A stretch of DNA of 32,599 nt from Thermoplasmata archaeon (GCA_041489255.1 JBGPQV010000027.1:1-32599), one strand, 5' to 3'. Shown: positions 1 through 32,599, counted from the first letter of the stretch. Notes: generated by a model not told the origin, from the letters alone. Numbers and translations are program-made.

Positions 1-445
1 ATACAGGGCCAAGCGCATGGGTTTCATCTTCCAATCGTACAATCTGCTACCCGTCTTGACGGCGGTAGAGAACGTGGAGCTTCCCCTGCTGATAGTCGGC
101 AACCCGCCGAAGCAGGCGAGGGCGACCGCGATGATGATCATCGAGCAGATGGGCATGAAGGGGTGGGAGCAGCACAAGCCCTCGGAGCTCAGCGCTGGTC
201 AGCAGCAGCGGGCGGCGATCGCGCGCGCCCTCGTCAACTCTCCCGCGATAGTCTGGGCCGACGAGCCGACAGGGAACCTGGACACTGACACGTCCCGCCA
301 GATCATGCAACTCCTCAAGCAGCTGAACGTCGGGAACCGCCAGACCTTCGTCGTGGTCACGCACGACCCGGCTGTCAGCGAGTGGGCCAACAGGATTCTC
401 AGGATGAGGGACGGCAGGATCGTAGAGGACACCGCCGCCAAGTAG
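1..445 (+). CDS. ABC transporter ATP-binding protein (LolD/MacB-type), 5'-truncated by the window edge
   Basis: GFIFQSYNL Q-loop, LSAGQQQR signature, Walker B/D-loop IVWADEPTGNLD, H-loop VVVTHD. The frame is open back to base 2 and Walker A lies outside the window. Confidence 0.95.
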   Translation, partial: YRAKRMGFIFQSYNLLPVLTAVENVELPLLIVGNPPKQARATAMMIIEQMGMKGWEQHKPSELSAGQQQRAAIARALVNSPAIVWADEPTGNLDTDTSRQIMQLLKQLNVGNRQTFVVVTHDPAVSEWANRILRMRDGRIVEDTAAK

Positions 446-453
446 GTGGGACG

Positions 454-3381
454 TTGCGCGACGCGACCCTCGCCCTCCTGCTCGTTGCGGTAGTCTTCGC
501 TGTCGTGATCATTGCAGCTGCGAGAAGGCGCGTCCTCCTCAGGATGTCCCTGAGGAACATCGCGCGGAGGAAGACGAGAGCCGCCATCGTGGTCTTGGGC
601 CTCATGGTCGGGACGGCGCTGATATCTTCGGCCATGGTGGTCGGCGACACCCTTGAGTACATCTTCACCGAGGACGTGCTGCAGCGCTGGGGCCAGGTGG
701 ACGAGGTAATAGGGACGCAGTCCGCCGGAGTGTACCTGAATTTCACCGATTCCTATTACAGGGTCTTGAGCCAGGACCTCGCGTCGAGGAACGCGCCGAT
801 TGACGGCATTGCGCCGGGGATCGTCCAGAGGCTCACCATCAGGAACGAGCTGGAAGGACTTTGGGCGGAGCCCGTGAGCGTGATCGGCATCGACTCGGCG
901 CTGGAGGCGGGATTCGGCAACTTGATCACGACCGATGGCAGTTCTGCCGCGACGCAGGATCTCGTCCAAGGACAGGTGTACGCCAACCAAAGGGTCGCGG
1001 AGAAACTCTCTGCCGCGCCCGGGAGCCAGCTACGTGTGTATTTCTCGCAGGCTTCGTTCGTCGTCACGGTCGCGAAGATCCTCAGCGATAAGGGCACCGC
1101 AAACCTCGACAAGCAGCAAATCATAATCATGCGACTCGACGAGGCCCAGACGCGCTTCCAGATGCCCGGAAGCATCAATTTCATCCGAGTCTCGAACACG
1201 GGAAATGAGGAGGATGGGGTCCAGCACACTGCCGAGGTGACGGCGGCGATCAGCTCCATCATGGACACGCATGGCTGGAATCCCGTCACGAGGCCGCGTG
1301 TCGCGGAGGTGAAGCAGGAGGGGCTCGACGACGCTCGCGGCTTCAGCAAGGACGTGACCCAGGTCTTCTTCATCATGGGGGCGTTCGCGGTCGTGGCGGG
1401 GATCCTGCTCATCATCAACATCTTCGTCATGATGGCGGAGGAGAGGAAGAGCGAGATGGGCATCTCCAGGGCGGTCGGCATGACCCGCGGCCAGCTGACC
1501 CAGAGCTTCCTCTTCGAGGGCGCGATTTTCTCCGCCCTGTCCGCCTTTCTCGGTTCACTGGTGGGCCTCGGTCTGGGGTTCCTCGTCGTCTACTTCTTCT
1601 CGGTGGTGTTCCCGATTTCGGAAAGAGCGCTCACCGTCACTTTCCACTTCGAAATCAGCAGCCTCGTCCTCGCGTTCGCCGTCGGCGTCCTGATCACCTT
1701 CTTCACGGTCGTTCTCACCTCATGGTTCGTCAGCAGGCTGAACATCGTCCGGGCGATCAGAGGCCAGCCCGAACCGGTGCCGCGGAGGACGACTCTGTTC
1801 GAGGCTTCCGTAGCACTCCTCCTGGTTCTCGGGGGCATGGCGGCAATCTGGCTTCGCTCCTACCCGCCAGCGAACATCGCCTCGATCCCCCTGCTGATCC
1901 TCGGAGTGATGATAGGCTCGCTTAGGATCGTGAACCCGCGCTACACAGCCACTCTCGGCGGCATCGGCATAATCGCCTGGGTCCTCGGCCCCAAGTTCGT
2001 CGAGAGCAACGAGCCCGACATTTACGTGCCGTTCGTCACCGCCGGCCTTCTTCTCGTCCTCGGGGCGGTGCTCATCGTCGTCTTCAACTCCTCTCCATTC
2101 CTCCGCATGATCACCAGGTTCGGTGCGAAGGGCAAGGCTCACCCCGTGCTGAAGACCTCGCTCACTTATCCCATGAGCAAGAAGTTCCAGACTGGCATGA
2201 CGCTCGGGATGTTCTCCCTCATCATGTTCGCGATCTGCATCATATCGATGATACAGGGGATGCAGGGGTCGGCGATCAGCAACCAGATACCGCAGCAGAC
2301 CGGCGGGTACCACCTGGTCGCTCACACGACCGAGTTCAAGAGGATCGACGACGCGAACTGGTCGCGGGGGGTGCAGGAATCAGGTGTCTCGGAGTACATC
2401 GAAAGCGTCTCCAACGCGACGGTAGCGCCGGTCGGGGTTCTGCCGCCGGGATACCCCAAGACGATACCTTACACTCTGTGGGGGGTGGACAACGTCCTCC
2501 TGACGACGAACGAGTTCGGTTTCAGGGAACTCGCCGATCACTACTACGACAGGGGCGGAGAGTACCATCTGATCCAGACCCCGCGCGACGCGTGGACCGC
2601 GCTGGCAGACAGCGACGAGCTCGCGCTCGTGGACGGGAACGCCGCTGGCGGGACGGAGGTGTCTCCGGCCGAGGGAGAGCTCAGATTGGAGGTTGGCGAC
2701 AGGGTCGGCGTCGTGTCCTACCAGACGGGGGCGACGCAGAACTTCACGATACTCGGCATACTCCAGCAGTCCCTGCCCGGGACGATGGGACTCTTCGTCA
2801 ATCAGCAGGTCGTCAGAGGCAACTACTCGATGACCTGGTCCGCTTACTTCTTCCAGCTGAGGCCGGGGGTCAGCGCGAGATTCGTGGCCGACTCGCTCAA
2901 GTCCGCGTTCATCGTGTACGGTTACGGGCTGGAGACCGTCATCGTGGCCGAGGTGCTCGGCCAGGTGATTGAGACGGCAGACCGAGTGCTCCTGTTGATG
3001 CAGGCTTATCTGGGCATCGGATTGATCGTCGGCATCGCCGGAGTGGCGGTGATCATGGTCAGGGCGGTCGTGGAGAGGAGGCAGCAGATAGGCGTTCTGA
3101 GGGCGATAGGCTACACGAAGCGGATGGTCATGGTCTCGTTCCTGCTGGAGATCAGCTTCATCGCGCTCTTCGGTTCCGTCATCGGGATCGCGTGCGGAAT
3201 AGTGCTGGCGTACAGAGTCTGGACCATGTTCTTCCAGGAGGTCACGCCGTTCATCATACCGTGGCTGCACCTCGCGACCGTGGCGTTGATCGCGGCCGTC
3301 GCGACCGTCCTGGCGACAGCATCACCCGCAGTTCGCGCATCGAAGACACCGCCTGCGGCGGCGCTCAGGTACTCGGAGTGA
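454..3381 (+). CDS. ABC transporter permease, double FtsX/MacB-type (about 975 aa)
   Basis: SLRNIARRKTR N-terminal motif, two FtsX-type motifs (EERKSEMGISRAVG, ERRQQIGVLRAIG) and many TM segments. Start set at TTG 454 after AGGTGG. Confidence 0.92.
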   Translation: MRDATLALLLVAVVFAVVIIAAARRRVLLRMSLRNIARRKTRAAIVVLGLMVGTALISSAMVVGDTLEYIFTEDVLQRWGQVDEVIGTQSAGVYLNFTDSYYRVLSQDLASRNAPIDGIAPGIVQRLTIRNELEGLWAEPVSVIGIDSALEAGFGNLITTDGSSAATQDLVQGQVYANQRVAEKLSAAPGSQLRVYFSQASFVVTVAKILSDKGTANLDKQQIIIMRLDEAQTRFQMPGSINFIRVSNTGNEEDGVQHTAEVTAAISSIMDTHGWNPVTRPRVAEVKQEGLDDARGFSKDVTQVFFIMGAFAVVAGILLIINIFVMMAEERKSEMGISRAVGMTRGQLTQSFLFEGAIFSALSAFLGSLVGLGLGFLVVYFFSVVFPISERALTVTFHFEISSLVLAFAVGVLITFFTVVLTSWFVSRLNIVRAIRGQPEPVPRRTTLFEASVALLLVLGGMAAIWLRSYPPANIASIPLLILGVMIGSLRIVNPRYTATLGGIGIIAWVLGPKFVESNEPDIYVPFVTAGLLLVLGAVLIVVFNSSPFLRMITRFGAKGKAHPVLKTSLTYPMSKKFQTGMTLGMFSLIMFAICIISMIQGMQGSAISNQIPQQTGGYHLVAHTTEFKRIDDANWSRGVQESGVSEYIESVSNATVAPVGVLPPGYPKTIPYTLWGVDNVLLTTNEFGFRELADHYYDRGGEYHLIQTPRDAWTALADSDELALVDGNAAGGTEVSPAEGELRLEVGDRVGVVSYQTGATQNFTILGILQQSLPGTMGLFVNQQVVRGNYSMTWSAYFFQLRPGVSARFVADSLKSAFIVYGYGLETVIVAEVLGQVIETADRVLLLMQAYLGIGLIVGIAGVAVIMVRAVVERRQQIGVLRAIGYTKRMVMVSFLLEISFIALFGSVIGIACGIVLAYRVWTMFFQEVTPFIIPWLHLATVALIAAVATVLATASPAVRASKTPPAAALRYSE

Positions 3382-3384
3382 CCT

Positions 3385-4725
3385 CTAGCGTAGGTTCCTG
3401 AACGCGAGCTCGGCAGCGAGCGACGAACTGGACACCATGTCGCCCAGCCCCACGGTCCCTTTCGGCTCGGGCACGATCTTCGTCGGCACGGCCGCCAGTC
3501 CGAACCCCTCGAGATAGCCCTTCGTCGCCAGCTCGTCCGAATCCTGCCTGAGCCAGACTTGCTCGAAGGCCTTTAGCATGTCAAGTCCACGTTCCGAGAC
3601 CGGCACTCTCAAGGCGGCGTCCAGGTCCTTCGGTCCAGGTATCCCGCCCTTCAACGCCGCCGCCGCGCCGATCAACGCCCCGCACAGCATGCCATCCCGG
3701 GCCGGCTCCTCTTTTCCCCGCACTTTGCAGAGGTAGTAACCCATCGTGTGGAGGTGGACCCTCTTCGGCCCGAGACCCATGAGGGCCAGCATGCCCTCGA
3801 CCTGGCCGAGCGGCCCTCTCTCGGGCTTGTGCCCTAGGCAATCCATCACGTCGCGCAGCTCGCCCTCGTTGAGCCCGACGCTATCGACCTTCCTCACGAC
3901 AATGTCGAGAATTTTCTCCAGCTTCATGAGTTCCTGCGTCGACGTCAGCTCCAGGTGGATAGTAATCCGGGGATTGCCGAGCCGCAGGAGCCTGATATGC
4001 TCGGCCACGCGGGCGAAGGCGCCCTCGTAGTCGTCGCCCATGTGGTTCAGTCCTGCCAGGAATGCGACGTCCACCAAGGGAGCGAGTTCCGGCAGGACCT
4101 CCTCCCAGTCGGTCTGGAACTCGATCGGGGTCGTGGGGCAGGCGATCATCCTGTTGTTCCTGCCGGGCCGCCCGGACGCGAAGGCCGTCCCGGTGCCGTA
4201 CTCGAAGATGTAGTGCGCCTCCGGCTCCACCTCTTCCACGAACTTCTCCGCCGGTATGACCCGCATTCCATCGTGAGAGGGCAGGGCCACGAGCGCCTTC
4301 GTCTTGCGGTAGAGGGCGGCAGCGCGTGCGTCGAACCTGTCCGCATGGACGATAACCGCGCTCCTCTGGAACTTCGAAAGGAGGTTCGCGATTATGGCCA
4401 CCTGCCCGCCGATCTGTTCTTTGTACGGGCCGAGCTTCGAGATCTCAGCGAAGACCTTCGGCTCGCAGACGACCTCCACGGCGACGTTGCGGCGGATGCT
4501 GAAGGCGAGGGCATCTGCGAAGTCCTGGATGCCACTCACCCTCCGTGGCCTCCGCGATTTCGAGGGTTTCGGAAGCTTGGACAGGAGTCGCTCGTCGACT
4601 TTCACGACGCGGTCGAGGACCGTGTTGTAGGCGAGGAGCGCCCTGCAGCCGGCAAGGGGACGCGCGCTCTTGACACTCCTGTAGAGGCTCTCCCAGGAGT
4701 CCTTCTCCCTATCCTTGCGGGGCAC
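3385..4725 (-). CDS. ADP-dependent glucokinase/phosphofructokinase
   Basis: AYNTVLD, IGGQVAIIAN, HYIFEY, NRMI, SVGLNEGE, HLHTMGYY and PKGTVGLGD motifs. GTG start at 4725 is inferred (TATA-like ATAATAT about 25-30 nt upstream); the ORF extends to TTG 4764. Confidence 0.9.
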   Translation of the reverse strand: MPRKDREKDSWESLYRSVKSARPLAGCRALLAYNTVLDRVVKVDERLLSKLPKPSKSRRPRRVSGIQDFADALAFSIRRNVAVEVVCEPKVFAEISKLGPYKEQIGGQVAIIANLLSKFQRSAVIVHADRFDARAAALYRKTKALVALPSHDGMRVIPAEKFVEEVEPEAHYIFEYGTGTAFASGRPGRNNRMIACPTTPIEFQTDWEEVLPELAPLVDVAFLAGLNHMGDDYEGAFARVAEHIRLLRLGNPRITIHLELTSTQELMKLEKILDIVVRKVDSVGLNEGELRDVMDCLGHKPERGPLGQVEGMLALMGLGPKRVHLHTMGYYLCKVRGKEEPARDGMLCGALIGAAAALKGGIPGPKDLDAALRVPVSERGLDMLKAFEQVWLRQDSDELATKGYLEGFGLAAVPTKIVPEPKGTVGLGDMVSSSSLAAELAFRNLR

Positions 4726-4773
4726 CGAGGGGGTATTCCTATGGGGAGATATTATGGCTCCCAAGGCCGGTTC

Positions 4774-4782
4774 TCCTTTGAC
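4774..4782 (+). repeat. Target-site duplication, left copy (TCCTTTGAC)
   Basis: Identical 9-mer at 8124-8132; both copies directly abut the terminal inverted repeats. Confidence 0.93.
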
Positions 4783-4806
4783 GGCTTTGCTAACTTAACT
4801 GAGATG
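4783..4806 (+). repeat. Left terminal inverted repeat GGCTTTGCTAACTTAACTGAGATG
   Basis: Reverse complement of 8100-8123 is GGCTTTGCTAACTTAAGTGATATG (2 mismatches). Confidence 0.93.
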
Positions 4807-4868
4807 CCCTCCATATGAGATAATGGGATTCTGGGCTGTGTCTGACGGCTTCCATGACGTAATGCATA

Positions 4869-5612
4869 CTAAGGTATGCTTCTGCGTTTCCTGTGCTCGG
4901 TGTTGAACACTACAACCTTGTCCCAATCTATGGACATATCCTCCTTGCAGAACTCTTCCCTGAACTCATCTTGGTATGCGGCAAGGGCCTTCGCTCGTGC
5001 GACATCGAACTCTCTTCTCGCCTTGGCGGCCTTACCCTCCATCAAGCGAGAAAGTTTCAGATGGAACTCGGGATCACCTGTCAGCCATTCCCAGAACGCC
5101 TTGCCGGAGAGTGTCCGTGCGAACTGTTTTCCCCCGCTTCGCGATACCCTACTACCCGAGCCACAACCAATCACAGCGTCGAAATTCTTTCCATTCCTCA
5201 GCCGAATACTCCGCATTGTCCTGAAGTTGTCGTCTAACCGTTTCTTCGCCTGAGCACTCCCCCAATGAGGACTTGACTTCACCGCCACTGCGGTGATTGA
5301 GCGTTCGTCCTCCATCACAATATCGATTCCCACCGCTTCCGCTTTGTGTCCCCCCTTCTTCCTTGCGGCCCACTGAGCGACGGCCTCGAACACCGTCTCC
5401 CCAAAGATTGTTTCGTCTGACTCCCTCAGATGTGTGTCAAGCATCGACTCGATGAGCGGCTTGGGTTCTTCAATGCCGAGCGAGCGGAGCAAGTAAGGGT
5501 TCTTTCGCTTGAGTATGTCCCTCAGTTTCAGGTTCTTTAGAGCGTCAGACCTTCTCTTGTAGAAATCAGCTAAGCATTTCGAGACTAATTTCTCTAAGTC
5601 GTTCTCTGGCAT
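4869..5612 (-). CDS. Type II restriction endonuclease, PmeII/EcoO109I-like family (about 247 aa)
   Basis: LKRKNPYL, ETIFG, GID...AVKSSPHWGS and SGKAFWEWLTGD motifs. It lies directly downstream of, and overlaps, an MTase. ATG 5612 is preceded by GAGG. Confidence 0.85.
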   Translation of the reverse strand: MPENDLEKLVSKCLADFYKRRSDALKNLKLRDILKRKNPYLLRSLGIEEPKPLIESMLDTHLRESDETIFGETVFEAVAQWAARKKGGHKAEAVGIDIVMEDERSITAVAVKSSPHWGSAQAKKRLDDNFRTMRSIRLRNGKNFDAVIGCGSGSRVSRSGGKQFARTLSGKAFWEWLTGDPEFHLKLSRLMEGKAAKARREFDVARAKALAAYQDEFREEFCKEDMSIDWDKVVVFNTEHRKRRSIP

Positions 5613-6465
5613 CTGTTGCCTCAGCGCGTGGACGTATGGCGATTGGAAGACCTTTCTTGCGCCTCTCAATCGCTGCGAGCGCCTCTTGGTAATATCTCTC
5701 TGATATTTCAATGCCTACGTAGTGTCGGTCCAAGTCGATGCAGGAGATGGCGGTGGTTCCCGCCCCCATGAAGGGATCGAGAACAACATCGCCTTTGTCC
5801 GTGAACAGTTTGATGAACCACGAAGGTAAGCCGATGGGGAACGCCGCGCTGTGATTACGATTAGAGCACTCGGTCGCCATATGGATGACGTTTGTAGGAT
5901 ACACCTTCTCCCTGCCAAGCCACTCGGAGACATTCTTGCCGAACCCACTCTTTGTCTTGGACTCGTCCCTTATCTTGTCAGTCTTGCTCAACTTCTTCAG
6001 CCGTTTCTCGGCCCAGTCCCCAACATCTACCATTACCCGCTCCTGGCGCATCTTGAAGTGCTTGTTCTTCGTGAAGTGTAGACAACGCTCCCAGGAGTCT
6101 CGGAATCTATTGGGCCACTTGCCTGGATAACAGTTGCTCTTGCACCAAATATATTCCTCTGTCCATTGCCACCCCTGTTTCCTCATCGCCAAGATCAGCT
6201 CCAGAACGTAAGGATGTCGTTCTCCGTTCATGACGCGTTCCTTGATGTTAAGAACGAACGATCCTGTAGGCTTCAAAACCCGCCTTAACTGTTCGGAAAT
6301 TGGGCGGAACCATTCCACATAGTGCTCTACACGGATCCCGCCATAGGTCTCCTTGCGGTTGTAAGCATACGGCGGGGATGTTATCACAAGGTCCACGGAA
6401 GCGGAGGGGAACGTAGGGAGGGTTGCAGCACAGTCGGCACGGTAAATGTGATCCAGGTCCATCAT
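5566..6465 (-). CDS. Site-specific DNA amino-methyltransferase, beta class, probably N4-cytosine (about 299 aa)
   Basis: Catalytic motif VITSPPY precedes the SAM-binding motif VLDPFMGAGTT; HSAAFP also present. ATG 6465 follows a GGGGAGGGG RBS. Confidence 0.93.
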   Translation of the reverse strand: MMDLDHIYRADCAATLPTFPSASVDLVITSPPYAYNRKETYGGIRVEHYVEWFRPISEQLRRVLKPTGSFVLNIKERVMNGERHPYVLELILAMRKQGWQWTEEYIWCKSNCYPGKWPNRFRDSWERCLHFTKNKHFKMRQERVMVDVGDWAEKRLKKLSKTDKIRDESKTKSGFGKNVSEWLGREKVYPTNVIHMATECSNRNHSAAFPIGLPSWFIKLFTDKGDVVLDPFMGAGTTAISCIDLDRHYVGIEISERYYQEALAAIERRKKGLPIAIRPRAEATDARERLREISLEMLS

Positions 6466-6574
6466 GAACCCCTCCCCTCGCTCGACAGACCATCCAAAGA
6501 GACCGAGACCTGTTTGCATCCCGACAGGCTCAAGCGTGACACTGATTGAAATCGCCAGCCTGCGGATTCATCTT

Positions 6575-6781
6575 TCACGGCTGCTGCCCCCGCCCCCCTG
6601 TTTCCGGTGGAGACTTGTTTTCCAGTCTTTCGATTAAGAGGTCTATAGCGGCATCTATGGCGTGCGACTCGCTTCTAAACTTGTATTCTTCCCAATGCTC
6701 CCTAATCCAGTCTCTGTGCTTCTTCTCGATGCTCACACTCATCTGTTGTTTGTGTTTGTCTAAGGGTTTCCTTGGCGGCAT
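6575..6781 (-). CDS. Small ribbon-helix-helix DNA-binding protein (68 aa; alternative ATG at 6811)
   Basis: Alternating beta strand QMSVSI, helix, then FRSESHAIDAAIDLLI, typical of CopG/MetJ-type RHH. Co-oriented upstream of the MTase. Confidence 0.75.
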   Translation of the reverse strand: MPPRKPLDKHKQQMSVSIEKKHRDWIREHWEEYKFRSESHAIDAAIDLLIERLENKSPPETGGRGQQP

Positions 6782-6824
6782 GGCTTTTGTCCGTTTTCTT
6801 TGCGACTGCATCGGAATTCCTGCG

Positions 6825-6856
6825 GGTTAATAACCATTCTGGGTAATAACAGTTAT
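6825..6856 (-). promoter_or_regulatory. AT-rich candidate promoter/operator of the RHH-M-R unit with two palindromes
   Basis: GGTTA-A-TAACC (6825-6835) and ATAAC-A-GTTAT (6846-6856) lie upstream of the RHH gene. Confidence 0.4.
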
Positions 6857-7153
6857 CATTAGTCATTCCTGCATACGGTGATAAGGTGGTAAGGTATCGC
6901 AATTCCTAGGATGGGATGAGCGTTAGTGTCAGAAGGGATGGAGCATCAGAGAAAGGCGCGGAAGGGCGTTCCAGACATCGTTACGCTACTTCGACGACGA
7001 GTCCTATCCTCTCTACGCCAAGAGTGAAAGTGTTTCTGAGCACACCGTAGCGCAAGAGGCATTCGTTAAACGCCAAGTTCTCCATAGAAATCTGAATACT
7101 TCTCCATATCCCCATGATAGGGCTAAGCCATCCCACTCCATATGGATAAGGGA

Positions 7154-7184
7154 AGACGACGGGTGTAGTGAGCACCCGCCGTCT
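7154..7184 (+). promoter_or_regulatory. Stem-loop directly before the transposase RBS
   Basis: AGACGACGGGTG-tagtgag-CACCCGCCGTCT (11/12 pairs), followed at once by GGGAGG and TTG 7200. Confidence 0.5.
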
Positions 7185-7199
7185 GGGAGGCTCGTTGAT

Positions 7200-8111
7200 T
7201 TGAGCAGCGAACCCCAGAGAAAGGATAGCGAGAAGTTAGCATATGAGGTTGTCGGAAGGAAGGGCGAATGCAAGTGGTGCGGCTCGGATAGGATCGTGAA
7301 GGCGGGCAAGGACAGCGGTAAGCAGATGTGGCTTTGCAAAGAGTGCCATCACCGTTTCCTCCAGAACGGTGCTCCTCCAAGGATGAGAACACCACTAAGG
7401 ACCATCGCCCTGGCGCACGAGTTCTACTTCGACGGGATGTCGCTGAGGAAAGTCAGGAGGAATCTTGGCAAGGCGCTTGGCATGAGCAGAAGCAATGTGG
7501 CGATCCTCAAATGGCTGAACAAATATCCCGCCTTGGTTGCCCCGTTCTTGGAGAACTTCCATCCGGTAACGGGCGTGGAATGGTGTGGGGATGAAACGCA
7601 GGTCAAAGTGAAGGGCGTGCCCTACTGGATATGGGAGGTCTTGGACAGCAAGACCCGTTTCCTGCTCTCGTTGATTGAGACCGACATCAGCCGAACGGAC
7701 GAGCGGGCAGTGGACTTGTTCGGACAGGCCAAGGCTCTTGGTGGGAGGCCGCAGGTTATCCAGACTGATGGGCTGCCCGCATACAACGCGGGCATCAGGC
7801 GAAACTTCTGGACTCCGAAGCCGGACCTTAGGGTGAAGCACAATGTCGGCGGCATGGACGAGAACGCGATGATCGAGAGGTATCACAATACCTACAAGGA
7901 TCGCTACAAGGTGATGAGAGGATTCAAAGCCGTGCCCAGTTCAACCGCCATTAATCAAGGGTTCAGGATACACTACAACTTTTTGAGGGAGCACATGGCT
8001 CTTAGGACGACTCCGGCGGTAGCAGCACAGATTCAGTTGCCCTTCGAGGACGGGTGGGGTGATCTTGTCCGCTGGGCGTCATACTGGCAAACGTTGAGTC
8101 ATATCACTTAA
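7200..8111 (+). CDS. DDE transposase, IS6-like, with N-terminal C4 zinc ribbon and HTH
   Basis: CKWC...GKQMWLCKEC zinc ribbon, GMSLRKV HTH, catalytic triad WCGDET / QTDG / NAMIERYH, and C-terminal YNFLREHMAL..TPA. Confidence 0.92.
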   Translation: MSSEPQRKDSEKLAYEVVGRKGECKWCGSDRIVKAGKDSGKQMWLCKECHHRFLQNGAPPRMRTPLRTIALAHEFYFDGMSLRKVRRNLGKALGMSRSNVAILKWLNKYPALVAPFLENFHPVTGVEWCGDETQVKVKGVPYWIWEVLDSKTRFLLSLIETDISRTDERAVDLFGQAKALGGRPQVIQTDGLPAYNAGIRRNFWTPKPDLRVKHNVGGMDENAMIERYHNTYKDRYKVMRGFKAVPSSTAINQGFRIHYNFLREHMALRTTPAVAAQIQLPFEDGWGDLVRWASYWQTLSHIT

Positions 8112-8123
8112 GTTAGCAAAGCC
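8100..8123 (-). repeat. Right terminal inverted repeat (contains the transposase TAA)
   Basis: CATATCACTTAAGTTAGCAAAGCC, the inverse of 4783-4806. Confidence 0.93.
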
Positions 8124-8132
8124 TCCTTTGAC
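8124..8132 (+). repeat. Target-site duplication, right copy (TCCTTTGAC)
   Basis: Identical to 4774-4782. Confidence 0.93.
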
Positions 8133-8135
8133 ATA

Positions 8136-8198
8136 GTATTATATAGCGTATCGGTGTTATAGGACAATTGTCGGACAAATAGCCGGAAGTTGTCAGAC
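8136..8198 (+). promoter_or_regulatory. Promoter of the RHH-ftsZ operon: TATA box plus GACAA/TTGTC operator-like repeats
   Basis: TTATATA at 8139-8145; palindromes GACAATTGTC (8163-8172) and TTGTC-G-GACAA (8168-8178); TTGTCAGAC at 8190-8198. Confidence 0.6.
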
Positions 8199-8214
8199 GC
8201 ACGAAGGAACCGCA

Positions 8215-8532
8215 ATGGCTTCGGAATCGGAACGTGTGACGATCAGAATCCCACCGGACAAGATCAACAGACTACAGACACTGGTGAAGAGCGGCGAGTT
8301 CTCCACCATCTCCGACGCCATCAGAGCAGCCATAGATCGCTTCATAGACCAGCAATTCGCGCCTGACTACATCCGCAAGATGACCATCGAACTGCCGAAG
8401 GGCAACGTGGTGGACCTGCAACAGCTCGTTCGGAGCGGTGACTCGGTTTCGATCGAGGACGCAATCCGCAACGCGGTGCGGGAATACGTCCGGAGGCGGG
8501 TTACGAAGGCCATCGAGAAGACCGACGAATGA
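8215..8532 (+). CDS. cdrS: CdrS-like cell-division regulator with two tandem ribbon-helix-helix domains
   Basis: Two repeats, RVTIRIP...LVKSGEFSTISDAIRAAI and KMTIELP...LVRSGDSVSIEDAIRNAV, directly upstream of ftsZ, as in the archaeal cdrS-ftsZ2 arrangement. Confidence 0.8.
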   Translation: MASESERVTIRIPPDKINRLQTLVKSGEFSTISDAIRAAIDRFIDQQFAPDYIRKMTIELPKGNVVDLQQLVRSGDSVSIEDAIRNAVREYVRRRVTKAIEKTDE

Positions 8533-8647
8533 GGGAAGGGCCACAGAAGAGACGCGTGACACCCCCAAAAAAGAAGTAGTGCGGGATGCACGAGGTGAGG
8601 CGGGCTCACCGCCGCCTCACCCCGATACCCGCAGGAAGGAAGACGGG

Positions 8648-9721
8648 ATGGGACTGGAGAACCTGCTCGACAGGAGCAATCGGGAACTTGAAGAGTTCGC
8701 CTTCCGCAAGCCGCGCATCCTCGTCGTCGGTTGCGGCGGGGCAGGGTGCAACAGCGTGAACCGCCTCTCGCAGATGGGTGCCAAGGATGTGGAGATGACG
8801 GTGATCAACACGGACAAGGTTCATCTGGACCGCGTCCAGGTGGAGAGCAAGTTCCTCCTTGGCGGCGGGATCACCCGGGGCTACGGGACTGGCGGGAACC
8901 CCGATGTCGCGGAGAGGGCGGCCCAGCTCCAGGAGAGAGAGCTGAGGGCGCTGGTTGGCGGTGCTGACTTGACTTTCATCACCGTCGGTCTTGGCGGCGG
9001 GACAGGGACGGGACTCGCTCCTGTCGTCGCCCGCCTCGCAAGGGAATCGGGCTCGATCGTGGTCGCGCTGGCGACGACGCCTTTCAAGGTCGAGAAGGGT
9101 AGACAGAAGGTCGCGCTGGCGGGACTGGAGAAACTCCGTCAGGCGACGGACAGCCTCATCATCCTCGACAACAACCGCCTCGTCGAGATCGTGCCTCAGC
9201 TGCCGGTCGAGCAGGCGTTCGCGGTCATGGACCAGCTCATCTCCGAGGTCGTCAAGAACGTCACAGAGATGATCAACCTCCCCGGACTCATCAACCTGGA
9301 TTTCGCTGACGTCAAGGCGGTGTTCCAGAGTGGCGGGATGTCCACCGTGCTCTACGGGGAGAACTCGATCTACGAGTCGGAGAAGCTCGTGGCCGAGATA
9401 CTCAACAACCCGCTCCTCGATGTCGACTGCAGCGCCGCAAAAGGGGCGCTCATACACATCTCATCCGGTCCTCGCCTGAAGCTCGGGACAGCGTACGCGG
9501 TCATCGACGGCCTGACGCGCGAAATGCCTGAAGAGGCGATGGTGAAGTTCGGCGTGCGCTTCGACCCCGAGAACGAGGGCACGATCAAGGTCATGTGCAT
9601 CATGACCGGCCTGCAGCTTCCGATGACGCTGAGGCCGTCGGATGGCATCGTCAAGGTAAGCGGGGCTTCCGGGGACGCGCCCCCGGCACCGCCAAACGCT
9701 TCTGGATTCCTGAGAAGATAG
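8648..9721 (+). CDS. ftsZ: Cell division protein FtsZ (probably FtsZ2, about 357 aa)
   Basis: VVGCGGAGCN, INTD, GGGTGTG tubulin signature and INLDFAD T7 loop. ATG 8648 follows AGGAAGGAAG. Confidence 0.96.
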   Translation: MGLENLLDRSNRELEEFAFRKPRILVVGCGGAGCNSVNRLSQMGAKDVEMTVINTDKVHLDRVQVESKFLLGGGITRGYGTGGNPDVAERAAQLQERELRALVGGADLTFITVGLGGGTGTGLAPVVARLARESGSIVVALATTPFKVEKGRQKVALAGLEKLRQATDSLIILDNNRLVEIVPQLPVEQAFAVMDQLISEVVKNVTEMINLPGLINLDFADVKAVFQSGGMSTVLYGENSIYESEKLVAEILNNPLLDVDCSAAKGALIHISSGPRLKLGTAYAVIDGLTREMPEEAMVKFGVRFDPENEGTIKVMCIMTGLQLPMTLRPSDGIVKVSGASGDAPPAPPNASGFLRR

Positions 9722-9730
9722 CGATCATCT

Positions 9731-9751
9731 ACCTCCTCCCCCTCTTTTTCT
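9731..9751 (+). terminator. Pyrimidine/oligo-T tract after ftsZ
   Basis: CCTCCTCCCCCTCTTTTTCT between the convergent ftsZ and thrS genes. Confidence 0.4.
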
Positions 9752-9782
9752 GATCATTGACAGACGAAGTGCCGTCGGATGG

Positions 9783-11675
9783 TCATCCGCGGAACCCTGG
9801 TCTCAGACTGATTGGCTTCGGGAGGCTCAGTGGCTTGAACGGCCTGCCCTTTGTCTCCGTGAGGATCCTCGCTTGGAGTTCCTCGACCGTCATCTCGGTC
9901 TGTTCCTTTCCGGTCCTCTCGCGGACGTTGAGCTTGCCCGACTCTACTTCCTTCCTGCCGACGACAGCGATGTACGGCACCCATTCTTTCTCCGCCTTGC
10001 GTATCTTCTTGTTCAGCGAGTCGTCAGTGTCGTCGAGGTCCGCCCTCACACTCTCGAATCTCGAGAGCATGGACTTGCAGTACTCCAGCTGGTCTGACGA
10101 GACGGGGACGAGTCTCACCTGCGTCGGCGAGAGCCAGAGGGGCAAAATCGGCACCTTCCCCGCCTTCATCCCCATGTACGCCTTTTCCAGGAGCGCGTAG
10201 ATGTTCCTCTCGATCGCCCCCGCAGGGGATAGGTGCAGGATGTACGGGAACTGCCTCTTGCCGTCCGCATCGATGTAGGTGATGTCGAACCTCTTCGCGT
10301 TCTCGGTGTCGATCTGGTCGGTCGTCAGGGCCGCGGCCTTGTCGCTCGCGTCGACGAAGTTGATCTCGTACTTCATGACGTAGTAGAAGAACTGCCTGTC
10401 CCACGTCTCGAGGAGGAGCGGCTTCCCCCAGCGTCTCGCCATCTCAAGCGCGTGCTCCTTCCCGTTTTCCCAGAAGTCCTTCGTGACGCGTATGCTCAGC
10501 TCGAGGTCCGCGGGCACCGAGAAGCCGATGTTGCCCAGCAGGCTCATGGCGACCCCGAACCGCACGAGCATTTCGGACTTGGCCTGCCCCATGTCAGTGC
10601 AGAACGCATGGCAGTCGGGCATCGTGAAGGACCTCAGGCGTCTCAGACCCGCCAGCTCTCCCCTCTGCTCCGCACGGAACGAGTATCGCGTGAGCTCGTA
10701 GAGGCGCATGGGCATCTGCCTGTACGACAGGGTCATGTCGTGCGCCATGAGGAACTGTCCGAAGCACGCGGCGAAGCGCAGGAAGGTCTTCTTGTTCGGC
10801 GTCTCGAGGATGTACTGCCTGGCGGGGAACCTGTTCAGGTAGCTTTTGAGGGCGGGGTGCTCGAAGTCGTACATGATCGGCGACTCGATCTCCATGCCGC
10901 CATAGTCGATGATCGTGCGAGTCGTTATTTCCTCGAGGAGCGACTTGATCAGCCGTCCCTTGGGATAGTATCGGAAGTTGCCAGGGTCGCTGCCGGGCTC
11001 GTAGTCGACGAGTTCGAGCTCCCTCATGATCTTGGTGTGCGGCGGCTCCTCCTTGACCTCCCTGCTCTTGGCCATCTCGTAGATCGCGAACTTCCCCAGG
11101 TTCACGTGAGACTTGAAGTCGAAGCCGTCCACCCTGCCGTCTTTGATCGAGAGAGGTGACAGTCTTCCTGATGGATCGAGGATGAACCACTCGGAGACGA
11201 GCTTCTCCTCTGCCTTGACAGCCTCGGAGACCTCTTCCTTCTTCGCTTCCGCGGTCACCTCGATCTCCCTCGAGAGCTCGGAGAGGGGGTGGCCCTTGCA
11301 GGATATCTTGAAGGACTTGTAGTAGCCAAAGGGCGAGGACATGACCTCGTAGCCTGCCTCAACGAGGTCCTCGGCGATGTGGCCGAACATCTCCCTTGCG
11401 GGCGCGGCCTTCGCGAGGGAGGGGCTCAGGTGCGCGTAAGGATACACGACGACGCGGGTCGTCTTGACGGTCTTCGCGACATCCTGAATCTCATTGACGG
11501 CCGCTCTGGACGTTCCGCCGACATCCTTCTCGTCTTTCTCCTCTGCCGTGATGAAGCAGACGAGCGCCTCGTCGATCTTCCCGCGCTTCAGCTCGTCGGG
11601 GATGGGCAGGGCGTCCTTGGTCTTCTCCCTGACCTCGTACTCCATGTAGTCCGCATGGATGAATAGTATCCGCAT
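9783..11675 (-). CDS. thrS: Threonine--tRNA ligase, archaeal type with N-terminal editing domain (about 630 aa)
   Basis: MRILFIHADY start, YPYAHLS and PFGYYKSFKISCKGHPLSE editing domain, LRFAACFGQF, FTMPDCH, and anticodon-binding domain. Confidence 0.97.
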   Translation of the reverse strand: MRILFIHADYMEYEVREKTKDALPIPDELKRGKIDEALVCFITAEEKDEKDVGGTSRAAVNEIQDVAKTVKTTRVVVYPYAHLSPSLAKAAPAREMFGHIAEDLVEAGYEVMSSPFGYYKSFKISCKGHPLSELSREIEVTAEAKKEEVSEAVKAEEKLVSEWFILDPSGRLSPLSIKDGRVDGFDFKSHVNLGKFAIYEMAKSREVKEEPPHTKIMRELELVDYEPGSDPGNFRYYPKGRLIKSLLEEITTRTIIDYGGMEIESPIMYDFEHPALKSYLNRFPARQYILETPNKKTFLRFAACFGQFLMAHDMTLSYRQMPMRLYELTRYSFRAEQRGELAGLRRLRSFTMPDCHAFCTDMGQAKSEMLVRFGVAMSLLGNIGFSVPADLELSIRVTKDFWENGKEHALEMARRWGKPLLLETWDRQFFYYVMKYEINFVDASDKAAALTTDQIDTENAKRFDITYIDADGKRQFPYILHLSPAGAIERNIYALLEKAYMGMKAGKVPILPLWLSPTQVRLVPVSSDQLEYCKSMLSRFESVRADLDDTDDSLNKKIRKAEKEWVPYIAVVGRKEVESGKLNVRERTGKEQTEMTVEELQARILTETKGRPFKPLSLPKPISLRPGFRG

Positions 11676-11742
11676 GGTTGCGGAGGCAAAGGCGGTCTCC
11701 GTATAAATAGGATTATTATATCCGCCAGAGGATGCGACCGCG

Positions 11743-12591
11743 ATGTCCTGGAACCCGCCAACCTGCAAGCTCGCCTTTCCGGACAGGCAAATGATCCTCT
11801 CCCGGGCGCACATTATGGGTGTTGTTAATGTCACGCCGGACTCTTTCTCCGATGGCGGGATGTTTCACGAGCAAGATACCGCCATCAAGCACGCTCTGAG
11901 GCTCGTGGAGGAAGGAGCGGACATCATCGACGTTGGCGGTGAATCGACCCGCCCCGGCTCCAGCTCCGTCCCCGCAGATGAGGAGTGGCGGCGGGTCGAG
12001 CCGGTCATCAGGGCGCTCGAGCGCGAGTCTGATGTGCCGATCAGCATCGACACGATGAAGCCCGAGGTTGCATGGAAGGCGATCGAGGCGGGAGCGATAA
12101 TGGTGAACGATGTCTCCGGCCTGAGGGACAAGGAGATGGTCGATCTGGTCGCGAGGGAGCACGTTGCGGTGACGATCATGCACATGCTCGGGGAACCTAA
12201 GACCATGCAAGAGAACCCGGTCTATCGTGACGCAGTCAAGGAGGTGAAGGATTACCTTCGCGGCCAGATGCAGGTCGCGATGGATGCAGGCGTCGCAAAG
12301 GACTCCATAGTCATCGACCCGGGGATTGGATTTGGCAAGACGGTCGACCACAATGTCGGACTGATCAACCACATCCCCGAATTCGCGGAACTTGGGCGGC
12401 CGGTGATGATCGGGGCCTCGAGAAAATCCTTCATCGGTGCAATCACGAGGGCAGACGTGACGGACAGACTGGAGGGGAGTCTGGCGGCCGCAGTCATGGC
12501 GGTGGTGAGAGGGGCGCGCATCGTCCGCGTCCACGATGTAAGGCAGACACTGAGGGCGGTGAAGGTCGCCGAAGCGATTCTGAAGGCGTGA
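11743..12591 (+). CDS. folP: Dihydropteroate synthase
   Basis: MGVVNVTPDSFSDGG, IDVGGESTRPG, DPGIGFGK, GASRKSFI and RVHDV motifs. Confidence 0.96.
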   Translation: MSWNPPTCKLAFPDRQMILSRAHIMGVVNVTPDSFSDGGMFHEQDTAIKHALRLVEEGADIIDVGGESTRPGSSSVPADEEWRRVEPVIRALERESDVPISIDTMKPEVAWKAIEAGAIMVNDVSGLRDKEMVDLVAREHVAVTIMHMLGEPKTMQENPVYRDAVKEVKDYLRGQMQVAMDAGVAKDSIVIDPGIGFGKTVDHNVGLINHIPEFAELGRPVMIGASRKSFIGAITRADVTDRLEGSLAAAVMAVVRGARIVRVHDVRQTLRAVKVAEAILKA

Positions 12592-13704
12592 TTAGATGGC
12601 GACGCCGACGGCCAGCCCGACCAGATAGGTGACAGCTGACGCACCCAGTCCGATCAGGACCATCTCGAAACCACTCCGTATGAACGGCTTCAACGTGGAG
12701 AGAGAGCGGATCACACCCGCAAAGAAGAGAGCCGTGCAGGTGAATGCGACCGCGGCGGTGATGCCCGGCAGCGGGGGCAGAAATAGGAATGGGATGATCG
12801 GAACGACGCCTGCCAGGATGAATGCCAGCCCGGTGTACATCGCCAGGCGAAGCGGCTTTTGAAGCTCGAGGTTCGCGAAACCGTGCTCCTCGGCGACCAC
12901 CGCCTTCAGGAACTCCTCATGGTTCCCTGCGAGGCGATTCGCGACGTTCTCGGCCTCCTGCTCGTTGAGCCCCTTTTTAAGATAGGCGTTCTTCAGCTGG
13001 GCGCGCTTGACATTCGGCGAGACCTCGATCGCCTGGCTCTCGAGGCGAATCATGGATGACTGCGTTTCCTGCTCAGCCTTTATCGAAACGTAGTTGGACG
13101 CCGCCATCGACGCCGCCCCCGAAACCAGACCCGCCAATCCGGCGATGAAAATGGTGGCGCTGTTGCTTATGGCTCCCGCCACTCCCGCCACGAGGGCAAG
13201 TATGCTGCCAAATCCGTCGTTCGCGCCGAGTATCATACTTCTCAAGGCGCCTCCGGACGCGGACTGCCGGCCTAAGTCGGAAAACAGGTCGACCTCGTGC
13301 AGGACCTCGTCTGGCAGCACCTTCGCGAAGGCGGCCTGCGTCAACGGATCCTTCCACCTCTCCTGCTGCCTCTTGTACTTGGCTATGCCCTCGACCTCGC
13401 CCTTGTGAAGGATGGCGAGGACCGCCCCGGGACCGAACACGCGAGCGAGAGTTATAAGTATCCTGTCGCTTGCGGTCCGCCTGGCCTTCGGCAGCGGGTG
13501 TCCGAGTTTCTCCATGATGCCCTTCCATATCTCGGCGTGGTTCCTCTCGTAGTCCGCCAGCATCCGCATGTACGTGGCGCGTTCCGCATCCTTGTCCATC
13601 CCCGCCAGCTTCGCATAAGTCCATTGGGCTGAGAGCTCGCTGAGGTAGTCCTTCTCCAACCCCTTTAGGTCGGTCTGGGTCCAAGTGAAAGATTCCTGCG
13701 CCAT
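12592..13704 (-). CDS. Ferritin/rubrerythrin-like domain fused to a VIT1/CCC1 iron transporter (about 370 aa)
   Basis: ExxH motifs (YERNH, DEVLH), then ILGANDG, GAASMAASNYVS and GVVPIIPF of VIT1/CCC1. Confidence 0.88.
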   Translation of the reverse strand: MAQESFTWTQTDLKGLEKDYLSELSAQWTYAKLAGMDKDAERATYMRMLADYERNHAEIWKGIMEKLGHPLPKARRTASDRILITLARVFGPGAVLAILHKGEVEGIAKYKRQQERWKDPLTQAAFAKVLPDEVLHEVDLFSDLGRQSASGGALRSMILGANDGFGSILALVAGVAGAISNSATIFIAGLAGLVSGAASMAASNYVSIKAEQETQSSMIRLESQAIEVSPNVKRAQLKNAYLKKGLNEQEAENVANRLAGNHEEFLKAVVAEEHGFANLELQKPLRLAMYTGLAFILAGVVPIIPFLFLPPLPGITAAVAFTCTALFFAGVIRSLSTLKPFIRSGFEMVLIGLGASAVTYLVGLAVGVAI

Positions 13705-13819
13705 GCGCTCCTTCTGGCGACCATGCCGCCCTTGCACTAATGCCTATCGGATTGCCGCGGCTCGGAGTCCCCCTCTCAGGTGCCGGATTTAAGTAGAGCG
13801 CGGAATATCTTCGCCGACT

Positions 13820-14749
13820 ATGCCTGAGAGAACTGCCGTTGTCACCGGCGGGGCGGGGTTCCTGGGCTCGCACCTTGTCGAGGAGCTTGCGAGGAGGAAA
13901 TGGCGGGTGCGGGTCATCGACGATCTCAGCAATGGAAGCCGATCCAACCTCTCCGCGGTCAAGGGCAAGGTGGATTTCAGAAGGGCGAGCATATTAAATC
14001 CCAAAGCCATGGGTGCGGCGTTCAGAGGTGCCGAAGTTGTGTTCCACTTGGCGGCGAAGGTCTCCGTCGCCGAGAGCATCGAGAAACCAGAGCTATACGC
14101 CCGCGTGAATGTGGCGGGACTGATACAAGCATTGGAGGCCGCGAGGCGACACGATGTCAAGCGCTTCATATTCCCTTCAAGCGCAGCCGTGTATGCCGAG
14201 AAAGGACCCGCCAGGAAGACGGAGAAAAGCCCACTGCGACCGGTTTCGCCTTATGCCGTGACGAAAGTTCTCGGGGAGGCACTCTGCCGAGTCTATCACG
14301 AGGACTATGGTTTAGGGACGGTGTCGCTGAGGCTATTCAACATCTACGGCGCGAGGCAGGCGGCGGTCGGCGGGTACGCCTCGGTCATCCCGAAATTCAT
14401 GCGCGCGATTGCAGAGGGCAAGAGACCGGAAGTCCATGGTGATGGCAAGCAGACCAGAGATTTCGTTCACGTCGGCGACGTGGTCACTGCCTTTCTGCTC
14501 GCAGCAGAACGGAAAGGGGTCAGCGGGGAGGAGTTCAACATAGGATCTGGAAAGGCCGTCAGCATAATCGCACTCCTTGACTTGATCAGAACCGCCGCAG
14601 GTTCGAAGGTGCAGCCCAAGTTCGTGGCGGCAAGACAGGGAGAAGTGAGGGATTCCTGCGCGAGCATCGCGAAGGCCAAAGGCTTGCTTGGCTTCCAGCC
14701 AAAAGTGTCTTTGGCGGAAGGACTCGCGGGGTTGGGCCGCCAGTTCTAG
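13820..14749 (+). CDS. NAD-dependent sugar epimerase/dehydratase (GalE-like)
   Basis: VTGGAGFLGS, SSAAVY, SPYAVTK (YxxxK) and GDGKQTRDF. Confidence 0.93.
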   Translation: MPERTAVVTGGAGFLGSHLVEELARRKWRVRVIDDLSNGSRSNLSAVKGKVDFRRASILNPKAMGAAFRGAEVVFHLAAKVSVAESIEKPELYARVNVAGLIQALEAARRHDVKRFIFPSSAAVYAEKGPARKTEKSPLRPVSPYAVTKVLGEALCRVYHEDYGLGTVSLRLFNIYGARQAAVGGYASVIPKFMRAIAEGKRPEVHGDGKQTRDFVHVGDVVTAFLLAAERKGVSGEEFNIGSGKAVSIIALLDLIRTAAGSKVQPKFVAARQGEVRDSCASIAKAKGLLGFQPKVSLAEGLAGLGRQF

Positions 14750-14796
14750 GGCAACTTTCATAGACTCGGACATTATTCTCCCAAACAGGTGATGCA

Positions 14797-15213
14797 ATGG
14801 AAGGACAACCACAAAGCACAGAACCGCCTCATATGGAAAGAATCGTCGTCCCGCAGTCCGGAGCCTTCCCCGCATCGAGACCTCAGAGGGCCCGGCCAGG
14901 CAATGGGGCGATACTGGCGATGCTCATTGCCGCAGTGGTCTTGATAGTGATCGGAACGGTAGTCTTGGGGGCCACTGAAATCATCGACGAACCCATGTCA
15001 TACCCCCATGTGGATTACGATAGGCTCATCCATAGATTGACTTTCGCCGGCCAAGTTCTTATTTCCGTCGGCGTGGTCATGTTCGCGCTCTTGGGGTGGA
15101 TCATGGCAATATTGAGGACGGACATGCCGGAGAGGGTCCGCCAAAGCGCGTTGATTGCGCCGGCTATCATAATGGCGGCATGGCTGGTCTTCTTCATGTT
15201 GTCAATGTTATGA
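14797..15213 (+). CDS. Hypothetical membrane protein (3 TM)
   Basis: Three hydrophobic segments; AGGTGAT RBS just before the ATG. Confidence 0.75.
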   Translation: MEGQPQSTEPPHMERIVVPQSGAFPASRPQRARPGNGAILAMLIAAVVLIVIGTVVLGATEIIDEPMSYPHVDYDRLIHRLTFAGQVLISVGVVMFALLGWIMAILRTDMPERVRQSALIAPAIIMAAWLVFFMLSML

Positions 15214-15257
15214 TTTGACGAATCACAGAGGGCAGGACCGAGCTGAAGCCTCGCTCG

Positions 15258-15272
15258 CAAACATTATATAAG
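15258..15272 (+). promoter_or_regulatory. Archaeal BRE/TATA promoter
   Basis: CAAACATTATATAAG about 55 nt upstream of TTG 15325, which has a GGAGG RBS. Confidence 0.6.
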
Positions 15273-15324
15273 CTCCGAGGCACTACGCTCGCCCATCCAT
15301 ACCTCAGGGGAGGAGAGGAAGCTG

Positions 15325-17679
15325 TTGTCCCTGGTTTCCCCGTCTAGATTCGTGGTGCTGGCGCTTTCGATTGCCATGCTCGTCTCGCCATTCATGAGCC
15401 GTACCGTTGCCGCGGACATACCGCCGGGCGGCGAATATGGCGGAAGCGTGAGGGTCGCCATACTCAATACGGATGCGATTTCCATAAACACAAACGATAC
15501 CGGCGCGTCCAGCCAGATCGTCCACCAGCTGGTGTACGACTCTCTGGCCAAGATGTCGTCTGATGACTATCTGCCGGAGCCTTGGCTCGCTTCAAGCTGG
15601 ACCGTGAACGGCAATACGATAACGTTCCAGATACGGTCAGGCGTCAAGTGGTCGGATGCGACCGATCTCACAGTGGACGACATCGTCTACAACTACGTGC
15701 AGGCAGGATACACTGCTTCGCCAGGCGCTGGCACGGTGGCAATCACCTTGCCGACCGGTGGCGGGCGCTTCATGGGTGAGGGCATCTACCTCCCCATTGC
15801 ACACAAGAATCTTCAGCCCACGGCACTGAGCTACAGCGGACCTTATTACGCAAACGATACGATCTCTCCGGATCACTTCACCATCGCCGCCAACCCGAAT
15901 CACTGGCGGGGCCGACCTTACCTGGATTACGTCAGATACGATTACTATTCGAACATGAGCTTGGCTGCGTGCGCGTTCATCGATAGGAAGGCGACGTTCA
16001 TCGGAATGGCGATGAAATCCGAGGACCTTTCCACGATCAACTGGCCATGCATGAAAAGGATCGTCGAGTCGGAACAAGAGAATCGTTTGCAGCACCTTTT
16101 CTACTCGCAGAACCCCGGGCTCGATGTAGTCTACATGGGGATGAATGACGCAGTGTCGTCGCCTCTCAACGATCCTGCCGTGAGACTTGCGATAATGAAG
16201 ACGATTGACCGCGATGCCTATGCGGGCTCTTTCGGGAATCCGATAATAGCCAACAGCGAGATGGCGGACAGCTTCATCAGCCCTTACAACACCTATTGGT
16301 TCAACGTGAGCATCCCGAAGTACCGTGTGCCGAGGCAGATCGTCGGAACCACCGTCACCAAGATATTCGACGCGATAAACGCCGAACTTGAGGCTGCCGG
16401 TTACATGGACTGGAACTTCGATGGGTGGCGGGAAACACCAACCCATCAGGCATTCACCCTGAGGCTCCTTCGCCTCAGCAGCGAAATGCCCGCACTCGTC
16501 GACACACTCGAGAACGACATCCGCAGCATCGGCCTGAGGCTAGACGATGTGCCGAAGGACACGATGCCCGAGATTATGAGCGAAGTGCAAGCGGGCACAT
16601 TCACCCTCTACCTCGGGACCATGCAGGCAAGCCTCGACCCGGGCTTCCTGGGCGATTACTTCTATTCCAGCGGTGTCAACAACTACTTCAGCTATGACAG
16701 TGCGACGGTGGACGGCTACCTCAACGACGTCGAGAACTCGCTCAACACAGCCATGAGACAAGGCGCCGTGATGAACGCGCTGGATTGGATGGCGAATGAC
16801 ATACCGGCGGCCCCGATTCTTCACATGAAAGCACAATATGTTTACGACAAGCTCGTCTATGAGGGCTGGGTCAACCAGCTCGGCGGGATCAACAACTTCT
16901 GGTCCTTCTACAACCTTCACGCGATTCCGCGAGGATCCATGATCGTGGATGTCTCGATGCTGAAGCAGGGAAGCAGATTGAACTCCGGAGAGTCGACGAC
17001 GGTCCAGGTGGCGGTGACGAACGAAAGCGGGGCGATTGCCGGGGCGAACGTGGAGATAATAGTCACAAATGGAGTCTTGGGCAGCGCCATCGGGATGACC
17101 GATTCTCTGGGATGGTACAGGACATCATACACGGCCGCGGTGGTCGATCAGGTCACGGACGTGTTCCTCACGGCCCGCGTGACAAAGGCGGGGCACACGG
17201 AGACATGGGGCCAAACGGCAATCGCCGTCTATCCTGGCTTGGGCAAGATGGAGGTTGGAATCGCCCTGATGCCGAACAAGAGGAACCTCGAGTCCAACGA
17301 GGAGATCGAGCTGCTCATCGAGGTCACGGACAGCCTGAATTCCTCCTACAAGATCGCGGGCGTGAATATCACCATAACGATAGTCCCCGATGGGATTGGC
17401 GAGCAGCTCACGGAGTATCAGGGCTTTACGAACGCCGTCGGCCGGTTCACGACGAGGTTCAAGGCCAATGTGAACACGGACGTCAACTTCGCCCTGCGGA
17501 TCAAGGCGACGTATTCCGGCTACGAGGACAAGACGACCTCGCTGGGCATAATCGTCTCGAAGGTCGGCACTCCGCCCCCCACCCCGGGCCCGGACGTCAT
17601 CGTGATCGTTGCTGTCGTGGCGGTGCTGGCATTCTCCTATGGGATGGCTCGGCGCACCCGCCGCAAGGACTCCGACTGA
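15325..17679 (+). CDS. ABC peptide-type (family 5) substrate-binding protein fused to two Ig-like domains, with a C-terminal membrane anchor
   Basis: Signal peptide; VYDSL...PWLASSW...IRSGVKWSD..LTVDDI, GRPYLD and VRLAIMKTIDR SBP5 motifs; two Big_1-like repeats (GMTDSLGWYRTSYTA, GFTNAVGRFTTRFKA); tail PTPGPD-TM-RRTRRK. Confidence 0.85.
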   Translation: MSLVSPSRFVVLALSIAMLVSPFMSRTVAADIPPGGEYGGSVRVAILNTDAISINTNDTGASSQIVHQLVYDSLAKMSSDDYLPEPWLASSWTVNGNTITFQIRSGVKWSDATDLTVDDIVYNYVQAGYTASPGAGTVAITLPTGGGRFMGEGIYLPIAHKNLQPTALSYSGPYYANDTISPDHFTIAANPNHWRGRPYLDYVRYDYYSNMSLAACAFIDRKATFIGMAMKSEDLSTINWPCMKRIVESEQENRLQHLFYSQNPGLDVVYMGMNDAVSSPLNDPAVRLAIMKTIDRDAYAGSFGNPIIANSEMADSFISPYNTYWFNVSIPKYRVPRQIVGTTVTKIFDAINAELEAAGYMDWNFDGWRETPTHQAFTLRLLRLSSEMPALVDTLENDIRSIGLRLDDVPKDTMPEIMSEVQAGTFTLYLGTMQASLDPGFLGDYFYSSGVNNYFSYDSATVDGYLNDVENSLNTAMRQGAVMNALDWMANDIPAAPILHMKAQYVYDKLVYEGWVNQLGGINNFWSFYNLHAIPRGSMIVDVSMLKQGSRLNSGESTTVQVAVTNESGAIAGANVEIIVTNGVLGSAIGMTDSLGWYRTSYTAAVVDQVTDVFLTARVTKAGHTETWGQTAIAVYPGLGKMEVGIALMPNKRNLESNEEIELLIEVTDSLNSSYKIAGVNITITIVPDGIGEQLTEYQGFTNAVGRFTTRFKANVNTDVNFALRIKATYSGYEDKTTSLGIIVSKVGTPPPTPGPDVIVIVAVVAVLAFSYGMARRTRRKDSD

Positions 17680-17829
17680 TGTCGCAGAGCGGCTGCAGTC
17701 AGACTCGATCAGGTTCGACCAGCAGTTTCCACTAGCACCAGCCCGCTCGATGAATCCCGCCAAACCTCGCGTTGGAAGCTCCGATTCGCGACCGAAAGTG
17801 TGAAATCGAGTCCCCGCCATGGCTCGCGC

Positions 17830-19068
17830 ATGGAAGACCTTGCCGCCAGGGGAGTTGACAGGATTGAATGGGCGAGGGCGCACATGGCCGTGCTCAGCGC
17901 TGCCCGCGTGGAACTGGTCCGCAAGCGCACGCTGAAAGGGCTGCGGATCGGGATGGCGCTGCACACCGAGGCGAAGACCGCCGTCTTGGCTTTGACGCTC
18001 AAAGAGGCGGGAGCCCGGGTCCGGCTCGCGTCGTGCAACCCGCTCTCTACCGACGACTCGGTCTCGCAGGCATTGAACAAGAAGTACGACCTCGAGACCT
18101 ACGCGAGGAAGCACGAGAGCACAAAGGAGTACTACGAGAACCTCAACAAGGTCCTCGACCTGAAGCCACAGCTGGTCGTGGACGATGGCGGCGACCTGAT
18201 ATTCCTGCTTCACACCGACAGGAAGGAACTCCTTGATGAGGTCGTCGGGGCGAACGAGGAGACGACGACGGGCATCAACAGGCTCAAGGCGATGGCGGCA
18301 GAAGGCAAACTCAAATTCCCTGTCATCGATGTGAACGACGCGAAGATGAAGCACTTCTTCGACAACCGCTACGGTACCGGGCAGAGCACGTTCGACGGCA
18401 TCATGACCGCAACTAACCTGCTCATCGCGGGCAGGAAGTTCGTCGTGGCGGGATACGGGTGGTGTGGCAGGGGAATCGCGATGAGGGCGCGGGGGATGGG
18501 TGCGCGTGTCGTCGTCACGGAAGTCGACCATGTCAAGGCAATCGAAGCGCACTTGGACGGGTTCGAGGTCGCGCCGATGGCGATGGCGGTGAAGGACGCG
18601 AACTTCGTCGTGTCGGCGACCGGGTGCAAGGACGTCGTCTCGAGGAAGCATATTCCCTCCTTAAAGGACGGCGTCGTGCTCGCGAACGCGGGGCACTTCG
18701 ACAACGAAATATCGAAGCGTGATCTCCAGAGGCTGTCAAAGTCGAAGCGGCAGGTCAGGGACTCCGTGGAGGAGTACACGCTGAAGGATGGAAGGCGGGC
18801 CTACCTTCTGGCGGAGGGCAGGCTGGTCAACCTGGCGGCGGGCCAGGGACATCCGGTCGAGATCATGGACATGAGCTTCTCGATCCAAGCTTTGTGCGTG
18901 GCCCATCTCGCTGAGCATCACGATCAGCTGAAGCCTGGAGTGCACCCCGTGCCGCCTGAGATCGACGAGAAAGTCGCCCGCGTCAGGCTGGCCACGTGGG
19001 GCCTCGAGGTCGACCAGCTCACCGCGAAGCAGAAACACTACATGTCGAGCTGGTCAGAGGGCACCTAG
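17830..19068 (+). CDS. ahcY: Adenosylhomocysteinase (about 412 aa)
   Basis: ALHTEAKTA, SCNPLST, VDDGGD, EETTTG, FDNRYGTGQS, GYGWCGRG and GQGHP. Confidence 0.97.
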   Translation: MEDLAARGVDRIEWARAHMAVLSAARVELVRKRTLKGLRIGMALHTEAKTAVLALTLKEAGARVRLASCNPLSTDDSVSQALNKKYDLETYARKHESTKEYYENLNKVLDLKPQLVVDDGGDLIFLLHTDRKELLDEVVGANEETTTGINRLKAMAAEGKLKFPVIDVNDAKMKHFFDNRYGTGQSTFDGIMTATNLLIAGRKFVVAGYGWCGRGIAMRARGMGARVVVTEVDHVKAIEAHLDGFEVAPMAMAVKDANFVVSATGCKDVVSRKHIPSLKDGVVLANAGHFDNEISKRDLQRLSKSKRQVRDSVEEYTLKDGRRAYLLAEGRLVNLAAGQGHPVEIMDMSFSIQALCVAHLAEHHDQLKPGVHPVPPEIDEKVARVRLATWGLEVDQLTAKQKHYMSSWSEGT

Positions 19069-19080
19069 GCGGTTGATCGG

Positions 19081-19794
19081 ATGGGCAGGCTCAAGGCAGT
19101 ATTCTTCGACATGGGCGGGACTCTCTTAGACATGAAGGCTGACAAGTCCTCGCACCTGCTCGTCTTGGAGGCCGTGAAGGCGCGCTACGGATTGGACATC
19201 TCCGTCGAGGAGCTGCACAGGCGCATCGTCGGGCACCTTGAGAGGTTCGAACCGTCGCAGGCCCAGCACTGGAAGCCGATACTGGAGCTCACGGAGGAGG
19301 CGTATCGGGAGCAGATGGCGAAGCTGGGCATCGACATCGGCAACAGGGACTCTGAGTGGTTCATGAAGACCTACAAGGCGACCTACAGGAAGGGGGTGAG
19401 GCTGGCGGCGGGGGCGATGGACGTGCTGCGCGGCGCCAAGTTGCTGGGCCTCCACGTGGGCATCCTATCCGACGTGGACGAGGATTGGGCGGCGATGCTC
19501 GTCGACAGCCTTCGCATCAGGCCCCTCCTAGATTCGGTGACGACGTCCCAGGCGGTCGGCGTGGGCAAGCCGAACCCCAAGATGTTCTATGCCGCCCTCA
19601 AGAAATCCAGATGCGAGGCCGGAGAGGCGATTCTTGTCGGCGACTCGCTCGAGAGGGATGTACGGGGGGCGAAAGCCGTCGGCATGAAGGCCGCCCACCT
19701 GGCCCCTGCGCCGTCCGCGGAGGCGGACTACCAGCTGAGGTCCATGGGGGAGCTGCTGCCGATCCTTAGGACGCTGACGGGTGCAGGCCCATGA
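19081..19794 (+). CDS. HAD-superfamily hydrolase (subfamily IA, YjjG-like)
   Basis: FFDMGGTL motif I (DxG variant), KPNP and VGDSLERDV. Confidence 0.9.
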   Translation: MGRLKAVFFDMGGTLLDMKADKSSHLLVLEAVKARYGLDISVEELHRRIVGHLERFEPSQAQHWKPILELTEEAYREQMAKLGIDIGNRDSEWFMKTYKATYRKGVRLAAGAMDVLRGAKLLGLHVGILSDVDEDWAAMLVDSLRIRPLLDSVTTSQAVGVGKPNPKMFYAALKKSRCEAGEAILVGDSLERDVRGAKAVGMKAAHLAPAPSAEADYQLRSMGELLPILRTLTGAGP

Positions 19795-20426
19795 GGATTT
19801 TCGTCTCGGACTTCGACGGGACGATCACCGAGAAGGACGTCGCCAACCTGATCCTCGACAAGTACGCCTACCCGCAATGGCTAGAAATCGAGAAGGAGTA
19901 CAAGGCGAGGAAGATAGGAACGAGGGAGGCGATAAACCGCGAGTTCGCCCTGGTCAAGGCATCGCGCGAGGAGCTCACTGCATTCGTCGATGAAGTCGCA
20001 TCGCTCGATCCGCATTTCAAGGAGTTCCTTGGCTTCCTCGGAGACAATGGGGAGAAGCTGGAGATAGTGAGCGAGGGTCTGGACTTCTACATCCGGTTCC
20101 TCCTGAAGAAGTGGGGCTTGGACCTGCCTCTCAGGACGAACAGGACGTCATTCAAGGGGCGCATGATGAACATAGCGTATCCTTACCGCGACCCGCGCTG
20201 CTCGCTGTGCGGCACCTGCAAGATGGGGCGGGTGCTGGAACTCAGGGGGAAGGGATACGAGGTTGTCTACTTCGGCAACGGGTATTCGGACATCTGCCCC
20301 GCCCTTGAGGCCGATAAGGTCTTCGCGAAGGGGCAGCTGGCGGTCCTGTGCGAAGAGGAAGACCGAGAGTTCATGCCTTTCAACGACTTCGGCGATGTAG
20401 TCAGGGAGGTCAGGACTTGGCGGTGA
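19791..20426 (+). CDS. MtnX-like HAD-IB phosphatase
   Basis: SDFDGTIT, IVSEGLDFYI, CSLCGTCK and FGNGYSDICPA; ATGA overlap with the upstream gene. Confidence 0.88.
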   Translation: MRIFVSDFDGTITEKDVANLILDKYAYPQWLEIEKEYKARKIGTREAINREFALVKASREELTAFVDEVASLDPHFKEFLGFLGDNGEKLEIVSEGLDFYIRFLLKKWGLDLPLRTNRTSFKGRMMNIAYPYRDPRCSLCGTCKMGRVLELRGKGYEVVYFGNGYSDICPALEADKVFAKGQLAVLCEEEDREFMPFNDFGDVVREVRTWR

Positions 20427-21340
20427 GGCACTTCTTGGGCGTCTACGGCCATGTGAATCTCGACTACATCATCGAGGTGTCCCATCTCCCACGCCCGAAC
20501 ACGTCGATACAGATCGAGGGGGAACAGACGTACTTTGGCGGCACCGGTGCTAACGTTGCCCGGCTCGCCGCGATGATGGGCGTGGACACCGCGCTGGCGG
20601 CGTTCGTGGGCGAGGACTTCCCGGATTCCTACGCGACCGCGCTGCGCGACAGCGGAGTGGACATCTCGGACGTGATGCGAGTCGAGGGCTACGCGACGCC
20701 GCGCGTCTGGATCTTCTCGGACCCCCGCGGGAACCAGATGGCGGTGGTGGACCAGGGGCCGATGAGGATCGCGGAGAAGCTGCCGCTGCTGATGGAAACG
20801 GCGCTGATGGCGGACTGGGTGCATTTCTGCACTGGCCGGCCTGAGTACTACGTGAAGGTGGCGAAGGAAGCTTCGAAGGCGGGCAGATCCATTTCCCTGG
20901 ACCCCGCACAGGAGATTCACTATGTGTACACCGCGAAGACCCTGAGGAGCATGATCAGGCATGCGAACCTCTTCTTCGGAAATGAGAAGGAGGTCGCCAA
21001 GGCCGCCAGGATGCTGCAGGTGACGGGGGCACGGGGTCTGCTCCGGCACGCGGATGCGGTCATCGAGACGCGGGGCGGGAAGGGCAGCTTGGTGCACGAG
21101 AAAGACGGGACGACGGCGGTGCCCGCGGTCAAGCCGAAGAAGCTCGTGGACTACACCGGCGCGGGAGATGCATTCAGGTCAGGTTTCTACGCCGGCCTGA
21201 GCCGGGGGCACGACATCGTGGTCTGCGCGATACTGGGATCTTCCGCTTCCAGCTTCGCTCTCCAGGCGAAGGGCACCCAGGCGGTCCTGCCAACCTACCG
21301 GCAGGTGCTCGAAAGGGCGAGGAAATCGAGAGCGTTTTGA
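20423..21340 (+). CDS. PfkB-family carbohydrate/nucleoside kinase (about 305 aa)
   Basis: GHVNLD, FGGTGANVA, DPAQE, NEKE and DYTGAGDAFRSG; GTGA overlap with the upstream gene. Confidence 0.9.
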   Translation: MRHFLGVYGHVNLDYIIEVSHLPRPNTSIQIEGEQTYFGGTGANVARLAAMMGVDTALAAFVGEDFPDSYATALRDSGVDISDVMRVEGYATPRVWIFSDPRGNQMAVVDQGPMRIAEKLPLLMETALMADWVHFCTGRPEYYVKVAKEASKAGRSISLDPAQEIHYVYTAKTLRSMIRHANLFFGNEKEVAKAARMLQVTGARGLLRHADAVIETRGGKGSLVHEKDGTTAVPAVKPKKLVDYTGAGDAFRSGFYAGLSRGHDIVVCAILGSSASSFALQAKGTQAVLPTYRQVLERARKSRAF

Positions 21341-21424
21341 GCCCGCCACTCGGGAAATCTCTCGCTTCGTTTAGGGAGAAAGCTTTATCAACCGATAGTC
21401 ATTTGTCGGGCCGGTGAATCGGGG

Positions 21425-21658
21425 ATGGCCATAGGTTTCGTCCTAATAAGCACCGCACCGGCCAAGGAGCATGAGGTCTACAACGAACTGCTGAAGGTCA
21501 AGGAAATCGTGGAACTCCACCCACTTTTTGGCGAGTACGACCTGATAGCCAAAATCGAGGCCGAAGACTTCAACGTCCTTGGGCAGGTCGTGGTGGACAA
21601 GATAAGGTCGATCCCCGGGGTTATCGACACCAAGACCCTCACAGGAATCAAGTTCTAG
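21425..21658 (+). CDS. Stand-alone Lrp/AsnC ligand-binding (RAM) domain protein
   Basis: GFVLI...HPLFGEYDLIAKIE...IRSIPGVIDTKT with no HTH; GAAAGCTTTATC promoter-like motif upstream. Confidence 0.9.
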   Translation: MAIGFVLISTAPAKEHEVYNELLKVKEIVELHPLFGEYDLIAKIEAEDFNVLGQVVVDKIRSIPGVIDTKTLTGIKF

Positions 21659-21671
21659 GGAGGAATAAACG

Positions 21672-21992
21672 ATGGGTTTCACGGCACTGGACGGCTGGGT
21701 ATTTGCGACCATATTTCTGTTCTCATTCGCGCTGTTTCTATTAATCACGGGCGCGTTCACGGCGTATTTCGGGAGCGGGAAGAGCAGGAAGATAGGCGCG
21801 GGACTGCTGATCGCGGGCCTCCTGATAGGCATCATGGTCGCGCTCCTGCGCTACATGAGCTACTGGGGCCCGAGCGGAACCAGCGGCTGGCTTCTCGACG
21901 TGGTTGTCCAGACGATCGTGGTCATCTTGGCTGTCATCGTCGGTGCCGGCCTCGCTATCGGACTCTTCCTCTTGGCCATAATGAAGAGCTAG
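21672..21992 (+). CDS. Hypothetical membrane protein (3 TM)
   Basis: GAFTAYFGSGKSRKIG between hydrophobic helices; GGAGG RBS. Confidence 0.85.
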   Translation: MGFTALDGWVFATIFLFSFALFLLITGAFTAYFGSGKSRKIGAGLLIAGLLIGIMVALLRYMSYWGPSGTSGWLLDVVVQTIVVILAVIVGAGLAIGLFLLAIMKS

Positions 21993-22053
21993 GCGAATCC
22001 GGCCCGCCCGCATCCTTAAAGGCTTTAAGCATCCAGCGCACTTGCCGATTCCC

Positions 22054-22524
22054 ATGTCACCTGACGTGCTCATCGTCATTGGCAGCAAGAGCGATGAGGA
22101 GGTAGGGCGGAAGGCGGCGTCGCTCCTGAAGGACTTTGGGGTTGACCACAAGATGGTCGTCGCGTCGGCTCACCGCACGCCGGATCACCTCAGGGAGCTG
22201 ATCAGGAACAGTGACGCGAAGGTCTTCATCGCGATAGCCGGGCTGTCCGCCGCCTTGCCGGGGACGATAGCCGCGTACACCACCAAGCCGACAATAGGAG
22301 TACCTGTGAGCGGGAAGGTGAACCTCGACTCCATACTCTCGATCACGCAGATGCCTCCTGGGATACCGGTGGCTGCCGTCGGGCTAGACCGCGGCGAGAA
22401 CGCGGCTCTATTGGCTGTTCAGATTCTCTCGTTGAATGACGAGTCCTTGGCCGAACAACTGCAGGAGCACCGCAAGAAGCTCGCAGAATGGGTCATGGAG
22501 GACAACAGGTCCCTCGGTGAGTGA
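22054..22524 (+). CDS. purE: PurE-family AIR carboxylase / N5-CAIR mutase
   Basis: IGSKSD, VASAHRTP, PTIGVP and QMPPGIPVA. Confidence 0.95.
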   Translation: MSPDVLIVIGSKSDEEVGRKAASLLKDFGVDHKMVVASAHRTPDHLRELIRNSDAKVFIAIAGLSAALPGTIAAYTTKPTIGVPVSGKVNLDSILSITQMPPGIPVAAVGLDRGENAALLAVQILSLNDESLAEQLQEHRKKLAEWVMEDNRSLGE

Positions 22525-23469
22525 GTGTTCGACGCGAAATCGTTCACCGATACGCAGGTCGAGACGATACGCAGGCAGGTCGAAGAAAAAGCGATCATAG
22601 CTTGCTCAGGCGGCGTCGACAGCACCGCCGCGGCCGTCCTGGCATCTCGGGCTCTCGGTCCGAACCTTCTCGCGGTCTACGTCGACAACGGGCTCATGAG
22701 GAAAGGGGAGAGCGAGCAGGTCGCCGCCATGCTGGAGAAGCTCGGCGTCAGCTACCGGGTGATCGATGCCGCCGATGAATTCCTATCTGCATTGACGGGA
22801 GTGACCGAACCGGAGGAGAAGAGGCGGATCATCGGAGGCAAGTTCATCGAGGTCTTCGAGCGAGAGGCGGAATCGTTCGGGGCAGAATGCCTAATACAGG
22901 GGACAATCGCCCCCGACTGGATCGAAAGCGGCGGGAAACTCAGAGACCGAATCAAGAGTCATCACAACGTGGGAGGCCTGCCCGACGTCATGAAGCTCAA
23001 GTTGGTCGAGCCTCTGAGGGACCTTTACAAGGACGAGGTCAGGCAGGTCGCGAGGGTCCTTGGGGTCTCAGTTTCAGAGAGGCAGCCTTTCCCCGGACCG
23101 GCGCTGGCCGTGCGGGTCATGGGCGAGGTGACGAGGGAAAAGGTCGCGCTCGTCAGGGAGGCATGTTCCATCGTCGAGGAGGAGATTGAGAGGGCCGCAA
23201 AGGCGGGGACCATGCCGCTTCCATGGCAATACTTTGCCATGCTCCTCGACACGAAGAGCGTCGGCGTGCAGGGGGACCTGAGGGTCTACGGCTACACTGT
23301 GGGGATAAGGGCTGTCGACTCAGTCGACGGGATGACCGCGTCGTATTCGAAGATACCGCACGACGTCCTCGAGACAATCTCCGTGAGGTTGACGAACGAG
23401 ATCAAGGGCGTAAACAGGGTCGTCTACGACATCTCGAACAAGCCACCGGCCACTATCGAGTGGGAGTAG
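22525..23469 (+). CDS. guaA: GMP synthase subunit B (ATP pyrophosphatase)
   Basis: SGGVDS, IKSHHNVGG, RQPFPGPALAVR and KPPATIEWE. Confidence 0.96.
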   Translation: MFDAKSFTDTQVETIRRQVEEKAIIACSGGVDSTAAAVLASRALGPNLLAVYVDNGLMRKGESEQVAAMLEKLGVSYRVIDAADEFLSALTGVTEPEEKRRIIGGKFIEVFEREAESFGAECLIQGTIAPDWIESGGKLRDRIKSHHNVGGLPDVMKLKLVEPLRDLYKDEVRQVARVLGVSVSERQPFPGPALAVRVMGEVTREKVALVREACSIVEEEIERAAKAGTMPLPWQYFAMLLDTKSVGVQGDLRVYGYTVGIRAVDSVDGMTASYSKIPHDVLETISVRLTNEIKGVNRVVYDISNKPPATIEWE

Positions 23470-24321
23470 CTAGGGGCTTGGCGGGGGCTGCCAGCGGTAC
23501 TCCTGTGCTTGGATCGGATACTGTGCCGCCATTGTTTCCCAGACTGGCTTGATCACATGGGATTTCAAGCGTCTGTGGGCATCGCGGTAGAGGATGAGGA
23601 ACAGCACCAGGGAGATCATTAAAAGAAGGCCGCCAATGAGACTCGGGACGAGCCGCAATGCATAGGAATCGAGAACACTCGAAGCGGGCAAGAATGCCAG
23701 GCTCAAGGCGTAAATGCCTGACAGCACCGCCGCCGTCACATAGAGCCCGACAGCGGTGATGCCAAAGTTCTGTTTCTCTGGGGGCGTGAATGCCTTGACC
23801 ATATAGAACAGAATCAGGGCAATCATCACCGAGAAGAGCATCCCGAGCACTGCGGAGACGACTGCGAAGACGGGCGATGGCGTATATGTACCACCGCTTG
23901 GGTTTGAGAGACTCCCCAGGGAGGCGACCACGGAAGCGAAAGAAACTGCCATACTGGCGAAGAAAAAAGCTATGGCCGCGATGAAGAACGTCATCGCCTT
24001 GCCCATGTCTTTCTCGTGCGCGATCCCGTATTCCGTCTTGCCTTTGTGGACACTCCAGAATCCGATGATCGCGAGGATTATGAGGACGAGATAGAGGGCG
24101 AGAAGGCCGCAGAAGAGCGCGAGAAATCCTATCGCCGACGCCAAGAAGCTCGGGTCGTAGCCGCTTGTCATTTGGCCTGCAAAGAAGTACACGGCATAAG
24201 GCAATATTAGGGCGAGGATGACCACGACAATATAGATCGTTATCGCGTTCGCCAAGCTGCGAATCCCTCTCGCGGTCTGCGTTTCCACCACGAACATCGG
24301 TGCGCCGAAATAGCTAGCCAT
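23470..24321 (-). CDS. Hypothetical polytopic membrane protein (about 6 TM)
   Basis: Six hydrophobic segments and a Pro/Gln-rich tail; GAGGAT upstream of the ATG. Confidence 0.8.
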   Translation of the reverse strand: MASYFGAPMFVVETQTARGIRSLANAITIYIVVVILALILPYAVYFFAGQMTSGYDPSFLASAIGFLALFCGLLALYLVLIILAIIGFWSVHKGKTEYGIAHEKDMGKAMTFFIAAIAFFFASMAVSFASVVASLGSLSNPSGGTYTPSPVFAVVSAVLGMLFSVMIALILFYMVKAFTPPEKQNFGITAVGLYVTAAVLSGIYALSLAFLPASSVLDSYALRLVPSLIGGLLLMISLVLFLILYRDAHRRLKSHVIKPVWETMAAQYPIQAQEYRWQPPPSP

Positions 24322-24463
24322 GCTGGTATCCTCCTATCCTCATCAGCGTCACTCCGTGCGATTTCTTTGGCTCTCGAGCGGATTGCATTGGCTCTACTTA
24401 ATATCTGCCGCTGTCTTTGCGTCTGATAATCCTTATAGTCCCCCGAGTGCGTCTCTGGCGCGA

Positions 24464-25036
24464 ATGAAGGTCTACGTCGTCGACAATGGCGGGCAGTGGA
24501 CTCACCGCGAATGGCGGGTGCTGAAGTACCTTGACGTCGAGACGGAGATAATCCCCAACACCACTCCGCTGAGCGAGCTCTCCGGAGTCCACGGGCTTGT
24601 GCTCTCTGGCGGTGCTCCCAGGGTTGGACTCGACGCCAGCCAGATGGGGCGGAACGAGGAGTACATCGCCGAGGCGCCATTTCCAATCCTCGGCATATGC
24701 GCGGGCCACCAGTTCATGGCCCTGATGCTTGGAGGCGATGCGAAGCCCGCCAAAATTCCCGAGTTCGGGAAGGCGGAGCTCACCGTGGATGAGGAGGACG
24801 ATCTCTTCAAGGGCCTTCCAACGACATTCGAGGTCTGGGAGAGTCACAACGACGAGGTCACAAGGCTCCCGCCGAAGTTCACCCTGCTGGCGCATTCGAA
24901 GAACTGCGCGACACAGGCGATGAAGTCGTCAGAGAAGCCGCTCTATGGCGTGCAGTTCCACCCTGAGGTGGAGCACACTCAGCACGGGTATGAGATTTTC
25001 AAGAACTTCCTGAAGGTATGCGGGGATTGGAAATGA
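24464..25036 (+). CDS. guaA: GMP synthase subunit A (glutamine amidotransferase, 190 aa)
   Basis: VVDNGGQW, PILGICAGHQ, ESHNDE and GVQFHPEV. Confidence 0.95.
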   Translation: MKVYVVDNGGQWTHREWRVLKYLDVETEIIPNTTPLSELSGVHGLVLSGGAPRVGLDASQMGRNEEYIAEAPFPILGICAGHQFMALMLGGDAKPAKIPEFGKAELTVDEEDDLFKGLPTTFEVWESHNDEVTRLPPKFTLLAHSKNCATQAMKSSEKPLYGVQFHPEVEHTQHGYEIFKNFLKVCGDWK

Positions 25037-25236
25037 CCGACGCAGAGGTGCTCGCCGAGGCGATCAAGAGCAGGCGGGGAAAACAGACGCTGGAGCAAGC
25101 TGTGGGTCGCGCCGTCCGCAACCGCGCGGGAAAGTACGAGGACTACATGCGGATAATGGCGGACGTGCGGGATCTAGCCGAGACCAAAGGCATCAGCGTC
25201 AACGAGGCGGCCAAAGAGCTTGCGAATCAGCCGTAG
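25033..25236 (+). CDS. Small hypothetical protein (67 aa)
   Basis: ATGA overlap with the GATase subunit stop; helical, charged sequence. Confidence 0.65.
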   Translation: MTDAEVLAEAIKSRRGKQTLEQAVGRAVRNRAGKYEDYMRIMADVRDLAETKGISVNEAAKELANQP

Positions 25237-26171
25237 ATCTCTTTGTTCACGATGAACTCCGGCTTGTTGCCGCGGAGCACCATGTCGACCTGTTCGACGA
25301 TCGTCATCCCTGCGCGTAATTGCGCTTCGTGAGTAGAGGCACCGATGTGCGGCGTCATGAAGACGTTCTCGAGTTCAAGGAGCGGGCTGCCCGTCGGTGG
25401 CTCGTTCTCGAACACGTCGAGGGCCGCGCCCGCTATCTTCCCGGATTTCAGAGCCTCGGCAAGTGCCTTCTCCTGAACGACCTCTCCGCGGGCACAGTTG
25501 ATCAGGAACGCGGTCTTCTTCATCGAGGCGAACTCCTGCGATCCGACCATGCCCTTAGTCTCCGGGGTCAGGGCGGTGTGGACGCTCAGGAAGTCCGATT
25601 CGGCGAATAGAGCGCCCTTGTTGACCAGATCGATCTTGTTCTGCTTGGCGATGGCTGGCGGGAGGTAGGGGTCGAAAGCTATCGTCTTCATGCCGAACGC
25701 CTGCGCTCTCTTCGCGACTTCCGTGCCTATCCTGCCGGACCCGAGCAGACCGAGAGTCTTGCCGCTCAGCTCCGTCCCCATGAACGCCTTCTTCTCCCAC
25801 TTCCCCGACTTGATGCTCTTGTCGGCGGTGGGCAGCTTCCTCGCGAGCGAGAGCATGTGACCGATTGCGAGCTCGGCCACTGAGACTGTACTCCCCGTCG
25901 GCGCGTTCACCACGGCGATCTTGCGCTTCGTGGCGGCGGCGATGTCGACGTTATCCACGCCGACTCCCGCGCGCCCCACGACCTTCAGGTTCTTGCCTTT
26001 CTCGATGACCTGCGCGGTCACTTTCGTCTTTCCGCGGACGATTAGCGCGTCGTACTTCTCGATGTTCTTCAGGAGGTCTTCGGGACTCATCTCGATCGCG
26101 TCGACCTGATGTGATGACTGCAGTTTAACGAGAGCTTCCTTCTCAATGCCGTCTGTTACGAGTACCTTCAT
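25227..26171 (-). CDS. serA: D-3-phosphoglycerate dehydrogenase / D-2-hydroxyacid dehydrogenase (short form, no ACT domain)
   Basis: GRAGVGVDNVD, GSGRIG, INCARG, DVFENEP and TPHIGAST. Confidence 0.85.
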   Translation of the reverse strand: MKVLVTDGIEKEALVKLQSSHQVDAIEMSPEDLLKNIEKYDALIVRGKTKVTAQVIEKGKNLKVVGRAGVGVDNVDIAAATKRKIAVVNAPTGSTVSVAELAIGHMLSLARKLPTADKSIKSGKWEKKAFMGTELSGKTLGLLGSGRIGTEVAKRAQAFGMKTIAFDPYLPPAIAKQNKIDLVNKGALFAESDFLSVHTALTPETKGMVGSQEFASMKKTAFLINCARGEVVQEKALAEALKSGKIAGAALDVFENEPPTGSPLLELENVFMTPHIGASTHEAQLRAGMTIVEQVDMVLRGNKPEFIVNKEIYG

Positions 26172-26210
26172 GGTAATCGGAAGTGGTGATACTGAGGTCC
26201 GATAAATAGC

Positions 26211-26630
26211 TCACCGCGGGAGCTGGGTCGCGAAGTACCACATGGCGATGATGAGGAGAATCACGATAACCAATGCCACGGCAAGCATCCACTTGGCGAC
26301 CTTCTTGTCCGAGCCGAAGATAATCGGTATCGGACCGACGAAGACGACCCCGCCGAATCTCTTGGCGGGCTGCTGTGGAACGGTCGCCTGCGGTGCGGAG
26401 GCGTTCGGCTGGGCCGGAGCCTCTCTCATGGGCGCGGCCATGGAGACGAAGAAAAGGAATATCGCGGCGAAGATCAGGGCCATCCCCGCCAAAGCCCAGA
26501 TGTTCGAGCTCTGGACCACCGGTATGATGACAACCAAGGTGAACGTCATCTCGCCAAGGTAGGCGGCGTATGCCAGCAGCACTATCCCGAGGACGAACAG
26601 TGCGAGTGCTGCGGCTGTGAGGTGGCGCAT
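26211..26630 (-). CDS. DUF131-like archaeal membrane protein
   Basis: FGGVVFVGPIPIIFGSD motif. Confidence 0.85.
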   Translation of the reverse strand: MRHLTAAALALFVLGIVLLAYAAYLGEMTFTLVVIIPVVQSSNIWALAGMALIFAAIFLFFVSMAAPMREAPAQPNASAPQATVPQQPAKRFGGVVFVGPIPIIFGSDKKVAKWMLAVALVIVILLIIAMWYFATQLPR

Positions 26631-26777
26631 CGCGCCTCAATAGGCGACGTCGGTTCATAATGCTTCGGTCTCCTTCACAGCCTGTGGAGGCGGCCGAATC
26701 CAAGTTGTTCTCAGGATTGATGATTGGGTGGACAAGCTGAAATAAGCCTCGCAGAATCGATTCGCGAGCGTGATCGA

Positions 26778-27074
26778 TTGACAGCGGTCTCTCCGGAGCT
26801 ACTGGTAGTGCTGACCCTATCGATCCTGTGCGGCGTGCTCGGGATTTTCCTGATGACGCACAGGACGATTCGGAAGATGCGTGGCGGTCTGCTTTATAGG
26901 CTGAGCATGGGGCTCGCGGCCCTGGGCGTGGTGCTGACGCTCAACGCCGTCGCCCGGCTTTTCACCATCCAAGAGCCGTGGCCGGACGGTCTGCTGATCG
27001 CAGCTTTGGTCATTCTGTTCTTCATCGGATATTCCGCCTGGAACAATGCGCACGAGATGGGGATAGAAGGGTAG
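26778..27074 (+). CDS. Hypothetical membrane protein (3 TM)
   Basis: Three hydrophobic helices. TTG 26778 after GTGATC is my inferred start; the ORF extends to 26724. Confidence 0.7.
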   Translation: MTAVSPELLVVLTLSILCGVLGIFLMTHRTIRKMRGGLLYRLSMGLAALGVVLTLNAVARLFTIQEPWPDGLLIAALVILFFIGYSAWNNAHEMGIEG

Positions 27075-27077
27075 GAC

Positions 27078-27356
27078 ATGAGCCCGCTCTGGAACATGGG
27101 TCTTGTCTGGAGCGAGGTGTATGACCGCATCCTCGCTGACATGAAGACGATCTGGGGGGAGATGGCCGTGTTCATGATCAAGAAGCGGGCGAACGACGCC
27201 AAGGCAGACCTATCGCGTCTCAGGAAGGAGGACTTGGAGAGGATCATAGAGCTGCTGCGGGAGAAGACGCTGCCGTCCACGCTGGGACCGGATGGAGCTG
27301 ATGCGAAGGCGCGGCAATATCTGGCATGGCTTGGCGATGGGTCGCCGGTGACATAG
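27078..27356 (+). CDS. Small helical hypothetical protein (92 aa)
   Basis: 3-nt gap after the upstream gene, host-like codon usage, amphipathic helices. Confidence 0.7.
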   Translation: MSPLWNMGLVWSEVYDRILADMKTIWGEMAVFMIKKRANDAKADLSRLRKEDLERIIELLREKTLPSTLGPDGADAKARQYLAWLGDGSPVT

Positions 27357-27658
27357 ACTCGCGGACCACCCATCAGGCAGTCCTGCGATCCGAGACTCAA
27401 CCGTCTGGATGATTCAAGGCGCCAAGCGATAATCATGCCGAAGACGAAGTCGTCTATCGCCCCCGGAGTCCACGTCATCGTCAGAAATCAGATCACCTGG
27501 CGGGTCGTCCTATTGACCTGTTCCAATAAAGAGGAGCATAAGAGCAGGTAGGTAATTGGTTAAGAACAGGTCCATATTGGGTGACCACAGATTCTTCGAC
27601 ATGAGGCGTGGAGAGGACGCTCGGTTGATCAGCCCGGAATCCTCTGAGTTATCGCGTT

Positions 27659-30600
27659 TTAAACATCGATTGGCGAATCCTTCCGCAAACTTCTCAGCGT
27701 CAAGAAGAGGAGTCCACCCAGAAGTATCGTCAAGTCGACGCCTGTCCCGAGCCCTATTATAGGCGGCATGGAGAGTTGCCCCGTCAACAGTGAGACTATC
27801 CCCGTACCCGCCTCTGCGATAGAGAATGGCAGCGAGGTGAACATGAACGCTTTCGCCACCGCCATCGTGTCCTTCCCGCCCTTCCACGGCCTCCTCTTCG
27901 ACGACCATACTCCCGCCACGAGCAGGATGACCGCGAAGACGAGGGCCACCATCGGTTTGTAGTTCACCGCCACTTCAGTCGTCGGCCTGACGGTCAGCGA
28001 CCTCTCCTGCTCGACGTTGCCAAGGTTGTCGATCGAGTAGTAGTATATGGTGTGCTCCCCCTCGGCGAGGGTGAAGCCGCCTGTGTAGACTATCCAGCTC
28101 CCGCCATCAATCCTGTACCTGGTGACGTTCACTCCGCATCCCGCATCGGTGGCGGTGAGGGTGAACGGGGCGGCGGGGGAGATCATTGTAACAGGTGGCG
28201 TGTCGTCGAGAATCAACGTCTCGTTCCGGATGCTTTCCACGTTCCCGAGGTAGTCGAACGAAAGGAATTCCACGTACCAGGTTCCGTCCCTTCCCGCCAG
28301 ACTGAACGATGAGGAGTAGTCCCTCCATTGGGACCACGATCCGTCCCAGAGGCGATAGAACGTTGAGTTGGAACCGACACCGCCATCCACCGCAGAGAGA
28401 ACAAGAGGGGTCGAGGAATTGACGAAGCTCCCGCCAGTCAGGTACTTCGGTTCACCGATCGAGATGGCGGAGGCGGGAGGAATGTCGTCAATCCTCATCA
28501 CCCGCCACGAGACGACTTCGATGTTCCCGACGTTGTCCTCGGAGTACCACTCTACGTAGTGGTCCCCATCGCCGGACAGGAAGAAGGAGGACGAGTATTC
28601 AATCCACGTGACGTTGTCTATCCTGTACCGGGTGTGGTTGATGCCGGTACCACTCTGGTCGATGACGCTGAGGTCAAGGGGCGTGGAGGACCTGACGTAC
28701 ATCACCGAGGCGGGGGAGGTGTGGCTCGGTATGCCGATGACAAGAGAGGTGATTGGGCCCGTGACGACATCTATCGTCCAAGTGTAAACGTTGTTAGTCT
28801 CGTTCCACTCAGTCACGTTGTTCCAGTAATCGACGTCCGCGGACACGAGGTATGTGCCCGGTGTCGCGGGAGACATCCACGTGGCGGTGAACCGCGACGA
28901 GTTGCCGCCAGCCAGGACCGGGCTCACGCTGAAGGTGGCGAATGGGATGGCGGGAGCGGACTCATCATAGAACGCGAGGGTCGAGCCGTTGGAGTCGGTC
29001 GCGTTCCCCTGGTTGTGCACGACTACCGAGAGGGACACGGGCTTCGAGAGGCCGGTCTTGATCGGCGGTTGAGGCAGCGGCAGGAACGGGACGTAGTCGG
29101 GCTTTGTAATCGGCAACGACTGCACGAAGACGCTCACGCACGCCATGTTGTTCGTCTCATTGATTTCGGCCACGACATTGTCAGGGTCGGCGACGACGCA
29201 TATCTCGTGGCTTCCTGGAGGGGAGGCGATCCATGCGACCGTGACGTTCTCCGCGCCACCCGCCTGTATTGGCGGGAGTGGCTGGTCCGCCCCTATCTGG
29301 AATGATGGCGGCAGACCATCATAGAACCTCGTCGCAGTCGGCTCCGATGCGTTGCCGCCGACGTTGTGAATCGTGGCGTTGATTTCAACCGCGGAACCTT
29401 CGGTGAACGGCGATGGAGGCGAAAAGCCAACGTCCGATGGCGACACGGACAGGTCTGGTATGGGCGGAGTGATGACTTCGATCTGGTCGCAAGCTTGGTT
29501 GTTGCTCTCGTTGAGTTCCAGGATTGTGCTGGCGGGATCCGCAACGGCGCATATCAGGTGAACGCCTGGAGGCTCCGCAGTCCAAACGATCGACGTGGGG
29601 AAGGCTCCTCCATGGGGAATGAAAGGTATCACTCTGTCCGGTCCTATCTGGTTCGACATCGAGGGCGGGCCGTCGAAGAACCTTACGAGAACGCTCGACG
29701 CATCGGCATCGCCCAAGTTGTGGACGTCTGCACTCACGGTAATGGGATTGCCTGTCTCGACGGGACTCAGCGGATTGAACGTGATGTCCGGCGGCCCTAG
29801 TTCGAGGTCGGGTAATGGCGTTGGTATCGACGAATTGAGCTTCATGATGAAAGCGTCACTGCCGCCGTTATATATGGTGTCGAACGCGCCGGGTGTGACA
29901 GGGAAGTCTGGGGAGGATGTCGCTCCCGCCAAGTACAAGTTGCCTGCTCCGTCGAGCGTTATTGAGCCACAGCTGTCGAGCGCTGAACCTCCAAGGTATG
30001 AGGCGAAGAGGAGTGAACCGGTCGGGCTCACGCTTGCGACGAATGCATCCCCAGAGCCATTCAATGTCCTGTCTATGGCATCGTTGGTCACCGGGAAGTC
30101 TGTGGACATTGTGAATCCTACTACGTGCGAGACGCCGGTGGCATCCACAGCGACAGACAACGCACCGTCGACGAACGTGCCTCCAAGATACCGGCTGAAC
30201 ACAAGCGCACCAGTGGTATCAATCTTAGCAATGAATCCATCCATCGCGGATCCGCCTAATGCGTTCACGGCGATAGGGAAGTTGGCAGATTCGGTAGTGC
30301 CGACTACGTACGCGTTGCCTGACGAATCGAGGGCTAGACCAAAGCCTTGGTCGCGAGCGCTCCCGCCGAGGTATGTGCCGTAGACGAGGGAGCCTGTGTC
30401 GTTGGACTTCACGAAGAAGGCGTCCATGGTCCCTCCGAGCGTGGTGTCCATGCCGCCTGGCACTGGAAAGTCCGCGGAGGATGTAACACTTGTTGCGTAC
30501 ATATTGCCATTACCATCTACCCAGATTGCCCCGCCTTCACCGGCCCAGGATTCGTCGCCGCTTCCTCCGAGGAATGTCGAATACTCCAGGGTAGGAATCG

Positions 30601-32002
30601 ATGGTACGATCTTTGAGACGAACATGTCCGATCCCCCTCCGATATGCGTCTGAAAAGCATCCGGCGTTACCGGGAAGTCCGACGAGTTGGTCGCTCCCAG
30701 AATGTAGATTTTATTCGAGGAATCGATCGTGATTGACATGCCCTCATCGGAACTCATCCCGCCAAGATAGGTTGAGAATATAAGGCCATCACCTGAGGCA
30801 TTCAGCATTGAGACGAAGGCATCGTCCGTCCCTTTGAGAGTCTGTTGGATTGCTCTGTAAGTCGGATAATCGGGCGATTCCGTCGAACCAGTGAGAACGC
30901 ATTCGCCTGAAAAATTAACCGCGACAGAGATGGCGCGATCAACTTCAGAGCCGCCTAGGTAGGTCGCATAAAGCAACATGTCACCGGCTGCGCCGAGCCT
31001 CACGACGTACGCATCTTCCGATCCATTCAAATCCACGCTGAACGCACCAGGAGTCGCTGGGAAATCAATGGAGCCCGTACCGCCGACAACGCACGCATTG
31101 CCGCCACGGTCGACCGCGATACCCCATGCGTCATCTGCCCTATCACTCCCTCCAAGAAAGGTAGCGTAGACAATGGGATCAATCGTCAGAATACGGTCCC
31201 GAGACCATCCGCTGCAATCGATTCCATACGCATTGCTGCCGCGAATAGCGAGGACACATGCAACCTCGCGACCAGTGTCATCATATGAACGCGGCAGAAG
31301 ATCCCACACCCTACCTAACGGCGTGTCGACAGCAATTCCTGCACCGTCCAGTTGTATGCTGTCGACTCCTTCAAGCGAAAGTTGGATCACCTTCGGGTCT
31401 GCGCCAGGATGAACGACGAACTCATACTTCACTCCGTCTAACCACGGGCGGTAGGAAAGGTCGATTCCATCGTACAAGTTCGGATACAACACCGCTCTGA
31501 AGTTCGGCACGTCGGTTCTCCACCTATCCGAATCATTTCCGACGAAAAAGTTGCTCTTGAAAGCGAGGCGGTCTCTGCCAATCGGCTGCACCAGATTCGC
31601 TCCCTCGAAGCGAAGCTTGTAGGCGAAAGTCTGAACTCGTACATTGGTTGAGTATGCGCTGTTCATCATTGAGTGAGAATGGGTCCCAGCCCTTTCCTCC
31701 CCCCTTCTCAAAACGAACATAACGCCATCGTCCATGAATCCCACTAGTGGGTCGCCCCTAGAATGGAATCTGATCGCGTCCAACGTCTGGCCTCTATTCT
31801 CGATGAAGAAGCTTCCGAGAGAGCTCAAAGCATCTGGATAATCTCGGGCAGAATCTACGATCATAGAATGACGAATCATGCCGATTTGGCGAACAGGGAA
31901 GAAAAGAGATGAAATGAGGATGATGAAAGCGGCGCCTACTGAAAGATGGGCGATCAAAGTTGAATGTAATCGTCTTCTGTTCGAATAGTTGTTTTCGAAC
32001 AT
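27659..32002 (-). CDS. Large cell-surface protein: N-terminal domain, SBBP beta-propeller repeats, 3 CARDB domains, Ig-like repeats, C-terminal TM anchor
   Basis: FIENRGQ/LYDGIDL/KYEFVV N-domain; repeated YxTYLGGS..D....IAVD..GN.YV.G.T.S.DFP; PDL...ADP...I.E.NE.NN CARDB repeats; DDTPPVT / YYSIDNLGNVE; hydrophobic C-terminus. Confidence 0.9.
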   Translation of the reverse strand: MFENNYSNRRRLHSTLIAHLSVGAAFIILISSLFFPVRQIGMIRHSMIVDSARDYPDALSSLGSFFIENRGQTLDAIRFHSRGDPLVGFMDDGVMFVLRRGEERAGTHSHSMMNSAYSTNVRVQTFAYKLRFEGANLVQPIGRDRLAFKSNFFVGNDSDRWRTDVPNFRAVLYPNLYDGIDLSYRPWLDGVKYEFVVHPGADPKVIQLSLEGVDSIQLDGAGIAVDTPLGRVWDLLPRSYDDTGREVACVLAIRGSNAYGIDCSGWSRDRILTIDPIVYATFLGGSDRADDAWGIAVDRGGNACVVGGTGSIDFPATPGAFSVDLNGSEDAYVVRLGAAGDMLLYATYLGGSEVDRAISVAVNFSGECVLTGSTESPDYPTYRAIQQTLKGTDDAFVSMLNASGDGLIFSTYLGGMSSDEGMSITIDSSNKIYILGATNSSDFPVTPDAFQTHIGGGSDMFVSKIVPSIPTLEYSTFLGGSGDESWAGEGGAIWVDGNGNMYATSVTSSADFPVPGGMDTTLGGTMDAFFVKSNDTGSLVYGTYLGGSARDQGFGLALDSSGNAYVVGTTESANFPIAVNALGGSAMDGFIAKIDTTGALVFSRYLGGTFVDGALSVAVDATGVSHVVGFTMSTDFPVTNDAIDRTLNGSGDAFVASVSPTGSLLFASYLGGSALDSCGSITLDGAGNLYLAGATSSPDFPVTPGAFDTIYNGGSDAFIMKLNSSIPTPLPDLELGPPDITFNPLSPVETGNPITVSADVHNLGDADASSVLVRFFDGPPSMSNQIGPDRVIPFIPHGGAFPTSIVWTAEPPGVHLICAVADPASTILELNESNNQACDQIEVITPPIPDLSVSPSDVGFSPPSPFTEGSAVEINATIHNVGGNASEPTATRFYDGLPPSFQIGADQPLPPIQAGGAENVTVAWIASPPGSHEICVVADPDNVVAEINETNNMACVSVFVQSLPITKPDYVPFLPLPQPPIKTGLSKPVSLSVVVHNQGNATDSNGSTLAFYDESAPAIPFATFSVSPVLAGGNSSRFTATWMSPATPGTYLVSADVDYWNNVTEWNETNNVYTWTIDVVTGPITSLVIGIPSHTSPASVMYVRSSTPLDLSVIDQSGTGINHTRYRIDNVTWIEYSSSFFLSGDGDHYVEWYSEDNVGNIEVVSWRVMRIDDIPPASAISIGEPKYLTGGSFVNSSTPLVLSAVDGGVGSNSTFYRLWDGSWSQWRDYSSSFSLAGRDGTWYVEFLSFDYLGNVESIRNETLILDDTPPVTMISPAAPFTLTATDAGCGVNVTRYRIDGGSWIVYTGGFTLAEGEHTIYYYSIDNLGNVEQERSLTVRPTTEVAVNYKPMVALVFAVILLVAGVWSSKRRPWKGGKDTMAVAKAFMFTSLPFSIAEAGTGIVSLLTGQLSMPPIIGLGTGVDLTILLGGLLFLTLRSLRKDSPIDV

Positions 32003-32456
32003 ATGATGTCTTCCTCAACAGAACTTCGTTGCTGCGTCGTCATCAATATACTCCACGGATTGCAGCCTTCGGAGGGTGGAATCATTCTTGTCGCGGTGCA
32101 CGATTGCTATCGATACATTAGTTTGATACTGACCTTCCGTCAATAGTATTCCCCTGCGCACTTCTCCCAAGAATGATCGTCGAGATAAAAATGTGATGTA
32201 ACCGCTGTCCTGCAGCGCAAGCAAGTGAATTGCACGGCCTTTTTCCACGATTTGGACAAGGCACGAATCAGTATTCACTTGCACGGATGGGACTTGGCTC
32301 AATCCTTCAGACCTGCACCGGGGGTCGTTTATTCTTTGCACGCGGTGACTTGATGCGGGGATCTCCATATATCTTCCCCTGAAACATGCACCATCTAGCT
32401 TGGTGGTCGAAACCATTTGATAGTCGGCAACCGTGCCTCGGATGATTGAACTCATG

Positions 32457-32599
32457 TGGTATGCGACCCCCTTCATTGGACAGATCCTGACCCGTTTCAC
32501 TTTGCACTCACGCTCACCTCCTCGTGATACTCGCTCGGCGTCATCCACCTCAACCTCTGCTTCGGCTTAATGGTGTTGTAGTCCTCCCTCGCCCACGCC
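32457..32599 (-). mobile_element. Right end of a probable IS3-family (rve integrase-core) insertion sequence, running off the window
   Basis: Minus-strand tail AWAREDYNTIKPKQRLRWMTPSEYHEEVSVSAK* followed by CTGTCCAATGAAGGGGGTCGCATACCA, which resembles an IS3-type right inverted repeat ending in CA. Confidence 0.65.
32497..32599 (-). CDS. C-terminal 33 aa of an integrase-core transposase (partial)
   Basis: YNxxKPxxxLxxxTPxEY resembles the IS3/IS481 C-terminal motif YNxxRPHxxLxxxTP; too short for the ORF track. Confidence 0.65.
   Translation of the reverse strand, partial: AWAREDYNTIKPKQRLRWMTPSEYHEEVSVSAK

What the first reader, a model, noticed from the sequence alone, without database searches (positions are those of the whole stretch)
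4774..8132. Single-transposase IS that carries a complete restriction-modification system between its own ends
Seen: TCCTTTGAC | 24-bp TIR | REase, MTase and RHH genes on the minus strand | about 390 bp non-coding | transposase on the plus strand | 24-bp TIR | TCCTTTGAC, with all four ORFs apparently intact. Known: IS6-family elements normally hold only a transposase and move cargo as pairs; transporter IS elements are best described in IS1595, IS66, IS481 and IS1380; Type II R-M pairs act as both defence and addiction modules. Inference: this is an autonomous archaeal defence-delivery transposon, recently inserted given the perfect TSD. The R-M cargo could stabilise it by post-segregational killing, and it may belong to a wider family with interchangeable cargo.
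Basis: partly seen in the sequence, partly recalled or inferred. Interest (0 to 1): 0.88.

Follow-up and report, generated by a model that had tools for sequence, protein, structure and literature searches.

The report
Promoter-homing archaeal transposon carrying restriction-modification
A 3.3-kb jumping gene in a sediment archaeon carries its own restriction-modification system and belongs to a family of cargo-carrying transposons that land at one fixed spot just upstream of the TATA box of busy host promoters.

Summary
Window 4783-8123 is one 3,341-bp unit with 24-bp inverted ends (22/24) and a perfect 9-bp duplication, TCCTTTGAC. It holds an EcoO109I-like REase, an N4/N6 MTase, a 78-aa RHH-like ORF and a Zn-finger DDE transposase of IS6 type. 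A same-genus genome and contigs in two other sediment metagenome runs carry the exact empty site. No internal end exists.

It is not a lone oddity. I delimited 24 related elements in Thermoplasmata by ends plus duplication. Nineteen carry 1.5-8 kb of variable cargo. In the first 13, whose cargo I annotated, five carry DNA methyltransferases.

Two family properties emerged:
- Insertion lies 6 bp upstream of a TATA box in 21 of 24 elements. This includes 9 of 11 found after the rule was stated. The promoters hit repeatedly belong to cdrS, thermosome, TBP, S13 and Cdc48 genes, and elements often stack in tandem.
- A conserved, covarying RNA leader holds the ribosome-binding site and start codon in a hairpin.

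It meets some IS6 criteria and fails others (9-bp duplication, size, NCBIfam cut-off). R-M activity, addiction and the targeting mechanism are untested.

The parts
4774..4782 (.). left copy of the 9-bp target duplication TCCTTTGAC
   Evidence: Present once in the empty alleles.
4783..4806 (+). left terminal inverted repeat (GGCTTTGCTAACTTAACTGAGATG)
4869..5612 (-). Type II restriction endonuclease, EcoO109I-like (ATG start; ORF open back to a TTG at 5711)
   Evidence: PF14511, E 3.7e-45, profile 2-196 of 198. The cargo homologue in L033 is 24-26% identical.
5566..6519 (-). beta-class N4/N6 DNA methyltransferase (SPPY at residues 48-51); its end overlaps the REase start by 47 nt
   Evidence: 60% identical to the cargo MTase of the L033 element.
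6575..6811 (-). 78-aa RHH-like ORF, candidate controller of the R-M operon
   Evidence: No family hit. Its homologue sits in the same position in L033. AF2 model has two helices; Foldseek best hits are RHH proteins but not significant.
6812..7022 (.). divergent intergenic region, presumed to hold the promoters of the R-M operon and of the transposase
   Evidence: Inferred; no promoter was mapped.
7023..7216 (+). conserved structured leader of the transposase mRNA. It comprises the AGTGAAAGTG motif (7023-7032), hairpin P1 (7154-7184), SD GGGAGG (7185-7190), and hairpin P2 (7192-7210) with the TTG start (7200-7202) in its loop. The SD is paired to 7212-7215.
7200..8111 (+). Zn-finger / HTH / DDE transposase, 303 aa, IS6 type
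8100..8123 (-). right terminal inverted repeat; overlaps the transposase stop codon
8124..8132 (.). right copy of the 9-bp target duplication
8133..8145 (+). host target determinant: 6-nt spacer ATAGTA (presumed BRE) and TATA box TTATATA of the cdrS promoter, left intact by the insertion
8215..8532 (+). host cdrS (RHH regulator) followed by ftsZ; the gene whose promoter was targeted
3385..4764 (-). host ADP-dependent sugar kinase gene, now separated from its former upstream region; the R-M operon reads towards it
   Evidence: The read-through is inferred.

Best explanation
Window 4783-8123 is a single-transposase transposon. One Zn-finger DDE transposase of IS6 type acts on two 24-bp inverted ends and inserts the whole 3,341-bp unit with a 9-bp staggered cut.

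Cargo. Between the left end and the transposase leader sits a three-gene operon on the opposite strand: an RHH-like ORF, a beta-class N4/N6 DNA methyltransferase and an EcoO109I-like endonuclease. This is a predicted Type II R-M system. Its arrival would methylate the new host and restrict incoming unmodified DNA.

Family. The element belongs to a Thermoplasmata family in which cargo of 1.5-8 kb is the rule and is exchanged between elements.

Target. The family does not insert at random. The 9-bp (in some members 8-bp) duplication ends 6 bp upstream of a TATA box, so BRE, TATA and the host gene stay intact. The same strong housekeeping promoters are hit again and again, which produces tandem stacks.

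Transposase control. Translation is probably held down by a conserved leader RNA. In it the Shine-Dalgarno sequence is paired and the start codon sits in a hairpin loop.

Shown: the unit boundaries, the empty alleles, the family, the target rule, and the RNA covariation.

Inferred: catalysis by this transposase, R-M activity, how the target is recognised (direct reading of BRE/TATA or tethering to TBP/TFB), and the regulatory role of the leader.
For: Unit and mobility:
- There is no internal end.
- The element is single-copy in the genome.
- The exact empty site occurs in the same-genus genome G001 and in contigs of runs X6 (53.6 kb) and X9 (9.2 kb), which skip 4773-8122.
- Run X2 holds the occupied allele with contigs crossing both junctions.
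- G+C is 0.52 inside and 0.62 outside.

Genes. In one search, 254 plasmid records matched, and all 15 listed are annotated IS6.

Family:
- 13 of 39 sources scanned gave ends plus a perfect 9-bp duplication (2.7-7.5 kb).
- 11 of 35 sources did so (1.05-9.9 kb; seven with 9 bp, four with 8 bp).
- The transposase family occurs in 39 of 401 genomes of the class.
- Cargo includes: a homologous RHH/MTase/REase module in L033 (60%, 60% and 24-26% identity); an MTase-Mrr fusion in L032; DndB-like plus MTase in L031; and an MTase in L039. Most other cargo ORFs have no Pfam hit.
- Three elements with 91-93% identical transposases share a cargo gene (77-80%) at three different sites.

Target:
- TTATATA with at most 2 mismatches starts 6 nt after the duplication in 12 of the first 13 elements. 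The background is 1.1% of positions.
- The same holds for 9 of 11 elements found afterwards (binomial tail 1e-16).
- A gene reading away from the element starts 20-75 nt after the TATA in most cases.
- The genes are cdrS (window, L033, L095), thermosome four times, TBP, S13, Cdc48 and FtsZ.
- Another family end abuts the duplication in 6 of 24 elements.
- L037 and run X11 show other family elements at the very same cdrS site.

Leader:
- Substitutions are flat over codon positions (12/14/20) upstream of the start, against 45/24/121 in the CDS.
- 16 of 17 sequences fold into the same two hairpins, and 12 of 17 have z <= -3.
- On the model-fitted alignment of 16 sequences, 93% of cells are paired and 17 of 22 pairs show double changes. 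0 of 500 shuffles reach this, and slid controls give 34-41%.
Against: - No activity was measured: not transposition, not methylation, not restriction.
- The genome holds only one copy, so the transposase may be inactive.
- The target motif was read off the first 13 sites before I tested it. The only independent test is the later set of 11, which I filtered by my own rule: ends starting with G, at least 20 of 30 matches, and an 8-9-bp duplication. Seven loci with weaker candidates were dropped, and 16 loci gave no candidate.
- Three of 24 elements do not fit (L107, L124; L029 fits at offset 7).
- Insertions downstream of a TATA box, or inside genes, would be removed by selection. Part of the pattern could therefore be survivorship.
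- The covariation counts rest on an alignment fitted to the model.
- Cargo of the six large elements in the second set was not annotated.
- The REase has no PDB sequence match at E <= 1.
- The RHH assignment is not significant.
Confidence: 0.85

Rival explanations
1. The R-M genes are a resident island. A simple IS landed beside them, and the outer inverted repeat and direct repeat are coincidental or belong to something else.
For: IS6 elements are normally about 0.8 kb with one gene, and only one passenger-carrying member is listed in the review (passages read).
Against: - The empty alleles lack exactly the 3,341 bp plus one copy of the 9-mer.
- There is no second end near 7100-7200 (best match 11/18).
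- The 16-nt end occurs only at the two outer positions.
- Low G+C spans the whole unit.
Confidence: 0.02
2. Insertion is essentially random. The fixed position next to TATA boxes is what selection leaves, because insertions elsewhere in compact archaeal genomes are lethal or costly.
For: - Only surviving insertions in assembled genomes were seen.
- All sites are intergenic and leave the core promoter intact.
Against: - Selection for intergenic sites does not predict a spacer of exactly 6 nt in 21 of 24 cases, against a background of 1.1% of all positions.
- It does not predict repeated independent hits on the same promoters with different duplications.
- It does not predict a second element inserted into the very 9-mer duplicated by the first.
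Confidence: 0.12
3. The several alleles at the cdrS site (R-M element, other family elements, empty) do not come from repeated transposition into one site. They come from one old insertion, followed by exchange of the whole locus between strains through homologous recombination in the flanks.
For: The flanks of L037 and X11 are nearly identical to the window's, while the elements differ by about 18-20%. This is what allele swapping would give.
Against: - Each distinct element still needs one insertion at exactly this 9-mer.
- The same rule holds at cdrS in two other families with different duplications (L033, L095) and at unrelated genes.
- Tandem arrays sharing the duplication indicate successive insertions.
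Confidence: 0.2
4. The unit moved as a whole once but is now a fixed relic. Its transposase, its R-M system, or both are inactive, so it is neither autonomous nor a working defence module.
For: - Single copy in the genome.
- TTG start codon buried in a hairpin.
- No close homologue of the 78-aa ORF in 5.8 billion proteins.
- The REase is only 24-26% identical to its counterpart in L033.
Against: - All four ORFs are intact with full-length domain matches.
- Residues D131, D190 and E226 are invariant in the 18-sequence alignment.
- The ends are 22/24 and the duplication is perfect.
- The site is polymorphic in present-day sediments.
Confidence: 0.2

Closest known systems
IS6 family, Zn-finger subgroup ('clade h', ISCpe7-like) as described by Varani et al. 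2021 (PMC7986276; passages read)
   Same: - HTH plus DDE core of IS240/IS6 type with an N-terminal CxxC Zn finger.
- The best plasmid matches are annotated IS6 or ISCpe7 transposases (32-33% identity over residues 62-281).
- The ends start with GG.
- In a tree, two bacterial members are not separated from the archaeal set (midpoint root, unresolved).
   Different: - The review gives an 8-bp duplication, lengths of 0.7-0.9 kb (clade h 1.23-1.46 kb) and a transposase as the only gene, and says clade h is all clostridial.
- Here the duplication is 9 bp, the element is 3.3 kb, and three cargo genes are present.
- The host is an archaeon, the NCBIfam IS6 score is below cut-off, and the target position is fixed.
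- In the passages I read I saw no statement that IS6 elements insert at a fixed position relative to a promoter.
ISDsp3, the one passenger-carrying (tIS) member of IS6 named in that review, and tIS of other families (IS1595, IS66, IS481, ISL3, ISNCY; examples in PMC6305408, passages read)
   Same: One transposase and one pair of ends with passenger genes in between.
   Different: - The review describes ISDsp3 as carrying one hypothetical gene.
- Here the cargo is a full R-M operon, and carrying cargo is the rule in the clade (19 of 24 elements).
Transposon-like R-M units of Furuta, Abe and Kobayashi 2010 (PMC2853133; passages read)
   Same: R-M genes flanked by imperfect inverted repeats and a short (8-bp) target duplication, with an empty site in a related genome.
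   Different: - Their two clear cases are bacterial (Xanthomonas oryzae, Neisseria).
- One lacks any transposase, and the other has a transposase-motif gene (COG3677) that the authors call a likely inactivated derivative.
- They state that no archaeal system survived their selection.
- Here an intact transposase lies inside the unit and a whole family is seen.
Position-specific 'safe-haven' transposons: yeast Ty3 and Ty1 at Pol III genes, S. pombe Tf1 at Pol II promoters, Tn7 at attTn7 (recalled; no paper read here)
   Same: Works alike in outcome: insertion at a fixed distance from a promoter element, the host gene is spared, the same sites are reused, and elements pile up.
   Different: - Unrelated enzymes and hosts.
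- For those elements a protein tether or a dedicated target selector is known; here none is shown.
- I know of no archaeal or IS6 example. Three full-text searches and passages of PMC6640164 found none.
Defence cargo on Tn7-like and other large transposons (recalled)
   Same: A transposon as a vehicle for defence genes.
   Different: Those are multi-gene transposition machines of 10-100 kb. This is an IS-sized element with a single transposase.

Membership tests
IS6 family | DDE transposase of the IS240/IS6 type | tested here: met
   PF13610 scores 54.5 bits against a cut-off of 27. tblastn hits to annotated IS6 transposases on plasmids, E 2e-25.
IS6 family | NCBIfam equivalog NF033587 at or above its cut-off (125 bits) | tested here: not met
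   101.2 bits.
IS6 family | 8-bp target duplication | tested here: not met
   9 bp here. 20 of the 24 relatives have 9 bp and 4 have 8 bp.
IS6 family | 0.7-0.9 kb (up to 1.76 kb) with the transposase as the only gene | tested here: not met
   3,341 bp with four ORFs.
IS6 family | short conserved terminal inverted repeats of the family type | tested here: inconclusive
   The ends start with GG. Relatives have GGTTCTGTTGCG / GGTTCCGTTGCG. The canonical IS26/IS257 sequence was only recalled, not retrieved.
IS6 family | replicative transposition through cointegrates | not testable with these tools
   A single copy with a duplication fits either a resolved cointegrate or cut-and-paste.
IS1 family | N-terminal IS1/IS1595-type Zn-binding domain | tested here: met
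   NF050000 scores 39.8 bits against a cut-off of 28.
IS1 family | NCBIfam equivalog NF033558 at or above its cut-off (100 bits) | tested here: not met
   51.9 bits.
IS1 family | two ORFs joined by a frameshift (classical form; recalled) | tested here: not met
   One continuous ORF holds the Zn finger, HTH and DDE. The open frame upstream is not coding by the codon-position test.
transporter IS (tIS) | passenger genes between the ends of an element with a single transposase | tested here: met
transporter IS (tIS) | passengers move together with the ends | tested here: met
   Empty alleles. Related elements carry a shared cargo gene at different sites.
Type II restriction-modification system | a restriction endonuclease gene | tested here: met
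   PF14511, E 3.7e-45, nearly the full profile. There is no PDB sequence hit.
Type II restriction-modification system | a cognate DNA methyltransferase gene next to it on the same strand | tested here: met
   PF01555, E 6e-44. The SPPY and FMGAGT motifs are read from the translation. The genes overlap by 47 nt.
Type II restriction-modification system | methylation and cleavage of one recognition sequence | not testable with these tools
   No methylome or enzyme data.
Type II restriction-modification system | controller protein upstream (optional feature) | tested here: inconclusive
   The 78-aa ORF is conserved in position in L033. The RHH fold is suggested but not significant.
promoter-targeting ('safe-haven') transposons | insertion at a fixed distance from a core promoter element | tested here: met
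   21 of 24 elements fit, including 9 of 11 out of sample.
promoter-targeting ('safe-haven') transposons | recognition through a transcription-factor tether | not testable with these tools
   Needs biochemistry.

The most novel reading that the evidence does not exclude
This IS6-like family is an archaeal promoter-homing transposon. Its transposase actively selects the position 6 bp upstream of the TATA box, at the upstream edge of the BRE. It does so either by reading BRE/TATA itself or by docking on the TBP/TFB-bound, bent promoter.

This gives it safe havens at the strongest housekeeping promoters (cdrS, thermosome, TBP, S13, Cdc48). From these it delivers exchangeable cargo such as R-M systems. 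The deeply conserved leader RNA of about 190 nt would be part of its control. The strategy would be an archaeal counterpart of one otherwise known from Ty3, Ty1 and Tf1 in eukaryotes.
Probability: 0.6. Interest if true: 0.9.

Novelty: new variant of a known kind. Interest (0 to 1): 0.8.

Why it matters
Four points would matter if this holds.
- An IS-sized element with one transposase can deliver a complete defence or addiction module in archaea. Mobile R-M units have hardly been documented there; Furuta et al. found none.
- Cargo carriage is the norm in a whole branch of the IS6 superfamily. That family is otherwise the textbook case of moving cargo only as IS pairs.
- A one-protein transposase that integrates at a defined position relative to BRE/TATA would be a new probe of archaeal promoter architecture. 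It could also become a tool for inserting genes at safe, defined sites in archaea, where genetic tools are scarce.
- Repeated insertion just upstream of the promoters of the cell-division regulator cdrS and of the thermosome could rewire upstream regulation of central genes in natural populations.

Tried and rejected
Internal second end. I scanned 4807-8099 on both strands with the 18-nt end. The best match was 11/18, so I rejected this.

N-terminal extension of the transposase. The frame is open for 394 codons, and relatives are open for 366-445. I rejected it because there is no start codon in the frame and substitutions are flat over codon positions. The conservation is at the RNA level.

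Known RNA families. Rfam at E <= 1 over 4600-8400 gave 0 matches.

IS1/ISMhu11 lead (recalled). 'ISMhu11' is in 0 papers of the library, so I could not follow it.

Exact empty site for a second element (L031 at the thermosome gene). Genus relatives are only about 70% identical in the flank. G327 has the thermosome gene and the same neighbour 216 nt apart with no element, but the junction cannot be aligned base for base.

A third copy of the duplication beyond abutting elements. None was found within the fetched stretches.

MAFFT plus RNAalifold on the 256-nt leader recovered only P2, because P1 was misaligned. I solved this with per-sequence folds and a covariance model.

Homologues of the 78-aa ORF. 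Only the protein itself turned up in the 5.8-billion-protein search. There was no PDB sequence match. BLASTP against the neighbouring CdrS gave 20.8 bits, which is not meaningful.

Binding of the transposase to host TBP and TFB core. Complex prediction returned 'no answer' (score 0.00, controls not run). This is neither for nor against.

Their word shares alone say nothing.

Supplementary files of the papers were not available. ISfinder itself could not be consulted, so an already catalogued element of this architecture cannot be excluded.

Full report
1. THE OBSERVATION

The sequence shows TCCTTTGAC at 4774-4782 and again at 8124-8132. Immediately inside these lie inverted ends at 4783-4806 and 8100-8123, with 22 of 24 positions complementary and the outer 16 nt identical. 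With up to three mismatches the 16-mer occurs only at these two places in the window (expected 0.04). It has no further credible copy in the 2.74-Mb genome.

Between the ends lie four uninterrupted ORFs:
- an EcoO109I-family endonuclease (PF14511, E 3.7e-45);
- an N6_N4 methyltransferase (PF01555, E 6e-44);
- a 78-aa ORF without any family hit;
- on the other strand, a 303-aa protein with a DDE_Tnp_IS240 domain and an N-terminal Zn-binding domain.

G+C falls from about 0.62 to about 0.52 across the unit. No end-like sequence lies inside it (best 11 of 18).

2. IT INSERTED AS ONE PIECE, RECENTLY

The only other genome of the genus (G001) has the two flanks, 96.4% and 98.4% identical, directly joined. 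It reads GGTTCTCCTTTGACATAGTATT with a single TCCTTTGAC.

I laid four public sediment runs on the stretch.
- Two (X6, X9) hold contigs of 53.6 and 9.2 kb that jump from 4772 to 8123.
- One (X2) holds the occupied allele without a difference, with contigs crossing both junctions.
- One (X11) holds a 16.8-kb contig in which the same site carries two other family elements in tandem.

The element is single-copy in its genome.

3. THE ENZYME AND ITS FAMILY

The catalytic part (residues 62-281) matches bacterial plasmid genes annotated as IS6 or ISCpe7 transposases at 32-33% identity. NCBIfam scores IS6 highest, at 101 bits, but below its cut-off of 125; IS1 follows at 52 bits. Sources name the relatives 'IS6 family' or 'IS1/IS6 family' transposase.

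According to the IS6 review (PMC7986276; passages read), the family makes 8-bp duplications and measures 0.7-0.9 kb. It has a Zn-finger clade h of 1.23-1.46 kb, all from Clostridia, and a single passenger-carrying member, ISDsp3. The present element has the core and the Zn finger. It fails on duplication length, on size and on gene content.

4. A FAMILY OF CARGO CARRIERS

Transposase relatives occur in 17 of 41 close genomes at E <= 0.001. At E <= 1e-40 they occur in 39 of 401 genomes of the class, in 18 of 104 genera. The nearest relatives in genomes are only 38-47% identical. Metagenome contigs hold some at 79-84%.

I searched for pairs of inverted ends that directly abut an identical direct repeat.
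- Of 39 sources (the window and L025-L062), 13 gave such a pair with a perfect 9-bp repeat. Sizes ran from 2,715 to 7,490 bp. Most of the rest were short or cut contigs.
- Of 35 later sources (L093-L127), I accepted 11 by one rule: ends starting with G, at least 20 of 30 matches, and a repeat of 8 or 9 bp.
- In that second set, 7 loci had only weaker candidates in G+C-rich DNA and I dropped them. Sixteen had none, and one had no transposase hit.

Of the 24 elements, 19 are 2.7-9.9 kb and 5 are plain insertion sequences of 1.05-2.0 kb. Twenty have 9-bp repeats and four have 8-bp repeats.

Cargo in the first set:
- L033 has a homologous small-ORF/MTase/REase module (60%, 60% and 24-26% identity) in the same place and orientation, plus 3 kb more.
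- L032 has an MTase-Mrr fusion.
- L031 has a DndB-like protein and a 581-aa MTase.
- L039 has an MTase.
- L034, L035 and L028 have Zn-ribbon or HNH proteins.
- Otherwise the ORFs have no Pfam hit.

I did not annotate the cargo of the six large elements in the second set.

Three elements whose transposases are 91-93% identical share one cargo gene (77-80%) but sit at three different sites and differ in the rest. The 84%-identical relatives of the window's transposase have no R-M genes next to the leader. No second gene is common to all elements. Cargo is therefore carried by the unit and is exchanged between units.

In a maximum-likelihood tree the window groups with L037, L031, L039 and L040 (99/96). 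The plain ISs form one clade (97/96). Two bacterial IS6 transposases are not separated from the archaeal ones (midpoint root, several open forks).

5. WHERE THEY INSERT

I wrote out the reconstructed empty sites. In all 13 of the first set a TATA box lies beside the duplication, separated by 6 nt in twelve and by 7 nt in one.

- Taking TTATATA at offset 6, 11 of 13 match with at most one mismatch and 12 of 13 with at most two. Of all positions in the same loci, 0.14% and 1.1% do so.
- Because the motif came from these data, I tested it on the 11 elements found later. Six fit with at most one mismatch and nine with at most two (binomial tails 3e-15 and 1e-16). L107 and L124 do not fit.
- The third spacer base is A in 12 of 13. 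A T follows 13 nt after the box in 11 of 13.
- In most cases a gene reading away from the element starts 20-75 nt beyond the box. The insertion is thus on the upstream side of a real promoter and leaves spacer (presumed BRE), TATA and gene intact.
- The transposase end faces the promoter in 16 of 22.

The genes behind these promoters are:
- cdrS in the window, in L033 (75% identical protein) and in L095 (62%);
- the thermosome in L031, L039, L101 and L117;
- TBP, ribosomal protein S13, Cdc48 and FtsZ in one element each.

The duplications differ in each case, so these are independent events.

In 6 of 24 elements the DNA just beyond the duplication on the side away from the TATA box is the terminus of another family element. 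That is what a second insertion into the same 9-mer would give. L037 and X11 show the same at the window's own site.

I conclude that the family selects this position. Whether it does so by reading the sequence or by docking on the TBP/TFB-bound promoter is open.

6. THE '390 BP NON-CODING' STRETCH

The transposase frame is open for 91 codons upstream of the TTG at 7200, and likewise in relatives. It has no start codon. Against three 80%-identical relatives, the differences there are spread evenly over codon positions (12/14/20, 16/13/17, 28/25/20). In the CDS they are 45/24/121 and similar. The stretch is therefore conserved but not coding.

An alignment of 22 family members shows an almost invariant AGTGAAAGTG (window 7023-7032) and further blocks.

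The last 68 nt fold as follows:
- a long hairpin P1 (7154-7184);
- the Shine-Dalgarno GGGAGG (7185-7190), paired with CCCC at 7212-7215;
- a hairpin P2 with the start codon in its loop.

This is the minimum-energy fold in 16 of 17 sequences, and 12 of 17 have z <= -3.

A covariance model built from five sequences found the motif in 16 of 50 sources. One of these, L095, had not been used before. On that alignment, which is fitted to the model:
- 93% of cells pair;
- 17 of 22 pairs show changes on both sides;
- none of 500 shuffles reaches this;
- shifted partners give 34-41%.

U-G pairs on the sense strand point to RNA. Rfam has nothing like it. The simplest reading is a translational brake on the transposase. 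The size of the conserved region, about 190 nt, is not explained by that alone.

7. THE CARGO HERE

The three genes form a compact co-oriented set. The MTase end overlaps the REase start by 47 nt, and the small ORF ends 55 nt before the MTase ATG. The set is divergent from the transposase.

The MTase has SPPY at residues 48-51 and FMGAGT near its C-terminal part. Both enzymes match nearly the full length of their Pfam profiles. The REase has no PDB sequence match by phmmer at E <= 1.

The small ORF is conserved in place and sequence in L033 (49% over the alignment). Its model has two helices (30-39 and 48-65) with pLDDT about 90. The best structural neighbours are the RHH proteins ParB of pCXC100 and ParD, but at E 2.9 and 3.6. 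'RHH' remains a reasonable guess.

That the system restricts, methylates, or kills cells that lose it follows only from general knowledge of Type II systems.

8. WHAT IS KNOWN

Passenger-carrying ISs are an established category. R-M genes inside inverted repeats with an 8-bp duplication were described for two bacteria by Furuta et al. 2010. They noted that no archaeal case survived their filters.

For an archaeal transposon that targets TATA boxes I found nothing. I searched full text with 'insertion sequence / TATA box / archaea / target site / transposase' (3 papers, none relevant by title and abstract). I also searched 'archaea / transposon / promoter / TATA / insertion hotspot / TFB' (40 papers, 15 listed, none relevant by title and abstract). 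The IS passages of PMC6640164 gave nothing either. The library lacks most subscription journals, and ISfinder could not be consulted.

9. VERDICT

The element is a new variant of a known kind: an IS6-type, single-transposase transporter element with an R-M operon, in an archaeon.

The family-level features raise its interest well above that of one more mobile R-M system. These features are fixed insertion 6 bp upstream of TATA boxes at a small set of strong promoters, stacking, routine and exchangeable cargo, and a deeply conserved leader RNA.

Confidence that the unit is a cargo-carrying transposon of such a family is 0.85. Confidence that the promoter position reflects active targeting is about 0.6.

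Noticed in passing
window 3385-4782 and 4783-4869: The insertion cut the ADP-dependent sugar kinase gene (TTG start at 4764, SD-like GGAG just upstream) off from everything that used to lie upstream of it. The cargo operon now reads through the left end towards it. The kinase may therefore now depend on read-through from the R-M operon.
   Followed up: no
window 6640-6661 and 8329-8350: A 22-nt inverted repeat (77%) links the 78-aa cargo ORF and host cdrS. It reflects similar codons for the second helix of two small RHH-type proteins on opposite strands (AIDAAIDLLI against AIRAAIDRFI). It does not look like a structural element.
   Followed up: partly
window 6927-7199: The transposase frame stays open for 91 codons upstream without any ATG, GTG or TTG. 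Gene callers in relatives extend the protein to 366-455 aa. Codon-position counts show the stretch is not coding, so the long annotated N-termini in relatives are probably artefacts of a conserved RNA leader.
   Followed up: yes
window 7023-7032; alignment A4 columns 52-62 and about 155-163: The nearly invariant AGTGAAAGTG is followed about 100 nt later by a partly complementary (C)ACTTTCAC block in most family members. This may be a long-range helix closing a larger RNA domain.
   Followed up: no
L044:3881-3952, also L045, L046, L049, L050: In this subclade the loop of hairpin P2 holds no canonical start codon in the transposase frame. The first ORF start called lies after the first Zn-finger cysteines. 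The subclade may use an unusual start codon, or the gene may be decaying.
   Followed up: no
L045:5737-6288 next to element 6382-11057: One family element sits at the promoter of a TATA-binding-protein gene.
   Followed up: partly
L037:1670-1930 and L038:2578-2988; run X11 contig: In close relatives of the window's element, 250-790 bp of unrelated sequence separate the transposase gene from a short remnant. The remnant consists of the last 13 codons plus the right end. This suggests nested or tandem insertions near the right end.
   Followed up: partly
L029:2526-9775: A 7.25-kb unit has family ends and a 9-bp duplication, but only a 78-residue remnant of the transposase. It looks like a decayed or non-autonomous member.
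   Followed up: no
G000 contigs C17, C1, C2 (TBP) and C5, C21, C1 (TFB): The host genome encodes three TBP and four TFB paralogues.
   Followed up: no
L101, L107, L109, L112: A sister group of the same transposase family makes 8-bp rather than 9-bp duplications and has GGTTCTGT-type ends. It still carries 3-7 kb of cargo, and in three of the four cases it sits 6 bp from a TATA box.
   Followed up: partly
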